Shown here piece after piece: positions 1 to 64,000 of a stretch of 64,000 bases of DNA. The notes under the pieces are model-generated. The model worked only from the letters and a program-made list of their open reading frames with translations, did not search any database and had not been told where the DNA came from. The number at the start of each line of letters is the position of its first letter. The stretch's first letter is position 1. The translations under genes and the position numbers were made by a program. The DNA comes from Sphingobacteriales bacterium (GTDB taxonomy: Bacteria > Bacteroidota > Bacteroidia > Sphingobacteriales > Sphingobacteriaceae), in contig RDYW01000033.1 of the NCBI GenBank assembly GCA_004293485.1, positions 28,649 through 92,648 of the forward strand, in the 5' to 3' direction.

Positions 1-546
1 ATCGGTACTAAACTCCATAGGTACGCCTTTTATGCTGTTAAACATGGTGGTTAACGTATTGGCGGGTACTTGCACATCGGTAGTAGCCCATACTTCTACT
101 ACTTTACCTGTTTCTTTATCTTTACAAAGGTATTTGGTACAATTATAGGTGGCAATTATTTTTTTTTCGGTAGTGGGTGTAACGTCAAAATTTTTGTTGT
201 TACCCTGCATTTCAGCCATTTTTTCGGTTTGGGATTTGGTCATTTTAACCGCAATTTTTTTGTCTTGAAAAGGTACATCGGTAAGGCTTAGGGTTTCTTT
301 GGTACTATTGTTAAAAATTACTTCGGTAACAAACATACCCATATCCATTTTAAATTGACTTAAATCGCCTTTAAATTTCATGCCATATTCATTGGGTAAC
401 ATGGCAGCCATGGCTTGTTTATCGGCGGGTAAATTATAGGTTAAACCATAGGTTACAATACCTTCGGTAATTATTTTTTGGGCGTTTGCAAGCGTATTTA
501 TTGCACATATTGCCGTAATAATTGCTAGTTTAAATATTTTTATCAT
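1..546 (-). CDS. Secreted DUF4412/GLPGLI-like protein, 3' end runs off the window
   Basis: Not in the ORF track; translated by hand from ATG at 546: MIKIFKLAIITAICAINTLANAQKIITEGIVTY...KKIIATYNCTKY...EVWATTDVQVP...IKGVPMEFSTD. Signal peptide ending ANA-Q, open to base 1. Confidence 0.75.
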   Translation of the reverse strand, partial: MIKIFKLAIITAICAINTLANAQKIITEGIVTYGLTYNLPADKQAMAAMLPNEYGMKFKGDLSQFKMDMGMFVTEVIFNNSTKETLSLTDVPFQDKKIAVKMTKSQTEKMAEMQGNNKNFDVTPTTEKKIIATYNCTKYLCKDKETGKVVEVWATTDVQVPANTLTTMFNSIKGVPMEFSTD

Positions 547-1421
547 TGTTTTTGTTTTTATTGTGATGTACTTTTTGATGGTAAATTTAATTTTATTTGG
601 TAAATTTTTTTGTTAAAAATTTATTGATATCGGTTTCAAATTAATTTTAAAAAGTGAGCAAAAATTTTAATATTAATAAATTGCTAATAGGCCAGCCAAA
701 TATGTTTATTTGCGAGCTTGTTGTTTTTCTTTTATTGTTTAGTTTTTTGTATTTAAATGTTTAGTGCTTAAGGTATCAAAACACATAATTATTTTGGGTT
801 TATTTACTAGGGGATGGTTTTTTGATTTCAAGTTTTTATAAAGCAATATAAAACAAAGTGGTAAGCCTTAATTTTATAAATAACCAAATAAATACAAAGG
901 TTAATACAATTTAAAAATTGTAATATTTTTGATTAAAAAGCAGCATTATTTTAGGTAAAAAAGATATAGTATTTTAAAAAAGTGTTCTCTATTACTTTTT
1001 AAAAATGGCATACTACGCAATCCCTATAAAAAATAAAAAACAACTTTATAACTATGTACTTTACAGTTATGTTCAGTAAAATTTAAGTAATAAAAAAAGC
1101 CAATAATGAGTTTTTATATTAATACTATTTAAGCAATAAAGGCATATATTATTCATCTATTTTACGATAAACTTATGAGCTAACTTGTTTACTTACAGTA
1201 TTTAACCAAAAAAGTTCTCAATAAAGTAACAAACCGTAAACTTTAGCAAATTGTATGCTTTTTAACTATAAAACTCAAGTTATTTAACTATCGGATATTA
1301 ATATTATTTGCATGCGGAACGTATGCCAAGCCTCAAAATTCTACAATCTATTACCCACAAAAAATTAATTTCTGTATCAATATCCAACAAAAAAACCGTA
1401 CAAAATGTTTATTTTGCCACC

Positions 1422-2567
1422 ATGCAGTTTAAAGATATTGCGGGGCAACTATCCGTTAAAAAACACCTTATACATACCGTAACACAAAACAGGGTAAGCC
1501 ATGCGCAATTGTTTTTAGGCCCCGAGGGTAGCGGTAGCTTGGCTTTGGCTATTGCCTATGCACAATATATTTGCTGTACCCATAAATTACCCGACGATGC
1601 CTGTGGGCAATGTGCATCATGCAATAAATATCAAAAATTAATTCATCCCGATTTACATTTTTCGTTTCCGTTTTTTGCAAAAGATAAAGACGATGTTGCT
1701 AGTAATTACATAGCCGATTGGAGGCATGCCATTATCAAAAATCATTATTTAGGGCTTGATGCTTGGCGTTATCATTTAAATGTTGATAACAAGCAATTTA
1801 ATATTAACATTGCCGAAAGTCATCACATTATCAGTCGTTTAAGTTTAAAGCCATTTGAAGCCGAATTTAAAATTATGATTATGTGGTTACCTGAATATTT
1901 GGTAAGTGCAGGCAATGCGCTGCTAAAAATAATTGAAGAACCTGCCGATAAAACGCTATTTTTATTGGTAGCACAAAACCAAGATCAATTGCTTAATACC
2001 ATTATATCTCGCACTCAAATTGTAAAAATACCCAAATTAAGCGATACCGATGTGGTAAATTTTTTAACAATCCAAAAAAATATTGCCACCAATAAAGCAC
2101 AGCAAATTGCTTATTTAAGCAACGGAAATTTGCATACAGCGCAAGAATACATGGCACACGAGGAAAACAACTATTGCGAAACATTTATAACTTGGATGCG
2201 CTATTGTGTTCAAAACCGAGGTATAGAAATGATAAACTATGTAGATGAGCTGGCAAAAATGGGGCGTGAAAACCAAAAAAACTTTTTTAAATACGGTATA
2301 AACCTTATGCGTGAAGCCGTGTTATGCTTATCTGATATGCCTGCACTGGTGCATTTGCCCGAAAAAGAGTTAGATTTTATAAGCAAGTTTGCAAAAATTT
2401 TAACTTTGGCGAAAGCCCAAAGTATAGCTACCGAGTTTGAAAAAGCGCATTATCATATCGAACGAAATGCGAACCCCAAGATATTGTTTTTAGATGTATC
2501 TTTGATGCTGATAAAATTATTAAAGTTTAATACGTTTCCTGCGGGAACTCAACATATATTAATTTAA
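1422..2567 (+). CDS. holB: DNA polymerase III subunit delta'
   Basis: MQFKDIAGQ start (ATG 1422 preferred over TTG 1308), HAQLFLGPEGSG, Zn-finger C...CGQCASC, HPDLHF, NALLKIIEEP, TIISRTQ. Confidence 0.92.
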   Translation: MQFKDIAGQLSVKKHLIHTVTQNRVSHAQLFLGPEGSGSLALAIAYAQYICCTHKLPDDACGQCASCNKYQKLIHPDLHFSFPFFAKDKDDVASNYIADWRHAIIKNHYLGLDAWRYHLNVDNKQFNINIAESHHIISRLSLKPFEAEFKIMIMWLPEYLVSAGNALLKIIEEPADKTLFLLVAQNQDQLLNTIISRTQIVKIPKLSDTDVVNFLTIQKNIATNKAQQIAYLSNGNLHTAQEYMAHEENNYCETFITWMRYCVQNRGIEMINYVDELAKMGRENQKNFFKYGINLMREAVLCLSDMPALVHLPEKELDFISKFAKILTLAKAQSIATEFEKAHYHIERNANPKILFLDVSLMLIKLLKFNTFPAGTQHILI

Positions 2568-2570
2568 ATT

Positions 2571-3878
2571 ATGGGATGTGCAAGTTGCTCAACCGGGGGG
2601 TGTACCCCTGGGGGCTGTAAAAGTAATGGTTCATGCTTAACCGATGGCGGTTGCAGCAAATTGGAAGTGTACGATTGGTTATCGGATATGGATTTGCCCA
2701 CCAATTTTAAGCCTTTTAATATTGTAGAAATAAAGTTTAAGGGTTCGAGGAAAGAGTTTTACCGTAATGTAGATAATATATACTTTGAAGCTGGCGAACT
2801 GGTGGCGGTAGAAACCGCTACTGGCGGTTACGATATTGGCCATGTTTCGTTAACGGGCGAGTTGGTGCGTATGCAGATGAAAAAACGTCGTACCAATGAA
2901 GAAAAAATAGAACTAAAAGTATACCGAAAAGCAAGCCCTAGCGATGTTGAAAAATGGAAATTAGCAAAGGAAACCGAATCGGCAACGATGCACAAGGCCC
3001 GTACCATTGCTATTGAGCTAGGCTTAGCCATGAAACTTAGCGATGTAGATTACCAGGGCGATAAATCCAAAGCTACTTTTTACTACACCGCCGAAGGTAG
3101 GGTTGATTTTAGAGAGCTAATAAAACGCCTAGCCGATTCGTTTAAAGTACGAATAGAAATGCGCCAAATAGGTATGCGCCAAGAAGCTAGCCGCTTAGGC
3201 GGTATAGGCTCTTGCGGGCGAGAGTTATGCTGTAGTACCTGGTTAACCGATTTTAAAACCGTATCTACCGCCGCAGCTAGGTACCAAAACTTATCGTTAA
3301 ACACCCTAAAGCTTGCTGGCCAATGTGGTAAATTAAAATGTTGCTTAAATTTTGAGCTCGACTCGTATATGGATGCCCTAAAACATATACCCGATAATGC
3401 CGACCGCCTTAAAACCGTACGTGGCGATGCAAGATTACAAAAAACCGATATTTTTAAAAAAATAATGTGGTATGTATATCCTGGCGAAGAAAACACCTGG
3501 ATTCCCTTAGAAATAAAAAGGGTAAAAGAAATACAAGAACTAAATAAAAAAGGCGAAAAACCCGATGATTTAAAAGACTTGGCCCAACAAGTTGCCGAAA
3601 CAAAGTTAGTAAGCAAGGTATTTGATTACGAAAACGTAGTAGGGCAAGATAGCTTAACCAGGCTAGACGAAAAAGCCCGAAAAAAGAAAAAAAGTAAACA
3701 AAAAACTAAAAACCGTAATGTTGCCGAAGCTGCCACAAATACTACAACAAAACCTTTGGTAAAACCTAAAACAAATACCGACCCTAAACCCGCAATTAGC
3801 AATAATACAACTCAAAAAAAACGCTCAAATAACCGTAATAAAAATCGTAATAAACCACCCCAAACACCATCTGTATAA
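2571..3878 (+). CDS. ricT: PSP1-domain protein (RicT/YaaT family) with Cys-rich N-terminus
   Basis: FYYTAEGRVDFRELIK, RIEMRQIG, GGIGSCGRELCCSTW, ARYQNLSLN, LAGQCGKLKCCLNFE; follows holB. Confidence 0.88.
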   Translation: MGCASCSTGGCTPGGCKSNGSCLTDGGCSKLEVYDWLSDMDLPTNFKPFNIVEIKFKGSRKEFYRNVDNIYFEAGELVAVETATGGYDIGHVSLTGELVRMQMKKRRTNEEKIELKVYRKASPSDVEKWKLAKETESATMHKARTIAIELGLAMKLSDVDYQGDKSKATFYYTAEGRVDFRELIKRLADSFKVRIEMRQIGMRQEASRLGGIGSCGRELCCSTWLTDFKTVSTAAARYQNLSLNTLKLAGQCGKLKCCLNFELDSYMDALKHIPDNADRLKTVRGDARLQKTDIFKKIMWYVYPGEENTWIPLEIKRVKEIQELNKKGEKPDDLKDLAQQVAETKLVSKVFDYENVVGQDSLTRLDEKARKKKKSKQKTKNRNVAEAATNTTTKPLVKPKTNTDPKPAISNNTTQKKRSNNRNKNRNKPPQTPSV

Positions 3879-4355
3879 ATGAAAATTAAATTTACGTTTT
3901 GGAGTTTATGCCTTTTAGTGGTTGCTTTACAAAGCTGTACCAATAATGCTTTAACCGATGTTTTTACAAGCATACCCAACCAACATTGGACCTATGCCCA
4001 ACCCTGCAAAAGCAACCTCGAAATCATAGATATACATAAAAAATACAATATACTTATTAACTTACGCCATACCGACGATTATAGGTATAGCAATATTTGG
4101 TTTAAAATAAGCATTATACAGCCTAATAAACACAAAAAAACCGAACGTATAGCATTTTCAATCGCCTCGCCCGATGGTACATGGCTGGGCAATACCAGTG
4201 GCAGTTTATTTACTTACCAATTACCTTATAAACTAAATTATAACTTCGCCGCAAAAGGAAAATATACCATTGTGGTAGAACAAAACATGCGTGATAACCC
4301 ACTTAATGGCATAAATGATGTAGGCATAAGGGTTGAAGAGGTTGAGGAAAAGTAA
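3879..4355 (+). CDS. gldH: Gliding motility lipoprotein GldH
   Basis: Lipobox LQSC; NLRHTDDYRYSNIW, DGTWLG, IVVEQNMRDNPL, DVGIRVE. Confidence 0.88.
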   Translation: MKIKFTFWSLCLLVVALQSCTNNALTDVFTSIPNQHWTYAQPCKSNLEIIDIHKKYNILINLRHTDDYRYSNIWFKISIIQPNKHKKTERIAFSIASPDGTWLGNTSGSLFTYQLPYKLNYNFAAKGKYTIVVEQNMRDNPLNGINDVGIRVEEVEEK

Positions 4356-4373
4356 ACTTTAAAGGTATAATTT

Positions 4374-5477
4374 TTAATTTGCCAACCACCCGTACACGCT
4401 ATGTGCCACCCTTTCCGATGCACCAGCTTTGCCCATTAAGCTAGCTAGCCTGGTGTAATTATCAAGCATAGTTTGCCTTTTGTTACCTAGTATATGGCTT
4501 AACTCTGTTTTTAATAGTGTTGTATTGCAGTTGTTTTGCAGCAGTTCTTTTACTATTTCTTTATCCATAATTAGATTTACTAGGCTTATAAACTTAATTT
4601 TTACCAGCAAACGGGCAATGGCAATGCTTATGATATTACCTTTGTATAGTACTACCTGGGGCACTTTAAATAAAGCGGTTTCAAGCGTTGCGGTACCCGA
4701 AGTTACTAATGCGGCATGGGCATTGTTTAGTAAATCGTAGGTTTGATTAAATACAACTGGAATATTTTTATGGCCAACATAAGGCAAATAAAAATCGATA
4801 CTAAACGATGGGGCACCTGCTATTACAAACTGGTATTGAGTAAATTGGCTTGTAACAGATAACATTACAGGCAAAATATAATCAATTTCTTGTTTACGGC
4901 TACCTGGCAATAGGGCGATAATTTTTTTTGTACTTAATTGATTATCGGCATTAAAGTTAGAGTTTGGATAAAAATTGTTCATAGCATCTAACAAAGGATT
5001 GCCTACATAGGTTACCTGCATGCCCCAATTTTTGTAAAAATCTACTTCAAAAGGTAAAATGCAAAACAGTTTATCTACATCTCGCTTAATTTTTAAAACC
5101 CTTTTTGAGTTCCAAGCCCACACTTTTGGCGAAATGTAGTAACATACTTTTAGCTTGTTTTTTTTGGCAAACTTGGCAATTTTAAGGTTAAAGCCGGGGA
5201 AATCAATTAGTATCAATACATCGGGCTGATAAGCTAATATATCGGCTTTGCAGTTTTTAATGTTTTTAAGAATAATGTTTAGGTTAAACAGCACTTCTAA
5301 AAAACCCATATACGCCATTTCGGCGTAGTGTTTTACCAACGTACCCCCTTCGGTTTGCATTAAGTGGCCGCCGAAATATCTAAAATCGGCTTTAGGGTCT
5401 ATGTCTTTAAAAGTTTTTATCAGGTTGGCACCGTGTAAATCGCCCGAGGCTTCGCCGGCTACCAAATAATACTTCAC
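4374..5477 (-). CDS. lpxB: Lipid-A-disaccharide synthase
   Basis: AGEASGDLHGA, LIDFPGFNL, YYISPKVWAW, ILPFE, GNPL, LLPGSRKQE, SGTATLE. Confidence 0.96.
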   Translation of the reverse strand: MKYYLVAGEASGDLHGANLIKTFKDIDPKADFRYFGGHLMQTEGGTLVKHYAEMAYMGFLEVLFNLNIILKNIKNCKADILAYQPDVLILIDFPGFNLKIAKFAKKNKLKVCYYISPKVWAWNSKRVLKIKRDVDKLFCILPFEVDFYKNWGMQVTYVGNPLLDAMNNFYPNSNFNADNQLSTKKIIALLPGSRKQEIDYILPVMLSVTSQFTQYQFVIAGAPSFSIDFYLPYVGHKNIPVVFNQTYDLLNNAHAALVTSGTATLETALFKVPQVVLYKGNIISIAIARLLVKIKFISLVNLIMDKEIVKELLQNNCNTTLLKTELSHILGNKRQTMLDNYTRLASLMGKAGASERVAHSVYGWLAN

Positions 5478-5737
5478 CCTTTTTGTACTTTATAGTAAAA
5501 AAATAGCAAAGCACATACAAACGTTGCCGAAATTATTCCTTTGGCACTTGCTTCCATTTCTTTTTTATAGGCTAGCTTTAATAACCATAAATTAATAGCT
5601 ACACAACCAATATATAATAAATCGGCTTTACCTAAAAAGGTAAAATTACGTTTTAGCAGCTGCACAATTAAAAATCCTAAAGCAGGTAAAACCAAACCTA
5701 GGGCAAGCCCTATCCAAACATTATCTTTTTTAAACAT
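5474..5737 (-). CDS. Small inner-membrane protein (about 3 TM helices)
   Basis: 87 aa hydrophobic ORF overlapping the surE stop by 8 nt and the lpxB start by ATGA. Confidence 0.75.
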   Translation of the reverse strand: MFKKDNVWIGLALGLVLPALGFLIVQLLKRNFTFLGKADLLYIGCVAINLWLLKLAYKKEMEASAKGIISATFVCALLFFYYKVQKG

Positions 5738-6506
5738 TAAAATCCCAATCGTTTAAAGTGTTAATGGCGTGGTGCGCCGTCATATCAAATTGCACCGGCA
5801 CCACCGATGCGTAATGGTTGTTTAAAGCCCACACATCGGCATCTTCGCCTTTATCGTTCAACTGAAAAACGCCTGTAAGCCAGTAATAGTTTCGTTTGTA
5901 GGGGTCTTGCCTTTCGTCGAACTCTTCGGCCCATTTGGCATTGGCTTGGCGGCATATTTTTATACCTTTTATAGGTTGGCTATTGTTAGGGAAATTTACA
6001 TTTAACAGTACGCCTATTGGCAGGCCTTTTTGCATTACTTGCTGACATATAGCTTTAATGTATTTTTTACAAGCCTCAAAATCAGCATCCCAAGTATAAT
6101 CATCCATCGAAAAACCCAACGATGGGATGCCCTCAATACAGCCTTCAACCGCTGCCGACATGGTGCCCGAGTATATTACATTTATAGAATTATTAAGTCC
6201 ATGGTTAATACCCGATACACATAAATTGGGCTTTTTACCTTTAAAAATTTTGTTTACTGCCAGCTTTACACAATCAACAGGGGTGCCACTGCTTTTATAC
6301 ATTTCAACGCCTTCGTATAAGTTTACTTTATCTAACCTAAGCGGTTTGCCAATGGTTATGGCATGCCCCATACCTGATTGTGGGCTATCAGGAGCCACTA
6401 CTGTAACATTACCTAGCTGTTGCATTACCTCTATTAAAGCTTTAATGCCTGGGGCGGTAATGCCATCGTCGTTTACTACCAATATAGTGGGTTTGTTATT
6501 TTTCAT
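5730..6506 (-). CDS. surE: 5'/3'-nucleotidase SurE
   Basis: ILVVNDDGI, VVAPDSPQSG, GTPVDCV, SGINHG, YSGTMSAAVEG, LLNVNFP. Confidence 0.96.
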   Translation of the reverse strand: MKNNKPTILVVNDDGITAPGIKALIEVMQQLGNVTVVAPDSPQSGMGHAITIGKPLRLDKVNLYEGVEMYKSSGTPVDCVKLAVNKIFKGKKPNLCVSGINHGLNNSINVIYSGTMSAAVEGCIEGIPSLGFSMDDYTWDADFEACKKYIKAICQQVMQKGLPIGVLLNVNFPNNSQPIKGIKICRQANAKWAEEFDERQDPYKRNYYWLTGVFQLNDKGEDADVWALNNHYASVVPVQFDMTAHHAINTLNDWDFNV

Positions 6507-6540
6507 TTAAGATATGTTTAATATTATTTAATATGATTTG

Positions 6541-6548
6541 CAAAAGTA
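6541..6548 (-). promoter_or_regulatory. Bacteroidota housekeeping promoter -7 element for surE
   Basis: TACTTTTG on the minus strand matches TAnnTTTG, 34 nt upstream of the surE ATG. Confidence 0.55.
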
Positions 6549-6627
6549 CAAAAAACCGAAGGTTAAAGATGAATAAATTTTTTAGGTGAAACGGAGGTGC
6601 TTCACTACATTATAGATGCAAGTGGTA

Positions 6628-7440
6628 TTACACACTCCAAATATTTTTTTGTTGTAAATTAATTTTGTTGCCAAAAAATATGCGGGTACTGTTTTCAAAC
6701 GATGTTGTTTTATCAGAAACAAAAAACTGGTGTTTAGCTACTTTGGTATCGCTTAGTAAATTTTTTTCGAGCAACTGTTGCTTTACATTAAGTGCCATAA
6801 TTTGTGCCGTATTTAAAATATCAATTTTACCATTATAAAATTGCCTGATTTCATTTTGTATTAACGGGTAATGGGTGCATGCCAGCACAATAGCTTCAAT
6901 ATTTTTAAGCTTGGGCGATGATAGGTAGGTATTAATAATTGTTTTACTGATGTTATTTTCGAAAAAACCTTCTTCAATCATAGGGGCAAGTAAGGGTGTA
7001 GCCATTGCCTTAACGTTTAAATGGGGCAAAGCCGAGGCAAGTTTTGATTGATAAACGCCCGATTTTATTGTAGCTTTAGTACCTATTACTCCAATACTTT
7101 TATATTGGCCTTGCTGGGTAATATAATTTACAACAGGGTCTATCACGTTTAATATAGGTAGGTTATAGCCCAAAAAATCTTTTACATCTTTGTAGCCTAG
7201 CGATGAGGCAGTATTGCAAGCAATTATTATAGCTTTACACTCTAAAAGTTGTAAAAATTTAGCTATTTTAAGGCTATAATATTTTATGGCTTCGGCCGAT
7301 TTATCGCCGTAAGGCATGTGAGCCGTATCGCCAAAATATATTAGTGTTTCGTGGGGCAGTGCTTCGCGTATGGCATTGGCTACGGTTAAGCCCCCAATAC
7401 CGGAATCAAAAATACCAATGGGTTTATTTTTTAAAATCAT
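6628..7440 (-). CDS. murI: Glutamate racemase
   Basis: IGIFDSGIGGLTV, YFGDTAHMPYG, IACNTAS, GVIGTKAT, LACTHYP. Confidence 0.96.
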   Translation of the reverse strand: MILKNKPIGIFDSGIGGLTVANAIREALPHETLIYFGDTAHMPYGDKSAEAIKYYSLKIAKFLQLLECKAIIIACNTASSLGYKDVKDFLGYNLPILNVIDPVVNYITQQGQYKSIGVIGTKATIKSGVYQSKLASALPHLNVKAMATPLLAPMIEEGFFENNISKTIINTYLSSPKLKNIEAIVLACTHYPLIQNEIRQFYNGKIDILNTAQIMALNVKQQLLEKNLLSDTKVAKHQFFVSDKTTSFENSTRIFFGNKINLQQKNIWSV

Positions 7441-7452
7441 ACGGAAACAAAA

Positions 7453-7485
7453 ATGCGAAGCAAGTTTTTAACTATACCTCGCATA
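7453..7485 (-). terminator. Probable intrinsic terminator after the second skp gene
   Basis: Minus strand ATGCGAGG-tatagttaaaaacttg-CTTCGCAT followed by TTTTG. Confidence 0.5.
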
Positions 7486-7501
7486 AAACTAATAAATAAT
7501 A

Positions 7502-8020
7502 TTATTTTTTAACAATCCCTAATTTAGCTTTTACATCAGCTAGTATGTTTACACCGCCTTCGTAGTAAATGGCTGCTTGTTGCGATACATCAATTACGTA
7601 AGCTAAGCCTTTTTCTTTAGCTACTGCTTTTACAGCTTCCTCGGCTTTTTTTAATATGGGGTCGTACAGTTCGCCACGTTTTTTTTCGAAGTCTTGTGTG
7701 GCTTTTTGTTGAAACTCTTGTATGCGTTTTTCTAAATCTTGTATTTCTTTAACTTTAGCCTCTTTTAAAGCGTCGCTCATGGTTTTTTCTTTTGCCTGAA
7801 AATCGGCCACTTTACTTTGATACTCGGTGTACATGGTTTTGCCATCGGTATCTAAAGTGCCTTTGTATACCTCTAGTTGCTTGTCGGCTACGGCAATTTC
7901 GGGCATTGCTTTTATTAGCTCGGCCGAGTTGATGTGTGCTATTTTTTGTTGTGCTTTTACAGCACTAATGCTTAACAATAAAGCGGCTGATACTAAAGTG
8001 GTTTTTAATAAATTTTTCAT
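7502..8020 (-). CDS. skp: OmpH/Skp periplasmic chaperone
   Basis: Signal peptide, QKIAHINS, coiled-coil body, VAKEKGLAYVID; downstream of bamA. Confidence 0.9.
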   Translation of the reverse strand: MKNLLKTTLVSAALLLSISAVKAQQKIAHINSAELIKAMPEIAVADKQLEVYKGTLDTDGKTMYTEYQSKVADFQAKEKTMSDALKEAKVKEIQDLEKRIQEFQQKATQDFEKKRGELYDPILKKAEEAVKAVAKEKGLAYVIDVSQQAAIYYEGGVNILADVKAKLGIVKK

Positions 8021-8077
8021 TTTTTTGTTTCTATTGTTTTTTTATTGTTAATATTATTTATTTGTTTTTTAAGATTT

Positions 8078-8605
8078 TTATCTAGCACTGCCAGTTTTGT
8101 AGCCTAGCTTGGTAATAATATCGTTGCTTTTATCGTAGGTGTTTCTTCCAAATAATAAAGTAACGCCAGCGCTTTTATCAAAAATCATATCTAAATCTTC
8201 GGTTTCGGCATATTCTTTTATTGCTGCTGCAACCTTATCTTGTATAGGTTTAATAAGTTTAACCCTTTCTTTAAACAAATCGCCTTCGTAGCCAAATTTA
8301 AGTTTTTGAAAATCTTTGGCGGCTTTTTCTTTATCTATTATTTCGTTTTCGCGGCGTTTTTTCATTTCAGCCGATAGCAACACTTGGTCGGCTTGGTAGG
8401 TTTGATACATTTTTTCGATCTCACGAAACTTGGTATCTATTTCTTTTTGCCACACGCTCGATTGGTTATCTAATTGTTTTTGTGCCGATTTGTAATCTGG
8501 GATATGTTTTAAAATAAACTCCGAATCTACATAAGCTAATCGTTGCGCTTTAGCATAAAAATGGCAAGTTAAAATAAAAAATAAAGCTAAAGTTAAATTT
8601 TTCAT
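8078..8605 (-). CDS. skp: OmpH/Skp periplasmic chaperone (first paralogue)
   Basis: QRLAYVDSEFIL, RRENEI, KFGYEGDLF, IKPIQDKV, DMIFDK. Confidence 0.9.
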   Translation of the reverse strand: MKNLTLALFFILTCHFYAKAQRLAYVDSEFILKHIPDYKSAQKQLDNQSSVWQKEIDTKFREIEKMYQTYQADQVLLSAEMKKRRENEIIDKEKAAKDFQKLKFGYEGDLFKERVKLIKPIQDKVAAAIKEYAETEDLDMIFDKSAGVTLLFGRNTYDKSNDIITKLGYKTGSAR

Positions 8606-8664
8606 GTTTTTAAATTTTTATTTGGTTAAAAATAATTTATCTGACCATTAATAGCTAAAAAGGT

Positions 8665-11187
8665 TTAATTAAAGCCACCCATTTGCTGTGCTATACTAAA
8701 TGTGAATGATTGTTTACCACCGTCTTGTAAACCCGTTATAGGGTCAAAAGCGTGGCCATAATCCAAACCTAGCAAGCCAAAAATAGGTAAAAATATTCGA
8801 GCACCTACGCCTACCGAACGGCGAACATTAAAAGGATTGAAACTGCTAAACCTATTCCAGGTGTTACCGCCCTCGGCAAAACCCAATACAAATACTGTTG
8901 CCGATTGGCTTAGTGAAATAGGGTAGCGCATTTCGAGCATATATTTTGTAAAAATAGGGCTACCAGAATTGGTAGCTATGCCTTCGGATGCTACAGCATT
9001 ATTGGCGTAGCCACGCATGGCTATTACTTCGGAGCCCTGTAAAAAATCGAAACCTTGCATACCATCGCCCCCAAGCTTAAACCTACCAAACGGCGCTTGC
9101 CCTACTTGCCGGTTATAAAAACCAATAAATCCAAATTGTGCTTGTGCTTTTAATATTAGCTTGCCATATATTTTTTGGAAAAATTGAGATTCGAATTTCC
9201 ATTTATGATATTCGGAAAACTGGTAACGCTGCGAGGTGGTTAAGTTATCATAATTTTTGCCGTTTAATAGCGAGTAGGGTGGGGTGGCTTGTACAGTAAA
9301 TTTTAAATTAGAGCCCGAGGTAGGAAATATAGGGGCATCAACTGAGTTGCGGCTTAAAACTTGGCTGATACTTAAATCGTACGAATCGCCGTTGGTAAAC
9401 AAAAATCCGCTGTAATTTCGTAGTTTATATTGCTGTAAATTGGCGGCATAATCAACCCTAAAATAATCGTCTGGAAATTTAAGTTGCTTACCTAAACTAA
9501 ACGTAATACCGTTTAGCCTAATTTTTTGTTGGTTAATATCGCTGTTAGGCCTGCCATTACTTTGCAATGATGTAAAGGCACTTATACCAAAGTAAACAGG
9601 TTTTTTACCGCCAAACCAAGGTTCCGAAAACGAAAAACTATACGATTGATAAAACTTTCCATTGGTTTGCCCTCTAATACTTAGTTTTTGCCCATCGCCT
9701 TTGGGTAGTGGTTTATAGGCTTTGGCATTAAAAATATTTTTTGCCGAAAAATTATTAAACGTTAAACCTAAAGTACCTACAATACGGCCACCGCCAAATC
9801 CACCAGAAAGTTCTACTTGGTCTGATGGTTTTTCTACTACAGTATATTGTATATCTACTGTTCCGTCGGCAGGGTTGGGTATGGGTTTCATATCCATTTT
9901 TTGTTCGTCGAAATTACCTAATTGTACAATTTGCCTTTGTGAGCGTATAAGTGCTTCTTTCGAAAATTTTTGCCCAGGTTTGGTACGTATTTCTCTTAGT
10001 ATTACTTTATCGTTGGTAAGTTCGTTTCCTTTAATAATTATTTTGTTGATGGTGTATTGTGGCCCTTCAGATAAGCGTACTTCAATATCAATGGTATCTT
10101 TATAAATGCGGGTTTGTATAGGGTCGATATTAAAGGTAAGATAGCCATCGTTTAAGTAAAGCGATGAAACATCGTCGTTTGATGGGCTGCTACGTAGGCG
10201 TTTTTCTAGTTTTTCTTCGCTAAATACTTCGCCTTTATCAATACGAAGTATTTGTTTTAGTATATCGCTGCTATATTTTGCATTGCCAGCAAAGGTTATG
10301 TTACCAAAATAGTATATGGGGCCTTCATGTATTTTTAAATCTATGGCTACGGTATTTTTATCATGCTTATATACCGAATCTGAAAGTATTTCGGCTTCGC
10401 GGTAGCCTTTTGCCCTCATCTTAGCAATCATGGTTGCTTTGTCTTCTTCGTATTTTTCTTTTAAAAATTTGCCCGATCCAAACACTTTATAAAATGCTTT
10501 TTGTTTCGTTTTTTTAAGATACTTTTTAAGTTTAGCATCTGTAAATATGGTGTTTCCTTCGATATTAATGGCGTGTACCTTTACTTTTCGGTGTTTATTT
10601 ACAGTTATGGCTACTATACGGCTGTTTACATCTGAAGTATCGTTGCTTATGGCTACATCAACCGAGGTGTTTAAATAGCCTTTATCTACAAAATGTTTTT
10701 TAATAACGGTATTTATAGTGTTGTTTAAATTTTCGTTTACAATTTTTCCTTTTTGGTTATTTAGTTTTTCTCTAATATCGGTGGTTTCGCTTTTGCTAAG
10801 TCCTTTAATATCAATACGCCCTACTCTTGGCCTTTCGGCTAGGTTTAAATCAAAAAAAATGGTGTCTTGTTTAATACTGGCAATTACTAATTCTACATTG
10901 TCGAATAATTTTTGTGCCCACAAGTTTTTTACTGCATTTGAGGTGGCATCGCTTGGTACAGTAATGGTTTCGCCTACTGTGAGTTTTGATAGGGTTATCA
11001 ATACCGATTTATCCAAATAAACTACTCCGTTTACATTTATGCCGCCTATAATATATTGTTTAGGGTTTAAATAAGCCGAACTATCGGTAGAGGTTTGGCT
11101 AGTATTTCTTGAGCGTAAAGAAGGTGCTTGTGCAAAACTTGTTACCGCAAAACCAAGTATAAGTAGTATAAAAAAGTATTTATTCAT
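8665..11187 (-). CDS. bamA: Outer membrane protein assembly factor BamA
   Basis: POTRA repeats, QVELSGGFGG, SFSEPW, loop-6 motif IAMRGY, ELRY-like EMRYP, FGLLGLDYG. Confidence 0.95.
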   Translation of the reverse strand: MNKYFFILLILGFAVTSFAQAPSLRSRNTSQTSTDSSAYLNPKQYIIGGINVNGVVYLDKSVLITLSKLTVGETITVPSDATSNAVKNLWAQKLFDNVELVIASIKQDTIFFDLNLAERPRVGRIDIKGLSKSETTDIREKLNNQKGKIVNENLNNTINTVIKKHFVDKGYLNTSVDVAISNDTSDVNSRIVAITVNKHRKVKVHAINIEGNTIFTDAKLKKYLKKTKQKAFYKVFGSGKFLKEKYEEDKATMIAKMRAKGYREAEILSDSVYKHDKNTVAIDLKIHEGPIYYFGNITFAGNAKYSSDILKQILRIDKGEVFSEEKLEKRLRSSPSNDDVSSLYLNDGYLTFNIDPIQTRIYKDTIDIEVRLSEGPQYTINKIIIKGNELTNDKVILREIRTKPGQKFSKEALIRSQRQIVQLGNFDEQKMDMKPIPNPADGTVDIQYTVVEKPSDQVELSGGFGGGRIVGTLGLTFNNFSAKNIFNAKAYKPLPKGDGQKLSIRGQTNGKFYQSYSFSFSEPWFGGKKPVYFGISAFTSLQSNGRPNSDINQQKIRLNGITFSLGKQLKFPDDYFRVDYAANLQQYKLRNYSGFLFTNGDSYDLSISQVLSRNSVDAPIFPTSGSNLKFTVQATPPYSLLNGKNYDNLTTSQRYQFSEYHKWKFESQFFQKIYGKLILKAQAQFGFIGFYNRQVGQAPFGRFKLGGDGMQGFDFLQGSEVIAMRGYANNAVASEGIATNSGSPIFTKYMLEMRYPISLSQSATVFVLGFAEGGNTWNRFSSFNPFNVRRSVGVGARIFLPIFGLLGLDYGHAFDPITGLQDGGKQSFTFSIAQQMGGFN

Positions 11188-11245
11188 GTATTTTATGAGG
11201 TGCTAAAATAGCGGTAAACTTTGTTAATTTTTGTTAATTAAAATT

Positions 11246-11986
11246 TTAGGTAAGCTGTTCGCTAGTAAGTCCAAATCGGCGTTCGCGTTTTTGAAAGTTA
11301 TAAATGGCTTCAAATAAGTCGTTCCGCCTAAAATCGGGCCAAAGTTTAGGAGTAAAATATAGTTCGGCGTAGGCAATTTCCCATAATAAATAATTGCTTA
11401 CCCGGTGTTCGCCACTGGTGCGTATCAATAGTTCGGGGTCGGGCAGGTTATGGGTATTTAAATGATGGCTAAAAAGTGTTTCGTTTATTTCGGCAGGTTG
11501 TAATTGTCCGTTTTTTACTTTTTGGGCAATGTTTTTGGTAGCTTGGGTTATATCCCATCGGGCACTATAACTTAAAGCTAGGGTTAGGGTAAGCCGATAG
11601 TTATGTGCGGTTTTTTGCATTGCTTCGTTTAATTCGCGTTTACAATTTGTAGGCAAGGCATCCATATTTCCTATTACGTTTAGCCTTACATTGTTGTTTA
11701 TTAATGTTTGGGTTTCTTTGTGTATGGTTGATATAAGTATTTCCATAATGGCGGCCACTTCAAGCTTGGGGCGGTTCCAGTTTTCGGTCGAAAATGCGTA
11801 AAGGGTTACATATTCGATACCTATTTCGGTGGCTCCTTCTATAACATCTTTTACCGATATTATTCCGTTTTTATGGCCAAATACCCTAAGTTTTCCTTTT
11901 TCTTTTGCCCATCGGCCGTTACCATCCATTACAATAGCAATGTGCTTGGGTAGTTTTGATAGGTTTATCTGCTCCTTAAAATCCAT
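11246..11986 (-). CDS. uppS: Undecaprenyl diphosphate synthase (isoprenyl transferase)
   Basis: HIAIVMDGNGRWA, LYAFSTENWNRP, LLIRTSGEHRVSNYLLWE, RERRFG. Confidence 0.97.
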   Translation of the reverse strand: MDFKEQINLSKLPKHIAIVMDGNGRWAKEKGKLRVFGHKNGIISVKDVIEGATEIGIEYVTLYAFSTENWNRPKLEVAAIMEILISTIHKETQTLINNNVRLNVIGNMDALPTNCKRELNEAMQKTAHNYRLTLTLALSYSARWDITQATKNIAQKVKNGQLQPAEINETLFSHHLNTHNLPDPELLIRTSGEHRVSNYLLWEIAYAELYFTPKLWPDFRRNDLFEAIYNFQKRERRFGLTSEQLT

Positions 11987-12005
11987 TAATATGTAAAAAA
12001 ATGCT

Positions 12006-12788
12006 TTAAAACGAATAACATTTTTGGCTTACAAAGGTATAAGATAAGGTTATACCAGCAAATAGATAGGTGTCGTTTTTTCTAAAATCGCCTCGTTGGC
12101 TACCTGGGCTTGCTGAAGAGTTTATTGATCGGTCGGATAATGCCATTCTTAACGGTGTAAAATTGGCTAGTTCATTGGTGTTTGGGTAGTAACCGCTTAC
12201 ATCATCAATATAATCGGTAAATGCTTTGCGGTAGCCAAATTCGCCAATAATATTTAAGTTTTTGGTTAAGTTACATTTAACACCTAGGCCAAATGGTATG
12301 GCTAGGGCCGATGTTCGGTAATTTGCCTCTTGCCCTTCGGTACGGTAATTTTTAAGTTCGTAGGTAGTGTTATTGATAGTGGTTTTGGGGTTAAAAGTAA
12401 AGCCAGATAGGCCTGTAAATAAAAAAGGTGTTATTCGTTTTTTACCAAAAAGCCTTCCATAATCAAAAAAGTTAAATTCTACTTGTAGGCTTGCTTCGGT
12501 AATTGGGGTGTTAAAACTTAGGTTGCGTTCTTTTTCGATTGGGTTGTTTGATTTCGACATATCGGCACCTATTTGGCCTGATAATACCGAAAGTTTTACC
12601 GACCAGTAGCCATCTATGTTGTTTTTTATCATCCCACCAAAAGCCAAATGGCTAATTTTTAAATAATTGTTTTGATTAAGGTCGCCTATGTACCCCATGC
12701 TACCGCTAGTAAAGCCTACCTCCCATATTTGGGCTTGGCTTGTAACGCCAATAAAAATAAAAAGTAAGGTGATGATTTTTGATTTCAT
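12006..12788 (-). CDS. DUF6089-family outer-membrane beta-barrel (PorG-like)
   Basis: Signal peptide, GYIGDLN, RNLSF, EFNFFDY, AIPFGLGVK, GEFGYRK, FTDYIDD, D-x-Y-x-F-x-G-I-T-L-S-Y; between nadK and uppS. Confidence 0.75.
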   Translation of the reverse strand: MKSKIITLLFIFIGVTSQAQIWEVGFTSGSMGYIGDLNQNNYLKISHLAFGGMIKNNIDGYWSVKLSVLSGQIGADMSKSNNPIEKERNLSFNTPITEASLQVEFNFFDYGRLFGKKRITPFLFTGLSGFTFNPKTTINNTTYELKNYRTEGQEANYRTSALAIPFGLGVKCNLTKNLNIIGEFGYRKAFTDYIDDVSGYYPNTNELANFTPLRMALSDRSINSSASPGSQRGDFRKNDTYLFAGITLSYTFVSQKCYSF

Positions 12789-12793
12789 TAATT

Positions 12794-13675
12794 TTAATAG
12801 TTTCTGGTATCAATGCCCCAAAGTAATTTGTTTCTTAACGTTGATAAGTAGCTTTCATTGTTTAGCCGGATAAGATTGATGTTAAACGAGGCTCGTTTTA
12901 TTTGTAATTTAATGGTGTTATCTACAACTTCGGTTCGCGAATCGCAACTTACCAAATATTTGGCACTTCGCCCTTCTATTTCGAAAGTTAATATGCTGGC
13001 ATCGCTTAGCACTACTGGCCGCACATTTAGGTTGTGGGGCGATATGGGTGTAATAATAAAGTTTCCTGAACGAGGAAAAACGATGGGGCCACCACAACTC
13101 ATTGAATAGGCTGTTGAACCAGTGGGTGTTGCTACTATCAACCCATCGGCCCAATAGGAGTTTAAAAATTCGCCATCTTGGTAACAGTGGATAAGCATCA
13201 TGGCCGAAGTATCGCGTTTATGTATAGTAAAATCGTTGAGTGCAAAATTAAAGTTTTCGAAAAGTGTTTGGTTGGCATTTATTTCGAGCATGGTGCGTAC
13301 ATCGAGGGTAAATTGGCTGTTTAATATCCCATTAATGGCTCGCTTTATACCTTCTTTATTGATACTGGCTAAAAAACCTAATCGGCCAAAGTTAATGCCT
13401 ATGATGGGTATGCCCGTATCTTTTACCAAGGTTACAGTATCAAGCATGGTACCATCGCCGCCAAGGCTTACCAATATATGTAGCCTGTTTTTTAAATTTT
13501 CTTGTGATGTAAACGTGGTAAACTGTTGGGGTAAAAATAATTTATCGGATATAAAGGTGCAAAATTTATCATATACCAATATTTCGGCATTACCTTCTAT
13601 CAAACAATCAAAAACTTGTTGTACATAAGGTAAAACGGTGTTGTTAAAATCTCGTCCGTAAATGCCAATTTTCAT
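12794..13675 (-). CDS. nadK: NAD kinase
   Basis: LGGDGTML, GINFGRLGFL, ALND, ADGLIVATPTGSTAYSMSCGGP, PHNLNVRP. Confidence 0.96.
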   Translation of the reverse strand: MKIGIYGRDFNNTVLPYVQQVFDCLIEGNAEILVYDKFCTFISDKLFLPQQFTTFTSQENLKNRLHILVSLGGDGTMLDTVTLVKDTGIPIIGINFGRLGFLASINKEGIKRAINGILNSQFTLDVRTMLEINANQTLFENFNFALNDFTIHKRDTSAMMLIHCYQDGEFLNSYWADGLIVATPTGSTAYSMSCGGPIVFPRSGNFIITPISPHNLNVRPVVLSDASILTFEIEGRSAKYLVSCDSRTEVVDNTIKLQIKRASFNINLIRLNNESYLSTLRNKLLWGIDTRNY

Positions 13676-13687
13676 GCGGTTGCGGTT

Positions 13688-14353
13688 TTAAAAACTTAGG
13701 TAATTCATTAACGATTGGTACCTATCGGCAAGGTTGTTGTAATTATTTTGATGGTTAAAGGCTTTTTTAACATCAATTTTGTGTTGATTTAACGCCGCTA
13801 ATATTTGACTAATATCGGTTTTGTTTATTTTAAGGGTAATTTCTACCTGTGTTGATAGAGGTAAATATCGGGTAGAGGCACTTAAAATTTTGCTATCTTG
13901 GGATTCAATAATTTGGGCAATAAAGGCTAGTGAATTATCATTTGCATTAAGCTCAAGTACTATGATTGCGCCTTTTTCGGGTAACGATAGTAGGCTTGCA
14001 ATGTTTTCTAACAAGGTGTTTAAGCTTATTAAACCAAGGTATTTATGTGTGTCGTTTAATACAGGTACGAGCGATAATTGTAGTTCGTACACGGTTTTTA
14101 TTACATCGTAAATGTGTTGCTGTTGGTACACAAAATGGGTGTAATTGGGCTTTATAAGGGTTTCTAATAAAGTATCTTTGGCGCTTATTTTAATTAAATC
14201 GTCGTCGGATATTAAGCCCAAAAAGGTTAAATCCGAACTTACCATGGGCAATTGATTTACCTTAAAATCTAGCATAAGTACCCCTGCGCTTGCCACAGTA
14301 TCGGTGGGTTTTAAGGGTGGTATATGGTTAGAAATAAGGTTTAAGGCAATCAT
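13688..14353 (-). CDS. CBS-domain protein with ACT-like C-terminus
   Basis: Tandem CBS repeats (PPLKPTDTV..QLPMV..FLGLIS; LVPVL..YLGLIS), ends RYQSLMNYL. Confidence 0.8.
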   Translation of the reverse strand: MIALNLISNHIPPLKPTDTVASAGVLMLDFKVNQLPMVSSDLTFLGLISDDDLIKISAKDTLLETLIKPNYTHFVYQQQHIYDVIKTVYELQLSLVPVLNDTHKYLGLISLNTLLENIASLLSLPEKGAIIVLELNANDNSLAFIAQIIESQDSKILSASTRYLPLSTQVEITLKINKTDISQILAALNQHKIDVKKAFNHQNNYNNLADRYQSLMNYLSF

Positions 14354-14357
14354 ATGT

Positions 14358-15113
14358 TTATAATTTATCCAAAAACTTGCGTAATATTTTATTAAATTCT
14401 TCGGGTTGTTCCATCATTGGGGCGTGGCCACATTTATCTATCCAAGCTAACTGGGCATTGGGCAATAAAGCTTCAAATTCTTCGGCTACTTCGGGTGGGG
14501 TTATTTTATCGTTTTTGCCCCATATTAGCATTACAGGCACTTTTATATGGTGTAAATCTTTCGACATGTTGTGCCTTATGGCCGATTTTGCCATGGCCAA
14601 TATCCTTATTACTTTATTTCGATCGTTTACCGTTTGGTACACTTCATCTACCAATTCTTTGGTGGCTACTTCGGGGTTATAAAAAGTATATTCTACTTTT
14701 TCTTTTATAAAATCGTAATTTTCGCGTTTAGGAAACGAGCCTCCAAAGGCGTTTTCGTATAAGCCCGAACTGCCAGTTAATACCAAACTTTTTACATATT
14801 CGGGGTGCGAGGTTACATATATTAAGCCCACATGCCCTCCCAGCGAATTGCCCAAAACGGTAACTTGGCTATATTGCTTAAACTTTACAAATTTATGCAC
14901 AAACTTAGCCAAACTTTTTACGCCAGTAGTTAAAAGTGGTAAATCGTATATAGGTAAAATAGGAATTACCACAGTGTAACTGCCTTTAAACTCGTTTATT
15001 ACTTTATCCCAATTGCTTAATGTACCCATTAAGCCATGCAGCAACAATAAAGTTGGCCCTTTGCCTTCTTCGATATATCTAAATCCGTTTTCTTCTTTAA
15101 TTTCCAATTCCAT
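14358..15113 (-). CDS. Alpha/beta fold hydrolase
   Basis: LLLLHGLMG, nucleophile elbow GNSLGG, LIWGKND, CGHAPMME. Confidence 0.9.
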   Translation of the reverse strand: MELEIKEENGFRYIEEGKGPTLLLLHGLMGTLSNWDKVINEFKGSYTVVIPILPIYDLPLLTTGVKSLAKFVHKFVKFKQYSQVTVLGNSLGGHVGLIYVTSHPEYVKSLVLTGSSGLYENAFGGSFPKRENYDFIKEKVEYTFYNPEVATKELVDEVYQTVNDRNKVIRILAMAKSAIRHNMSKDLHHIKVPVMLIWGKNDKITPPEVAEEFEALLPNAQLAWIDKCGHAPMMEQPEEFNKILRKFLDKL

Positions 15114-15214
15114 ATAGAATAAATTGCAAATTATGCTTTTTATGGTAAATAATATTATTTAGTGCCAAATTAATGTAAAAATAGGATGTGGCTAAAAAAA
15201 ACTAAGTTGTAAAT

Positions 15215-15664
15215 TTATTTCAAAATGGCTTTTATTGCTTCGGATATTGTTTTACCATCGGCCTTGCCTGCCATTTGTACATTGGCAGCTGCCATTACTT
15301 TGCCCATTTCTTTTATCGAAGTAATGTTTAGGTTTTGTATTATTTGAGTAATGGCAAGTTTAATTTCTTTGGGCGATAATTGTTGTGGTAAATATTGTTC
15401 TATTACTTCGGCTTCATCAGTTTCTATTTGGTAAAGGTCGGGCCGATTTTGGGTTTGATAAATTTCGGCCGATTCTTTTCGTTGTTTTATTAATTTTTGC
15501 AACACTTTAATTTCGGTTTCTTCTGATAAAATTTCAGTAGCTCCTTTTTCGGTTTTAGCAATCAATAGTGCCGATTTAATGGCCCTTAAAGCCCTTAATG
15601 CAACTTCTTGCTTGTTCAGCATAGCTGTTTTTATGGCGGTATTTACGGTGGTTTCTAACGACAT
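15215..15664 (-). CDS. GatB/YqeY domain protein
   Basis: IKTAML, LRAIKSAL, KQRKESAEIY, EQYLPQQLS, KEMGKVM, GKADGK. Confidence 0.9.
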   Translation of the reverse strand: MSLETTVNTAIKTAMLNKQEVALRALRAIKSALLIAKTEKGATEILSEETEIKVLQKLIKQRKESAEIYQTQNRPDLYQIETDEAEVIEQYLPQQLSPKEIKLAITQIIQNLNITSIKEMGKVMAAANVQMAGKADGKTISEAIKAILK

Positions 15665-15833
15665 GGTTTTTTGTATCGAATAATTTGTGGGTTAAAATTA
15701 ATAATTTTTATGCCAATACGTAGCCTATAATTGAGCCCCCAAAGCATAATTACTATATACTTTGTACCCTTAGGTAGCACCTTAAATTAAAATTGTTTTT
15801 GGCATACGTTTTGGCAGTTGCTATGGTAGCTAA

Positions 15834-16604
15834 TTATTCGAAATATAAGCTAAACTGAAAATTTCGTAAATACATTTTTTCGATGGGGTTTGCATAAGGC
15901 GTATAATCGCTTCTTAGCACACTGTTTATCGAGTTGCTTATTTTTATTTCGGGCGAAAGTTTAAAAAACTCGAAATACAAATCGAAACCTATACCTGCTT
16001 CGTACGAAAGTATGTTTTTATTGTTTTTTAAAAACTTAAATTCGGCACCAAGGATATTGTCGTCTTCTTTTTTGCGTGAGGCAATATTGGTGCCATATTT
16101 TATCCCACCTAAAATATAGGCCCTAAAATTATTTCGTCGTTCGGATTTTAGTTTAATACCTACCGGAAATTCCATCATTACGGCCGATACCACACGGCGG
16201 GTATATCCATCGGGCGATACTAGGCCTGGCTGGTCGAATGTTTTGGCGTTTTTAAATTCGTAATCCACTACTCTATCGGTAAAGGCTAGGGTGGGCGTAA
16301 ACCTAAAATCTACATTTTTGGTAATAAAAGCATTGGCTACAAAGCCAATACCAAAACCAGGGTTAGGTATCGAACGTATGCTTTTTACTTCGCCTGTTGT
16401 GCTGGTAAATCCTTTTTCGGGGTCTAAAAAAGCACTCTGCCAGTTATTATTACGTACTATTTTATACTCGGATGAGATGTATTGAAACGTAAAGCCAAAG
16501 TGTATATCTTCATCATCAACACCGCCACCAAAGTTACCTTGTGCTAATAGGCTGCCCGATAGCATAACAAAAGTGGTTGAGAGTAAAATTTTTAATTTAA
16601 TCAT
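15834..16604 (-). CDS. porT: Type IX secretion/gliding protein PorT (SprT)
   Basis: ATG 16604 overlaps the ubiE stop (ATGA); HFGFTF, PGFGIG, RFTPTLAF, KLKSER, GFDLYFEFFKLSPEIK, ends SLYFE. Confidence 0.85.
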   Translation of the reverse strand: MIKLKILLSTTFVMLSGSLLAQGNFGGGVDDEDIHFGFTFQYISSEYKIVRNNNWQSAFLDPEKGFTSTTGEVKSIRSIPNPGFGIGFVANAFITKNVDFRFTPTLAFTDRVVDYEFKNAKTFDQPGLVSPDGYTRRVVSAVMMEFPVGIKLKSERRNNFRAYILGGIKYGTNIASRKKEDDNILGAEFKFLKNNKNILSYEAGIGFDLYFEFFKLSPEIKISNSINSVLRSDYTPYANPIEKMYLRNFQFSLYFE

Positions 16605-17332
16605 TTGATGCCTGTATAAATGGAACAAATGCCAAACGCTAAAGGTGTACATTTGGTATCATTAAACCCTGCATTTTTCATTATTAACAAAAAATTATCG
16701 CCATCGGGGAAAGCCTCTACCGATGCAGGCAAATAAGTATAAGCACCATTATCTTTCGAAAAAAGTTTACCTATGGCTGGTGTAATGTGCTTAAAATAAA
16801 ATGTATACAATTGTTTTACAGGAAAAACTTTGGGTTTGCTAAATTCTAAAACTACCAGCTTGCCTCCTGTTTTTAAAACCCTATGTATATCGCTAAGCCC
16901 TTTTAGTAAATTATCAAAATTGCGTACACCGTAGGCTACGGTTGCAGCATCAAAAGTATTGTTGGCAAATGCTAAATTTTCCGAGTCGCCTAATTGTACC
17001 TCAAAAATCGATGATTTTTGCCTTTCGATAATTTTTTTATCGGCCACAGCCAGCATCCCAGCCGAAATATCAACGCCCATAATTTTTTCGGGTTTTAATA
17101 TTTTTATTGCTTCAAAAGCAAAATCGCCGGTGCCGGTGGCTATATCTAAAATATATTTGGGTTTATCTTTTAATAGCTGTTTGATGGCTTTTTTGCGCCA
17201 AATAATATCAATACCTAAAGATAAAAAATGATTTAAAAAATCGTACGTAGCCGATATATTGTTAAACATGGTGGCTACCTGCTTGGTTTTACTATCGGTA
17301 GTGTTTTGGTAAGGAGTAATTTTTTGTATCAT
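16601..17332 (-). CDS. ubiE: Demethylmenaquinone methyltransferase UbiE/MenG
   Basis: MFNNISATYDFLNHFLSLGID, LDIATGTGD, GVDIS, YGVRNF, VLEFS, YTYLPASV. Confidence 0.95.
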   Translation of the reverse strand: MIQKITPYQNTTDSKTKQVATMFNNISATYDFLNHFLSLGIDIIWRKKAIKQLLKDKPKYILDIATGTGDFAFEAIKILKPEKIMGVDISAGMLAVADKKIIERQKSSIFEVQLGDSENLAFANNTFDAATVAYGVRNFDNLLKGLSDIHRVLKTGGKLVVLEFSKPKVFPVKQLYTFYFKHITPAIGKLFSKDNGAYTYLPASVEAFPDGDNFLLIMKNAGFNDTKCTPLAFGICSIYTGIK

Positions 17333-17406
17333 TCGGATGCAAATATAATTATTTGCAAGTAGTTAGCAATTTAATATACAGTTTGCTAAAAAGATGTATC
17401 GATAGA

Positions 17407-19023
17407 TTATTTTTTAAATTTCTGGTAAAGCAAATACAACACACCCAATATACCCATTAAAATAAAAGGATATACCAACACATCGGGGTATTGGGTATAA
17501 AAAGTAAGTGTAGTATTTAGGTTAATGGTTTGATTAATGGCTGCCGGCTGCCACCACTGGCTTTGTTGCACTATATCGCCCCGCTGGTTTACAGTTGCCG
17601 ATATGCCCGTATTGGCCGACCGTACCACCCACCTTCGGTTTTCAATAGCTCTTAGTTTTGCATATTCGAGGTGTTGGTTTTTGCCTGGCGTATTTCCCCA
17701 CCAAGCATCGTTGGTAATAATGGCAATAAACTGCCCTCCTTGCTGTATATACTGTGCTACCCAATTTCCCCAGATAGATTCGTAACATATTACTGGCGAT
17801 GCCGCAATACCACTTTGGCTGTATAAATTATTGGGGCTTTGCTGGTAACCATAGCCACCGGTGGTGCCGCCAAATTTTTCGAAAACGGGTTTTAAAAAAT
17901 ATAAAACGGTGGTAAAAGGCATTTTTTCGACTCCGGGTACCAGTTTCGACTTATGGTAAAACTGAAGTTTTTCGCTGTTTTCGATGGCTACTGCCGCATT
18001 AAAAGTATCGTAATACACTTTATTATTTTTATCGTACGTAGCCGATGGGGTTTGTGGGCCAGTGTAGGTTAAAAAAGTTTCGGCTCCGGTAATTAAGGTA
18101 GCGTTTTTAAAGGGCTTTAAAAATGTTTTTACGGTGCTATAATTGGCCGTGTTTCTAAAATCTTGTTCGTGTGTTAAACCTGTTAATGCGGTTTCGGGCC
18201 AAATAAAAAATTCGGTATTTTTTTTCGCTTTTTGCTGGCTTAGTGTTATTAATGTATCAAGCTGTTGCTGTGCGGTTAAGCCACCGTATTTTAAATAGGG
18301 GTTTATATTGGGTTGTACAATTATTACGTTGCTTGGGTTTATTTCCTCGCTGTAATTATGGTACATTAGTAACGATGTACCTATGGGTATGGCAAGCCAT
18401 AATACCCATACAATTATTAATTTTTGTTTTATATTTTTAGCTGTAATGGTTTTATTAGGCAATAGTTTGTAAAACCTAAAAACTAAAATATTGCTTACCC
18501 AAACCCATAAGGTACCACCATAAACACCTGTATAGCTGTACCATTGCACCCATTGGTGGTTGCTTGCAAAGCCGTTACCTAAGGTCATCCAAGGAAACTT
18601 TAAATCCCAACTTTGGTGTAAATATTCGTAACACACCCAAAAACCAATCAATAAAATATCGGCCATTATTGGCTTAGTTATTGCCCTAGTTTTATGATAC
18701 AAAACAAAGCAAAGTGCCATTAATAGTGCGGCTAAACCAAACGGAATTAATGCCAAAATACAGGCAATAGCTGTGGGCATTACCGCATTTAACGAATTAA
18801 AAACCCAATAAATAGATGCGGTGTTCCATAAAAAGCAAGTAAGTAAGGCGAGTAAAAAAACAGCTTTACCCTTTTTGGCTTTCGCCGATACTTGAACACG
18901 ATGTACTGCCACCAACAAAGGAACAAATGCCACCAAAAGTAACAAAGAAACATAGGGCGTAGGTGGCCAAGCTAGCCACAATATACATGCCGATAAAAGC
19001 GATAAAAGTATGTTTTTTTTCAT
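17407..19023 (-). CDS. lnt: Apolipoprotein N-acyltransferase
   Basis: Multi-TM N-terminus, FPWMTLG, nitrilase triad in WPET, KSKLVPGVE, ICYES; TNDAWWG, RSANTGIS. Start placed at MKKNILL (19023). Confidence 0.93.
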   Translation of the reverse strand: MKKNILLSLLSACILWLAWPPTPYVSLLLLVAFVPLLVAVHRVQVSAKAKKGKAVFLLALLTCFLWNTASIYWVFNSLNAVMPTAIACILALIPFGLAALLMALCFVLYHKTRAITKPIMADILLIGFWVCYEYLHQSWDLKFPWMTLGNGFASNHQWVQWYSYTGVYGGTLWVWVSNILVFRFYKLLPNKTITAKNIKQKLIIVWVLWLAIPIGTSLLMYHNYSEEINPSNVIIVQPNINPYLKYGGLTAQQQLDTLITLSQQKAKKNTEFFIWPETALTGLTHEQDFRNTANYSTVKTFLKPFKNATLITGAETFLTYTGPQTPSATYDKNNKVYYDTFNAAVAIENSEKLQFYHKSKLVPGVEKMPFTTVLYFLKPVFEKFGGTTGGYGYQQSPNNLYSQSGIAASPVICYESIWGNWVAQYIQQGGQFIAIITNDAWWGNTPGKNQHLEYAKLRAIENRRWVVRSANTGISATVNQRGDIVQQSQWWQPAAINQTINLNTTLTFYTQYPDVLVYPFILMGILGVLYLLYQKFKK

Positions 19024-19091
19024 GTAAGCGTAAAGAGTTAAAAAAATGATTTGCAATACAATAGCCGATTTTTTATTAAAATCAACTATTT

Positions 19092-19766
19092 TTACTTACC
19101 AGCCACGCAAATAACAAATTCTCCTTTTAAAATATTGTTTTGATAATGTGAAATTATTTCTTCGATAGTTCCTCGAACATTTTCTTCAAATATTTTACTT
19201 AGCTCTCTTGCTACCGAAACTTGCCTATCGTTACCAAAATACACTTTAAACTCGTTTAAAGTTTTTAATAATCGGTGTGGCGATTCGTAAAAAATCATGG
19301 TTCGGGTTTCAGTTACCAATTCTTTCATGCGGGTTTGTCTCCCTTTTTTTACAGGTAAAAAGCCCTCAAAACAAAATCTATCATTAGCCAAGCCCGAGTT
19401 TACCAATGCTGGTACAAAGGCCGTTGCACCTGGCAAGCATTCGATGGTTAAGCCTGCATGTATTACTGCCCTTACCAATAAAAAACCTGGGTCGCTAATG
19501 GCAGGTGTACCGGCATCGGATATTAAAGCAATATTTTGCCCTTGGTTTAAAAACCGTACAATTTCGTTTACTGCCTTATGTTCGTTGTGTTGATGGTGGG
19601 CATACACCTTTTTATCAATGCCAAAATGTTTTAATAATGGTGCCGAAGTGCGGGTGTCTTCGGCCAATATCACATCCACTTCTTTTAAAATCCTTATAGC
19701 CCTAAAGGTGATGTCTTCTAAATTTCCTATAGGTGTGGGTACTAAAAATAGTTTTCCAGTTATCAT
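19092..19766 (-). CDS. rsmI: 16S rRNA (cytidine1402-2'-O)-methyltransferase
   Basis: VPTPIGNLEDIT, AEDTRTS, SDAGTPAISDPG, FEGFLP, YESPHR, RELSKIFEE. Confidence 0.97.
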   Translation of the reverse strand: MITGKLFLVPTPIGNLEDITFRAIRILKEVDVILAEDTRTSAPLLKHFGIDKKVYAHHQHNEHKAVNEIVRFLNQGQNIALISDAGTPAISDPGFLLVRAVIHAGLTIECLPGATAFVPALVNSGLANDRFCFEGFLPVKKGRQTRMKELVTETRTMIFYESPHRLLKTLNEFKVYFGNDRQVSVARELSKIFEENVRGTIEEIISHYQNNILKGEFVICVAGK

Positions 19767-19925
19767 GTATTTATGCGTTATCTTTTTTGATAAAATACCA
19801 ATGGGTATTTATTATAATATTTGTATTTAGTATTTTGAAATAAATGTATAACTAAAAAATGGGTATTGCTATAAGATACAAGTTAGTTTATTGATACCAA
19901 AAAAAATTACAAACCCCACCTAAAC

Positions 19926-19962
19926 AAAAAAAGCTACCAAACCTAAGTTTGGTAGCTTTTTT
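19926..19962. terminator. Intrinsic terminator downstream of the T9SS cargo gene
   Basis: AAAAAAGCTACCAAAC-ctaa-GTTTGGTAGCTTTTTT, a perfect inverted repeat with A/T tracts on both sides. Confidence 0.85.
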
Positions 19963-19979
19963 AAAATAAAATTATTCGA

Positions 19980-21257
19980 TTATTCTACTACTAGTTTGCT
20001 TCTGGTAGTTGAAGCTGCACTTGTAATTTCGATAATATATACTCCTTTAGCTAAAGATGATGTGTTTACAGCACCTGCACCAGCTTTAGAAGCTACTTTT
20101 TTACCTGCTAAATCAAATATAGAAACTGATTTTACTTCGCTATTACCTGCAACAACGTTTACTACACCGCCAGTTGCTGGGTTAGGGAAAAAGGTTGGGG
20201 CTACATCAAAGCCTTTTGCTGAAGCTACTAAATCGTAAGCATTTGATGATCCATCGGTATCTGTTGAAGATAATTTATAGTAGTTAGTTCCTGGTAAAGG
20301 GTTTGCATCAACATGTGATTTAGCATCTTTACCCAAAGTAGCAATAGATACAAAGTTACCTGAAGCATCTTTTCTTAATACTGATATAGAAGCCACTTTA
20401 TCGTTGCTTGTAAAATCCCAAGTTACTAGGTTACCCGCTGCAGTTGATTTTGCGTTTAATGCAGTAAGGGCTAAAGGAAGCACATTAAGCGTTTGAAAAT
20501 AAGTGCTTTTTAATTTAACACCATCAAAAGAGCCTATACCGGCGTCATGTGCACTAACCAACCGCAGTTGAGTTATGCTACCAATAGAATTAAACCACGC
20601 AGTGTATTGGTAAGTTGGTTCTGAAAAATCGGCCATTGGGGCAGTAGCACCAAAATAATCGGCCCATACATCATATCTCACTACCGCATCACCAAACATG
20701 GTTGCATGTATTAGGTAGTAGTGTGGGGTAAATACAGATACAGTACCTTGTTGATCAGAGTTTGCACCTGTAAATGTATTATCTGGCCAAGCAGAACCAG
20801 TACCAATTAAGCCGTCATTTGTTTTACCGAAATATCCTTTTTCTCGGTTACTAGCATCGCTATTAAAAAAAGAGAATCCACCATATTGTACATCACTAGT
20901 ACCTGTTACATGGTAGTTAAAACCTGCCCAAAACGAAGTACCCGCTTCGTTAATTACTGGGTTGGTAAATAACCTGTGTCTGCCTGCAGTCCATCCTCCT
21001 TTAAATTCGGCATGGTTACCAACGGTATTAACACCAATATTGCCTGCTACTACTTGGGCGGTTAGAGGGTCATTATCTACTACTGGGGCTAATTCACCTT
21101 TTTTCCAAGCACCATCCCAACCTGTACCACCATTTAGGCCAGCCAATGCACCAGCTGGGTATTCAAAATTTTCTACAGCATCTACCTGGGCATTTGCTGT
21201 TAAAGTTACTACCGAGAAACAAAGCCCAGCAGCTAATTTTAGTAAATTTGTTTTCAT
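19980..21257 (-). CDS. Secreted protein with T9SS type A C-terminal sorting domain; N-domain of unknown function
   Basis: Signal peptide (ANA-Q), LPLALTAL linker plus Ig-like module with YYKL, C-terminal FFPNPA...IFDLAGK...LAKGVYIIEI...KLVVE. Confidence 0.88.
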   Translation of the reverse strand: MKTNLLKLAAGLCFSVVTLTANAQVDAVENFEYPAGALAGLNGGTGWDGAWKKGELAPVVDNDPLTAQVVAGNIGVNTVGNHAEFKGGWTAGRHRLFTNPVINEAGTSFWAGFNYHVTGTSDVQYGGFSFFNSDASNREKGYFGKTNDGLIGTGSAWPDNTFTGANSDQQGTVSVFTPHYYLIHATMFGDAVVRYDVWADYFGATAPMADFSEPTYQYTAWFNSIGSITQLRLVSAHDAGIGSFDGVKLKSTYFQTLNVLPLALTALNAKSTAAGNLVTWDFTSNDKVASISVLRKDASGNFVSIATLGKDAKSHVDANPLPGTNYYKLSSTDTDGSSNAYDLVASAKGFDVAPTFFPNPATGGVVNVVAGNSEVKSVSIFDLAGKKVASKAGAGAVNTSSLAKGVYIIEITSAASTTRSKLVVE

Positions 21258-21449
21258 TTTTTTGTTCTTTTTAAGTTAATTAAATAATTGAGTTTATAAA
21301 ATTTTACTGCTGTATTAGGTACTAAAACTTAGGCAGAATAAATAATATAGTTTATAAATTTATTGGTATGTAAAAGTATGTAAGCTGTTACTTTAAAATA
21401 TATGCTTTGTTGGCAAATTATTGTATTATTTTACCTATTTGTTTTATTT

Positions 21450-22769
21450 TTATTTAAATTTTTTGGTATATAACCGGGCTATTTTTTTTCCTTGCGTAGC
21501 ACCTTCTTCAACTGCTGCTTTGTAATGTATGCCGCCGTATATTCTGCTTATACTTACTTCGTTAGCTGCTTCTTTAATAGTATTAAAATGCCGTTTTAAG
21601 CCTAAATATTGTACTTCTGTAGTATCGGTAAAGGCTATATTATTGCCCCAAATAGCACTAAGTATGCCAGCGGCGGCCGATGATATTACACTGTGCCCAC
21701 TAATGTATTCGGGGAAAGGTGGGGTTTGTAATATGGGGTTCCAGTTTCTATCAATGTTTTCTTGTATTACGGTAATGGGCCTTACGGTTTTACTTTTGTA
21801 TTTTTCGGTCCAGCAGGTTATAAAACCATCGAACATGGCGGCCGCTGCCAAGGCGTAAACCTTGGCGGTAGTTATTTCGCTGGCTTTTTGTTGCTTGCTT
21901 AATATGGCTATAATACCCATCCAATGGCCGGGTGGGGTGGTTTTTTTGCTGGCGTAGGTTAAATGCCCATCATGCTGGGTAACAAATGCGTTATCGTCCC
22001 AGTAGCGGGCAATGGTATCTTGCGTAGGGCTGCTGTTTTTAACCGCATTATAGGTTTCTATGAGTTGTTTATAATACACACTTGTATTGGCTAGGCTATA
22101 AACCGGTGGTGGTGGTGGCGCAAATTGTGATGCCGAATCTAATAATAAGCATTTAATTTTAGGCCAGTTGGGTTCTACGGCATCAAAATAATCGGGTGGG
22201 GTAGGTTGCCAAATACCTGCTTGGGTATAAACGGTATATTTGGGCATGCCACGGGTAAGTTTGTAATTATCGACTTTGCTACGCAAAAGTATGGTGCCTG
22301 CAATGGTATCGCCAAAAGCTACCGAATTTTGATATACATTATCCAGCAAAGCATCTTTAAACTGGGCTAGTATTTTTTCTTCGGTTTGCTTTAAAGTGTC
22401 TTTAGAAAAAGTGAGTGCCTTGGCCACTTTAAAAAAAGCTTTTACGGCGGCAAGGTTATAATTACAATTTTTGGCATCGCTGGGCAGGGGCATAGGGGCA
22501 AAGCCTTTTAATTTAGCCGTTATAGATGGTGTATTTTTTGCTTTACCACGTAAGGCTTCGTAGTACGCCAAATTGCTGTATGCGTAAATACGGCTGGCTA
22601 CAGGTGGGTTAAATATGTCATATACAATAACATCGGTAAGGCGGTGCTGGCAAATGTGTTGTAGGCTGTTAAAATCTATGTTTAACTTGCTTTGTTTTTT
22701 ATGGTTGCAGGCTAAAAACGGCAACGCAAAAGCAAAGATAAAAAAGAAGGTTTTTGTTGTTTTTAACAT
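21450..22769 (-). CDS. Vanadium-dependent haloperoxidase / PAP2-family lipoprotein
   Basis: Lipobox FLAC; KYKSKTVRP (K-x6-RP), TPPGHW, PPFPEYISGHS, SRIYGGIHY. Confidence 0.88.
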   Translation of the reverse strand: MLKTTKTFFFIFAFALPFLACNHKKQSKLNIDFNSLQHICQHRLTDVIVYDIFNPPVASRIYAYSNLAYYEALRGKAKNTPSITAKLKGFAPMPLPSDAKNCNYNLAAVKAFFKVAKALTFSKDTLKQTEEKILAQFKDALLDNVYQNSVAFGDTIAGTILLRSKVDNYKLTRGMPKYTVYTQAGIWQPTPPDYFDAVEPNWPKIKCLLLDSASQFAPPPPPVYSLANTSVYYKQLIETYNAVKNSSPTQDTIARYWDDNAFVTQHDGHLTYASKKTTPPGHWMGIIAILSKQQKASEITTAKVYALAAAAMFDGFITCWTEKYKSKTVRPITVIQENIDRNWNPILQTPPFPEYISGHSVISSAAAGILSAIWGNNIAFTDTTEVQYLGLKRHFNTIKEAANEVSISRIYGGIHYKAAVEEGATQGKKIARLYTKKFK

Positions 22770-22774
22770 TATTT

Positions 22775-25700
22775 TTAATTTAAAACTGTGCGTGTTTGCT
22801 GTTTGTTATTTACAATTTGTATGCTTTTTATATGATGGTTAAGCTGTATAAACCTTGCCGATTGTGATAAATACGATGTGCCGTAGTTAAATTCTTCTTT
22901 TCGTTTTTTGCCATTTTTTAGTGTGATGATGGCGTATTGGTCGTTATTGTTTAGGGTTATTATTTTACCCTTGTTTAGTTTATTGCTAAATGTTTTTAGT
23001 TTGCCACCATTTTGGGTAGCCATTAATACAGGTTTATTGTTTATTAAAGTACTTATTAATGCTTTGCCATTAGATGGGATAAATAAACCACTTTGTAATA
23101 TAGATAGGGGCTTAAAATTACCTTTACCATCGCCTTTTAATAGCAAACCGTTCATGGCATCGTTTCGGCCTAGCATAGGTGCCATGCCATAATCGTTGCT
23201 ATTAAGGGCAATATCTATATTGCCATCGCCATCAAAATCATTTACTACCATACCGTTTATGTTGCTAAGCTGTGCCTGCATGGGTAGGCGGTGGATTTGA
23301 AATTGCATATTGCCTTTGTTTTCGACCCATACGGTCGAAAAATTTTGAACACTTAGTTTTAATGCGCTTTTTAATTCGTCGGGGCTAAACACATCGGGCA
23401 TGGTAGCTTTGGCATATAATGCGTAGTTAGGGAATTTGGTTTTTATATACGATAGTTCTCTAATTATCTCATCACGCCCAGCGGTGGGATACTCTAAAAA
23501 CGAAGCGTGTGGTGCCGATGGTAGCCAGGTGCTAAATACTACATCGAAACTGCCATTATTATCAAAATCTTTGGCATAGGCATTTACAGGTTGCTGTGCC
23601 GATGCTTTGTAAAAACTGTTTTCTCCAAAGTTACCTACTACGTAATCCATATCGCCATCGTTATCTATATCGGCCGAAGAAATGCTATTGAACCAACCAT
23701 TTTGGGTAGCAAAATCGGTTTCGATGGCCGAAAATTTGCCGCCAATATTTTTAAATATAGTAATGGGCATCCACTCGCCTACTACAATTAAATCTAGCAA
23801 GCCATCGTTATTGGCATCGGTCCAGGTGGCATCGCATACCAAGCCAAAATTTTGTAGGGTAGTAGCTACCTCATTGGTAACATCGGTAAATACAACTTTG
23901 CCATTGCTGCTATCGTTACGCAAAATAGTGCTATTTACAGGCATGGGGTAAACGCCAGGGCGTACACGGCCACCAATAAATAAGTCTAAATCACCATCTG
24001 CATCGTAATCGGCAGCTTTTACACAGCTTCTACTGGTGGTATTGGCAGGTATGGCAGTGGCTAATTCGGTAAAATTTGCTTTGCCATCGTTTATGTAAAA
24101 TTTATCGGCATAATCTTTGGCATCAGGAAATTTTTCGTTGCTGCCACTGGCTACGTATATATCCATGTCGTTATCATTATCGGCATCAAAAAGACAAATG
24201 CCCATATCATCGCTTGTGCGGGTTTTTATTTCGGGTAAAATTGCTTTTGAGGTAAATTTTCCTGTGGTGTTTTGTATAAATAATTTAAGGTTGTTAGGAA
24301 ACCCGCCGCCTACTAGTACATCAGGTAAGCCATCGCCGTTTACATCGGCGGAAACTAAAGATGGCCCTTGTTGTGATAGCTTGCGAGGTAATAAGCGCTG
24401 TACGTTAAAGTCAACAAATTCTGTTTCGGTGGCCGTAAAATTAAAGCCAATATTTTTGGTGATATCGGTAAACCAATTGTTTGTTGCTAAAATTGGGCTA
24501 GTTGCTGGCTGTACTTGTTGTGCTTGTTGTATATTAATAGTGATGGTTTTGTTTGTTGCCACATTAAATAATTTTTGTGTTTTAAAGCCAGGCCATTGCA
24601 CCAATATCGAATCAATTAAGGTGGTTTTTCCTAATCCAAAATGAGCTATGTTTTCTACGCTTGATAAATATCCCCGGTAAGGGTTACATTCGTAAACCTG
24701 TTGTTGCCCATTATAATAAAGGTGTAATTTAGTACCTATACCATTAAGGTTGCTTGGGCTTCCGTTAAGTTTTATGCGTATGTAATTGCTGCCTGCTTGG
24801 TAGGTAGGCTGGCTATCGGTTTTGTTTTCATTAGTGGTATTTTCTAGTAGTGATGCTTCCATATTGGTGTTGTTAACTACTACATCAATATCGCCATCGT
24901 TATCAAAATCGGCATAAGCCATACCCGATGAAAAAGTGGGTGTTTGCCAGCCCCATTCTAATGTTTTATCGGTAAAGGTAGCATTGCCGTTGTTTTTATA
25001 CATGTAGTTGGGTATTTTTAAAGATGGAATACGACTTAAAATTTCCTTTAAAGGGGTTTTGGCATTGGATAATTCGCGGTAGGCTATAAAGTCTAAATCG
25101 GTTACATCTTTAGGCAATCCATTTGTAATCATTAAATCTCTAAGTCCGTCGTTATCTACATCAACTAAAAGTGGTGCCCAGCTCCAATCGGTTTGTGCTA
25201 TGCCACTAAAATAAGCAATATCGCTAAAAATAGGTGCGCCAATACTATCGTTGGCTAACATTCTATTGCCTTGATTTAGTTGTAGGCAGTTATGAATATT
25301 TTGTTGTGTGTAACCCATTTCGTCCATTTTTCTAACTACATTGTAGCTGTTAATGGTGTACATCATTTTTATACGGTAATTATCCTGTGGCGACATGTCT
25401 AACTCTACAATATCTACCAAGCCATCGTTGTTAATATCGGCAATATCGTTGCCCATAGCATTACGGCTGATATGTTTAAATGTGCTTGGTGCCTTGTTGG
25501 TAAAAGTGCCGTTGCGGTTATTGATATAGAGTAAGTTGTTCGACATGTAATCGTTGCTTACATAAATATCTTTGTAGCCATCGTTATTTATATCCACTAT
25601 ATTTATTCCTAAACCATAGCCTTCGGCAGTTATGCCCGCTTTTTTGCTTACATCGGTAAAAACGGGGTGTTTTAATTTGGCATCCCAGTTGTTTTGATAC

Positions 25701-26350
25701 AACTTATCGGTTGATGGCCTTGTGCCATCATTTACTACTGGGCTAATTGTATTTACATCATCATTGTATAAGTTTACCAATAAATACACATCTAAATCGC
25801 CATCGTTATCGTAATCAAAAAAACTGGCCATGGTGGTACTGCTGGTATCGGCAAGGCCGTATTCTTCGGCCATTTCCTTAAATATGGGTTGGTTTTTATC
25901 GTTAGTTTTTTGATTAACGTATAATAAGTTTTTTTTGGGACCGCTTGATGCATGCCTTAAACAACTAATATAAATATCCATTAAGCCATCATTATTAATA
26001 TCTACCACGCTTACGCCATTGCTCCATACATATTTGCGCAATACTCCCGCTTTTGCGGTAACATCTTCAAATTTAAAACCGCCTTTATTAAGGTACAAAC
26101 TAGGGGGAACTCGGTTACCTGCAAAGTAAATATCGGGCAAGCCATCGTTATTAAAATCGCCAATGCCTACACCTGCACCATTGTATAGGTATTCGTTACG
26201 GATAATGTTAAAGTCTGCATCTTCTACTATTTGGTTGTTAAAATAAATACCGCTTTCACTAGCGGGTATTTCGCGGTACAATGGTTGTTCTTTTTTTTTA
26301 CAGGAAACAAAAAATAAAGATAAGCAAAGGGTATAAAATATAAATTTCAT
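22775..26350 (-). CDS. FG-GAP/VCBS-repeat lipoprotein with ASPIC/UnbV domain (CRTAC1-like)
   Basis: Lipobox FVSC; about 14 D-x-x-x-D-G-x-x-D repeats in two groups separated by the ASPIC/UnbV motif RGYLSSVENIAHFGLG. Confidence 0.9.
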   Translation of the reverse strand: MKFIFYTLCLSLFFVSCKKKEQPLYREIPASESGIYFNNQIVEDADFNIIRNEYLYNGAGVGIGDFNNDGLPDIYFAGNRVPPSLYLNKGGFKFEDVTAKAGVLRKYVWSNGVSVVDINNDGLMDIYISCLRHASSGPKKNLLYVNQKTNDKNQPIFKEMAEEYGLADTSSTTMASFFDYDNDGDLDVYLLVNLYNDDVNTISPVVNDGTRPSTDKLYQNNWDAKLKHPVFTDVSKKAGITAEGYGLGINIVDINNDGYKDIYVSNDYMSNNLLYINNRNGTFTNKAPSTFKHISRNAMGNDIADINNDGLVDIVELDMSPQDNYRIKMMYTINSYNVVRKMDEMGYTQQNIHNCLQLNQGNRMLANDSIGAPIFSDIAYFSGIAQTDWSWAPLLVDVDNDGLRDLMITNGLPKDVTDLDFIAYRELSNAKTPLKEILSRIPSLKIPNYMYKNNGNATFTDKTLEWGWQTPTFSSGMAYADFDNDGDIDVVVNNTNMEASLLENTTNENKTDSQPTYQAGSNYIRIKLNGSPSNLNGIGTKLHLYYNGQQQVYECNPYRGYLSSVENIAHFGLGKTTLIDSILVQWPGFKTQKLFNVATNKTITINIQQAQQVQPATSPILATNNWFTDITKNIGFNFTATETEFVDFNVQRLLPRKLSQQGPSLVSADVNGDGLPDVLVGGGFPNNLKLFIQNTTGKFTSKAILPEIKTRTSDDMGICLFDADNDNDMDIYVASGSNEKFPDAKDYADKFYINDGKANFTELATAIPANTTSRSCVKAADYDADGDLDLFIGGRVRPGVYPMPVNSTILRNDSSNGKVVFTDVTNEVATTLQNFGLVCDATWTDANNDGLLDLIVVGEWMPITIFKNIGGKFSAIETDFATQNGWFNSISSADIDNDGDMDYVVGNFGENSFYKASAQQPVNAYAKDFDNNGSFDVVFSTWLPSAPHASFLEYPTAGRDEIIRELSYIKTKFPNYALYAKATMPDVFSPDELKSALKLSVQNFSTVWVENKGNMQFQIHRLPMQAQLSNINGMVVNDFDGDGNIDIALNSNDYGMAPMLGRNDAMNGLLLKGDGKGNFKPLSILQSGLFIPSNGKALISTLINNKPVLMATQNGGKLKTFSNKLNKGKIITLNNNDQYAIITLKNGKKRKEEFNYGTSYLSQSARFIQLNHHIKSIQIVNNKQQTRTVLN
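24788..24809. repeat. Degenerate CCTGCCTGCCGGCAGGCAGG-type palindrome, in frame inside the ASPIC/UnbV gene
   Basis: GCTGCCTGCTTGGTAGGTAGGC; hairpin GCCTGCTT/AGGTAGGC; resembles the copies at 51039 and 51074; reads QPTYQAG on the coding strand. Confidence 0.55.
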
Positions 26351-26440
26351 GTCGAGGAGTTTGCTTTGTGTGGTTTATTAGCCGTCTAAAGTATAAAAAA
26401 ACAATCAGTATCAAAAAAGATAATATAGTTTTTTTTGAAA

Positions 26441-28381
26441 TTAATCGGTTTTAAAAGGCGATACAGGCAAACCATCAAGTGTTAATAAATTGCAGGTAGG
26501 ATTATTTGCCCACGCATACCTTACCGCTGTGGGTTTAGCTATACTATTGGCCCATACTATAATTTGTTTGCCTTTTATTTTGGCTTTTGCCCATACAAAT
26601 TTACCCATAGCCGAACGAATAGCAAAGCCTTTTAACGGTTGATTATTTTTACTTTTAAAGCCCTGGGTATTGGCCGAAAATGATAAGCATATACTATTTC
26701 CTTTTGTTTTTGAGGATTTGAAAATGGGCGTTATAAAGCTGTTATCATGCTTGTAGGCAATATCGAGTGCAGCCAATGCAAAACGCTGACCACAGGCTTG
26801 TTTGTTTTTAAAATGCACATCTTCATCAAGGCCTAAATCTATATTTACCACCATGGCCGTGTTGGGTAAACTTAGGGTTTGTAGCTGGGCGTTTCTTACT
26901 ATTGCGGTATTACTTTTTTCGACAGGCATAGTGGTTTTTGCACCATAATTGGCCAGTTGCCCATAAATAAAGGGGAGCTTGGCTTGGTTAAGCTGGCTGC
27001 GCCAATTGTTTATTAATATAGGGAATAGGCTTTGGTAAAGTGGGGCATTTTTATCGTTGCTTTCGCCTTGGTACCAAATTATACCTTTTAAAGCATAAGG
27101 CAACAAGGGCGCAATTTTGGCATTGTAAATATAGGCTGGGCTGTTATATGGCTCGGCCCATAAAGGGGTTTGGGGTTCAATGTTTTGGTTAAATTTCCAA
27201 TTACCTGCAAGGGTTATTTTAAACTTTTTGTTATTGCTTTGGGCAAATAAATCATTGGCTTTGCTATCAAAACCGCCCACGCCGTACCTTGCAAGCACCC
27301 TTATCGTTATTTGGTTGTTACCCGATTTTAAAATACTGTGGGGTACGGTATATTGTATCATGGGGTTTTGGTTTAGGCGTTCTACCTTTTGCCCGTTTAC
27401 ATAGCAAATGTTTTCGTTGCTAATTTCGCCAAAGGTTAAAATAAAATCTTTTTTTGTTTCCCTTGGGGGGATGTTTACCGTTTTACGAAACCAGCAATAA
27501 CCGTAAAAATTGTTTATACCAACGCTTGTAAGTTTGGCAGGTAATATGATGGTTTGCCATGTACTGTCATCATAATTAGGGGCAAAAACTTTTTGGTTTA
27601 TCCCGTTTTCCGAATATTTTAAAATAGAATCTCTTAGTGTATTGGTGGCATTAAATTTTTCGTAACCATTATCAAAATTTGTGGTATCGGCTATTTGTGT
27701 AGCCATTGCGCTGGCGTATTCGGGGTGTGTTTTTAGCATTTCGGTACTCATCCAGCTTTCTATTTTTGTACCTCCCCACGATGAGTGTATGATACCGATG
27801 GGGATGTTTAATTTTTTTTGCAAATCTTGGGCAAAAAAATAGGCTAGGGCCGAAAACTGTGGCGATGTTTTCGGGTTACTTTCTACCCATTCGCCACCGC
27901 TTACATCGGGCTGTGGCTTATTATTCAAATCATCGGCAACGGTAAAAAAACGGATGTTGGGGTTGGTGGAGTTTTTAATGGCTTCGTCTTTATTTAATAC
28001 GCCCCAATCTAATTGCCAGCCCATGTTTGATTGGCCAGCGGCTAGCCACACATCGCCCACCAAAACATTGTTAATAGTTATGGTATCATTAGTTTGATAA
28101 ATTTTTAAATGATAAGGGCCGCCAGCTTTTTGGGCGGGTAAATAGGCCATCCACTTGCCTGCAGCATTGGTTATTGCCGTAGTAATGGTATTTGCAAACA
28201 GAATGTTTACTTTGGTATCGGCCTTAGCCCAACCCCAAATAGGGGTATTTACTTGGCGTTGCAAAACCATATTGTGGCTAAAAATATGTGCCACTTTTAA
28301 ATGCTGCAAAGTTTGGGCATACGTTTTATTTTGCCCTCCCCAAATTAATAATAACACTAAAACAGTTGCCCTAACTTTCAT
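26441..28381 (-). CDS. Sialate O-acetylesterase (SASA/SGNH) family with inserted sugar-binding domain
   Basis: GDVWLAAGQSNM, SWGGTKIESW, GIIWYQGESN, PFIYGQLAN, DVHFKNK, AVRYAWANNP. Confidence 0.9.
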   Translation of the reverse strand: MKVRATVLVLLLIWGGQNKTYAQTLQHLKVAHIFSHNMVLQRQVNTPIWGWAKADTKVNILFANTITTAITNAAGKWMAYLPAQKAGGPYHLKIYQTNDTITINNVLVGDVWLAAGQSNMGWQLDWGVLNKDEAIKNSTNPNIRFFTVADDLNNKPQPDVSGGEWVESNPKTSPQFSALAYFFAQDLQKKLNIPIGIIHSSWGGTKIESWMSTEMLKTHPEYASAMATQIADTTNFDNGYEKFNATNTLRDSILKYSENGINQKVFAPNYDDSTWQTIILPAKLTSVGINNFYGYCWFRKTVNIPPRETKKDFILTFGEISNENICYVNGQKVERLNQNPMIQYTVPHSILKSGNNQITIRVLARYGVGGFDSKANDLFAQSNNKKFKITLAGNWKFNQNIEPQTPLWAEPYNSPAYIYNAKIAPLLPYALKGIIWYQGESNDKNAPLYQSLFPILINNWRSQLNQAKLPFIYGQLANYGAKTTMPVEKSNTAIVRNAQLQTLSLPNTAMVVNIDLGLDEDVHFKNKQACGQRFALAALDIAYKHDNSFITPIFKSSKTKGNSICLSFSANTQGFKSKNNQPLKGFAIRSAMGKFVWAKAKIKGKQIIVWANSIAKPTAVRYAWANNPTCNLLTLDGLPVSPFKTD

Positions 28382-28393
28382 TGATTTTTAAGC

Positions 28394-31081
28394 TTAGTTT
28401 ACCCTACTTAGGCGCATATAATCTAACAATGCTTGATTAACGTTTATGTTCATATTCTCGTTTTTTGGCCTAAAAATAACTTCGATAGTGTGCTGTCCTT
28501 TGTAAAAATAATACTTGGTGGCATTGCTAAAGCCCCAATTGCTCCATAGTTTATCGCCCCTTTGTGGAAAAACTATACTTCCAGCAGTTTTTTCATCTAT
28601 TAGTAAAGTTCTTATTGCCGCCTTATTATTTTGCCCCAGTTCGCCATTGCCATTTGCGTATTTAAAATCGATGACAAAAAAGCCTGCTGTATCAATATTT
28701 ATAGGTAGGGTTACTGTGGTGTTTTTGGTTTTGCTTATTTCTACAAAACCCTTACCTGTATAACCTTTTACATTTTTTAGGGTTGCGGTGGTATCATCGC
28801 CTAGCTCAAATATCAAAACTTTTTTATACGGCACCACAATAGGTTCGGAGGCAAAGGACTCATGCTTTTTGGCATCAATAGCTATAACTTGATATTCGGA
28901 ATAGGTAGAATCGTTTTTTACGCTTAACGATAATTTATTGGTAATACTGAGGGTTTTACCATTTCGTAGTAACTTATACTGTGCTGCTGTTTTGGTTTTG
29001 CTCCATTTTAATATTCCTTTGGCGTAAGTAAGGAGTGGGATTTGTGGGGCAATATCGTTGCTTACTTTATTTATTTTATCATTAGGGAAATCGGTATTTG
29101 TTAATACAATATTTACGGTATGCTTACCCTCTAAATTTGCGGGTATTTCGTTATCAGGCACTAAGTTGTTATCTAAAAGTATAAAACGCACTTTGCCGTA
29201 GCCTACCATGGTTATATCTAATACGGCGTTTCGGTACTTAAAGTTGGTAAGCGTACGTGTATCGGCGAAAGCCTTAGGCACAAAAGGGTGAAACAGTAAA
29301 CTATTGGTTTTAAACTCTATACCAAAAAAAACCTTGTGTACTAAACTTATATTTCCGGATAAGCTCCACAACATATTGCTAGAATTTATGGCGGTACCCG
29401 AAAAATCGCCATTATCGGCAACAAAGTTTTCTTTATTGGTTAAAAACATTGCCGCAGGGCGATATATAGCGCTTATACTTTCCAATACGGATTTCTCGTT
29501 ACCCGCCTTTGCCGATGCCAATGCCCAATAAGATTGTACAAAAGGCCATACAGCGTTGTTATGATAAGGGTACATATCGGGTATTTGCGGGTAAATACAA
29601 GGAATGCCAAAAGTGGTAACTGGTGTATTGGCTACTACGGTTTTGGCTCGTTCGGTATCTAAAATATCAAAATAAATACATAATGCTTCTCCTAATGCTT
29701 CGGATTTAGGAGAAAGAGATAAGTAATTTTTCCCGTACATATACTGCCCGTGATATCCTTTATCTTCGAGCCAAAATTGCTGGTTAACAGCAGAATGTAG
29801 CCTTGTAAAAAAATTGCTGTATTTAGTTGAATCCCGTCTGTATAAATATTTCATCGAATCTTTTTCTAAATACAACCGAGTTGCCATTTGTATAAATACT
29901 TTTTGGGCGTTGTGATGAACGGCATTGGTGCCTAAGTTTAGCGATGAATAAATATCAACAGGTTGTACCCAGTTAGGATAGGTTTGATTGCGCCAGTCTA
30001 AAAACGATGATTCCCCCCTGTATAAGCCTGTTTTTGCATCATATATATTTGATAAATCATCTTCAAGCGAATTTTTTATAATAGGATACACTTTTTTTAG
30101 CCAGTTAATATCGCCCGTAACTTTATACACTTCCCAAGCAGCGGTTGCCCATATCATACGGTCGGTTGATACTGGGTAACTGCCTCCTGTACCTGTATCT
30201 TGTATAATGCGGCCGTTGGCGTTTACTTTTCGTAGCAAGCTATTCATGGCTACTTTGGGTTGCAAATAAGCCATAGAAAGTATAATGCTGTAGCTGATAT
30301 CGCGTGTCCATACACCGGGCCAGTCTATCCCTGTTCTAAAAGTGCTGTCTTTTTCGATAGCGTTTTCCATTTCCTCTAGCGATAGGTTGTAAATGGCATT
30401 GGAAATGGGGAAGGCCGATTTATACTGCGGGAAAGCCGAAATATTTTTGCTTAGTTTCCAGCTAGGCAGTGCGCTGGGGTTAAGGTTTACGGTGGTTTCG
30501 TAAATACCGTCTTTATCATCGTCTTTTAACTCTAACTCGGGTATTTTATATAAGGCGGCAAAATTCCAAGTCATGGGTGTAGTTTCGCCACCTACGTAAA
30601 CGTTTTTAAAATCTTTTTTAAACAAAGTATCGCCCGTATAAGCAACGTAATACCCTTTGGTTTTAAAATCGTTAAAAACGGGGCTCATATCTAACCTAAT
30701 TTTTAGGCGGGTATCGGGTTTTAGTAGCGATTTATCGGACGATTTTTCTTTTAGCTCTTGGCCAAATGTGATAATTGGGGTTTCATCGCCATCATTTTTA
30801 ACAAAATAATGATGGTCGGTGCCAGATTTCATTTCGATAATATTACCGTTTATGGTAAACTTAAATTTTACGTTGGCCGAAAAATTTACCTTAGATGGGC
30901 TTTTGTAAGATGATGTAATTTGGTTGTCGGAAACTGCTTTTGCTACAAACTTGCCTTGTACAACGCTATCGGGATAAATGCTGTAAGCATCGCTTTTGTA
31001 AATTGCTTTATCGCTATTTTGCGCAAAGCATAAGGTACTAAAAAGCACAGAAAAAAGGAGAAAAGAAAACTTGGTCATCAT
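28394..31081 (-). CDS. Secreted (alpha/alpha)6-barrel glycoside hydrolase (glycogen-debranching/MGH1-like) with C-terminal CBM-like domain
   Basis: Signal peptide; GVWTRDISYS, QDTGTGGSYPVSTDRMIW, GESSFLDWR, PYHNNAVWPFVQ, LWSLSG; C-terminal YANGNG...AAIRTL...WSNWG. Confidence 0.75.
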   Translation of the reverse strand: MMTKFSFLLFSVLFSTLCFAQNSDKAIYKSDAYSIYPDSVVQGKFVAKAVSDNQITSSYKSPSKVNFSANVKFKFTINGNIIEMKSGTDHHYFVKNDGDETPIITFGQELKEKSSDKSLLKPDTRLKIRLDMSPVFNDFKTKGYYVAYTGDTLFKKDFKNVYVGGETTPMTWNFAALYKIPELELKDDDKDGIYETTVNLNPSALPSWKLSKNISAFPQYKSAFPISNAIYNLSLEEMENAIEKDSTFRTGIDWPGVWTRDISYSIILSMAYLQPKVAMNSLLRKVNANGRIIQDTGTGGSYPVSTDRMIWATAAWEVYKVTGDINWLKKVYPIIKNSLEDDLSNIYDAKTGLYRGESSFLDWRNQTYPNWVQPVDIYSSLNLGTNAVHHNAQKVFIQMATRLYLEKDSMKYLYRRDSTKYSNFFTRLHSAVNQQFWLEDKGYHGQYMYGKNYLSLSPKSEALGEALCIYFDILDTERAKTVVANTPVTTFGIPCIYPQIPDMYPYHNNAVWPFVQSYWALASAKAGNEKSVLESISAIYRPAAMFLTNKENFVADNGDFSGTAINSSNMLWSLSGNISLVHKVFFGIEFKTNSLLFHPFVPKAFADTRTLTNFKYRNAVLDITMVGYGKVRFILLDNNLVPDNEIPANLEGKHTVNIVLTNTDFPNDKINKVSNDIAPQIPLLTYAKGILKWSKTKTAAQYKLLRNGKTLSITNKLSLSVKNDSTYSEYQVIAIDAKKHESFASEPIVVPYKKVLIFELGDDTTATLKNVKGYTGKGFVEISKTKNTTVTLPINIDTAGFFVIDFKYANGNGELGQNNKAAIRTLLIDEKTAGSIVFPQRGDKLWSNWGFSNATKYYFYKGQHTIEVIFRPKNENMNINVNQALLDYMRLSRVN

Positions 31082-31201
31082 AATTATAATTGTGTTTTTG
31101 GCGGATACAATGGTAATATTTTTTTTGATTGTGGTATATAAATTAAAAAAATAAGTTACAATTATTTACAATTAATATTTACTTAAGTGTATAAAACTTA
31201 A

Positions 31202-31295
31202 GGTTTGGCTTATTACTCGAAATTGTGGCGTAAAATAACTGCTTTGGTTATGGTGCGCCACAATATGCTTCCGCAATTTTGAAATAAGCCAAACC
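31202..31295. repeat. 94-bp nested imperfect palindrome
   Basis: GGTTTGGCTTATT/AATAAGCCAAACC (13 bp perfect), ATTGTGGCG/CGCCACAAT (9 bp perfect), ATAAC/GTTAT. Confidence 0.8.
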
Positions 31296-31319
31296 GTTTT
31301 TTATCAAAATTTTGCCCCT

Positions 31320-32723
31320 TTACACATGCAAGGCTCTGTTATCGGTGGCAGCTAAACAAGCTTCTTTAAATGCTTCGGTATACGTTGGGTGGGCGTGTGA
31401 TATACGGCAAATATCTTCGGCCGATGCTCTAAATTCCATAGCTACAACGGCTTCGGCAATTACATCGGCAACGCGTGGACCTATCATGTGTACGCCCAAA
31501 ATTTCATCGGTTTTGGCATCGGCCAATACTTTTATAAGGCCATCGGTATCCATACTTGCCCTTGCCCTACCGCTGGCTTTAAACGGAAACGAGCCTGTTT
31601 TATAAGCTGTTCCGTTTGCTTTTAGCTGCTCTTCGGTATAGCCTACGGCGGCCACTTCGGGCCAAGTATAAACTACGCCAGGTATTAAGTTATAATTTAT
31701 ATGAGGTTTTTGGCCTGCTATAATTTCGGCAACAAAAGTGCCTTCTTCTTCGGCTTTGTGCGCCAGCATAGCCCCTGTTATTACATCGCCTATGGCATAA
31801 ATACCTTTAACTTTGGTTTCTAAATGGGCATTAACGGTAATTTTTTTACCTCGTTCTTCCACAGTAATGCCTATTTTATCTAAACCTAAACCATCGGTAT
31901 AGGCAGTACGCCCTACGGCAACCAAACAATAATCGCCTTTTAAAACTATTTTTTCGCCATTGGGCGAGTCGGCAGTTACAGTAACTTCATTACCTTTTAC
32001 CGTTGCGCCAGTAACTTTATGGCTTAATAAAAAGTTTAGGCCTAGTTTGCTAAGGCTTTTTTGTAATTCTTTTCCTAGGGTTTTATCCATAGTGGGGATA
32101 ATGGCATCCATAAACTCTACTACGGTAACTTTTGCGCCCAAGCGGGCATATACCGAGCCTAGCTCTAAACCAATTACGCCACCTCCAATTAAAATTAAAT
32201 GTTTGGGTATTTCTTTAAGATTTAGGGCTTCGGTAGATGTAATGATACGTTGGCCATCGGTTTTTAAAAATGGCAGTTGGGTAGGTTTGCTACCGGTGGC
32301 TATAATTACATTTTTAGAGGTTATTTGTTGATGGCTATCATCGGCTTTTTTTATGTTTATGGTATTTTTATCTATGAATGAAGCTGTACCGTAAAAAGTA
32401 TCGATTTTATTTTTTTTCATTAAATACGTTATACCAGCGGTGGTTTGCGCTACTACTTCGTTTTTGCGGTGTATCATTTGTGGTAGGTTTACCTTTAAGT
32501 TTTTTAACTCAATACCGTGTGCTTCAAAAGTATGTGCGGCATTGTGGTAATGTTCGCTCGAGTCTAATAATGCCTTTGATGGGATACAACCCACATTTAA
32601 ACAAGTGCCACCAAGGGTGGTATATTTTTCGATAAGGGCAGTTTTCATCCCTAATTGGGCACATCTGATAGCTGCTACATAGCCTCCTGGGCCAGCTCCG
32701 ATAACGATAACGTCGTATTGCAT
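31320..32723 (-). CDS. lpdA: Dihydrolipoyl dehydrogenase
   Basis: GAGPGGY, GGTCLNVGCIPSK, GGGVIGLE, AIGDV, MLAHKAEEEG, HAHPTYTE. Confidence 0.97.
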   Translation of the reverse strand: MQYDVIVIGAGPGGYVAAIRCAQLGMKTALIEKYTTLGGTCLNVGCIPSKALLDSSEHYHNAAHTFEAHGIELKNLKVNLPQMIHRKNEVVAQTTAGITYLMKKNKIDTFYGTASFIDKNTINIKKADDSHQQITSKNVIIATGSKPTQLPFLKTDGQRIITSTEALNLKEIPKHLILIGGGVIGLELGSVYARLGAKVTVVEFMDAIIPTMDKTLGKELQKSLSKLGLNFLLSHKVTGATVKGNEVTVTADSPNGEKIVLKGDYCLVAVGRTAYTDGLGLDKIGITVEERGKKITVNAHLETKVKGIYAIGDVITGAMLAHKAEEEGTFVAEIIAGQKPHINYNLIPGVVYTWPEVAAVGYTEEQLKANGTAYKTGSFPFKASGRARASMDTDGLIKVLADAKTDEILGVHMIGPRVADVIAEAVVAMEFRASAEDICRISHAHPTYTEAFKEACLAATDNRALHV

Positions 32724-32770
32724 TTTTGTATTTTATTAATTTAAAGTAATTTATTTGTTAATGGTTGTTT

Positions 32771-32886
32771 GTGTTAGGGATTGCAGCGTCATCCTTTTTT
32801 TCCTTAGCCCTAAATGGGAATATAAGGTTTCTTCTGATTTGGGGCTAATGAAAAAAAGATACAGCGAAAAGCCCGCCCGAACACCC
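32771..32886. repeat. REP/MITE-like palindromic element, copy A
   Basis: GTGTTAGGGATTGCAGCGTCATCCTTTTTTT-[TTAGCCCTAAAT..ATTTGGGGCTAA]-AAAAAAAGATACAGCGAAAAGCCCGCCCGAACACCC; arms match the element at 51031-51177 in inverted orientation. Confidence 0.8.
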
Positions 32887-32897
32887 TAATAAAAATT

Positions 32898-33812
32898 TTA
32901 CAAGCTAAAGCTACTAAGTTTTACAAACTGTTGCACTCTTTCGGTAATTTCGGCTTGGCTTAGGTTTTTGATGCGTTCGGTGCCAAATTTTTCGACACAT
33001 AACGAAGCCAATGCCGAACCAAAAATAATGGCGTTTTTCATGTTATTAAAATTTATGGTGCCTACTTGTGCCAAGTAGCCTATAAAGCCACCTGCAAAGC
33101 AATCGCCTGCACCTGTAGGGTCGAATACATCGGCCAAAGGCAAAGCTGGGGCGGCAAAAATTTTATCTTCGAAAAACAGCAATGCACCGTGTTCTCCTTT
33201 TTTAATAATAAGGTACTTAGGCCCCATAGTAAGTATTTTGTTGGCTGCTTTTACTAGCGAATATTCGCCTGATAGCTGGCGGGCTTCGGCATCGTTAATG
33301 GCCAATACATCTACTAATTTTATGGTTTCTAATAAATCGGCTAAGGCTATATCCATCCAAAAATTCATGGTGTCCATTACAATTAGTTTTGGCCGTTTTT
33401 GTAAACGATTAATCACTGTTTTTTGTATTTGTGGGGTTAGGTTGCCTAGCATTAAGTAATCGCAATTTTGGTACGATGGTGGTATAACAGGGTCGAAATT
33501 AGCCAAAACATTTAATTCGGTAATTAGCGTATCGCGGCTGTTCATATCGTTGTGGTATTTTCCGCTCCAAAAAAACGATTTTTCGCCTTCTTTTATTTGT
33601 AAGCCTTCAACATTAATGCCACGGTTTTTAAATATTTGTATATCGGCTGTTGGAAAATCATCGCCTACTACGGCAACAATTTTGGTTTTTGTATAAAAAT
33701 ACGATGCCGCTAAGCTAGCATAAGTAGCGGCACCACCTACAATTTTATCGGTTTTACCAAATGGAGTTTCAATAGCATCGAAGGCAACGGTGCCTATAAC
33801 AAGTAAGCTCAT
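32898..33812 (-). CDS. PfkB family carbohydrate/nucleoside kinase
   Basis: GTVAFDAIETP, GGAATY, IKKGEHGA, DPTGAGDCFAGGF. Confidence 0.92.
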   Translation of the reverse strand: MSLLVIGTVAFDAIETPFGKTDKIVGGAATYASLAASYFYTKTKIVAVVGDDFPTADIQIFKNRGINVEGLQIKEGEKSFFWSGKYHNDMNSRDTLITELNVLANFDPVIPPSYQNCDYLMLGNLTPQIQKTVINRLQKRPKLIVMDTMNFWMDIALADLLETIKLVDVLAINDAEARQLSGEYSLVKAANKILTMGPKYLIIKKGEHGALLFFEDKIFAAPALPLADVFDPTGAGDCFAGGFIGYLAQVGTINFNNMKNAIIFGSALASLCVEKFGTERIKNLSQAEITERVQQFVKLSSFSL

Positions 33813-33899
33813 AATTTTTTTTAAATTTTTTTATTGCAAATATTGCATAATAAATTTAAAATTCCGACTATTGCAAACCCAAATACAATAATTGTTTTA

Positions 33900-33907
33900 T
33901 AATTTTG
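33900..33907 (+). promoter_or_regulatory. -7 promoter element for tRNA-Asn
   Basis: TAATTTTG matches TAnnTTTG, 30 nt upstream of the tRNA. Confidence 0.55.
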
Positions 33908-33937
33908 TTTTTGTAGGATACTAAAATAACCAGAAAT

Positions 33938-34011
33938 TCCTAAGTAGCTCAGCTGGTTAGAGCATCTGACTGTTAATCAGAGGGTCCCTGGTTCGAGCCC
34001 AGGCTTGGGAG
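33938..34011 (+). tRNA. tRNA-Asn (GTT)
   Basis: Acceptor TCCTAAG/CTTGGGA, anticodon arm TCTGA-CTGTTAA-TCAGA, T-loop GTTCGAG. Confidence 0.96.
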
Positions 34012-34019
34012 CAAATGTT

Positions 34020-34054
34020 AAAGCCCCTTAACGCTAGTGTTAAGGGGCTTTTTT
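34020..34054 (+). terminator. Intrinsic terminator after tRNA-Asn (between convergent tRNAs)
   Basis: AAGCCCCTTAAC-gctagt-GTTAAGGGGCTT followed by a T tract. Confidence 0.85.
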
Positions 34055-34152
34055 GTTTTTTATGGTTAGCTAATGCGTGTGTAAATATTTATAACTTTCA
34101 AAAAAAAATAAGTTATAGAGATTTTTTGGAGGGTTAGTGTTTTAAATATTTG

Positions 34153-34236
34153 TACTCGAGAGGAGATTCGAACTCCCACACCCTTACAGGTGCCAGCCCC
34201 TCAAGCTGGTGCGTCTACCAATTTCGCCACCCGAGT
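34153..34236 (-). tRNA. tRNA-Leu (GAG)
   Basis: Minus strand ACTCGGGTGGCGAAATTGGTAGACGCACCAGCTTGAGGGGCTGG...GTTCGAATCTCCTCTCGAGTA; long variable arm. Confidence 0.96.
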
Positions 34237-34283
34237 ATAAGCCACAAATATATATTTAAAGCCTAATTAATTAGCACAAAAAA

Positions 34284-35066
34284 CTATTTTTTATACAGCT
34301 CATTTAGCAATCCTGCCAAGCGGATACCACCCTGCAATATTCGTTTTTTTATAATTGGAGCGTGGCTAGGAAAGTAATCATAATCTAAATTGTTATTTGT
34401 TTCTACCTCGGCATAAAGTTGTTCGCTTATTTTATACGATTCGTAAATCCATTTTTCGATCGAATCTTTTTGCCATTTTTCTATATCCTCAGGGCTGGCA
34501 TCATCAAAATCGGTAGCCATTTCGGTATAGCTAAGGCCATAATATTCTACCATGCCAGTATCCCACACACTATGTAAATTATTTTTTTTATTTAAAAACC
34601 GTACTTCAATATCGTTACCACCCTTATCAATTGCCCTACTTACATGCATAGGTTGGTGCAAATCGCCTACCAAATGAATCAAAAATTTTAATGCAAATGT
34701 TTTAGCTTGCTTAGTTTGGTTGGGGTTTTTTAAAATTTTTATTTGATTTAAAACAGCATTATATACATTAGGGCCTTTATTGGTTACCAAAAAAGCAACA
34801 AAATCTTTATAATTTAAACCCTCTGGCATGTTTATATAATGCCACTTATTGGTATAATTAAACTGTTTGTACGGCCTTAATTCATCCGCAAAGGTACAAG
34901 CCAAAGGCAAATGGGCACCAAATATCTTTGTTACTTCGATTTTGGCTGTTGCTGATAAATGATTTTGCGCAATTTTGCCTATACAGCGGTGGCCTATAGT
35001 TCCCCAAGAAATAAAGGTTAGCGATAAAAAAGGTAATGCAATAAGATAAAGCACTTTTAATTTCAT
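34284..35066 (-). CDS. S1/P1 nuclease, secreted
   Basis: Signal peptide then WGTIGH, ADE, WHYIN, FLIHLVGDLHQPMH, DKGGND, NLHSVWD, GGIRLA; ATG 35066 preferred. Confidence 0.92.
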   Translation of the reverse strand: MKLKVLYLIALPFLSLTFISWGTIGHRCIGKIAQNHLSATAKIEVTKIFGAHLPLACTFADELRPYKQFNYTNKWHYINMPEGLNYKDFVAFLVTNKGPNVYNAVLNQIKILKNPNQTKQAKTFALKFLIHLVGDLHQPMHVSRAIDKGGNDIEVRFLNKKNNLHSVWDTGMVEYYGLSYTEMATDFDDASPEDIEKWQKDSIEKWIYESYKISEQLYAEVETNNNLDYDYFPSHAPIIKKRILQGGIRLAGLLNELYKK

Positions 35067-35268
35067 AGGGTTAATTTTTTTACATAAATAAAATGTAAAC
35101 ATAAGTTAATGAAATATTAGTTTTTTAAATTAATATAAATATTTGTTAAGTATTTATGGGCTTACTATTTAGTTAAATACGTAATCAGTATATATAGCTT
35201 CATAACTAGTTAGTTTTCAAATTATAAAACTAAACTAAAATCAAATAAAAAAATACATATAAAAATAC

Positions 35269-35276
35269 TACTTTTG
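35269..35276 (+). promoter_or_regulatory. -7 promoter element for guaB
   Basis: TACTTTTG, 32 nt upstream of the guaB ATG. Confidence 0.55.
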
Positions 35277-35308
35277 TTCCGCAAGTAAAACACCCTAATT
35301 TATTTGCT

Positions 35309-36778
35309 ATGCAATCAGAAACTTCTAAATTTTTATCCGACGGGCTTACCTACGACGATGTACTTTTAATACCCGCATATTCGGAGGTTTTACCTCGTGA
35401 TGTAGATACATCAAGCTATCTTACCAAAAAAATAAAACTAAATGTACCCATTGTTTCGGCAGCTATGGATACCGTTACCGATTATAAATTAGCCATTGCC
35501 ATAGCGCAAACGGGTGGTATAGGTTTTATACACAAAAATATGAGTATCGAAGCCCAAGCTAACGAAGTTCGAAGGGTAAAACGATCGGAAAGTGGCATGA
35601 TACAAGACCCCGTAACGCTACAAAAAGATGCCAAAGTGGGCGATGCCTTTCAAATTATGAAAGAATTTCGCATCGGAGGTATCCCCATTATATCACACGA
35701 TAAAGTACTGGTAGGGATGATTACCAACCGCGATTTACGTTTTCAAAAAGATATGAACCAACCTATTAGTGAGGTAATGACCAAAGAAAACCTAATTACG
35801 GCACCCGTGGGTACTACATTTGCACAAGCCGAAGCATTATTGCAAAGTTATAAGATTGAGAAGCTTCCTGTTGTAAACGAACAAGGTAAATTAAGTGGAT
35901 TGATTACGTTTAAAGATATACAAAAAGTTAAAAAATTTCCACAGGCTTGTAAAGACGAACACGGTCGCTTGCGTGTGGGTGCAGCTGTGGGTGTTACCGC
36001 TGATACGCTGCAACGTGTAGAGGCATTAGTAAAAGCCGAAGTAGATGTTATAGCCATTGATACCGCCCATGGGCACTCAAAAGGTGTGATTGATAAGCTT
36101 AAAGAAGTTAAAGCTGCCCATCCAAATTTGCAAATTATAGCAGGCAATGTAGCTACGGCAGCAGGTGCAAAAGCCCTAGCCGATGCGGGTGCCGATGGTA
36201 TAAAAGTAGGCATAGGCCCAGGTTCTATATGCACCACCCGCATTATTGCAGGTGTGGGTGTACCCCAATTGTATGCCGTTTACCAAGCTGCGCTAGGTGT
36301 AGCAAGCCTGGGCGTACCTATAATAGCCGATGGAGGCATAAAATATACGGGCGATATTGCTAAAGCTATTGCCGCAGGGGCAAGCTCGATAATGGCAGGC
36401 TCTTTATTTGCTGGGGTAGAGGAATCGCCAGGCGAAACCATTATTTACGAAGGCCGTAAATTTAAATCGTACCGTGGTATGGGTTCGGTAGAGGCTATGG
36501 AGCAAGGCTCGAAAGACCGCTACTTTCAAGATGTAGAAGATGATATTAAAAAACTTGTGCCCGAGGGTATTGTAGGCCGTGTACCTTATAAAGGTAGCTT
36601 GGCCGAGGTTATGCACCAATTTGTAGGTGGCCTTAAAGCCAGCATGGGCTACTGCGGCGCTAAAAATATTGCCACTTTACAGCAAGCACAATTTGTAAAA
36701 ATTACGGCTTCAGGTATTCGCGAATCGCACCCGCATGATATAACCATAACCAAAGAAGCACCTAATTATTCGAGGTAA
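35309..36778 (+). CDS. guaB: IMP dehydrogenase
   Basis: [20 protein letters not shown] pair, [36 protein letters not shown]. Confidence 0.98.
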
Positions 36779-36813
36779 ATAGAAGTAATTTTTTGTACAA
36801 AAAAATAATATCA

Positions 36814-37047
36814 ATGACTATACAAACATTCGCCGCCCTAAAAGATTATTTTTCGGCTAACTTTGAAGTGCTAGAAAACTTAAACCATATAACAGATTTA
36901 AAAACATTTTTAGTACAACAAAACCCTAATGCAGAAGCTGTATTAAACCTATCAAGGTTTGCCGTAAACGATACTTTTGTAGATTTAGATTTTGAAATAA
37001 AACCCAATGACAGCATTAGCATTATACCCCCAAGCAGCGGAGGTTAA
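36814..37047 (+). CDS. moaD: Molybdopterin synthase sulfur carrier (MoaD/ThiS)
   Basis: 77 aa from ATG 36814; FAALKDYF, RFAVND, C-terminal IIPPSSGG. Confidence 0.9.
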   Translation: MTIQTFAALKDYFSANFEVLENLNHITDLKTFLVQQNPNAEAVLNLSRFAVNDTFVDLDFEIKPNDSISIIPPSSGG

Positions 37048-37525
37048 TATTGAGCCATTAAATGCACTACCTTTAAATTTGGTAGCTTTATTAAGCCTTG
37101 CCCACCACCCCAAGGCGGGTGCTGTGGTATTGTTTAGTGGCGAAGTAAGGGACAATAGCCTAGGCAAAGCTGTTGATTATTTAGAATATGAAGCCTACCC
37201 AGCTATGGCCATAAAAATGATACACGCCATTGTTGCCGAAGCCATAACCCGCTGGCAATTAACCTACGCCATAGCGCAGCACCGCACTGGTATAGTAAAA
37301 AGTGGCGAAAGTGCCGTAGTAGTAATTACAACATCGCCACACCGTACCGAAGCTTACGCGGCTAACCGTTATATTATAGACCGTATAAAACATGAAGTAC
37401 CCATTTGGAAATGCGAATATTTTACCGATGGCACTAAAGAATGGGGTGGCAATTGTAACTGCCAAAAACTTACTGGCGATGTTAACAAGCATATTTACGA
37501 GTTTGACCAACAAAATAAGTTATAA
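37007..37525 (+). CDS. moaE: Molybdopterin synthase catalytic subunit MoaE (start uncertain: ATG 37007 or ATT 37049)
   Basis: GAVVLFSGEVR, LEYEAY, HRTG, SPHRTEAYAA, IKHEVPIWKCE. Confidence 0.92.
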   Translation: MTALALYPQAAEVNIEPLNALPLNLVALLSLAHHPKAGAVVLFSGEVRDNSLGKAVDYLEYEAYPAMAIKMIHAIVAEAITRWQLTYAIAQHRTGIVKSGESAVVVITTSPHRTEAYAANRYIIDRIKHEVPIWKCEYFTDGTKEWGGNCNCQKLTGDVNKHIYEFDQQNKL

Positions 37526-37803
37526 TGAAACCCACCATTACCGTAGAATATTGCCCCAAATGCAACTGGATGTTACGAGCAGCCTATTTTGCTCAAGAAA
37601 TACTCTCAACTTTTAGCGATGATGTGTTTAGTGTAAACTTGCAGCCTAGCGAATTGGCTGGTAAATTTAGCATCAGTATTAACGATGAAGAAATTTACGA
37701 CCGCAAAACCGAAGGTGGTTTTCCCGAAATTAAAGACCTAAAACAAAAGCTTCGTGATAAAATAAACCCCGATAAAAACCTTGGTCACAGCGATAAAAAA
37801 TAA
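37525..37803 (+). CDS. SelT/SelW/SelH (Rdx) family thioredoxin-like protein
   Basis: ITVEYCPKCNWMLRAAY, GKFSI, RKTEGGFPEIKDLKQKLRD, LGHSD; TAATG overlap with moaE. Confidence 0.9.
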   Translation: MKPTITVEYCPKCNWMLRAAYFAQEILSTFSDDVFSVNLQPSELAGKFSISINDEEIYDRKTEGGFPEIKDLKQKLRDKINPDKNLGHSDKK

Positions 37804-38356
37804 CCTAACAAACCTATTAGGCGCAGTATTATGCGGTGGTAAAAGTATGCGCATGGGTGCAGATAAAGGTCTTTTATTACAAGCCGATAAACCATGGGCC
37901 GCCTTGGTTGCCCAAAAATTTGATGCCTTAAACATAGCATATATAGTTTCGATAAACCATAGCCAAACCACAAGTTACACAGCTTATTTTAATACCAATA
38001 CTTTGGTGCTTGATAAGCAAACCATACCTGGCCCTTTGCGGGGATTGTTCACCGTACACCAGCAATATCCCGAAAAAGATTTACTTGTTTTAGCCTGCGA
38101 TATGATTGATATGCAAGCTATAACCATACAAACATTGGTAAATAATTACAACCAACAGCCCGATTTTGATTTTTATGCTTACCATAATGGCAATTTTTGG
38201 GAACCTTTTTGTGGTATTTACACGGCCAAGGGTTTAAATAATTTGAATTTAAAACACCAACCCAATTTTAGTATGCAACATATCCTATCATCGGGGCGCA
38301 CCCAAAAAAATAAAATTTTGGATATAGCGAGTTTTAAAAATTATAACAGCCCGTAA
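37781..38356 (+). CDS. mobA: Molybdenum cofactor guanylyltransferase
   Basis: VLCGGKSMRMGADK, GPLRGL, LVLACDM, EPFCGIY; TTG start overlapping the Rdx gene. Confidence 0.88.
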   Translation: MVTAIKNNLTNLLGAVLCGGKSMRMGADKGLLLQADKPWAALVAQKFDALNIAYIVSINHSQTTSYTAYFNTNTLVLDKQTIPGPLRGLFTVHQQYPEKDLLVLACDMIDMQAITIQTLVNNYNQQPDFDFYAYHNGNFWEPFCGIYTAKGLNNLNLKHQPNFSMQHILSSGRTQKNKILDIASFKNYNSP

Positions 38357-38424
38357 ATTTATTTTGAACTATGGCTTTGCACATCCGTTTATTTTTTCAA
38401 TATTTGCAATCTGATTAAAAAAAT

Positions 38425-38501
38425 GGGGGATTAGCTCATTCGGCTAGAGCGCTTCGCTGGCAGTGAAGAGGTGATCGGTTCGAATCCGATATTCTCCACC
38501 A
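38425..38501 (+). tRNA. tRNA-Ala (GGC), CCA encoded
   Basis: GGGGGAT/ATTCTCC acceptor, anticodon arm CTTCG-CTGGCAG-TGAAG, GGTTCGAATCC. Confidence 0.95.
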
Positions 38502-38551
38502 ATAAAAAAAGGAAACTGTAATGGTTTCCTTTTGTTGTTTTAGTGTTTTTT

Positions 38552-38860
38552 TTAAATGGGCTTTACCAAGTGTAGTACACTTCTGAAGGCTACATATTTA
38601 CCTTCAAATTTTTCTTGAAAATGTACTTGTAACTGGGGCGAATGCTGCGCTCGGTAAGCTATTAATTTTTGTTCATCATCTGTAATATATTGGGCGCAAT
38701 AGGTAATACCCTCGTTTTCGGGTTCGGTAAGTAAAAATAGGTTGCTGCTTGTAAAAGCACCTGTGGCCATTACTAATGGCATATGTTCTTGTTGCATAAA
38801 AGTAAGGTATTGAGCTTGTATGCTGGGTTCGATAATGGTGGTTACGTTGTAAATAATCAT
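38552..38860 (-). CDS. DUF4286 family protein
   Basis: MIIYNVT, EHMPLV, GITYCAQY, KFEGKYVAFRSVL. Confidence 0.85.
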   Translation of the reverse strand: MIIYNVTTIIEPSIQAQYLTFMQQEHMPLVMATGAFTSSNLFLLTEPENEGITYCAQYITDDEQKLIAYRAQHSPQLQVHFQEKFEGKYVAFRSVLHLVKPI

Positions 38861-38895
38861 GAGGCAAATATATGGTTTAAGCCAAATAAATAAAA

Positions 38896-40497
38896 TTATA
38901 ATGCATCGCCACGCAAGGCTCGATACCTTTGGCGAGCTTCGGTAATATAAGGACTGCTAGGATAATTGTTTATAAGGTTTTGATAATTTTGCTGGGCTTG
39001 GCTGGTTAAACCTAATTTTTCTTCTTGTAGCTTAGCCAGTAAAAACAGGGCATCGTCTATATACATGTCTTGGCTGTGCTGGTTAATAATGGTTTGGTAT
39101 TGTAATGCGGCGGCTTGGTTATTGTTTTGTTTTATAAATATTTTGGCTTTGGTAAGTAATACATCATCTTTTAATGTGCCATTGGGATATTGTGTTGTAA
39201 TGCTATCGAGGACGAGTAAAGCTTTAGGTAAATTATTTTTTAATACGTTTAAATCCGCGAAAGCGTACATTTTTAATGCTTTACCAGTGCTGTCGGCTAT
39301 TAAATTATCTTGTATTAATAAGCCTAAATCCAATGCATCGTTGGCTATTAATTGCGATGTTGATGCTTTTAATACATCGAGCTGGCTTTGAGCCCATTTA
39401 AAATCGGCGTTGTAAAACGATAGCTTGGCGTTTCGCAGCTTGGCTTCTTGCCCTAGGGGCTGGTTGGTATATGCTTTTTCTACTTGGCTGTATAACAGTG
39501 CGGCTTCCCATATAGTGTTGTTTATGAGGTAAATATCGCCTAGTTGTAATTTTAATTCGGCTATTTGCTGTTGCGTTATGTTATGCAGTTGCAATGCGTT
39601 AAGCAATAAATTTTGTGCTTGGGTAGGTTTATTTAAGTAGTAAGCTTGCAGTTGTGCTAGGCCTATAATTGCAAATAAAGTTTGGTAGTTTTTGCCGTAA
39701 TTATTTAATAGGGTATTATAATCGTTTTCTAGAGATTGTACATCGGGCATTAACAATGTGCCTTCGGTTAATAGTTGTTTTTTATTATTTAGGTTTTGTA
39801 TTTGGGCAATAATGTAATAGGGCTTAGTATTGCCTTTTGCAATAAGGTATTGATAGGCTTTACATGCTGTTTGGTAATCTTTATTTTGGTTAAAAATTTC
39901 GGCAATTTCAAACACCAATTCACCATCTTGCTGGTTTCTTTTATCTAATGCAATGGTTTGGGCTAAGGCCGATTTAAAATCTTTTTGTTGTAAGTATTGC
40001 CAAATTAGTAATTTAGTCAGGTTAGTATTATCGGGTTGCTTTTGTAATTGTTTTAATATGAGTGTTTTAAGTAAGGCATAATCAATTGAATCTGTAAGAG
40101 TTTTTGCTAGGTTTTTTTTTGCATAATCTACATAATTGGTATCATAATTTAATAAAATAAGAGTTTCATTTATTACATCATTTTTATTTTTTAAGGCGGC
40201 TAAACAATTTATAATTTGTAAACTGAATGCGGTTTTATTGTTTAAAATTTTTCGGCCTTGGATAAATGTTTTTAAAGCGTAAGTATAGTTTTGGCGCATA
40301 TAAAATACGTTTGCCATTTCGTTTATTACATTTTCATCGGGTTTAAGTTGGCTTATTGCTTTATCGTAAATTTTATTTGCTTTTTCGGGCTGTTTATTTT
40401 GTTCGTATGTATAGCCTAAATCAATTTTATTTTGTTGGGCGAATAGCAATACACTAAAAAAATTAAGCATCCATACAAAAATGTATTTTTTAGTCAT
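38896..40497 (-). CDS. Secreted tetratricopeptide-repeat protein
   Basis: Signal peptide, serial TPR helices, QLDVLKASTSQLIANDA, DDALFLLA; upstream of DUF4286. Confidence 0.85.
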   Translation of the reverse strand: MTKKYIFVWMLNFFSVLLFAQQNKIDLGYTYEQNKQPEKANKIYDKAISQLKPDENVINEMANVFYMRQNYTYALKTFIQGRKILNNKTAFSLQIINCLAALKNKNDVINETLILLNYDTNYVDYAKKNLAKTLTDSIDYALLKTLILKQLQKQPDNTNLTKLLIWQYLQQKDFKSALAQTIALDKRNQQDGELVFEIAEIFNQNKDYQTACKAYQYLIAKGNTKPYYIIAQIQNLNNKKQLLTEGTLLMPDVQSLENDYNTLLNNYGKNYQTLFAIIGLAQLQAYYLNKPTQAQNLLLNALQLHNITQQQIAELKLQLGDIYLINNTIWEAALLYSQVEKAYTNQPLGQEAKLRNAKLSFYNADFKWAQSQLDVLKASTSQLIANDALDLGLLIQDNLIADSTGKALKMYAFADLNVLKNNLPKALLVLDSITTQYPNGTLKDDVLLTKAKIFIKQNNNQAAALQYQTIINQHSQDMYIDDALFLLAKLQEEKLGLTSQAQQNYQNLINNYPSSPYITEARQRYRALRGDAL

Positions 40498-40648
40498 AAT
40501 GTTTTAATAATAAGTAAGATATATTTTTAATAACTATTAAATATACAACATTTGTTATGCGTAACTAATTTGTTACACACAATTTGCTGTAAACACCGTG
40601 TAATAGCATTATTTTGTATTTTAAATATCATCAAAATTATGTAAAATA

Positions 40649-42160
40649 ATGACTAGGGCAATTAAATTACCAGGCTTATTTCTTTTAATTTTTTTGTATG
40701 CAAATTGTAATATGCCTGGGCAGCAGAGCATTCCAACAGCATACTTTTTTACTCAAAATAATGTAAGTGATTATCGTATATCGCCCGATGGTGTTTTTGT
40801 ATCTTATGTTAAACGTAAAAATGAAGTAACAAATATTTTTGTTAAAAATATAGTTTCGGGTTACAGTGCTCAAATTACTTATTTAAAAATTGGTAACATA
40901 AAATCGTATTATTGGGCTAACGATAATACCATTTTTTACATCTCATCAAAACCCGATGGAGAATCGTTATATTATGTAAACACTAAAGGAAGAGGTAATT
41001 ATAAAACTTTAAATGCTAATTCAATATCATTTATCGACAGTAAATTATGGTATAATAAGTTTATTTTACTATCATTAAAAAAACATGGTGAACAAACAAA
41101 ACAAGCCTACAGTGTTAATATTGCTACTTGGAAGCCAACTTTAATAGCGGGTTATAAAGGAAGCTATAAACAATTTTTGAATGCTAATAATGCAGATATA
41201 ATAAAAGCAATAAAAAAGTGTTTAAACCCTTCATATTTTGATATAATTGATAATGATGCAAAAAACAATTTTTATATACTAAAAACATACAGCGATAGGC
41301 AGAAAGATGCTTTTTACTTATACAATAAAACTAAAAATACCTGCGATTTATTATCTGATAATGAAGCCATTACCCCAAGTAATTTATGTGAAACAAAACC
41401 TGTACAATTTTCTAAAACAAGTGGCAAAGCAGTGTATGGTTTTTTAACACTACCTAAAAGTGGTACTATTAATTTACCAACAGTAATAATACCATATGCC
41501 AATTCGAACAGTAAAAATAATTTAGGATTTGTACCCGAAGTGCAGTTTTTGGCCCATAAAGGTTACGCTGTGCTACAAATAAAAAGTACACTTAATGTTG
41601 GTTATAGTAACGAGGCTAAAAAAAATGATTTAAAAAAATGGGTATTTGCAATGCAAGCCGATATTATTGTAGCTACCAAATGGTTAATTAAAAAACAAAT
41701 TGCAAACCCCAGCAATATAGGCATATATGGAACAGGTTTTGGTGGTTTTATTGCATTAAACGCTGCATACCAAAAGCCTCAAATATTTAAATGTGCAGCC
41801 GCTTATTCGGGTATTAATAATTTGTTTACTTATTTAAAAGAACATAACACAGCCAGTATATACCAATATTTGCTGTATAACACAAAAAAAAAATCGCTTA
41901 ATGAAGCAAGTTTTATACGTAATTTTTCTCCTGTTTTTAATACCGATAAAATAAATATTCCTTTATTTATAGCACAAGGAGGTAAAGATAATTTGATTAG
42001 TGTTAACGAAACCAACGACTTTGTTAAGATTTTACGAAAACGAAATATTAAAATTAAATACTTAGTTAAAGATGAAGAAGGCCATACCTTTAAAAACAAA
42101 GAAAATATTATTGAGCTATACAATAATTTAGATAACTTTTTTAAACAAAATCTTAACTAA
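40649..42160 (+). CDS. S9 (prolyl oligopeptidase) family homologue, predicted catalytically inactive, probable lipoprotein
   Basis: ISPDG propeller start, VYGFLTLP, PEVQFLAHKGYAVLQ, AQGGKD, EEGHTF; nucleophile elbow reads GTGFGG instead of GxSxGG. Confidence 0.85.
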   Translation: MTRAIKLPGLFLLIFLYANCNMPGQQSIPTAYFFTQNNVSDYRISPDGVFVSYVKRKNEVTNIFVKNIVSGYSAQITYLKIGNIKSYYWANDNTIFYISSKPDGESLYYVNTKGRGNYKTLNANSISFIDSKLWYNKFILLSLKKHGEQTKQAYSVNIATWKPTLIAGYKGSYKQFLNANNADIIKAIKKCLNPSYFDIIDNDAKNNFYILKTYSDRQKDAFYLYNKTKNTCDLLSDNEAITPSNLCETKPVQFSKTSGKAVYGFLTLPKSGTINLPTVIIPYANSNSKNNLGFVPEVQFLAHKGYAVLQIKSTLNVGYSNEAKKNDLKKWVFAMQADIIVATKWLIKKQIANPSNIGIYGTGFGGFIALNAAYQKPQIFKCAAAYSGINNLFTYLKEHNTASIYQYLLYNTKKKSLNEASFIRNFSPVFNTDKINIPLFIAQGGKDNLISVNETNDFVKILRKRNIKIKYLVKDEEGHTFKNKENIIELYNNLDNFFKQNLN

Positions 42161-42164
42161 AAAA

Positions 42165-43838
42165 ATGAAGTCAAATACAACTAATTATAAAAAAAGCTAT
42201 TTTTTAATTGTTTCTTTTTTGGTGTTGATTTCGATTTCGTTGATTGTAGCTTTAATTGTAGGATATAACCTCGCCCGTAAATACGTTGAAAGCGAGTTTA
42301 TAACCTTAAAAACCGAAGTAATGGAAAAAAGCCTCGAACCATATAATACTTTTTTGCAAAACAAAATTCCTCAAGTATCCTATTATCAAGGATTTTTAGA
42401 TTCCTTATCGGCAGCCCAATTTGCTAATAATATTTTGCATACTTACCCTTTTGTTAGTAGAGTTTTATTTTACGATGCCGAAATTAGCAACCACAATATA
42501 ACCGATGGATTTAGATTTAACAAATTATCTATTGGCATAAAAGGATTATATAAATTTAAAATAAACCCGAACAAGGATTCGGTTATAATTTTTAAAAACG
42601 ATAAAGCAGGTAGTTTTACCTTATCAAAAACCGATGATTTTAATAAAATTGGGCAACGCTTTTGTTTTTTAGTAAGAAAAACCGATAGCATAACTTCACT
42701 ATCATCGGATGTAATTTTTAAAACATTTTACAACATATCAAACAACAAAATTACCTACATGGGCGTACCCCGCCCAAACGATTTGATACTTTACAAACAA
42801 CTAATGCTTCACAAAAAAATAAAATCTCCATTATACCAACAAGATATAATTTCCTTCGAACTAAATCCATTTAAAATTAAAATTGTAAACCAACACAAAG
42901 AATTATACCAGTTTATAAGCTTACGCAAAATATCGTACGACCCAGTGTACGAGCAGCCTAACCTTGTTTCTACTAATATTAACCTTCCGGGTGCTTTTGC
43001 CGATTATAAATTATACTTTGCAAGCGAGCGTAATTTTATTAAAAATAGAATACAAAACAGATACTTACCTATAGCTTCGGGTATAACATTTATATACCTT
43101 ATTTTGGTAATTATAATTTTATTATTGTTTCGAAATTTAAGTGTAAACAATAAACTTTTTCAATTACAATACGATTTTATAAATAATTTTACCCACGAAT
43201 TTAAAACCCCGGTATCGGTAATAAAAATAGCAGGCAACAATATTAAACGATCGGCTCAATTAAGCTTGGAAGAAAAAAATCATTATAGCAAAATTTTAGA
43301 CGAGGAAGCCGACAAGCTTAACGATTTAATGAATAAATTACTTTCCCTTGCACAACTCGAGTCAAAATCCATTACATTAAAATACGAAAAACTAAACCTC
43401 GAAGTTTATGTGCAAAATATTATCGACTCGTTTCAATTTAAATATCCCGATTACGAAATAAATCTTGAAATCAAAGATATAACTACCTTCAGCTCCGACC
43501 CAATATTGCTAGCAAGTATTTTTCATAATTTAATAGATAATGCTTATAAATATTCTACGGTAGCCAATAAACAATTAAGTATATTTATTCAGCGAAATCG
43601 TAATAATGTTGATTTTACATTTACCGATAAAGGAATAGGTATTAAACAATCAGAACTTAATAATATATTTAAAAAATTTTATCGAATACAAAATCAATAT
43701 AATCAACAAGGAAGCGTAGGTTTAGGCTTAGCATTTTGTAAAGAACTAGTTGTATTTATGAAAGGCAGCATCACTGTTAAAAGTAATATCGGCGAAGGCT
43801 CATGCTTTCATATAGTTTTACCTTATAAATCAATTTAA
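42165..43838 (+). CDS. Membrane sensor histidine kinase
   Basis: Two TM segments around a large periplasmic domain; H-box FTHEFKTP, N-box NLIDNAYKY, DKGIGI, IFKKFYR, GLGLA. Confidence 0.95.
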   Translation: MKSNTTNYKKSYFLIVSFLVLISISLIVALIVGYNLARKYVESEFITLKTEVMEKSLEPYNTFLQNKIPQVSYYQGFLDSLSAAQFANNILHTYPFVSRVLFYDAEISNHNITDGFRFNKLSIGIKGLYKFKINPNKDSVIIFKNDKAGSFTLSKTDDFNKIGQRFCFLVRKTDSITSLSSDVIFKTFYNISNNKITYMGVPRPNDLILYKQLMLHKKIKSPLYQQDIISFELNPFKIKIVNQHKELYQFISLRKISYDPVYEQPNLVSTNINLPGAFADYKLYFASERNFIKNRIQNRYLPIASGITFIYLILVIIILLLFRNLSVNNKLFQLQYDFINNFTHEFKTPVSVIKIAGNNIKRSAQLSLEEKNHYSKILDEEADKLNDLMNKLLSLAQLESKSITLKYEKLNLEVYVQNIIDSFQFKYPDYEINLEIKDITTFSSDPILLASIFHNLIDNAYKYSTVANKQLSIFIQRNRNNVDFTFTDKGIGIKQSELNNIFKKFYRIQNQYNQQGSVGLGLAFCKELVVFMKGSITVKSNIGEGSCFHIVLPYKSI

Positions 43839-43840
43839 AA

Positions 43841-44524
43841 ATGAATAAAAACATAAAAATTGCTATCGTAGAAGATGATGAAAACCTAAGATTTCTAGTA
43901 GTTCACAGGTTAATTAACGAAGGCTTTACCGTAATACAAACAGGTAATGGCCAGCTCGCCGAAGAGCTAATTATAACCGAACAACCTAATATTGTATTGC
44001 TTGATTGGATGTTACCTCATAAAGACGGTGCGCAAATATGCACCTCGCTTCGAGCCAAAGGATTTGAAAATCAAATTATTATGATGACCGCCAAAGCGCA
44101 AGATCTAGATAAAATTGATGCCTACAATTTTGGCGTATCCGATTACATTACCAAACCATTTAATATGGATGTTATGGTAGCAATGCTCGAAAATAAAATT
44201 AAATATCTACAACCCGATAAGATTGAAATAAATAAATTTGGTACCATGGAGTACCATCCAAATACACTTTCAGTTGTAAAAAACGATATAAAAATAGAAT
44301 TAACTATACTAGAAAACCGAATATTAACTTATTTTTTGCAAAATGCCAATAAAATTGTAAGCCGCGAAGATTTAATGATGGAAGTATGGGGTTACGATGC
44401 CGATTTAAGTACCCGAACCCTAGATATGCACATCGTACGCTTACGCAAAAAACTTGAAACCAACCCCGATAACCCCGAATATTTACAAACCGTACGCGGG
44501 CTAGGATATAGGCTAACTTTTTAG
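43841..44524 (+). CDS. OmpR/PhoB-family response regulator
   Basis: IVEDD, LLDWMLP, MMTAK, DYITKPF, winged helix RTLDMHIVRLRKK...TVRGLGY. Confidence 0.95.
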   Translation: MNKNIKIAIVEDDENLRFLVVHRLINEGFTVIQTGNGQLAEELIITEQPNIVLLDWMLPHKDGAQICTSLRAKGFENQIIMMTAKAQDLDKIDAYNFGVSDYITKPFNMDVMVAMLENKIKYLQPDKIEINKFGTMEYHPNTLSVVKNDIKIELTILENRILTYFLQNANKIVSREDLMMEVWGYDADLSTRTLDMHIVRLRKKLETNPDNPEYLQTVRGLGYRLTF

Positions 44525-44525
44525 C

Positions 44526-45188
44526 TTATAGTTTGTTTAACAATACCTTAAGTTTTTGCCGCCACTCTAACGTAAGTGCTTGCAAGTTTACCAAACGTTG
44601 CAATGCAGCTTTATTTTTATAATCGTGGTAACGTGTATAGTTTACTTCCATTACCGAAACCATAGCGGGGTGTGCGCTTACATGTACAAGCGTGTCGCTA
44701 GGTTTTACCCATCCTTCTTTTATAGTGCGAAAATAAAAGCCTGTATAACCTGTTTCTTGACACAATACAGGAAATTTTTTATAATTATACCTAATACCTA
44801 TCATATAACAAGGGCCTCGCGGTTCCGATACCTCTACCATACTTTCGCCCAGCATATACCTATCTCCAATATATACGTTTTCTTCTAAGGCTACATTGCC
44901 CAATAAGGTAAGATTTTCGCCAAATGCCCCCGCTTTCATATCAATATCTAAAGTGTTTTTCCAATGCATAAACCTATCCGCATTATAGCAACACACCGCC
45001 TTGTCGTTACCTCCGTGGTGCTTCGTATCAATCACAATATCGCCTTTAAAGCCCGTAAAAGTTAAATAAATAGCCCCTATCGTAATAGCTTGCTTATTGT
45101 ATGCAGTATGTGCACTTTGATGATCGGCAACCAATAACTCGGCCTCGCCTTTAATATTTATCGAATGTATAGCTATGTTTTTATTCAT
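44526..45188 (-). CDS. MOSC-domain protein (YiiM-like, with 3-alpha domain)
   Basis: DTKHHGGNDKAV, GAFGENLT, VSEPRGPC, TGFYFR; ATG 45188 preferred. Confidence 0.9.
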   Translation of the reverse strand: MNKNIAIHSINIKGEAELLVADHQSAHTAYNKQAITIGAIYLTFTGFKGDIVIDTKHHGGNDKAVCCYNADRFMHWKNTLDIDMKAGAFGENLTLLGNVALEENVYIGDRYMLGESMVEVSEPRGPCYMIGIRYNYKKFPVLCQETGYTGFYFRTIKEGWVKPSDTLVHVSAHPAMVSVMEVNYTRYHDYKNKAALQRLVNLQALTLEWRQKLKVLLNKL

Positions 45189-45471
45189 CAGTAACATCAA
45201 AATATTTTAAACCTACATTTTTACAGATATTAAAATGTATGAGTTCATAAATTAACTTTCAATTTCTTTTATTTATTAATAACCCTCCAAAAATACACAT
45301 AATCTGTACATCTAATAAGTACAAAAATACTAAAACGTAAAAGCAGTTATAGTATATAGCATATCAATTAACGCAAGCAAACGCAATATGAATTACCATA
45401 ACCACCCATTTAGAATAGCTTTACTGCTTACCTTTAATCTCATCTTTACTTTTAAAATAATTAAAAATAAT

Positions 45472-45502
45472 TTTGATTGCACCAATAAAAATCATAGTTT
45501 TG
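45472..45502 (+). promoter_or_regulatory. Complete Bacteroidota housekeeping promoter for tRNA-Pro/tRNA-Arg
   Basis: TTTG (45472-45475), 19-nt spacer, TAGTTTTG (45495-45502); matches TTTG-N19-21-TAnnTTTG. Confidence 0.75.
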
Positions 45503-45525
45503 CAATCCTATAATCAATACACACT

Positions 45526-45599
45526 CGGGGTGTAGCGTAGCCCGGTATCGCGCCACATTTGGGATGTGGAGGTCGTAGGTTCGAATCCTGCCACCCCGA
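45526..45599 (+). tRNA. tRNA-Pro (TGG)
   Basis: CGGGGTG/CACCCCG acceptor, CCACA-TTTGGGA-TGTGG anticodon arm. Confidence 0.96.
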
Positions 45600-45638
45600 C
45601 TAAGGCTCCCCGAAAAGGGAGCTTTAATTTTTTATAAT

Positions 45639-45712
45639 GGTTGCATAGCTCAGCTGGATAGAGCAACTGCCTTCTAAGCAGTAGGTCTTTGGTTCGAATC
45701 CAAATGCGACCA
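45639..45712 (+). tRNA. tRNA-Arg (TCT)
   Basis: GGTTGCA/TGCGACC acceptor, ACTGC-CTTCTAA-GCAGT anticodon arm. Confidence 0.96.
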
Positions 45713-45715
45713 CAC

Positions 45716-45749
45716 AAAGCCTTTCAAGTAAAACTGAAAGGCTTTTTTT
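45716..45749 (+). terminator. Intrinsic terminator after tRNA-Arg
   Basis: AAAGCCTTTCA-agtaaaac-TGAAAGGCTTT followed by TTTT. Confidence 0.8.
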
Positions 45750-45772
45750 ACTTCAACGCATTTATTAAAGCA

Positions 45773-47353
45773 ATGAGTTTACAAACCGAAATTGATAAAA
45801 GAAGAACATTTGGCATCATAAGCCACCCCGATGCGGGCAAAACCACCCTAACCGAAAAACTATTACTTTTTGGCGGTGCTATACAAACCGCAGGCTCGGT
45901 AAAGCGTAATAAAATCGAAAAAACCGCCACCTCCGATTTTATGGAAATCGAAAAACAACGTGGTATATCAGTAGCTACATCGGTAATGGGTTTCGATTAT
46001 CATGATTTTAAAGTAAATATACTAGATACCCCGGGCCATAAGGATTTTGCCGAAGACACCTACCGTACTTTAACCGCCGTAGATTCGGTTATACTAGTGG
46101 TTGATTGTGTAAAAGGTGTAGAAGAACAAACCCGCAAACTTATGCAGGTATGCCGTATGCGCAATACTCCCGTAATTATTTTTATCAATAAAATGGATAG
46201 AGAAGGGCAAAACCCTTTCGACCTTTTAGACGAGCTAGAAACCGAACTCAACATAAGCACCCGCCCGTTAAGCTGGCCCATTGGCATTGGTAGTACTTTT
46301 AAAGGCGTTTTTAATATCTTTAACAATACTTTAAGCCTTTTTAGCGCCAATAAAAAACACATCGAAAATGATGTGGTAGAAATAAAATCACTTGATGATA
46401 AAAAACTAGACAGCATAGTAGGCCAAAATTTAGCTTCTAAATTGCGTGAAGATATTGAACTGATAGAAAGTTTTTACGAACCATTTAACGAAAGCCTTTA
46501 CAAAGAAGGCTATTTAGCCCCCGTGTTTTTTGGTAGTGCTATCAATAATTTTGGCGTTAAAGAATTGCTAGATACCTTTGTACGTATTGCCCCCCAACCG
46601 CAACCAAGAGCCACTTTAGAACGCTTAATAAGCCCTGCCGAAAGTAATTTTTCGGGTTTTGTATTTAAAATACATGCCAACTTAGATCCTAACCATAGAG
46701 ATAGAATTGCTTTTTGCCGTATATGCTCGGGCAAGTTCGAGCGAAATGTTTTTTACAAAAATACCCGAACACAAAAGAAGCTAAGGTTTGCATCGCCCAC
46801 CAGTTTTATGGCTAATGCCAAAAGTGTGATTGATGAGGCATGGCCTGGCGATGTAGTGGGTTTATACGATTCGGGAAACTTTAAAATAGGCGATACCATT
46901 ACCACTGGCGAAGATATTAGGTTTGTGGGTATCCCCAGTTTTTCGCCCGAAATTTTTAAAGAAATCGAAAACACCGACCCTATGAAATCCAAGCAATTGG
47001 AAAAAGGCATCCAGCAATTAACCGATGAAGGTGTGGCACAGTTATTTATCCAAAATCCGGGTAACCGTAAAATTATAGGCACCGTAGGCGAACTTCAATT
47101 TGAAGTGATACAATTTAGGCTACTGCAAGAGTACGGCGCATCGTGTATTTTTAGGCACTTAAATTTTACCAAAGCACATTGGTTTACCTGCCCCGATGCT
47201 TTAAAAATTAACGAATTTATACAACGTAACCACGCCAAAGTGGGTTTTGATAAGGAAAACCGCCCTGTACTATTTACCACCAGTGCCTGGGATTTAGATT
47301 ATACAAAGCGACAATACGAGCATATTGTTTTTTACGAAACATCGGAGTTTTAA
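45773..47353 (+). CDS. prfC: Peptide chain release factor 3
   Basis: [62 protein letters not shown]; ATG 45773. Confidence 0.98.
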
Positions 47354-47366
47354 CGCACATTGTTTA

Positions 47367-47386
47367 CTTTGGGTTACAACCTAAAG
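47367..47386. terminator. Hairpin between convergent prfC and esterase genes
   Basis: CTTTGGGT-taca-ACCTAAAG. Confidence 0.45.
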
Positions 47387-47427
47387 ATTTACTTATATAC
47401 AACAAAGCCACAGCCTCAAATTTGCAA

Positions 47428-48348
47428 CTAAAGCTGATATTGCTGAAAAAAATTCCAAATTAAATCATTGGTGTTTAAGGTTTTCGAAGGTTCATCGCCC
47501 ATGGCACTACCTTTTAGTCCTCCTGCCCAAGCATGTCCGCCATCGTTGCTAAGGTAATATTCGATATGGGTATTGTTTGTGCAATTGTTCCATTTTGTTA
47601 GGGTATAATTATTGTTCTTGCTTACTACTTTTTGCATTGCAGGGCAGTTATTGTACGTAGCCCATGCTTGTAAGCCTGTTAATACGGCTGGGTAATTTAC
47701 ACCCGAAGGGCCAATGCCTAGCCCTCCTTCGATAGGCACATTTTTATCTAGCAACGAGTGTATGTGCACTATGGGCACAGCCCTAATGGCTTTTAAGGGT
47801 TGGTTTGTAACCATAGTACAAGCACTTACACCAATGGCTGCAATTTTATGGCTAAGTTCGCTGGCAAGCCTGTAAGCCATCATACCTCCGTTTGAGTGGC
47901 CTGTAGCATATACTTTTTTAGGGTTAATTTTATAATTGGCTAACAGTTTATCTATTAAGGCACTAATAAAAGCTACATCGTTGGTATTGCTATTTACTGC
48001 GTAACCGCAGCATAGGCCTGCATTCCAAGTTGCTATACCTAGGGGGCTAGGTATGCCATCGGGATATACAACTATAAAATTTGAGGTATTGGCTTTTTGT
48101 GTTAGTAAAGATGTTTTTTCGAATTGTGCTGCATTGCCACCACCGCCATGCATAGCAATAACTAGCGACAAATTATTGGTTTCGTAATAATTGGGTGGTA
48201 GGTTTAGCAGATAATTTCGCTGTTCGCCATTTAGGGTAATGCTTTCGTTAAACCTGTATATTTTATCGGTTTCGGCTTGGTTTTTTTTCTTACAACTTAT
48301 TAATAAAGTGAATAAAAGGCATAAGGTTAAGTATGGTTTAATTTTCAT
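47428..48348 (-). CDS. PHB-depolymerase/LpqC-like esterase lipoprotein
   Basis: Lipobox LISC; AMHGGGG, VVYPDG, WNAGLCCG, GHSNGG, GGHAW. Confidence 0.85.
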   Translation of the reverse strand: MKIKPYLTLCLLFTLLISCKKKNQAETDKIYRFNESITLNGEQRNYLLNLPPNYYETNNLSLVIAMHGGGGNAAQFEKTSLLTQKANTSNFIVVYPDGIPSPLGIATWNAGLCCGYAVNSNTNDVAFISALIDKLLANYKINPKKVYATGHSNGGMMAYRLASELSHKIAAIGVSACTMVTNQPLKAIRAVPIVHIHSLLDKNVPIEGGLGIGPSGVNYPAVLTGLQAWATYNNCPAMQKVVSKNNNYTLTKWNNCTNNTHIEYYLSNDGGHAWAGGLKGSAMGDEPSKTLNTNDLIWNFFQQYQL

Positions 48349-48509
48349 TGCTTAATTTTTTTTATTTTTTTAATACGATAGCTACAATTAATAATGGTTT
48401 AATATTTTGAAAAAAAATGTAAAAATATAACCAAAAATTATTGCATAAAGTAGTGTAAAAAAGTTAAAACTTAAACTAAGTAGGCTACTGATAGGTAAAA
48501 ATAGTGGCG

Positions 48510-49085
48510 CTAGAGTGTTATGGCATCCATTATTTCTTTACCCATAGGGTTAATGCTACTAGGAAAAAATTTTACCAATTCTCCTTTTTCGTTTATCAAA
48601 TATTTACAAAAATTCCATGTAGGGGCTTGTTCGTTCCAGCCGTTTTGGTTTTTATTGGTAAGCCATTGGTATAAGGGCGAAATGGTATTGCCTTTAGCAT
48701 TTATTTTTTGGAATATCTGAAAAGTAACACCGTAATTTTTTTCACAAAAAGACTGTATTGTACTTGCATTTCCTGGTTCTTGCCCTCCAAAATCATCGCA
48801 AGGGAAGGCTAAAACTATTACTTTGTTGCCAAAGGTTTCGTGTAGTTTTTGTAGTTCTTTATATTGTGGAGTGTAGCCACATTCGGATGCTGTGTTTACT
48901 ATCAATACTTTTTTACCTGCAAATTTTGCAAAATCAATTACTTTGCCGTCGATGGCATTAAGTTTAAAGGTGTAAAATATACTTTTGCTATTGATTTCAG
49001 TAATCATATGGGCTGGTTTTGATATAGTTTTTCCACCTCCAAAACAGGAGGTTAAAAACATGAATATGCTGTAAAGTAGTTTCAA
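48510..49085 (-). CDS. Glutathione peroxidase family protein with lipoprotein-type signal
   Basis: IVNTASECGYTPQY, AFPCDDFGGQEPG, WNFCKYLI; N-terminal FLTSC. Confidence 0.92.
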   Translation of the reverse strand: MKLLYSIFMFLTSCFGGGKTISKPAHMITEINSKSIFYTFKLNAIDGKVIDFAKFAGKKVLIVNTASECGYTPQYKELQKLHETFGNKVIVLAFPCDDFGGQEPGNASTIQSFCEKNYGVTFQIFQKINAKGNTISPLYQWLTNKNQNGWNEQAPTWNFCKYLINEKGELVKFFPSSINPMGKEIMDAITL

Positions 49086-49191
49086 GGTATTTATTTTAAC
49101 GAGTTGTTAATATTTTGGTTCAAAATTAAAATAAAAGCAATTGTTTTTAAGCCCCAAAAAGCAAACAAGCGATATAAGAGTGGGCTGTAAT

Positions 49192-50826
49192 TTAATCTAC
49201 GTTGTCATGCAAAAAAGAATTGTTTGGCCGTATTTCGGTTTGTCCATCCTCTAGCGAAAGCGTAAAACGAGAAACTATTGATTCCGAGGAATGGGGAACA
49301 TTATCCATAAGCATTTGCTTACGCTTATAGGCTGGTTCGTTTTCCATTTCTTGTAAGCCATTACTGGTGCGCAGTTTCATGCTTAAATCTTTTAAACGCA
49401 AAATGCGTTCTTTCGATTTTCGCAATTGTTCTTCCATCGATTCGTCGTTTTTATGCGCATCTACATCCACCAATTTTGGTGTTTCGGCAACAGGTGCAGC
49501 GGGTATAAAAACAGGCGTAGCAAATTCCGATTCCGAAATTTTAACATCAAACTTTAAAGCCGATGGTTCTTCGATTTCGGTAGGGGCTTCTTCTTTTTCT
49601 TCCTCTACCAATTGGTGTTTAATTATATCTTCACCAATATATTTGGTATCGCTTATCCAAGTGTTTTTTTCTTTTGTTGCGAAGGTGTGGCCAAATAAAT
49701 CAATCTGTTGCTTATCTTCTTTTTTAGGCACAGGCTGGCTATGCTCGGCAAGGGGTTTAATAAAATTATTGCTTGCTTGTAATACTTGGGCAACAGGTTT
49801 TATCAATGGGTTTTCGGCGTTTAAGTATTGTTTTACGGGTACGCTTTGGCGGGTTTGTTCCCGCTCTTCTTTGGTTTGAAAACCAGTAGCAATAATGGTT
49901 ACCGATATTTTTTCGCCTAGGTTTTCATCGCTACAGTTTCCCCATATTAAATCGGCCGATAGGCCTGCTTGTTCCTGTATAAAATCGGTAATAATGCTTA
50001 CCTCATCCATGGTAACTTCTTTAGTGCCCGAGCTTATGTTTAACAAAATATAGCTTGCACCTTCAATCTCGTTATCTTTTAATAATGGCGATGATAGCGC
50101 ACCTTTTACAGCTTTAAATGCCCGTTCTTCGCCCTCGGCCGAAAAACTTCCCATAATAGATACACCGCTATCTTTCATTACGGTACGTACATCTTTAAAA
50201 TCAACGTTTATGTATCCTGGTAAAGTAATAATTTCGGCAATGCCTTTAGCGGCGGTGGTTAATATATCATCGGCCTGGCCAAATGCCGAACCTAGGGTAA
50301 GGTTACCAAAAATCTCGCGAAGGCGATCGTTAGAAATTACAAGGTACGAATCTACATTTTTCTTCAGCTCTTCCAGCCCATCTTCGGCCTGCATTTTACG
50401 GCGTTTTCCTTCGAACGAAAAAGGCGTAGTAATAATGGCTACTGTTAGTATATCTAATTCGCGGGCTGCTTTAGCAATAATTGGGCTTGCGCCTGTGCCT
50501 GTGCCGCCGCCCATACCTGCGGTTATAAACAGCATTCGGGTATTGCTACCCAGCATATCTTTTATATCATCAATATTTTCGATGGCCGAGTTTTTACCCA
50601 CTTCGGGTATCGAACCTGCGCCCATTCCCTCGGTTAGGCTAGCACCTAATTGTACCTTATTGGGTATAGGGCTTAGCTCGAGTGCTTGGGCATCGGTGTT
50701 ACAAATAATAAAATCTACACCGGCTATGCCTTGCCTATACATGTGGTTTACAGCATTGCCACCGCCACCGCCTACACCTATTACTTTAATAATAGATGAT
50801 TTTTCTTTTAGCATTTCAAACTTCAT
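49192..50826 (-). CDS. ftsZ: Cell division protein FtsZ
   Basis: GVGGGGGNAV, GMGGGTGTG, NVDFKDV; long linker; C-terminal SFLHDNVD. Confidence 0.98.
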   Translation of the reverse strand: MKFEMLKEKSSIIKVIGVGGGGGNAVNHMYRQGIAGVDFIICNTDAQALELSPIPNKVQLGASLTEGMGAGSIPEVGKNSAIENIDDIKDMLGSNTRMLFITAGMGGGTGTGASPIIAKAARELDILTVAIITTPFSFEGKRRKMQAEDGLEELKKNVDSYLVISNDRLREIFGNLTLGSAFGQADDILTTAAKGIAEIITLPGYINVDFKDVRTVMKDSGVSIMGSFSAEGEERAFKAVKGALSSPLLKDNEIEGASYILLNISSGTKEVTMDEVSIITDFIQEQAGLSADLIWGNCSDENLGEKISVTIIATGFQTKEEREQTRQSVPVKQYLNAENPLIKPVAQVLQASNNFIKPLAEHSQPVPKKEDKQQIDLFGHTFATKEKNTWISDTKYIGEDIIKHQLVEEEKEEAPTEIEEPSALKFDVKISESEFATPVFIPAAPVAETPKLVDVDAHKNDESMEEQLRKSKERILRLKDLSMKLRTSNGLQEMENEPAYKRKQMLMDNVPHSSESIVSRFTLSLEDGQTEIRPNNSFLHDNVD

Positions 50827-50892
50827 ATACTTAATATTCAGTTTTTTAAATTAATTTACACTTAGGTTAATATGTATTGTAATGATATAACT

Positions 50893-50950
50893 TTTTCCAC
50901 AATGGTTTTCCACAAATGTTAGCCTGTTGAAAAATAAAAAATGTTGATAA
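50893..50950. promoter_or_regulatory. Cluster of four DnaA-box-like 9-mers
   Basis: TTTTCCACA at 50893 and 50906 (match TTWTNCACA); reverse TTTTCAACA at 50925-50933 and TTATCAACA at 50942-50950 (one mismatch each). Confidence 0.6.
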
Positions 50951-51030
50951 CTTAATTTTCTAAGCAGTTAAACATGTAACTAACTAGCTTCAATTGTTAT
51001 ATATAATGTATTTTTTTAAAATTATAATTT

Positions 51031-51177
51031 GGGCGTTTCCTGCCTGCGCAGGCAGGTAACACGCTTTCCACTACCTGCTTGCCAGCAGGCAAGTATCTTT
51101 TTTTTATTGCCCCCCATTTGCCAATTGCCCAAGATGGGGGGCAATAAAAAAAAGGATGCCGTTGCAATCGTTAACGC
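51031..51177. repeat. REP/MITE-like palindromic element, copy B, carrying two nested CCTGCCTGC-type palindromes
   Basis: GGGCGTTT[CCTGCCTGCGCAGGCAGG]TAACACGCTTTCCACTA[CCTGCTTGCCAGCAGGCAAG]TATCTTTTTTTT-hairpin ATTGCCCCCCAT/ATGGGGGGCAAT-AAAAAAAAGGATGCCGTTGCAATCGTTAACGC. Confidence 0.85.
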
Positions 51178-51239
51178 TCTTAAACAATGTTTAAACATGA
51201 TATTTAATTTCTTTTCAATCATCAAATTAAAATTAATAA

Positions 51240-52583
51240 TTACTTTAAAAAATCAGTATCGCTAATATCGTCTTTAATAAATTTTTTGCTTCCCTCAATT
51301 ATTGAAGCGAATAAGCCTTTTGATTTTGTAGGCTCGGCACTAATTTTAGTTTGCTTTGCTGTGGTGTTATCTTTAAGCATTTCGTCTTCTATTTTTTGGA
51401 TGCCTTTCATCAATAAACCAATACCTGTGGCGTACATGGGGCTTTTTAAATCTTCATATACATTTTTAGGCAGGGCTTCGTTTTTGGCCAAATGTTCGGT
51501 AGGGTAACCCACCCTACAATCGAAACCGGTAATAAATTCTACCAATTGGGTTACATGTTTTAGCTGCGCTCCACCGCCTGTAATTACGATACCGCCTATG
51601 AGTTTATTTTCGTAGTTGGACGATTTTATTTCGTAATACACATGTTCGATAATTTCTTCCATGCGGGCTTGTATTACATTGGCTAGGTTTTTTATCGATA
51701 TTTCTTTGGGTTCGCGGCCACGCAAGCTGGGTACGCATACAATTTCGTTGTCTTTATTTTCATCGGCCAGGGCCGAACCAAATTTAACTTTTAGCAGCTC
51801 GGCTTGGTTGCGCATAACGGCGCAGCCTTCTTTAATATCTTCGGTAATGCTATTGCCTCCAAAAGGGATTACTGCCGTATGGCGGATAATACCTTCGTGA
51901 AAAATAGCTACATCAGTAGTGCCACCGCCTACATCAACCAATACTACGCCGGCTTCTTTTTCTTCGTCGCTTAATACCGATTCGGACGATGCCAAAGGTT
52001 CTAATATCAAATCCTGTGTTTCTAAATCGGCATTGGTAACGCATTTCATAATATTTTTAATGGCGGTAACTTGGCCGGTTATAATATGAAAATTAGCTTC
52101 GAGCCTTACGCCAGCCATACCAATAGGGTCTTTTACACCAGGCTCGTTATCTACGGTAAACTCTTGCGGAAGCACATGAATAATTTCTTCGCCGGGGTTC
52201 ATGGCTAGTTTAAACATATCGTCGATTAGGCGGTCGATATCTTTTTTGCAAATTTCGGAGCTTAAATCTTTACGGGTTAATATGCCTCGGTGTTGTAGGC
52301 TTTTAATATGCTGCCCAGCAATACCTACGCTTACCACTCTAATATCCACATTTGATTGTGCACTGCCTTCTTTTACAGCATCTACAATGCCTTTTACAGT
52401 TTTTGCAATGTTAGATACTACGCCACGGGTTACTCCAGCCGATTCGGCTTTGCCCAAGCCCAGTACCTCTATTTTACCGTACTCGTTTCGGCGGCCTACA
52501 ATTACGCATATTTTGGTAGTACCAATATCCAACCCAACTACTATGGGCGAATTTTTACCTTGTTTTGTGATGCCTTTTTCCAT
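51240..52583 (-). CDS. ftsA: Cell division protein FtsA
   Basis: GLDIGTTKI, GVTRGVV, VLVDVGGGTTD, IPFGGNSIT, ITGGGAQL, YATGIGL. Confidence 0.97.
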   Translation of the reverse strand: MEKGITKQGKNSPIVVGLDIGTTKICVIVGRRNEYGKIEVLGLGKAESAGVTRGVVSNIAKTVKGIVDAVKEGSAQSNVDIRVVSVGIAGQHIKSLQHRGILTRKDLSSEICKKDIDRLIDDMFKLAMNPGEEIIHVLPQEFTVDNEPGVKDPIGMAGVRLEANFHIITGQVTAIKNIMKCVTNADLETQDLILEPLASSESVLSDEEKEAGVVLVDVGGGTTDVAIFHEGIIRHTAVIPFGGNSITEDIKEGCAVMRNQAELLKVKFGSALADENKDNEIVCVPSLRGREPKEISIKNLANVIQARMEEIIEHVYYEIKSSNYENKLIGGIVITGGGAQLKHVTQLVEFITGFDCRVGYPTEHLAKNEALPKNVYEDLKSPMYATGIGLLMKGIQKIEDEMLKDNTTAKQTKISAEPTKSKGLFASIIEGSKKFIKDDISDTDFLK

Positions 52584-52586
52584 TTT

Positions 52587-53465
52587 TTATAGCATTTTTT
52601 TTATTGAATCTTTTACAATTTTTTTAATCGTTTTTTGAATTAAACTATCGGCAACTGCCGTTTTTAAGGTGTCGGGTTTATGATATAAGGTATCTCGTTT
52701 TTCGCATACAATTTGCCCTTTATAACTTAGGTTAATGCTGCTGTAAGTTTGCCAGCCTACCTTGGGCATGGCTTTTTTATAAAATATATATAGGTTTTTA
52801 AATTTATTGCTTAGGCTATCGGCATTGCCTAAAATAATTTTTTGGTTGCCTAAACGGGGTACAAGTTCAATAACGTTATTTTGTGTTACATACACTTGCT
52901 CTATCTGCTCGTTCCATAAAGTATCGGTAGCAATAAAATGGGCAATGGCAAATACGCTTTTGCCCATCGGGGTTTTTAGCGTATCTATTTTACCATTAAA
53001 TGCTTCGTTAATAGCCCCATTGGCTACCAAAACCCTGGCGGTATAATGGCTTGATAGTGGTATTTTTAACCCTTGGGCATCTACATAAAAATCTTGCCCT
53101 GCGGTGTTAAATATGCGCAATATGGGTTCACGTTGTGTGATTTCGGCGTGTAGCGTACCTTCCATATCGGCGTAAACTTTGGCAAACAGTATAAAAGGAT
53201 TTGCTTTTAGTTTATCCTCTAGGTTTTGGATATTGATATAACGTAACCTTTTACCCACCAATTGTTTGTTATTGGCGTTTAAAATTTCGTCAACCTCGGC
53301 TTGTTCAATAAAAAACTGGTTGCCGGGCAATAGTACTTTTACTGTTTTGCAGGTTAATTCGGTTTTTTGGGTTTCGATAAAACTCATTAGCACCAGCAAT
53401 CCCGATAGGCTAATTGCCCACGCAAAAGTGTTAAATACCAAACGCCAGTTTATTTTTTTAAGCAT
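52587..53465 (-). CDS. ftsQ: Cell division protein FtsQ/DivIB
   Basis: Single TM, POTRA region, QREPILRI, ELVPRLG, YKGQIVC; dcw position. Confidence 0.88.
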   Translation of the reverse strand: MLKKINWRLVFNTFAWAISLSGLLVLMSFIETQKTELTCKTVKVLLPGNQFFIEQAEVDEILNANNKQLVGKRLRYINIQNLEDKLKANPFILFAKVYADMEGTLHAEITQREPILRIFNTAGQDFYVDAQGLKIPLSSHYTARVLVANGAINEAFNGKIDTLKTPMGKSVFAIAHFIATDTLWNEQIEQVYVTQNNVIELVPRLGNQKIILGNADSLSNKFKNLYIFYKKAMPKVGWQTYSSINLSYKGQIVCEKRDTLYHKPDTLKTAVADSLIQKTIKKIVKDSIKKML

Positions 53466-54810
53466 CTTTTAAACTGTTAAGTAAAGGTAAAACCAAGGTA
53501 TCAATATCGCCAGCACCTACGGTTAATAGTAGTTGGGGCTGTTTGTTTTTTATATAATCTAGGGCTTGTTGTTTACTGCAAATTTGCTTTTTATTTAGGG
53601 TAATTTTATCTAACAACATTTGGCTATTTACGTTTTTTATCGGCAGCTCGCGGGCTGGGTAAATATCTAACAATACCAAATCATCGGCAGTGCTTAAAAC
53701 GTGTGCAAAGGCATCGGCAAAATCCCGGGTACGGGTAAATAAATGTGGCTGAAAAATTACGGTTAATTCCTTATCGGGATATAAGGTTTTTATCGCTGTA
53801 AAGCAAGCCTTTAACTCTTCGGGGTGGTGGGCATAATCGTCCACATATATTTTATTAGCTTTAAGCTGATACTCGAAACGCCTTTTTACCCCCTTAAATG
53901 AGTGTAATGCTTCACGAATTCGGTTTACATCAATATCCATTAAAAGTGCTACTTGTATGGCAGCAACGGCGTTTTCGATATTGTGCTGGCCAGGCAAACC
54001 TAAAATTAAGCCTTCTAATTGTAGGTTTTGATTTTTAAAATCGAACACAAATGCACCGTTTTCTATACGAATATTATAGGCTTGGGCATCGGCTTTGCCA
54101 GTAATTGAATAGGTTGTGCCTGTGCTTACATCGAGCCCCAGCTTGGCAATTAAGGTACCATCGGGTTTTATTTGCGAGGCAAATAATTGGAACGATTGCA
54201 CCAAGTGGCTTTCGTCGCCATAAATATCCAGGTGGTCGGCATCCATTGATGTTATAATGGCAATATCGGGATGTAGGGTAAGGAACGATCTATCGTACTC
54301 ATCGGCTTCCACCACCAAAACATTATTAGTTCCAAACAGCACATTGGTATTGTAATTGCTGCTTATGCCCCCCAAAAATGCCGAACAATTATTGCCCGAA
54401 CTTTGTAAAATATGTGCTATTAAACAACTGGTGGTGGTTTTGCCGTGTGTGCCTGCCACAGCAACGGTAAACATACCTTTGGATAATATGCCTAAAACCT
54501 GCGAACGTTTTTGCAGCTCGAACCCGTTTTGTTTAAAATAATTTAAAATGGGCGAGTTTGCGGGTATGGCTGGGGTGTAAATAATTAAGGTGTTAGGCGT
54601 GTTTACCGTAAACGCTTGCGGAATTTTATCAACGCTATCATCGTAATTTACCGCCATACCTTCGGCAATTAAAGCCAAGGTTAGGGGTGTTTCGGTTTTA
54701 TCGTAACCGCACACTTGGCAACCAATGTGGTGAAAGTAGCGAGCAAGTCCGCTCATACCTATGCCACCTATACCTACTAAATAAACTTTTTGTATATCGG
54801 CTAGTATCAT
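53458..54810 (-). CDS. murC: UDP-N-acetylmuramate-L-alanine ligase
   Basis: GIGGIGMSG, AGTHGKTTT, EADEYDRSF, DADHLD, GVKRRF, DDYAHHP. Confidence 0.97.
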   Translation of the reverse strand: MILADIQKVYLVGIGGIGMSGLARYFHHIGCQVCGYDKTETPLTLALIAEGMAVNYDDSVDKIPQAFTVNTPNTLIIYTPAIPANSPILNYFKQNGFELQKRSQVLGILSKGMFTVAVAGTHGKTTTSCLIAHILQSSGNNCSAFLGGISSNYNTNVLFGTNNVLVVEADEYDRSFLTLHPDIAIITSMDADHLDIYGDESHLVQSFQLFASQIKPDGTLIAKLGLDVSTGTTYSITGKADAQAYNIRIENGAFVFDFKNQNLQLEGLILGLPGQHNIENAVAAIQVALLMDIDVNRIREALHSFKGVKRRFEYQLKANKIYVDDYAHHPEELKACFTAIKTLYPDKELTVIFQPHLFTRTRDFADAFAHVLSTADDLVLLDIYPARELPIKNVNSQMLLDKITLNKKQICSKQQALDYIKNKQPQLLLTVGAGDIDTLVLPLLNSLKDA

Positions 54811-55919
54811 ATTTTATGGGCTAGTTTAAATATTTGTTTGGCAATATCCGTATCGGCATTGGGCAAGGCTAGTTGGGCAATATTGTTGCTTAGGCTTTGC
54901 ATTAGTTTGCTATCGTTTAATAGTTTTATAGCAGCATCAACTAAATCGGTTTCGGCATTTTTATCGGTTACCAAAAGGGCGCAATTTTTATCAATTAATG
55001 CGTTGGCGTTTTTGGTTTGATGGTCTTCGGCCACGTTAGGCGATGGCACTAAAATTACAGGTTTTTGTACCATACACAGTTCGGCAATGGTGCCTGCTCC
55101 CGCTCTGGAAATGATAACATCGGCGGCAGCGTAGGCAAAATCCATGCGGTTTAAAAACTCGTAAATTTTTATGCCAGCATCTTTACTTCGGTTGCCGTAT
55201 TGTTCAATAATTCCCTTGTAATAGTATTTACCTGTTTGCCATATTAGTTGTATATGGTTTTCTTCGAGCTTGGCTAACCCTGCTAATATGGTTTTGTTTA
55301 GCGTACCAGCGCCTAGGCTTCCGCCAGTAAGTAGTATGGTTTTTTTTATCGGCGATAAGCCAAAATATTGTAAAGCTTCGTTTCGTTTACCTTCAATAGC
55401 TACCGATGCTTGCCTAATAGGGTTGCCTGTTTTTATAATTTTACTAGCTGCAAAAAAGGCTTCCATCCCATCAAAAGCTACACATATTTTACTGGCTTTT
55501 TTACCTAAATATTTATTGGTAATGCCTGCATACGAGTTTTGTTCTTGTATTAAAATAGGCACATTTTTTAACGATGCCGCATACAATAAAGGCCCCGATG
55601 CGTAGCCGCCTACACCTACCACCACATTGGGCTTAAAGTTTTTAATAATGGTGCTGGCATGTAGCACACTTTTTAATACCTTAAACGGAAGGGCTAAATT
55701 TTTTAATAAATTATTACGCTGAAAACCTTTAATATCTAAACCAATAATTTGATAGCCTGCGGCGGGTACTTTATCCATCTCCATTTTGCCCAGTGCACCT
55801 ACAAAAAGTATTTGGGTGCGGCTATCTATTTGGCGCAAAGCATTGGCAATAGCAATAGCAGGGAAAATATGCCCCCCAGTGCCGCCGCCGCTAATGATAA
55901 TTCGTTTTGCTGTTTCCAT
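54807..55919 (-). CDS. murG: Undecaprenyl-PP-MurNAc-pentapeptide N-acetylglucosaminyl transferase
   Basis: GGGTGGHIFP, GGYASGP, EQNSYAG, GNPIR, GGSLGA, SRAGA, EDHQTKNA. Confidence 0.97.
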   Translation of the reverse strand: METAKRIIISGGGTGGHIFPAIAIANALRQIDSRTQILFVGALGKMEMDKVPAAGYQIIGLDIKGFQRNNLLKNLALPFKVLKSVLHASTIIKNFKPNVVVGVGGYASGPLLYAASLKNVPILIQEQNSYAGITNKYLGKKASKICVAFDGMEAFFAASKIIKTGNPIRQASVAIEGKRNEALQYFGLSPIKKTILLTGGSLGAGTLNKTILAGLAKLEENHIQLIWQTGKYYYKGIIEQYGNRSKDAGIKIYEFLNRMDFAYAAADVIISRAGAGTIAELCMVQKPVILVPSPNVAEDHQTKNANALIDKNCALLVTDKNAETDLVDAAIKLLNDSKLMQSLSNNIAQLALPNADTDIAKQIFKLAHKI

Positions 55920-55923
55920 ATAT

Positions 55924-57102
55924 TTATGCCATTGCTGGGATTTCGCCTACAATAATTTTGTCTTTATTTTTTAAATTCTCGGCTTTATATTCTTCCACAT
56001 CTTTACTTACCGATAGTATGATGCCAAAGGCTATACTGGTAAATAAAATGCTGGTTCCGCCCATGCTTACTAAGGGCAAAGGCACACCCGTAACGGGGAA
56101 TAAATTTACTGCCACCGCCATATTGGCCAATGCTTGTATGGTTAAACTAAAGCCTAGCCCAGCCGCCAATAATGCTCCAAATGCCTTGGGTGCTTGGGTA
56201 ACTATACGTATAATGCGGTACATTAAAATAAGGTATAATACAATTACAGCAATGCCGCCCAGCATACCATATTCTTCGATGATGATGGCGTAAATAAAAT
56301 CGGAATAGGGGTGGGGTAAAAAATTGCGTTGTATGCTATTGCCCGGGCCTTTGCCAAAAATACCGCCGTTGGCAATGGCTATTTTGGCTTGGTCTTCCTG
56401 AAATGTTTTGTCGGAATGTTGCATTTCGGGGTGCATGTAAGAGTTGATACGAGATTTATAGGTTTCACGCCGTGGGCCAAAAAGCACTAAAATAGCCAGT
56501 AAAATCATCCCACCTAAACACACCAAAGAAATTTGTTTAAAACTTATACGGCCAATTAATAGTATCAATATGCTTACGCCAAATAGCATTAAGGCGGTAG
56601 ATAAATTGGCAATACCAATTAAAATAAACACCACCAATACCGAGCCCATAATGGGGATAAACGCCTGCTTAACATCTTTAATATTCTCCTGCTTTTTGGT
56701 AAGCATGCGGGCTAAAAAGGTTATTAAAGCTAGTTTTGCCATATCCGATGTTTGGAAAGTTAAGCCTGTACCAGGTATGGCTACCCAACGGCTGGCATCG
56801 TTTACATGGCTACCAAAAAGTAGGGTATAAAGTAATAATGGGATGGTAATAATCATTAATATTTTAGAAATACCAGCATAATAGCGGTAGTTTATTAAGT
56901 GCGAACAGTATATTAAACCAAAACCAGCCACAATAAAAATAAAGTGTTTGATAACCAACGACTCGGAGCCTACGCCTTTTTTATGTGCCAACGTACCTGT
57001 AGAACTGTACACCGCCAATACCGAAAGTATGGACAATAGGATGATGATGAGCCATATCCAACGGTCGCCTTTAGTACGGTTTAAAATATTGTTTATCATC
57101 AT
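55924..57102 (-). CDS. ftsW: Peptidoglycan polymerase FtsW
   Basis: Multi-TM, ASRW, FQTSDMAK, GGIFGKGPG, PHPYSDFIY, VTGVPLPLVSMGGTS. Confidence 0.95.
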   Translation of the reverse strand: MMINNILNRTKGDRWIWLIIILLSILSVLAVYSSTGTLAHKKGVGSESLVIKHFIFIVAGFGLIYCSHLINYRYYAGISKILMIITIPLLLYTLLFGSHVNDASRWVAIPGTGLTFQTSDMAKLALITFLARMLTKKQENIKDVKQAFIPIMGSVLVVFILIGIANLSTALMLFGVSILILLIGRISFKQISLVCLGGMILLAILVLFGPRRETYKSRINSYMHPEMQHSDKTFQEDQAKIAIANGGIFGKGPGNSIQRNFLPHPYSDFIYAIIIEEYGMLGGIAVIVLYLILMYRIIRIVTQAPKAFGALLAAGLGFSLTIQALANMAVAVNLFPVTGVPLPLVSMGGTSILFTSIAFGIILSVSKDVEEYKAENLKNKDKIIVGEIPAMA

Positions 57103-57114
57103 TTTGATTGTTAA

Positions 57115-58503
57115 TTATAAAGCCAATACGGCTTGTTTAAATTGGTTTCCCCTATCTTCGTAATTGCTAAACAAATCGAAACTTGCACAGGCAGGCGAAA
57201 GTAAAACGGTATCGCCTTTAGTGGCTAAATGGTAGGCAACTTGTACGGCATCGGCTGCGGTTGCTGTGTTTACAATAAGTTCTACCACATCTTCGAAAGC
57301 ATTGTGTATGGCTTGGTTTTTTTTGCCTAGGCATACAATGGCTTTTACTTTTTGCTTTACTAGTTCGCGTATTTGGTTGTAATCGTTACCCTTATCTACC
57401 CCGCCCATAATTAGTACAATATCGGTATTGTACGAATCTAGCGCATACCAAGTGGAGTTTACATTGGTGGCTTTAGAGTCGTTTATAAAAGTAACATCGG
57501 CTATTTTGGCTACAAACTCTAGTCGGTGGTCGGCGTTTTTAAAGTTACTTAAGCTTTCGCGGATGGTGGGATTTCGTATCTCCAAAATTTTTGCCGCAAT
57601 GCCCGATGCCATCGAATTGTATAAATTATGCTTGCCTTGTATGGCCAGTTCGTTTACCATCATTTCAAATGTATCGTTATCTTTTATATGTACTTGCATT
57701 GTATTGTTATTTAAAAAAGCACCCGATGTTAGCGGATGTTCGATAGAAAAAGGGTGCTTTTGTGCGTGTATGATTTTGTTGGGTAATTCTTTTAGGGTTT
57801 CGGCATCATCATCACAATAAATAAAATGATTGGCCGAAGTTTGGTTTTGGATAATTCTAAATTTTGCGTTTACGTAGTTTTGCATCACATAATCGTACCT
57901 ATCTAAATGGTCGGGAGTTATGTTTAGCAATACGGCAATATCGGCCTTAAAGGCGTACATATTATCCAACATAAAACTGCTGATTTCTAATACATAAATA
58001 TCAAAGTTTTGCTTAGCCACTTGCCTAGCAAAGCTGTAGCCAATATTACCCGCTAAGCCTACATTTAAGCCTGCGTTTTTTAATATATGGTAGGTTAATA
58101 ATGTGGTAGTGGTTTTGCCATTGCTACCTGTAATACATATTGTTTTGGCATTGGTGTACCGGCTGGCAAATTCAATTTCGGAAATTATAGGGATATTATT
58201 AGCTATTAGTTTTTGTATTATTTGTGCCTTATCGGCTATGCCTGGGCTTTTTATAATTTCAACAGATTTAAGTATAATTTCTTCGCTATGCTGGTTTTCT
58301 TCGAATGGGATATTTAGGTTTTGTAACTCGGTTTTATAGTTTTCTTTTATCTCACCAAAATCAGAAACAAAAACATTATAACCCTGTTTTTGTGCCAATA
58401 CAGCTGCGCCCACACCACTTTCGCCTGCGCCTAAAATGCATAATAATGGTTTTTGGCTATCAAAAACAAAACTGTTTATAGTATATGTAGCTTGGTTTTC
58501 CAT
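57115..58503 (-). CDS. murD: UDP-MurNAc-L-alanine-D-glutamate ligase
   Basis: ILGAGESG, KSPGI, ITGSNGKTTT, EISSF, NITPDHLDRY, NDSKATN, LSPACASFD. Confidence 0.97.
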   Translation of the reverse strand: MENQATYTINSFVFDSQKPLLCILGAGESGVGAAVLAQKQGYNVFVSDFGEIKENYKTELQNLNIPFEENQHSEEIILKSVEIIKSPGIADKAQIIQKLIANNIPIISEIEFASRYTNAKTICITGSNGKTTTTLLTYHILKNAGLNVGLAGNIGYSFARQVAKQNFDIYVLEISSFMLDNMYAFKADIAVLLNITPDHLDRYDYVMQNYVNAKFRIIQNQTSANHFIYCDDDAETLKELPNKIIHAQKHPFSIEHPLTSGAFLNNNTMQVHIKDNDTFEMMVNELAIQGKHNLYNSMASGIAAKILEIRNPTIRESLSNFKNADHRLEFVAKIADVTFINDSKATNVNSTWYALDSYNTDIVLIMGGVDKGNDYNQIRELVKQKVKAIVCLGKKNQAIHNAFEDVVELIVNTATAADAVQVAYHLATKGDTVLLSPACASFDLFSNYEDRGNQFKQAVLAL

Positions 58504-58504
58504 A

Positions 58505-59806
58505 TTAGCGTAGTTTTAAGGTTACAATAGTAATAACGGCAAGTAAAATGCCTACAATCCAAAAACGGGTAACAATTTTAGATTCGTGGTAACCCTTTTT
58601 TTGAAAATGATGGTGCAGCGGAGCCATTAAAAACACCCTACGCCCTTGGCCATATTTTTTCTTGGTAAACTTGAACCAAAATACTTGAATAATTACCGAT
58701 AGGTTTTCGATTAAAAACACACCACATAAAATGGGTATTAATAATTCTTTTCGGATAATGATGGCAAAAACGGCAATAATACCACCAATGGTTAAGCTAC
58801 CAGTATCGCCCATAAAAACTTGGGCAGGGTAGGTGTTGTACCATAAAAAGCCAATACAAGCCCCTACAAAAGCCCCTGCGAAAATTACCAATTCGCCACT
58901 GTTAGGTATGTAAATAATGTTAAGGTAATCGGCAATGATGGTATTGCCCGATACATAAGCCAGCAGTGCCAGTGTTAAGCCAATAATGGCCGATGTACCC
59001 GTAGCTAAGCCATCAATACCATCGGTAATATTGGCACCGTTGGATACTGCAGTTACAATTACGATAGTAAAAAGTAAAAAAACAATTAAGCCATATTTTT
59101 GATAATTACCACCCAAAAACTTTAAAACCTTGGCATAATCAAACTCGTTGTTTTTATAAAACGGAATATTGGTTATGGTGCTTTTTACATCCTTGGCATA
59201 ATATACGCCATCGGGTTTTTGTATGCGTATTAATTTTTGGCCATTAGGCGATATTACCTCTTGCGACGAACCCACAGTGTGTTTTCCCATTGATTTGCTG
59301 TAGCTTACTGGCATTTTAGAAATGTTTTTTCGTACCAAAATATTGGAATGAAAAAACATGGTATAACCTACAATGAGCGATAGCCCTACTTGCCCTACAA
59401 TTTTAAACCTACCCGCAAGGCCTTCTTTATTTTTTTTAAATATTTTTATATAATCGTCTAAAAAACCTATGGCACCCATCCACAGGGTGGTAACTATCAT
59501 TAAAATTATATAAATGTTTTCGAGCTTGGCAAACAATAAAACAGGGATTAAAATGCCTGCAATAATAATTAAGCCACCCATGGTAGGTGTACCCGCTTTT
59601 TGCATTTGCCCATCTAAACCTAGGTTGCGTACAGTTTCGCCTACTTGTTTTTGCCTTAAATAATTGATAAGTGTAGCACCATAAACTGTTGTAATTATCA
59701 GCGATAAAATTATAGCCATTGCTGCCCTAAATGATATAAACTTAAAAAGTCCAGCACCTGGGAAGTTGTAATGGTTATCTATATATGTAAAAAAGTAGTA
59801 CAACAT
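58505..59806 (-). CDS. mraY: Phospho-MurNAc-pentapeptide transferase
   Basis: [40 protein letters not shown]. Confidence 0.97.
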
Positions 59807-61266
59807 TAGGCCAGTAAATTAAATTGTTGCGTTAATATTTCTTTATCGTCAAAATGGGTTTTTACACCGTTTATTTCTTGGTATTTTTCGTGGCCTTTGC
59901 CTGCTAGTAAAATAATATCGCCAGGTTGTGCTAGGTGGCAAGCGGTTTTTATGGCTTCACGCCTATCGGTAATGCGCATTACTTTTTTTTGATTTACAGG
60001 CGATACGCCCACCATCATTTCTTCAATAATTTTTTCGGGGGCTTCGGTACGGGGGTTATCAGATGTTAAAATTACTTTATCGCTCCAGTCGCATGCGGTA
60101 CGGGCCATTATGGGGCGTTTGGTTTTATCTCTATCGCCACCGCAACCAATAATGGTAATTACTTTTTCGGTACCGTTTGCTAAATCGCTTATGGTGCTTA
60201 ATACGTTTTGTACGGCATCGGGCGTGTGGGCGTAATCAACAATACCTACTATTTTATTGGGCGATATAATATAATCGAACCGGCCTTCGGCTCCGCTTAA
60301 TGTGCTTAAAACAGTAAGTACGTTTAGGCTATCTTGCTCCAGCAAAATGGCTGTACCATAAACGGCCAAAAGGTTATAGGCGTTAAAACTGCCCACCATT
60401 TTAAAGTAAACTTCGTTACCGTTAACATCAAGGTGCAAGCCCGAAAACTGGTTTTCGATAATTTTACCTTTAAAATTTGCCAAGGTTTTTAAGGCATAAG
60501 TTTTTTTGCTTGCTTGGGTGTTTTGCAACATTACAGTGCCGTTTTTATCATCAACATTGGTAAGGGCAAAGGCTGGTTTTGGTAAGCCATCAAAAAATGC
60601 TTTTTTGGCTTTTATATAGTTATCAAACGTTTTATGAAAATCGAGATGGTCGTGGGTGATATTGGTAAATACGCCTCCCGCAAAGGTTACACCTGCAATA
60701 CGCTGCTGCACAATAGCGTGTGAGCTTACTTCCATAAAGCAATAATCGCAACCTTGCGTTACCATATCGGCCAGCAATTGGTTAAGCGCAATAGGGTTAG
60801 GTGTGGTATGTGTTGATGGTATTATTTTGCCATTTATTTGGTTTTCTACCGTTGATATTAAACCTGTTTTGTAGCCTAATGCTATAAAAAGTTGGTACAG
60901 TAATGTGGCTACGGTGGTTTTACCATTGGTGCCTGTAATGCCTACCAGTTTTAATTTTTGGCTGGGGTTATGGTAAAAGTTGGCGGCAATTATACCTAAG
61001 GCTTTCGCCGAGTTGGCCACTTTTATATACGTTACACCATCGGTAAATTTATCGGGTAAAGTTTCACATATAATTGCGATAGCTCCTTGGTTAATTGTTG
61101 TATTAATATATTGATGGCCATTGGTTTGCGTTCCATCAATAGCTATAAAAACCGAGCCTTGGTTTACCTCCCTCGAGTCGAAATGTAGGGCATTAACAAG
61201 CATATCGGTAGTGCCAATAACTTGCTCAATAGCAACGCCATACAATATATCTTTTAACAAACTCAT
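59806..61266 (-). CDS. murE: UDP-MurNAc-tripeptide synthetase
   Basis: [58 protein letters not shown]. Confidence 0.97.
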
Positions 61267-61268
61267 TT

Positions 61269-63365
61269 TTATTGTAATGCGATTAAAATTTTAGTTCCTT
61301 TAATAATAGGTGTACCCGCCAAAATAGATTGATTGGTAACTTGCCCGCTGCCGCTAATAATGGGTTTTAAGCCCGAGTTCCCCAACACATACAGCGCATC
61401 TTTTAAGCCCATACCTGTTACATTGGGCACAATACCTCGGCGTTTAAATACCTCTTTATAGGCAATACCGCTATTGCTATCGGCATCGTCGGTACTTAGT
61501 TTTTCTAGTTGCGTTTTTATGCCAAAGCTATTGTAAACCATATTGTTGGCTTTGTTGTAGCCTTGTTTTGCTTGGGGGGTGCAGCGGCTTGTGGTTTTTT
61601 GTTTAATGTTTGCGTAATGCAGCATATCCATATCACTGGCAAAAATATGGTCGGCTACTTCCCTAAAAACAGGCCCCGATACCAGCGCACCATAATATAA
61701 TCCTTTGGGGTCGTTTATTACCACAATCATCGAGTATTTGGGGTTTTCGGCAGGGAAATATCCTACAAACGAAGCCTGATATTGCTTATTGGCTTTGTAC
61801 CCTTTGTTGCCATCGGCCACTTGGGCTGTACCCGTTTTGCCAGCAATATTATAGAGTGGGTTATATACAATTAGCTTTCCACTACCTTCGGTTACTACGC
61901 CTTCAAGCATTGCTTTAACCTTGCTTAGGGTAACATCCGAGCATATTTTGGGGTTAATTACCCGGGCCTTAAACTGTTCTACCGAATTACCTAATCGCTT
62001 AATTTCTTTTACAAAAATGGGCGAGATATATTTGCCGTTATTGGCCACGGCGTTATAAAACGATAGCATTTTTAAAGGTGTAAGTTGCATTTCGTAACCG
62101 TAGGCCATTTGTGGCAAGGTCATGTTTTTGTTCCAGCTGGTATTTCTAGGCGTTTTAACCACGGGCTGGGCTTCGCCAGGTATTTGCAGTTCTAGCTTTT
62201 CGTTTAAATGCCAATTGTATAAATGATTGGTAAATTTCGATTGCCTAAACCTATAATTGGTATTTACGAGTTTGGCAATAGCTGCGTTCGATGATTGTTC
62301 AAAGGCTTTTTTTACCGTTACCACGCCAATACTTCCGTGTGAATCGGTAATTACCTTACCTGGTATTTTATAAGTACCTGTACCAACCATGGTGTTGGTG
62401 TCTATCAATTTATCTTCGAGCAATGCCATGTACGATGCCAGCTTAAAGGTAGAGCCAGGGTCTTGATTGCCAGCAATGGCGTAGTTAAATTGTTCTTTAT
62501 ACACGCCATCGCTAACTTTGGTAAAATTGGCTACTGCCCTAATTTCGCCTGTGGCTACTTCCATTACTATTACGGTACCATGGTCGGCTTGGCTTTTTAC
62601 GAGTTGTTTTTGTAGGGCATTTTGTGCCAAATCTTGCATGTTAATATCAATGGTGCTAATAATATCGGCACCATCTTTAGGGGCAATTTCATCTTCTTCG
62701 TTTACAGGCATCCACACCCCACCCGATATACGTTGCACCAATCGCTTGCCACTTTCGCCATTAATATATTGGCCGTAAGCACCCTCTAGGCCTACGCCGT
62801 TTTTTACGTTTTCGTTTTTATAACCAATGGTACGGGCGGCCAAATTTCTAAAAGGTAAAATGCGTTTGTTTTGTTGTATGGTTATCATCCCGCCCTTATA
62901 CCTTCCTAAATTAAACATCGGAAATTTTTTCATGGCCTTTAAGTTTTGATACGTCATATCTCGTTTTATAAGAAAATAACGCTGTTTATCTTGGCGGGCA
63001 TTACGCAGTTTGCGGGTGTAATCTCGGGCCGATTTGTCTTTAAAATAAGTAGCTAAAGCAGCCCCTAACGAATCTACTTTATCATAAAATAATTTATCGT
63101 CTTTTATACCACCAGCCAGCATATCCATACGCACCTCATATTGCGGAACCGATGTTGCCAAAAGGCTGCCATCAATAGCATAAATATTTCCTCGCGATGC
63201 TTCAACTTCAACATATTTGGTACTAAAACTTTTGGCCATAGCCCTATAATGTGGCCCCTGCACTACTTGTACTTGTACTAGTTTTCCTATTACTGCACAC
63301 GCAAATAGCAATATAATGCCAAATGCTGCATATACCCTTAATAATATGTTTGTTCTAATATTCAT
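61269..63365 (-). CDS. ftsI: Penicillin-binding protein FtsI with PASTA domain
   Basis: PGSTFK (SxxK), QSSN (SxN), AGKTGTAQ; C-terminal VPNVTGMGLKDA. Confidence 0.93.
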   Translation of the reverse strand: MNIRTNILLRVYAAFGIILLFACAVIGKLVQVQVVQGPHYRAMAKSFSTKYVEVEASRGNIYAIDGSLLATSVPQYEVRMDMLAGGIKDDKLFYDKVDSLGAALATYFKDKSARDYTRKLRNARQDKQRYFLIKRDMTYQNLKAMKKFPMFNLGRYKGGMITIQQNKRILPFRNLAARTIGYKNENVKNGVGLEGAYGQYINGESGKRLVQRISGGVWMPVNEEDEIAPKDGADIISTIDINMQDLAQNALQKQLVKSQADHGTVIVMEVATGEIRAVANFTKVSDGVYKEQFNYAIAGNQDPGSTFKLASYMALLEDKLIDTNTMVGTGTYKIPGKVITDSHGSIGVVTVKKAFEQSSNAAIAKLVNTNYRFRQSKFTNHLYNWHLNEKLELQIPGEAQPVVKTPRNTSWNKNMTLPQMAYGYEMQLTPLKMLSFYNAVANNGKYISPIFVKEIKRLGNSVEQFKARVINPKICSDVTLSKVKAMLEGVVTEGSGKLIVYNPLYNIAGKTGTAQVADGNKGYKANKQYQASFVGYFPAENPKYSMIVVINDPKGLYYGALVSGPVFREVADHIFASDMDMLHYANIKQKTTSRCTPQAKQGYNKANNMVYNSFGIKTQLEKLSTDDADSNSGIAYKEVFKRRGIVPNVTGMGLKDALYVLGNSGLKPIISGSGQVTNQSILAGTPIIKGTKILIALQ

Positions 63366-63777
63366 TGGGGGCTACTACAATTTTTACAGGTGGGGTAACA
63401 GGTACTTTTAATTGCAACAGGGTATCTACACGGCTTACTACTTCGGTTTGCTTGCTTTTAAACATTAAATCGGCTTTTAGGGTTTTAAAATCCCAACTTA
63501 ACTCTTTCACCTCTTTATTTAGTTTATCAATTTCGCGAATATTATTTTCGGCCGAATGGCGGTTACCAATATATATTAAGGCTAAAAACGATAAAAACAA
63601 TATAAAAGGCAGGGCATCGGTAGCGGCCTCTTTTGATACCACTCCTTTTACAAAAAGCAAGTGAAAAAAGTTATTGGCTGGCAAGGCAAAATCAGATTTT
63701 TGCTTTACTTTAGGCTCAAAAACGGCTTCGTTTTCTTCCTGTATTTCTTCTATTTTGCTTTTAAACTGGTTGCTCAT
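63355..63777 (-). CDS. ftsL: FtsL-like cell division protein
   Basis: One TM (LPFILFL...YIGNRH) plus coiled coil; between rsmH and ftsI. Confidence 0.8.
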   Translation of the reverse strand: MSNQFKSKIEEIQEENEAVFEPKVKQKSDFALPANNFFHLLFVKGVVSKEAATDALPFILFLSFLALIYIGNRHSAENNIREIDKLNKEVKELSWDFKTLKADLMFKSKQTEVVSRVDTLLQLKVPVTPPVKIVVAPNEY

Positions 63778-63998
63778 CGTTTTACAGCAATACGTAACCT
63801 TGCGCTGCGGGCTCGGTTATTGGTTTCTAACTCTTGTGCGCTGGCCGTAACCGATTTTCGGGTAATTACATCAAAAGGCTTTATATCGTTACCAAAAAAA
63901 TCTTTTTCTACCTCGCCACTAAATTTGCCTTTGGCCATAAAATTTTTAACCATCCTATCCTCCAGCGAGTGGTACGACATAATTACCAGCCGCCCTCC
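63774..63998 (-). CDS. rsmH: 16S rRNA (cytosine1402-N4)-methyltransferase, 5' part outside the window
   Basis: GGRLVIMSYHSLEDR...NNRARSARLRIAVK. Confidence 0.95.
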   Translation of the reverse strand, partial: GGRLVIMSYHSLEDRMVKNFMAKGKFSGEVEKDFFGNDIKPFDVITRKSVTASAQELETNNRARSARLRIAVKR

Positions 63999-64000
63999 AG

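Follow-up and report, generated by a model that had tools for sequence, protein, structure and literature searches.

A predicted S9-fold lipoprotein that has repeatedly lost its catalytic residues is encoded with a sensor kinase and an OmpR-type regulator in Sphingobacteriaceae

Accessory proteins of two-component systems are few, and most have come from genetics. In animals, the dead S9 proteins DPP6 and DPP10 are auxiliary to a signalling protein of the membrane, the Kv4 channel, as subunits of it. Among bacterial systems, the lipoprotein LpqB is reported to bind the extracellular domain of its kinase and to modulate phosphorylation of the regulator (PMC3353115), and QseG, an outer-membrane lipoprotein of a two-component operon, binds the periplasmic domain of its kinase and activates the kinase (PMC6075780, PMC12691602). 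The Csp pseudoproteases of Clostridioides difficile are dead relatives of serine proteases retained as signalling or receptor components (PMC7200643). Our literature searches returned no two-component accessory protein that is an S9 homologue, and no characterised S9 peptidase within a two-component operon. HaeSR of P. gingivalis was considered as a precedent and set aside; the S9-family protein there is encoded at a distance, as a regulated gene, and is no partner within the operon.

In the window, the whole 64,000-nucleotide stretch of DNA that was analysed, three co-oriented ORFs are separated by intergenic gaps of 4 and 2 nt, and the ORF coordinates agree with the arrangement described in a first-pass annotation of the sequence:

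40649..42160, + strand: gene for the S9-fold pseudo-peptidase (predicted lipoprotein), 503 aa
42165..43838, + strand: sensor histidine kinase gene, 557 aa
43841..44524, + strand: OmpR/PhoB-type response regulator gene, 227 aa

GC content dips here to 0.28-0.29, vs 0.356 for the genome. Horizontal transfer was rejected as the source of this dip because synteny is kept family-wide and because in relatives, too, the kinase gene has a lower GC content than the DNA around it. A search for RNA runs containing this stretch found none.

A close parallel in layout is MtrAB-LpqB of Actinobacteria, likewise conserved lineage-wide as an operon in which a lipoprotein gene accompanies those for a sensor kinase and an OmpR-type regulator, and the window regulator and kinase score on the NCBIfam models for MtrA and MtrB, under cut-off. 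Unlike that operon, the present one begins with its lipoprotein gene instead of ending with it, belongs to another phylum and has a lipoprotein-kinase contact that is a proposed one. LpqB is also not an S9 homologue, and we know of no enzyme ancestry for it. QseE-QseG-QseF, found in Enterobacteria and other Pseudomonadota, shares a lipoprotein gene within the two-component operon, but QseG is small and helical and has no homology to peptidases, QseF depends on sigma-54, and the Qse system has no recurrent loss of enzyme function. CspC and CspA resemble the window protein as catalytically dead members of a serine-protease family, but have the subtilisin fold and act in a germination cascade with no kinase.

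The relationship of the first protein to peptidase family S9 is clear. Pfam matched Peptidase_S9 (PF00326) to aa 297-503 of its 503 aa (E 2.7e-28), and S9 peptidases matched its structural model in Foldseek at E 1e-25 to 1e-21, both placing the C-terminal alpha/beta-hydrolase domain as homologous to this family. The best match was acylaminoacyl peptidase 5l8s (E 1.4e-25), and alignment to it located the following residues, together with an N-terminal cysteine identified from orthologues:

40706-40708, + strand: Cys20, candidate lipobox cysteine, aligned with a Cys kept in at least 90% of orthologues
41495-41506, + strand: YANS in place of HGGP (alignment to 5l8s)
41735-41737, + strand: Gly363 in place of the nucleophile Ser (codon 363 is GGT)
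41987-41989, + strand: Asp447, retained (QGGKD in the alignment to 5l8s)
42083-42085, + strand: His479, retained (EEGH in the alignment to 5l8s)

The first-pass annotation had read the protein as an S9 scaffold that keeps Asp and His while a GGT codon replaces the nucleophile and YANS replaces the oxyanion motif, and the alignment bears this out on every point: GTGFGG falls on GGSYGG and PYANSN on PHGGPQ, with QGGKD and EEGH retained. The protein thus has neither a Ser-Asp-His triad with GxSxGG (Ser is Gly; Asp447 and His479 are present) nor an HGGP-type oxyanion motif. Judged by these motifs, it is a non-peptidase homologue of family S9 and not an active member; "dead" is used below for S9 copies in this sense, as a class assigned from motifs alone. 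Its N-terminus is hydrophobic up to Cys20, in keeping with the lipoprotein-like signal suggested earlier, although the Asn at position -1 is an atypical residue for a lipobox; relatives have Gly or Ser there.

S9C-type and acylaminoacyl peptidases (5l8s, 4hxg), which combine a propeller with an alpha/beta-hydrolase domain, are the best matches in both sequence and fold, but the window protein differs from them in having no Ser, no HGGP and about three fewer blades. The partner type is a COG1506/acylaminoacyl-peptidase-type lipoprotein. DPP10 (PDB 4wjl, "Inactive dipeptidyl peptidase 10") also matched (E 1.2e-8), and DPP6/DPP10 share the family and the lesion, with GKGYGG in DPP10 vs GTGFGG in the window. 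Those animal proteins, however, belong to the DPP4 branch, are type II membrane proteins of eukaryotes and have an independent origin, and their partner is an ion channel, unlike the S9-kinase pairing proposed here.

The window copy is unusual in length. Approximately 115 aa of propeller are absent in frame from this protein, alone among 189 orthologues, the other 188 being 608-679 aa long, which confirms the earlier suspicion that part of the beta-propeller is missing at 503 aa. The junction lies here:

41156-41185, + strand: deletion junction, aa 170-179

In the AF2 model (pLDDT 84.6, pTM 0.80), in which aa 170-179 have low confidence, about 16 propeller strands correspond to about 4 blades, as counted from the secondary-structure string and not from coordinates. 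About three blades are absent, and the protein has no closed 7- or 8-bladed propeller over the active site. Mis-assembly was rejected as the cause of the 115-aa deletion because four metagenome runs, on samples of 2019 and 2021, each gave contigs identical to the window over 40400-44600, with 0 differences and 0 gaps.

The second gene encodes a kinase with an H-box and HATPase_c, and with two TM helices around a periplasmic sensor, as in class I (HisKA) kinases:

42198-42266, + strand: TM1, aa 12-34 (hydropathy peak)
42267-43061, + strand: periplasmic sensor, aa 35-299 (between two hydropathy peaks)
43062-43133, + strand: TM2, aa 300-323 (hydropathy peak)
43173-43364, + strand: HisKA, aa 337-400 (Pfam)
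43497-43829, + strand: HATPase_c, aa 445-555 (Pfam)

Pfam found no HAMP domain in the kinase. The unrecognised periplasmic domain of about 260 aa noted in the first pass measures 265 aa and has no Pfam or PDB sequence match: no family matched aa 1-335 even at E <=10, Cache models included, and a PDB sequence search with the N-terminus returned nothing. An AF2 model of aa 1-335 (pLDDT 79.7) shows a long N-terminal helix, two alpha/beta modules and a C-terminal helix running into TM2, a topology that fits the double-PDC layout of membrane-distal and membrane-proximal modules. The top Foldseek matches were TlpC dCache, vpHK1S-Z8, KinD and AHK4, all weak (E >=6e-3, TM-scores 0.2-0.5). The domain is predicted to be a divergent double-PDC/dCache-like sensor and, on this modelled fold, the kinase may be its own ligand binder.

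The third gene product joins a receiver to a winged helix, as in the OmpR/PhoB family (Response_reg, aa 7-116, E 6e-23; Trans_reg_C, aa 151-225, E 5e-27; Pfam). The NCBIfam PhoB, MtrA and YycF models all match it under cut-off. As no equivalog cut-off was reached, we rejected its assignment as PhoB, MtrA, OmpR or similar; identity of the pair with PhoBR, MtrAB, WalKR or RprXY was likewise rejected, every NCBIfam score being far under its cut-off.

The triad proved to be far more than a local curiosity. The GTDB family of the window is Sphingobacteriaceae, taken broadly to include Pedobacter, Daejeonella, Olivibacter, Parapedobacter and others; 190 of its 201 genomes, representing 35 of 37 genera, have the kinase sensor domain in single copy. 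A sample of the phylum contained it in 8 of 401 genomes, all within this family, and none of the approximately 390 sampled Bacteroidota genomes outside the family had an S9-HK-RR triad. At every locus with a long enough contig (66 from genomes, 9 from metagenomes and 27 more) the three genes adjoin, and at none of these was the S9 gene found apart from the kinase gene; median gaps were 4 nt from S9 to HK (n=72) and 2 nt from HK to RR. The triad is intact even where flanking genes differ (locus L007). A candidate accessory gene hence shares the operon of the kinase and regulator, as in a three-component system, and the linkage that the first-pass annotation proposed to check is conserved. Its candidate signalling system stands as a real triad, but not as a one-off: it is a near-universal core operon of one family. 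The operon is vertically inherited, nearly universal in this family and apparently restricted to it.

Upstream of the S9 gene we noted a direct repeat and a possible promoter element:

40560..40576, + strand: direct repeat TGTA-N7-TGTTAC, window version CGTAACTAATTTGTTAC
40610..40616, + strand: TATTTTG, possible Bacteroidota -7-type promoter box, 33 nt 3' of the repeat

The repeat has a spacing of 11 bp, and about 40 of 54 loci have its motif, TGTA(G/T/C)TTTAAATGTTAC, 5' of the S9 gene, among them L007 with its different upstream neighbour. When 61 genomes of the family were scanned, 15 of the 30 matches fetched as loci shared the orientation of the S9 gene and lay 62-156 nt 5' of it. Relatives have a conserved TAnnTTG box (TAACTTGAC, TAATTTGAC) about 33 nt after the motif; TATTTTG, matched by this spacing, is the putative promoter box of the operon. 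We infer that the repeat is a putative binding site of the OmpR-type regulator, which would make the operon autoregulated. The window repeat scores 11.7 bits on the PWM, and a PWM regulon search of the window's genome gave two matches at 20.4 bits, about the chance expectation, one between convergent genes and one reversed before a GH9 cellulase. The repeat is a candidate regulator site. A first, weak regulon lead points to TonB-dependent-receptor-like outer-membrane proteins in one genus.

Loss of catalytic residues is widespread in the orthologous group. Ser and/or His are missing from 111 of 189 orthologues, with at least 12 independent losses, and among the best 120 homologues both are present in only 31, with Asp in 119. 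A tree built without the catalytic columns requires at least 12 changes of catalytic state, and the HK+RR tree 5. Active orthologues in Daejeonella and Olivibacter retain GxSxGG, HGGP, Asp and His; dead-partner operons occur in Pedobacter, Parapedobacter and Pararcticibacter. The ancestral partner was probably an intact, active peptidase. For more than half of the members of this orthologous group that bear the annotation "S9 family peptidase", the annotation cannot be right in the sense of a serine peptidase.

Despite the loss of catalysis, selection has been retained. Dead copies have stayed at full length and gave dN/dS values of 0.037 (Pararcticibacter pair), 0.043 (L035/L036) and 0.18-0.25 (window clade), and active pairs 0.03-0.06; no dead orthologue has a frameshift or stop. 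Outside the window clade, dead copies match active ones at approximately 91% of the 140 positions that the active class conserves, 98 alignment columns are at least 90% conserved in dead and active classes alike, and the lipoprotein Cys is present in at least 90% of orthologues. Simple gene decay, the alternative raised in the first pass, is therefore rejected for the family as a whole: close orthologues also have neither Ser nor HGGP, linkage has held, and dN/dS in dead copies (0.04-0.25) is below 1. Repeated loss of catalysis under continued purifying selection indicates that enzyme activity is not the selected trait and that the protein probably has a non-enzymatic job in sensing or as an accessory.

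The reading we cautiously favour is that the triad forms a family-specific three-component system in which the conserved role of the S9 partner would be non-catalytic, as an accessory or co-sensor of the kinase. The partner would be lipid-anchored in the periplasm and would either bind a peptide-like ligand in its propeller/hydrolase cleft or touch the kinase sensor directly, and in the ligand-bound or sensor-contacting state it would set kinase activity. The relay of ligand binding to the kinase by the S9 protein, as first proposed, is our inference. The kinase sensor would connect to the DHp helix with no HAMP domain between them, and the phosphorylated regulator would bind TGTA-N7-TGTTAC. 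Where a lineage has kept the catalytic triad intact, its S9 partner would additionally cleave the ligand. Several counter-points apply: the window copy is the most degenerate of the 189, S9/HK dN ratios in the window clade are approximately 1.5-2x those of other clades, a mirror-tree comparison gave no co-variation specific to the S9/sensor pair, a dCache-like sensor could take a small ligand without any partner, and operon membership fits a co-expressed output gene too.

That last point leads to a reading we consider somewhat unlikely, in which the S9 gene travels in the transcript as a passenger or is an output of the two-component system, for instance a periplasmic protein with a TolB-like propeller that trims peptides or acts as a scaffold. 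It would have no part in signal perception and, once catalysis was gone, would have been retained for another structural role in the envelope. Two-component operons often carry their regulated genes, the kinase has its own predicted dCache-like sensor, and the S9 propeller weakly matches TolB and PD40 models. Mirror-tree and partial Mantel analyses also showed no co-variation specific to S9 and the kinase sensor (partial r 0.16 for the propeller, 0.04 for the hydrolase); the kinase core gave values at least as high, and the regulator far higher ones. A first gene kept at few-nt gaps across 35 genera is, however, typical of stoichiometric partners, and neither the constant company of the kinase gene nor the selection that outlasted catalysis is expected of a passenger. 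It is very improbable that the dead-looking proteins are still hydrolases, through another nucleophile (a Ser/Thr before the lost Ser, as in GTGFGG/GSGFGG) or other chemistry. Thr or Ser often precedes the substituted position and Asp is nearly invariant, but many dead copies have Ala, Tyr, Phe, Asn or Val as the preceding residue, most have Phe, Arg, Gln or Asn for His, and HGGP is degraded too.

For the window copy itself, decay is a serious alternative, although we still rate it unlikely: catalysis would have been lost in the ancestor of the clade and about three blades later, leaving the kinase and regulator to act alone. It is a live option because this copy is the most eroded of the 189, with 29 substituted and about 21 deleted positions (50 of 116 family-conserved positions), and some 18 positions at least 90% conserved in both classes fall within the deleted segment. 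Of 140 enzyme-conserved positions it deviates at 42 (clade median 30.5), its terminal branch is the longest of its clade, and it sits in a reduced genome (2.2 Mb vs 3-4.3 Mb for others in the same GTDB genus); a rough three-taxon split gives its branch a dN/dS of about 0.33 vs 0.18 for L010. Against a relic, a 503-codon frame has stayed open in 28% GC DNA and is identical in four metagenomes (2019, 2021), the 4-nt spacing to the kinase gene has been retained, and the fold is modelled confidently except at the junction. Pairwise dN/dS is 0.25, well under 1, and acceleration relative to L010 is about the same for S9 (dN +22%) as for the kinase (+16%). Dead and about three blades short, the window partner is thus one of two things: an accessory pared down to a minimum, or a gene in the course of being lost.

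Returning to the accessory reading across the family, a bolder form of it, which we offer tentatively and as more doubtful than the accessory role itself, is that, within this one family, the S9 scaffold has repeatedly been turned into a receptor subunit that serves a histidine kinase without catalysis, as a parallel in bacteria to DPP6/DPP10-Kv4. Operons with active and with dead partners both exist in cultivable genera and constitute a natural experiment on whether catalysis is needed for signalling, a question therefore answerable by allele swap. If the receptor-subunit reading is true, what the kinase senses would be whether its S9 partner is occupied, or is open or closed, and not free ligand; through the active form of the ancestor, turnover of peptides in the periplasm would have been linked directly to transcription.

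The three genes are co-oriented and separated by gaps of 4 nt (S9/kinase) and 2 nt (kinase/regulator), as the first-pass annotation had described:

40649-42160, + strand, gene for an S9-like putative lipoprotein (Pfam Peptidase_S9 at aa 297-503, E 2.7e-28)
42165-43838, + strand, sensor kinase gene (Pfam HisKA and HATPase_c, aa 337-555)
43841-44524, + strand, OmpR/PhoB-type response regulator gene (Pfam Response_reg and Trans_reg_C)

Residue-by-residue alignment to the acylaminoacyl peptidase structure 5l8s placed GTGFGG of the S9-like protein opposite GGSYGG and PYANSN opposite PHGGPQ, with QGGKD and EEGH retained, and codon 363 (41735-41737) is GGT. The nucleophile replacement and the change of HGGP to YANS, both first read from the DNA, therefore stand, as do the other sequence readings of the first-pass annotation. 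The S9-like and kinase genes (40649-43838) have a GC content of 0.28-0.29, compared with 0.356 for the genome and 0.35-0.43 for the neighbours; we rejected this as a sign of transfer, since the kinase gene is GC-poor relative to its locus in relatives too.

The closest S9 homologues in databases (43-60% identity) share the gene arrangement and its flanks, a TPR protein and DUF4286 upstream and MOSC and UbiA downstream, and the triad extends to more distant relatives. On one such contig (L007) the upstream neighbours differ. Anseongella ginsenosidimutans also has the triad, its S9 protein carrying intact GFSFGG and HGGP. Scanning one genome per species returned 66 loci, and the S9 gene was followed by the kinase and then the regulator wherever the contig extends far enough, confirming the expected linkage. 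Identity to the window proteins in these loci was 43-79% for the kinase and 62-85% for the regulator; the median spacing was 4 nt between S9 and kinase genes (n=72, range -4 to 31) and 2 nt between kinase and regulator genes. By a profile of the N-terminal 340 kinase residues, 190 of the 201 genomes in the window's GTDB family (35 of 37 genera) carry one copy; across 401 genomes sampled from the whole phylum, the profile matched only the 8 family members. The triad is a conserved family-level operon. Two records that are Chitinophagales by name, Flavihumibacter soli (L046) and Chitinophagaceae bacterium (L070), also carry it; in the kinase-regulator tree their sequences nest among Daejeonella-like and window-related Sphingobacteriaceae, which could reflect contamination, mis-binning, misnaming or transfer.

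We classed S9 orthologues by their motifs as active (Ser and His kept) or dead (Ser and/or His lost). Among the 66 loci, a sample biased by the peptide patterns used in the scan, GxSxGG, HGGP, Asp and His are intact in most S9 partners but not in several separate lineages. A search of 5.8 billion proteins gave 120 best homologues, only 31 of which keep both Ser and His; Asp is retained in 119. Roughly three quarters of the 120 lack Ser, and mostly His too, despite peptidase names (P0021-P0120 are called "S9 family peptidase" or "prolyl oligopeptidase family serine peptidase"). The lesions differ: Pedobacter-type sequences have GTGFGG and His to Phe, Parapedobacter-type sequences GAGFGG and His to Arg, and others Asn, Asp, Glu, Gln or Arg at the nucleophile position. 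Dead copies also make up most of the window's own GTDB genus (GYGFGG, GYRFGG, His to Gln) and six of the seven family genomes that the phylum search picked at random. With the catalytic columns removed, a tree of 189 orthologues requires at least 12 label changes, all forced by well-supported branches, and an independent kinase-regulator tree of 60 operons requires 5. Of the 189, 111 are dead and 78 active. Because joint regain of Ser, His and HGGP is implausible, we read the label changes as repeated losses from an active ancestral peptidase, a direction that unrooted trees cannot prove.

Pairwise Nei-Gojobori dN/dS for dead S9 genes was 0.037 between two Pararcticibacter species (dS 0.27), 0.043 for the locus pair L035/L036 (dS 1.0), and 0.18 (L003/L012) and 0.25 (L010/L011) in the window's clade, all below 1 as anticipated. 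Active pairs gave 0.03-0.06, and in the window clade the kinase gave 0.13-0.17 and the regulator 0.10. We found no frameshift or internal stop in any dead orthologue. Conservation reaches 90% or more in each of the two classes, dead and active, at 98 alignment columns; clear relaxation upon loss is confined to His, the Arg that follows the catalytic Asp by two residues, and a few nearby positions. Of the 140 positions that active enzymes conserve, dead copies from clades other than the window's deviate at a median of 12, compared with 3 in active ones. Together, these sequence comparisons show that the dead proteins are maintained, with the fold and much of the pocket preserved.

The window's own copy is the extreme case. 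Erosion is strongest in its clade, where the median is 30.5 deviations at the same 140 positions (42 in the window). Of 116 columns at least 90% conserved among the 189 orthologues, 29 are changed and 21 missing in the window protein, the worst of all. The suspected loss of part of the propeller amounts to about 115 residues, missing in frame and in no other orthologue. The deletion form is genuine in the population sampled by four microbial-mat metagenome runs (one study, 2019 and 2021), whose contigs show it without any difference. The AF2 model (pLDDT 84.6, pTM 0.80) has a confident hydrolase domain, about four propeller blades and a disordered junction at aa 170-179, and in fold it matches S9 peptidases best. 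We class the protein as a non-peptidase homologue of family S9, with the fold retained and an intact triad, oxyanion motif and closed propeller absent. The genome is 2.2 Mb (95.5% complete), compared with 3-4.3 Mb in the same GTDB genus, and encodes two other S9 peptidases. A second shortened protein is the TPR/YfiO-like one encoded by the divergently transcribed gene (38896-40497, - strand; 533 aa here, 600-622 aa in relatives). Several of the genome's approximately 13 HATPase_c matches must be GyrB-, MutL- or HtpG-type, so the triad kinase is one of only a handful retained. In this genome in particular the S9-like gene might be a relic, a serious alternative that we nevertheless regard as improbable. 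Three points weigh against outright decay: the frame is still open along 503 codons of DNA with 28% GC, the kinase gene still follows after 4 nt, and acceleration relative to L010 is similar for the two genes (S9 dN +22%, kinase +16%). The kinase sensor is only mildly divergent; of 69 conserved columns, 5 are substituted and 3 gapped.

Hydropathy peaks at kinase aa 12-34 and 300-323 bound a periplasmic domain of 265 aa, close to the 260 first estimated, for which Pfam and PDB sequences gave no match. TM2 ends near aa 323 and HisKA begins at aa 337, with no HAMP domain in the interval. An AF2 model of aa 1-335 from 52 orthologues (pLDDT 79.7, pTM 0.68) predicts two alpha/beta modules, preceded by a long N-terminal helix and followed by a C-terminal one that is continuous with TM2. 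Foldseek returned almost only double-PDC/dCache sensors (TlpC, vpHK1S-Z8, KinD, AHK4) at weak scores (best E 6e-3, TM-scores 0.2-0.5), and we treat the domain as a candidate divergent tandem-PDC sensor.

About 40 of 54 loci have a direct repeat, TGTA(G/T/C)TTTAAATGTTAC, ahead of the S9 gene, comprising two TGT(A/T) half-sites 11 bp apart, with a conserved TAnnTTG box about 33 nt beyond it that we take to resemble the Bacteroidota -7 element. L007 keeps the repeat although its upstream gene differs. The window versions are:

40560-40576, upstream repeat, CGTAACTAATTTGTTAC
40610-40616, TAnnTTG-type box, TATTTTG

OmpR/PhoB regulators usually target direct repeats at 10-11 bp spacing, so the repeat is a putative regulator site and autoregulation is likely. 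In a scan of 61 family genomes that allowed one mismatch, 30 hits were retrieved as loci, and 15 of these shared the orientation of the S9 gene and lay 62-156 nt upstream of it; matches to a reversed control pattern were about half as numerous overall. Three further sites, in two genomes of one genus (G259 and G179), lie 63-100 nt upstream of tandem OMP_b-brl_3/CarboxypepD_reg TonB-dependent-receptor-like genes (921-940 aa):

L134, 3528-3544 and 6581-6597
L135, 3646-3662

These genes are possible regulon members, as a lead only. The window's genome has a one-mismatch copy (C37:32070-32086, locus L136) that is reversed and precedes by 45 nt a GH9-CBM3 cellulase gene whose product has a T9SS sorting domain; chance probably explains it.

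What, then, is maintained in the dead proteins? The best explanation, to which we give roughly even chances, is a non-catalytic function tied to the kinase, with the S9 protein as accessory or co-sensor, because it is encoded first in a tightly coupled, single-copy, family-wide operon, has lost catalysis a dozen times, and remains under purifying selection with a conserved Cys as putative lipid anchor. Such an accessory would bind a peptide-like ligand or the kinase sensor domain itself, in the manner of LpqB with the MtrB kinase (PMC3353115) and QseG with QseE (PMC6075780, PMC12691602). That the protein is instead a co-expressed passenger with some other envelope role is possible but doubtful. 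Use of another nucleophile by dead copies is very unlikely, His and HGGP having been lost concurrently.

An accessory role would liken this system in its mode of working to these known three-component systems with accessory lipoproteins, and the S9 protein may be compared to the pseudo-protease receptor CspC (PMC7200643). The nearest parallel inside the S9 family is animal DPP6/DPP10; DPP10 is among the sequence matches of the window protein and shares its Ser to Gly lesion. Full-text literature searches turned up neither an account of an S9 homologue paired with a two-component system nor one of an S9-kinase-regulator operon in Sphingobacteriaceae. The main interest lies in the recurrent, selected loss of catalysis, with active and dead versions both present in cultivable genera.

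Follow-up and report, generated by a model that had tools for sequence, protein, structure and literature searches.

The stretch of DNA analysed here, referred to as the window, is 64,000 nucleotides long and comes from a Sphingobacteriales bacterium. Two division genes lie next to each other on its minus strand. These are ftsA (51240–52583; 447 aa, Pfam FtsA and SHS2_FTSA, NCBIfam TIGR01174 at 379 bits) and ftsZ (49192–50826; 544 aa, Pfam Tubulin and FtsZ_C, NCBIfam TIGR00065 at 375 bits against a cut-off of 295), and both reach the NCBIfam equivalog cut-offs. Upstream of ftsA on the same strand are murC and murG, and ftsZ is the final gene of the dcw cluster. We found no candidate regulator gene linked to the ftsA–ftsZ locus. 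An earlier sequence-only reading had reported 413 bp between ftsA and ftsZ, two perfect TTWTNCACA DnaA boxes and two oppositely oriented one-mismatch boxes within 58 bp, and a distance of 66 nt between the boxes and the ftsZ ATG. All three observations were confirmed, with the gap extending over 50827–51239 and the box array over 50893–50950.

Box 1 (50942–50950, minus strand) is TTATCAACA and box 2 (50925–50933, minus strand) is TTTTCAACA. Both run forward relative to ftsZ and each has one mismatch, which in box 1 is C6 to A; in most relatives, box 2 is TTTTCCACA. Boxes 3 (50906–50914) and 4 (50893–50901) lie on the plus strand and each is a perfect TTTTCCACA, which reads as TGTGGAAAA in the ftsZ sense. 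Box 4 is the last box, 66 nt from the ATG. Many relatives have three or four perfect boxes. The presence of consensus TTWTNCACA boxes in this regulatory region is as expected for a DnaA-dependent promoter or operator. Five nucleotides after box 4 there is a promoter-like element (50878–50887, minus strand; TATCATTACA, the window version of a conserved TAATATTACA), and after this the presumed ftsZ leader (50827–50877, minus strand). Between box 1 and ftsA are an AT-rich filler (50951–51020) and a REP/MITE-like dispersed repeat (51021–51187).

Chance expectation and uniqueness of the array

DnaA boxes are not enriched across the window as a whole, where there are 10 perfect boxes versus 10.2 expected and 218 one-mismatch boxes versus 232 expected. 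The ftsZ array is the sole site in the 2.2-Mb genome where 58 bp contain at least four relaxed boxes, at least two of them perfect, and shuffling within 300-bp blocks gave an expectation of approximately 0.07 such sites per genome. By composition alone the cluster is mildly unlikely, which is only suggestive. Convincing support for the idea that it is beyond chance comes from conservation, because the layout and spacing are kept at 112 of 131 Sphingobacteriaceae loci and at 76 of 78 further Mucilaginibacter loci. Nowhere else in its own genome are canonical boxes so densely clustered. The other clusters in this genome (C71, C69, C50, C4, C28, and C19) are either loose or located within coding sequence, and the ftsZ array has no counterpart among them.

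Of 60 family genomes, 33 contain the exact pattern TTTTCCACA-N9-12-TGTGGAWAA, each at a single locus 80–110 bp upstream of ftsZ. There was one extra match overall (in G043), which is a terminator-like hairpin after ahpC/ahpD-like genes. As a control, the reversed pattern gave 0–1 matches per genome.

Conservation of the array in Sphingobacteriaceae

The common layout consists of two forward boxes and two reverse boxes with gaps of 9, 11, and 4 nt, then TAATATTACA, then 65–66 nt to the ATG. These gaps predominate, and the distance from box 4 to the ATG is 65–66 nt in approximately 85% of loci. At the homologous loci of relatives, box 1 is immediately 3' of the ftsA stop codon. The array spans the major genera Pedobacter, Mucilaginibacter, Pelobium, Daejeonella, and Arcticibacter. 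It is missing in about a third of Sphingobacteriaceae genera and no such cluster was found upstream of ftsZ in a phylum-wide sample outside the family; it is therefore not essential for ftsZ expression. Literature searches for DnaA boxes at ftsZ, or for oriC, in Sphingobacteriaceae yielded no account of either.

We compared mean pairwise identities over 39 representatives. Boxes 1–4 had identities of 0.875, 0.963, 0.957, and 0.884, and the TAATATTACA element 0.908, as compared to 0.554 for the spacers and 0.514 for the leader. In ftsZ, identity was 0.968 at first and second codon positions and 0.547 at third positions. By this measure, the boxes are conserved like FtsZ non-synonymous sites and the spacers drift at the synonymous rate, so that box conservation at the orthologous promoter (0.88–0.96) is beyond the neutral expectation (0.55). 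Box positions 1, 2, 4, 7, 8, and 9 are nearly invariant. The variable positions are 3 (A or T) and 5 (any base), both of which are degenerate in TTWTNCACA, as well as 6, which is not degenerate there; C6 to A is frequent in boxes 1, 2, and 4 and is outside the consensus. Among 104 distinct sequences, nearly all read TGTGGAWAA at box 3. No compensatory changes were seen between the inverted boxes. Position 6 of boxes 1 and 4 is pairable in just 38 of 101 sequences, and position 3 of boxes 2 and 3 is T:T in 20.

Insertions are always either between the ftsA stop codon and box 1 or downstream of the promoter-like element, and never inside the array. Between the stop codon and box 1 the window has an insertion of approximately 270 bp and locus L176 one of approximately 50 bp, and the insertion in L177 is downstream of the promoter-like element. 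The element occurs once in the genome, strong purifying selection acts on it throughout the family, and it stays with ftsZ despite insertions.

The promoter-like element and the leader

The TAATATTACA element was picked out by the information profile and the consensus, and its family consensus is TA(A/T)(T/C)ATTACA. We consider it a candidate for, and most likely, the –7/–10 part of an ftsZ-specific promoter. Neither the canonical Bacteroidota –7 element (TAnnTTTG) nor the –33 element (TTTG) is conserved anywhere in the region. The sole recurrent 5/6 promoter match is formed by the ftsA stop codon and box 1, and a sigma-70 scan of the region did no better than shuffles. Because canonical –7 and –33 elements are lacking and the sigma-70 scan is at shuffle level, the promoter is assigned from conservation only. 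The leader is poorly conserved (identity of approximately 0.51, near the synonymous rate), with the exception of a CTGA(T/A) motif approximately 13 nt before the ATG.

A similar module, comprising a reverse box, approximately 6 nt, and AATATT, is found at Pedobacter dnaA promoters. When we searched for a regulon with the pattern 'reverse box, N4-8, AATATT', only ftsZ and dnaA recurred across genera; this search is noisy, with 0–4 matches per genome in the controls.

DnaA and its boxes elsewhere in the genome

DnaA is encoded in the same genome (PF00308, 211 bits, contig C8). Domain IV of this protein can be aligned to that of E. coli (structure 1J1V) with an E-value of 4e-17 and keeps the RDH(S/T)TV segment. 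Its recognition segment is GGRDHSTVIYA, compared to GGRDHTTVLHA in E. coli, and the Tyr also occurs in M. tuberculosis DnaA. From this alignment the DNA-binding domain is predicted to be able to read the canonical box. No DnaA box was found in the dnaA promoter of this genome, and Pedobacter dnaA promoters have conserved canonical boxes. The boxes at these Pedobacter promoters and at nadA–nadB (see below) are single or in 11-bp tandems, which fits a monomer-site protein such as DnaA.

The AT-rich insertion and the replication origin

The sequence-only reading had also reported an almost pure A/T run at 50995–51030, and 34 of these 36 nucleotides are indeed A or T. Most of the run belongs to the AT-rich filler, and it extends a few bases into the repeat. 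Only the window, L002, and L003 have the filler; in L004, L005, and every other genus it is missing, and box 1 comes right after the ftsA stop codon. The repeat contains a hairpin with a 21-bp perfect stem (51097–51154) that has T and A runs on its flanks, together with inverted repeats I1 and I12 and terminator-like matches. From an alignment with L002 and L003, two nested palindromes in the repeat (51039–51056 and 51074–51093) are specific to the window. With blastn, at least 12 further contigs of this genome were found to carry full or partial copies of the repeat at 84–100% identity, as expected for a dispersed REP/MITE-like repeat; this applies to 51021–51187 and not to the boxes. These comparisons indicate that the 413-bp gap and the AT tract result from a lineage-specific REP-like insertion outside the conserved element. 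The suggestion that the A/T run is an unwinding element was thus not upheld, since the run is a lineage-specific insertion beside a dispersed REP-like repeat.

It had further been suggested that the region could be an origin not adjacent to dnaA. We consider it extremely improbable that the ftsA–ftsZ region is the chromosomal origin or half of a split origin. This idea draws on the DnaA-box cluster adjoining an AT-rich tract in the window, on the lack of a stronger box cluster elsewhere in the 95%-complete assembly, and on a dnaA gene without adjacent boxes. (A dnaA-adjacent origin was considered and rejected; the gap upstream of dnaA in this genome is 96 bp and has no boxes.) Against it, the GC-skew minimum is far from ftsZ in two complete relatives carrying the same element, being at 3.32 Mb versus 4.50 Mb for ftsZ in a Pedobacter genome and at 1.46 Mb versus 2.65 Mb in an Arcticibacter genome, a distance of 1.18 Mb in both. 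In a Mucilaginibacter genome the skew is positive on both sides of ftsZ, and the contig that holds the window has no clean skew switch at the site. Also, ftsA and ftsZ are read in a single direction through the site. In most relatives the entire intergenic region measures just approximately 126–132 bp, which leaves no space for an unwinding element, and we saw no series of like-oriented boxes leading into a GC-rich segment and trinucleotide repeats. Of the features of an oriC, the site has the DnaA-box cluster but it is not at the GC-skew minimum and has no adjacent conserved AT-rich unwinding element. We reject the origin reading because of the GC skew in three relatives, the orientation of the genes, the size of the region, and the non-conservation of the AT tract.

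In the complete relatives, the skew minimum is at the nadA–nadB intergenic region. This region has 35 canonical boxes in 14.9 kb, where 2.4 are expected and the maximum in 500 shuffles was 8, and it is likely the true origin of Sphingobacteriaceae. The conserved element at ftsZ is far from the skew-defined origin, and the distance between the array and the candidate origin is fairly constant at 0.84–1.42 Mb in 11 genomes. In Pedobacter, the array is richer in perfect boxes than the candidate origin. The refuting outcome that the sequence-only reading had named for itself therefore came out divided. The skew switch is distant, which speaks against an origin at ftsZ, but the 9-mers upstream of ftsZ have been conserved and not lost.

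Discussion

We propose that the 58-bp cluster is probably a conserved cis-regulatory operator of ftsZ comprising four putative DnaA boxes. Of the two possibilities raised by the sequence-only reading, DnaA-regulated expression of ftsZ has gained indirect but strong support and an origin away from dnaA has not. Several lines of evidence point to regulation by DnaA. There is a deep phylogenetic footprint in which variation is mostly at the degenerate positions of the box, with the addition of position 6. The distances to the ATG and to the promoter-like element are fixed. The same 9-mers are enriched at the skew minimum and at Pedobacter dnaA promoters, and domain IV of DnaA is intact. Points against it are the frequent C6 to A change in boxes 1, 2, and 4, the dnaA promoter of this genome without a box, the missing array in about a third of the genera and outside the family, and the E. 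coli precedent of non-functional boxes (see below). We infer that DnaA is the binding protein, and likewise the position of the promoter and the sign of the regulation. Because the boxes are at a fixed distance from ftsZ and persist in nearly all of approximately 200 related Sphingobacteriaceae genomes, division is most likely linked to replication through them.

It is also conceivable, although unlikely, that the array is the operator of another transcription factor, whose dimer or tetramer would bind the nested inverted repeat, with the likeness to DnaA boxes being coincidental. The core TTTTCCACA-N11-TGTGGAAAA is nearly a perfect palindrome whose 11-nt spacer is fixed, it is flanked by a second pair of boxes, and it is unique in each genome. 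The frequent C6 to A variants in boxes 1, 2, and 4, and the lack of a wider regulon for the 'box + AATATT' module beyond ftsZ and dnaA, would also fit another factor. However, substitutions in one half-site are independent of those in the other and are mostly at W and N of the DnaA consensus, the same 9-mers are enriched in non-palindromic form at the skew-minimum region and at dnaA promoters, and the locus has no linked candidate regulator gene. The inverted repeats could instead form an RNA or DNA hairpin, such as an attenuator, an RNase processing site, or an mRNA stabiliser, with the boxes as a by-product. Boxes 2 and 3 and boxes 1 and 4 are complementary in many genomes, so a two-tier stem with an 11-nt loop is possible. 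Yet it is the sequence that is conserved and not the pairing, which is broken at random by the variable positions, and no T-run follows the would-be stem. We reject the hairpin as very improbable, given the lack of covariation at the variable positions and of any Rfam match.

A further idea is that the array mainly manages DnaA, as a sink of the datA type or a reactivation site of the DARS type. It would then act on the initiator pool and hardly or not at all affect ftsZ transcription directly. The density of its canonical boxes, its greater richness in perfect boxes relative to the candidate origin in Pedobacter, and its fairly constant distance from this origin could all be accommodated by such a role. 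We take the head-to-head orientation of the boxes to recall the DARS core. On the other hand, there are just four boxes, and the 65–66 nt to the ATG and the 5 nt to TAATATTACA are fixed, which indicates a constraint of promoter geometry that a pure sink does not need. We therefore regard management of DnaA as the main function as quite improbable. Slightly less so, but still improbable, is a dual role in which the array is the highest-affinity DnaA locus of the Sphingobacteriaceae chromosome, both gating ftsZ and, through its head-to-head boxes, modulating the DnaA pool in a datA/DARS-like manner. As the array lies a fairly constant quarter-chromosome (0.84–1.42 Mb) from the origin, its duplication would in that case mark mid-replication. 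This would give feedback on both initiation and division, making one cis-element a cell-cycle checkpoint.

Returning to the operator model, the array would have two boxes pointing toward ftsZ and two pointing back, followed after 5 nt by the TA(A/T)(T/C)ATTACA promoter element and a leader of approximately 50 nt. DnaA may bind the boxes and set ftsZ transcription through its own amount or its ATP/ADP state, so that the supply for the Z-ring would follow the replication cycle. With this placement, approximately –45 to –15 of the presumed promoter would lie under boxes 3 and 4. In this scheme ftsZ would be repressed while active DnaA is high and released after initiation. The dnaA gene is classically auto-repressed. 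Because a reverse box with AATATT also occurs at Pedobacter dnaA promoters, and because boxes 3 and 4 would lie over the presumed promoter, we favour repression of ftsZ by DnaA. Activation as in Caulobacter would be nearly as likely.

The coupling of division to replication in bacteria is still an open question. To our knowledge, Caulobacter is the only case in which DnaA has been demonstrated to control ftsZ directly, and control of the Caulobacter crescentus ftsZ promoter by DnaA was reportedly described by Hottes et al. in 2005. We know of no cell-cycle control circuitry in Bacteroidota. The array gives a clear prediction that is cheaply testable in culturable soil bacteria. Also, in these genomes an origin predictor that relies on box density could wrongly assign oriC to ftsZ.

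Comparison with known systems

The array shares with an oriC that has a basal unwinding system (PMC6669920) the presence of several DnaA boxes close together. It differs in being off the skew minimum and in having neither a conserved AT-rich element nor same-direction tandem boxes with trinucleotide repeats. Clusters of DnaA boxes away from oriC are known from B. subtilis as DBCs (PMC2533591) and from E. coli as datA and DARS (PMC4585315). The ftsZ array is likewise a chromosomal cluster away from oriC, but compared to DBCs and datA it is much smaller and is locked to a promoter at a fixed distance. The auto-regulated dnaA promoters of E. coli and B. subtilis (PMC8203912) have DnaA boxes that overlap or abut core promoter elements, as the boxes here do with a predicted promoter-like element. 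By contrast, the target here would be ftsZ, and the dnaA promoter of this bacterium either lost its box or never had one.

[quoted passage not shown] 1996, reviewed in PMC8203912). Both there and here, DnaA-box matches are upstream of ftsZ inside the dcw cluster. The E. coli boxes are in coding DNA and have no role, whereas those described here form an ordered intergenic array with a strong phylogenetic footprint. The closest likeness is to Caulobacter, in which DnaA binds and controls the ftsZ promoter (PMC8203912, PMC3193534); in Caulobacter crescentus it activates ftsZ, and binding has been shown in vitro (Fernandez-Fernandez et al. 2011, PMC3193534; review PMC8203912). The array described here is in another phylum, has four boxes whose convergent layout is fixed and which stand just upstream of a non-canonical –7/–10-like element, and occurs in approximately 190 genomes. 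As in Caulobacter crescentus, DnaA boxes are found in the ftsZ promoter region, and the proposed logic would be similar, with the initiator serving as a transcription factor that ties division genes to replication.

The array and its surroundings

All genes around the array lie on the minus strand, in the order murG (54807-55919), murC (53458-54810), an ORF of 292 aa in the ftsQ position (52587-53465), ftsA (51240-52583) and ftsZ (49192-50826), followed by a glutathione peroxidase gene. For the 52587-53465 ORF, neither Pfam nor NCBIfam gave an above-threshold family match; it is probably a divergent FtsQ. The gap between ftsA and ftsZ is 413 bp (50827-51239). The sequence-only reading had this length and its coordinates right, and it was also correct in placing two perfect and two one-mismatch DnaA boxes here, in a span of 58 bp that ends 66 nt from the ftsZ ATG. 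In the direction of ftsZ, the gap starts with approximately 50 nt of AT-rich sequence, then a structured element of approximately 165 bp (51021-51187) and AT-rich filler, including an A/T run at 50995-51030, that extends to box 1. Box 1 (TTATCAACA, 50942-50950) is followed by 8 nt, box 2 (TTTTCAACA, 50925-50933) by 10 nt whose last seven are TAACATT, box 3 (TGTGGAAAA, 50906-50914) by 4 nt, and box 4 (also TGTGGAAAA, 50893-50901) by 5 nt. After this come a promoter-like element (TATCATTACA, 50878-50887) and 51 nt to the ATG.

Two other features of the window were noted. There is an Rfam match to the Flavo-1 small RNA at 32769-32882 (+), scoring 46.9 bits against a gathering score of 42. The longest prfC ORF (45689-47353, +) has a TTG start at 45689 and overlaps a tRNA gene (45639-45712); because the prfC family match starts near residue 29-33, translation probably begins at a later codon.

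Conservation of the array in Sphingobacteriaceae

Box matches are not enriched across the window as a whole, where we counted 10 perfect boxes against 10.2 expected and 218 boxes with one mismatch against 232 expected. No other site in the genome's own assembly (2.2 Mb, 89 contigs, 95.5% complete) packs four or more relaxed boxes, two or more of them perfect, into 58 bp. Shuffles confined to 300-bp blocks yield 0.07 sites of this kind per genome by chance. This rarity, being based on composition, is suggestive but not decisive. Judged from the alignments described below, it is conservation that decides that the cluster exceeds chance.

Conservation of the boxes upstream of ftsZ across the family, which the sequence-only reading had left to be checked, was borne out. 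The ftsZ loci came from public genomes and from an even sampling of the family and order, and each was scored for a forward box, 8-11 nt, a forward box, 9-12 nt, a reverse box, 3-5 nt and a reverse box. This four-box layout was found in 112 of 131 loci, and in a second set it was present in 76 of 78 Mucilaginibacter genomes. The gaps are 9, 11 and 4 nt in 86 of the 104 distinct sequences, and the distance from the end of box 4 to the ftsZ ATG is 65-66 nt in 87 of them. Genera with the layout include Pedobacter, Mucilaginibacter, Pelobium, Daejeonella, Arcticibacter, Pseudopedobacter, Hufsiella and Paradesertivirga; in their genomes ftsA and ftsZ are separated by only some 126-132 bp, with box 1 immediately 3' of the ftsA stop. 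About one-third of the sampled family genera have no array or have boxes 1 and 2 only, and these mostly have the most divergent FtsZ and short spacers. No box cluster was seen upstream of ftsZ in the 28 genomes of the phylum sampled outside the family.

FtsZ is among the most conserved bacterial proteins and provides a measure of constraint. For 39 representatives sharing less than 90% identity across the region, pairwise identity averages 0.875, 0.963, 0.957 and 0.884 for boxes 1 to 4 and 0.908 for the promoter-like TAATATTACA element. It is 0.554 in the spacers between boxes and 0.514 in the rest of the leader, with 0.968 at first and second codon positions of ftsZ, 0.547 at third positions and 0.444 at invariant four-fold sites. 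Thus, the boxes are constrained as tightly as the protein-coding positions of FtsZ, whereas the DNA between them drifts approximately neutrally.

The additional length of the gap in the window comes from an insertion between ftsA and the array, of which 51021-51187 is a REP/MITE-like dispersed repeat. T and A runs flank a 21-bp perfect stem within this repeat, and the same genome has full or partial copies of it on 12 or more further contigs. The insertion and the AT-rich filler beside box 1 are common only to the window and its two closest public relatives (L002 and L003), and the window copy has two extra small nested palindromes (51039-51056 and 51074-51093) compared with theirs. The insertion sits precisely between ftsA's stop codon and box 1, as does one of approximately 50 bp at a locus from another genus (L176), and one further locus (L177) has extra DNA downstream of the promoter-like element. 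With these insertions the array has remained unbroken and has been kept with ftsZ, which argues for, but does not prove, a promoter of ftsZ's own at or just after the array.

Alternatives to DnaA boxes and to a regulatory role

Boxes 2 and 3, and boxes 1 and 4, form inverted repeats. Four results point to DnaA boxes instead of a hairpin in RNA or a chance palindrome. Positions 1, 2, 4, 7, 8 and 9 of each box are almost invariant and variation falls at positions 3 (A or T), 5 (any base) and 6 (C or A), of which 3 and 5 are the two degenerate positions of the consensus TTWTNCACA. An RNA structure was rejected since there is no Rfam match at the array and no covariation at the variable positions of the inverted boxes: 20 sequences have TGTGGATAA as box 3 with box 2 unaltered, and position 6 of box 1 can pair with its box 4 partner in only 38 of 101 sequences. 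A chance palindrome is disfavored because the core TTTTCCACA-N9-12-TGTGGAWAA, found in 33 of 60 family genomes, occurs at one locus per genome, always 80-110 bp upstream of ftsZ, with 0-1 matches per genome to the pattern read backwards. The lone second copy of the TTTTCCACA-N11-TGTGGAAAA palindrome among the 60 genomes (L277, G043:C64:11768-11796) closely follows ahpC/ahpD-like genes and resembles a hairpin of the terminator type. Domain IV of the genome's own DnaA is normal (GGRDHSTVIYA versus GGRDHTTVLHA in the E. coli structure 1J1V), its Tyr being present also in M. tuberculosis DnaA. The array 9-mers also recur where DnaA is expected to act, namely Pedobacter dnaA promoters and the spacer between nadA and nadB.

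The sequence-only reading had offered either DnaA-regulated ftsZ expression or an origin not adjacent to dnaA. Comparative evidence for the former is strong; the latter was rejected on the distance to the skew switch, gene direction and spacer size. For this the GC-skew check was run on relatives. In a complete Pedobacter genome (4.65 Mb), samples taken every 232 kb show negative skew between 1.39 and 3.25 Mb and positive skew over the remainder. A contiguous 292-kb read puts the cumulative minimum of this genome at 3.317-3.327 Mb; its ftsZ and dnaA map to 4.498 and 4.142 Mb, respectively. A complete Arcticibacter genome (4.87 Mb) has its minimum near 1.456 Mb, and its ftsZ and dnaA map to 2.651 and 0.797 Mb. 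In both genomes 1.18 Mb separates ftsZ from the skew-minimum region (nadA-nadB), and ftsZ lies in uniformly positive skew. A Mucilaginibacter genome has weaker skew, positive on either side of ftsZ (1.60 Mb), with a sign change between 0.6 and 1.3 Mb, and the window's own contig has no clean skew switch at the array. If the origin were at the array, one fork would also meet the entire mraZ-to-ftsA block head-on, and the ftsA-ftsZ spacer of most relatives leaves no room for an unwinding element.

The Sphingobacteriaceae oriC is probably the divergent nadA-nadB spacer (400-500 bp), unlinked to dnaA. The skew minimum is within 0-18 kb of it in both well-resolved genomes, and its length and several sequence blocks are kept across 34 family genomes (L217-L222 and L242-L269). 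Over 14.9 kb in total, these spacers carry 35 perfect boxes where 2.4 are expected and none of 500 shuffles exceeds 8, an enrichment of about 14-fold, with tandem boxes 11 bp apart in several genomes. In 11 genomes ftsZ is 0.84-1.42 Mb from the spacer and always transcribed away from it. The genome's own copy is outside the window, near the end of contig C69 (about 8742-9150).

A similar module at dnaA

The dnaA upstream regions of four Pedobacter genomes (L272, L274, L275 and L276) have conserved boxes TGTGGAAAA, TTATCCACA and TGTTGATAA, the last followed after about 6 nt by (C/G)AATATTCG, or by CAATCTTCG in one genome. This parallels ftsZ, where box 4 is followed by AGTGT and then TAATATTACA. 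A genome-wide search for a reverse box, 4-8 nt and AATATT was noisy, and the only targets recurring across genera were ftsZ and dnaA. In the window's own genome the region upstream of dnaA (C8:29754-29849) retains GAATATTCG and has no DnaA box. A separate observation is that one Pedobacter genome (G003, 6.57 Mb; the source of locus L024) has three full-length DnaA-domain genes, at approximately 1.67, 2.02 and 5.22 Mb (207-213 bits each), and a shorter fourth match. Of the complete relatives searched, the other four each have one full-length copy, with an extra weak partial match in one of them.

Proposed control of ftsZ

The array is almost certainly a functional cis-element, and DnaA is the likely protein binding it; that it controls ftsZ transcription we consider, overall, somewhat favored. 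In the proposed mechanism, DnaA would occupy the four boxes and modulate an ftsZ promoter, the -7/-10 part of which would be TA(A/T)(T/C)ATTACA. For a transcription start a few bases beyond this element, boxes 4 and 3 would cover approximately -15 to -45, with boxes 2 and 1 at approximately -55 to -100. The canonical Bacteroidota -7 element is TAnnTTTG (PMC6847099; PMC9723704). Neither this nor a -33 element is conserved in the ftsA-ftsZ region, so the candidate promoter would be atypical, in keeping with dependence on, or occlusion by, a factor. Because dnaA promoters, which share the module, are auto-repressed, we lean by analogy towards repression of ftsZ at high active DnaA with release after initiation. 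Activation, as in Caulobacter, is nearly as likely. In a further variant, DnaA at the array could act as a roadblock to read-through from ftsA.

Comparison with known systems

Literature searches returned no account of DnaA boxes at ftsZ, or of oriC, in Sphingobacteriaceae or other Bacteroidota, and to our knowledge the wiring of the cell cycle is unexplored in this phylum. The architecture of the array is unusually regular and deeply conserved. The comparative data support the idea that it is a DnaA-box operator at a cell-cycle gene, which is a known kind of element. The closest precedent is Caulobacter, where DnaA controls the ftsZ promoter by activation (PMC8203912; PMC3193534). The DnaA boxes in E. 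coli ftsQA, which are without effect, are a cautionary case (PMC8203912). The non-origin box clusters of B. subtilis and the datA and DARS sites of E. coli are more distant analogues (PMC2533591; PMC4585315).
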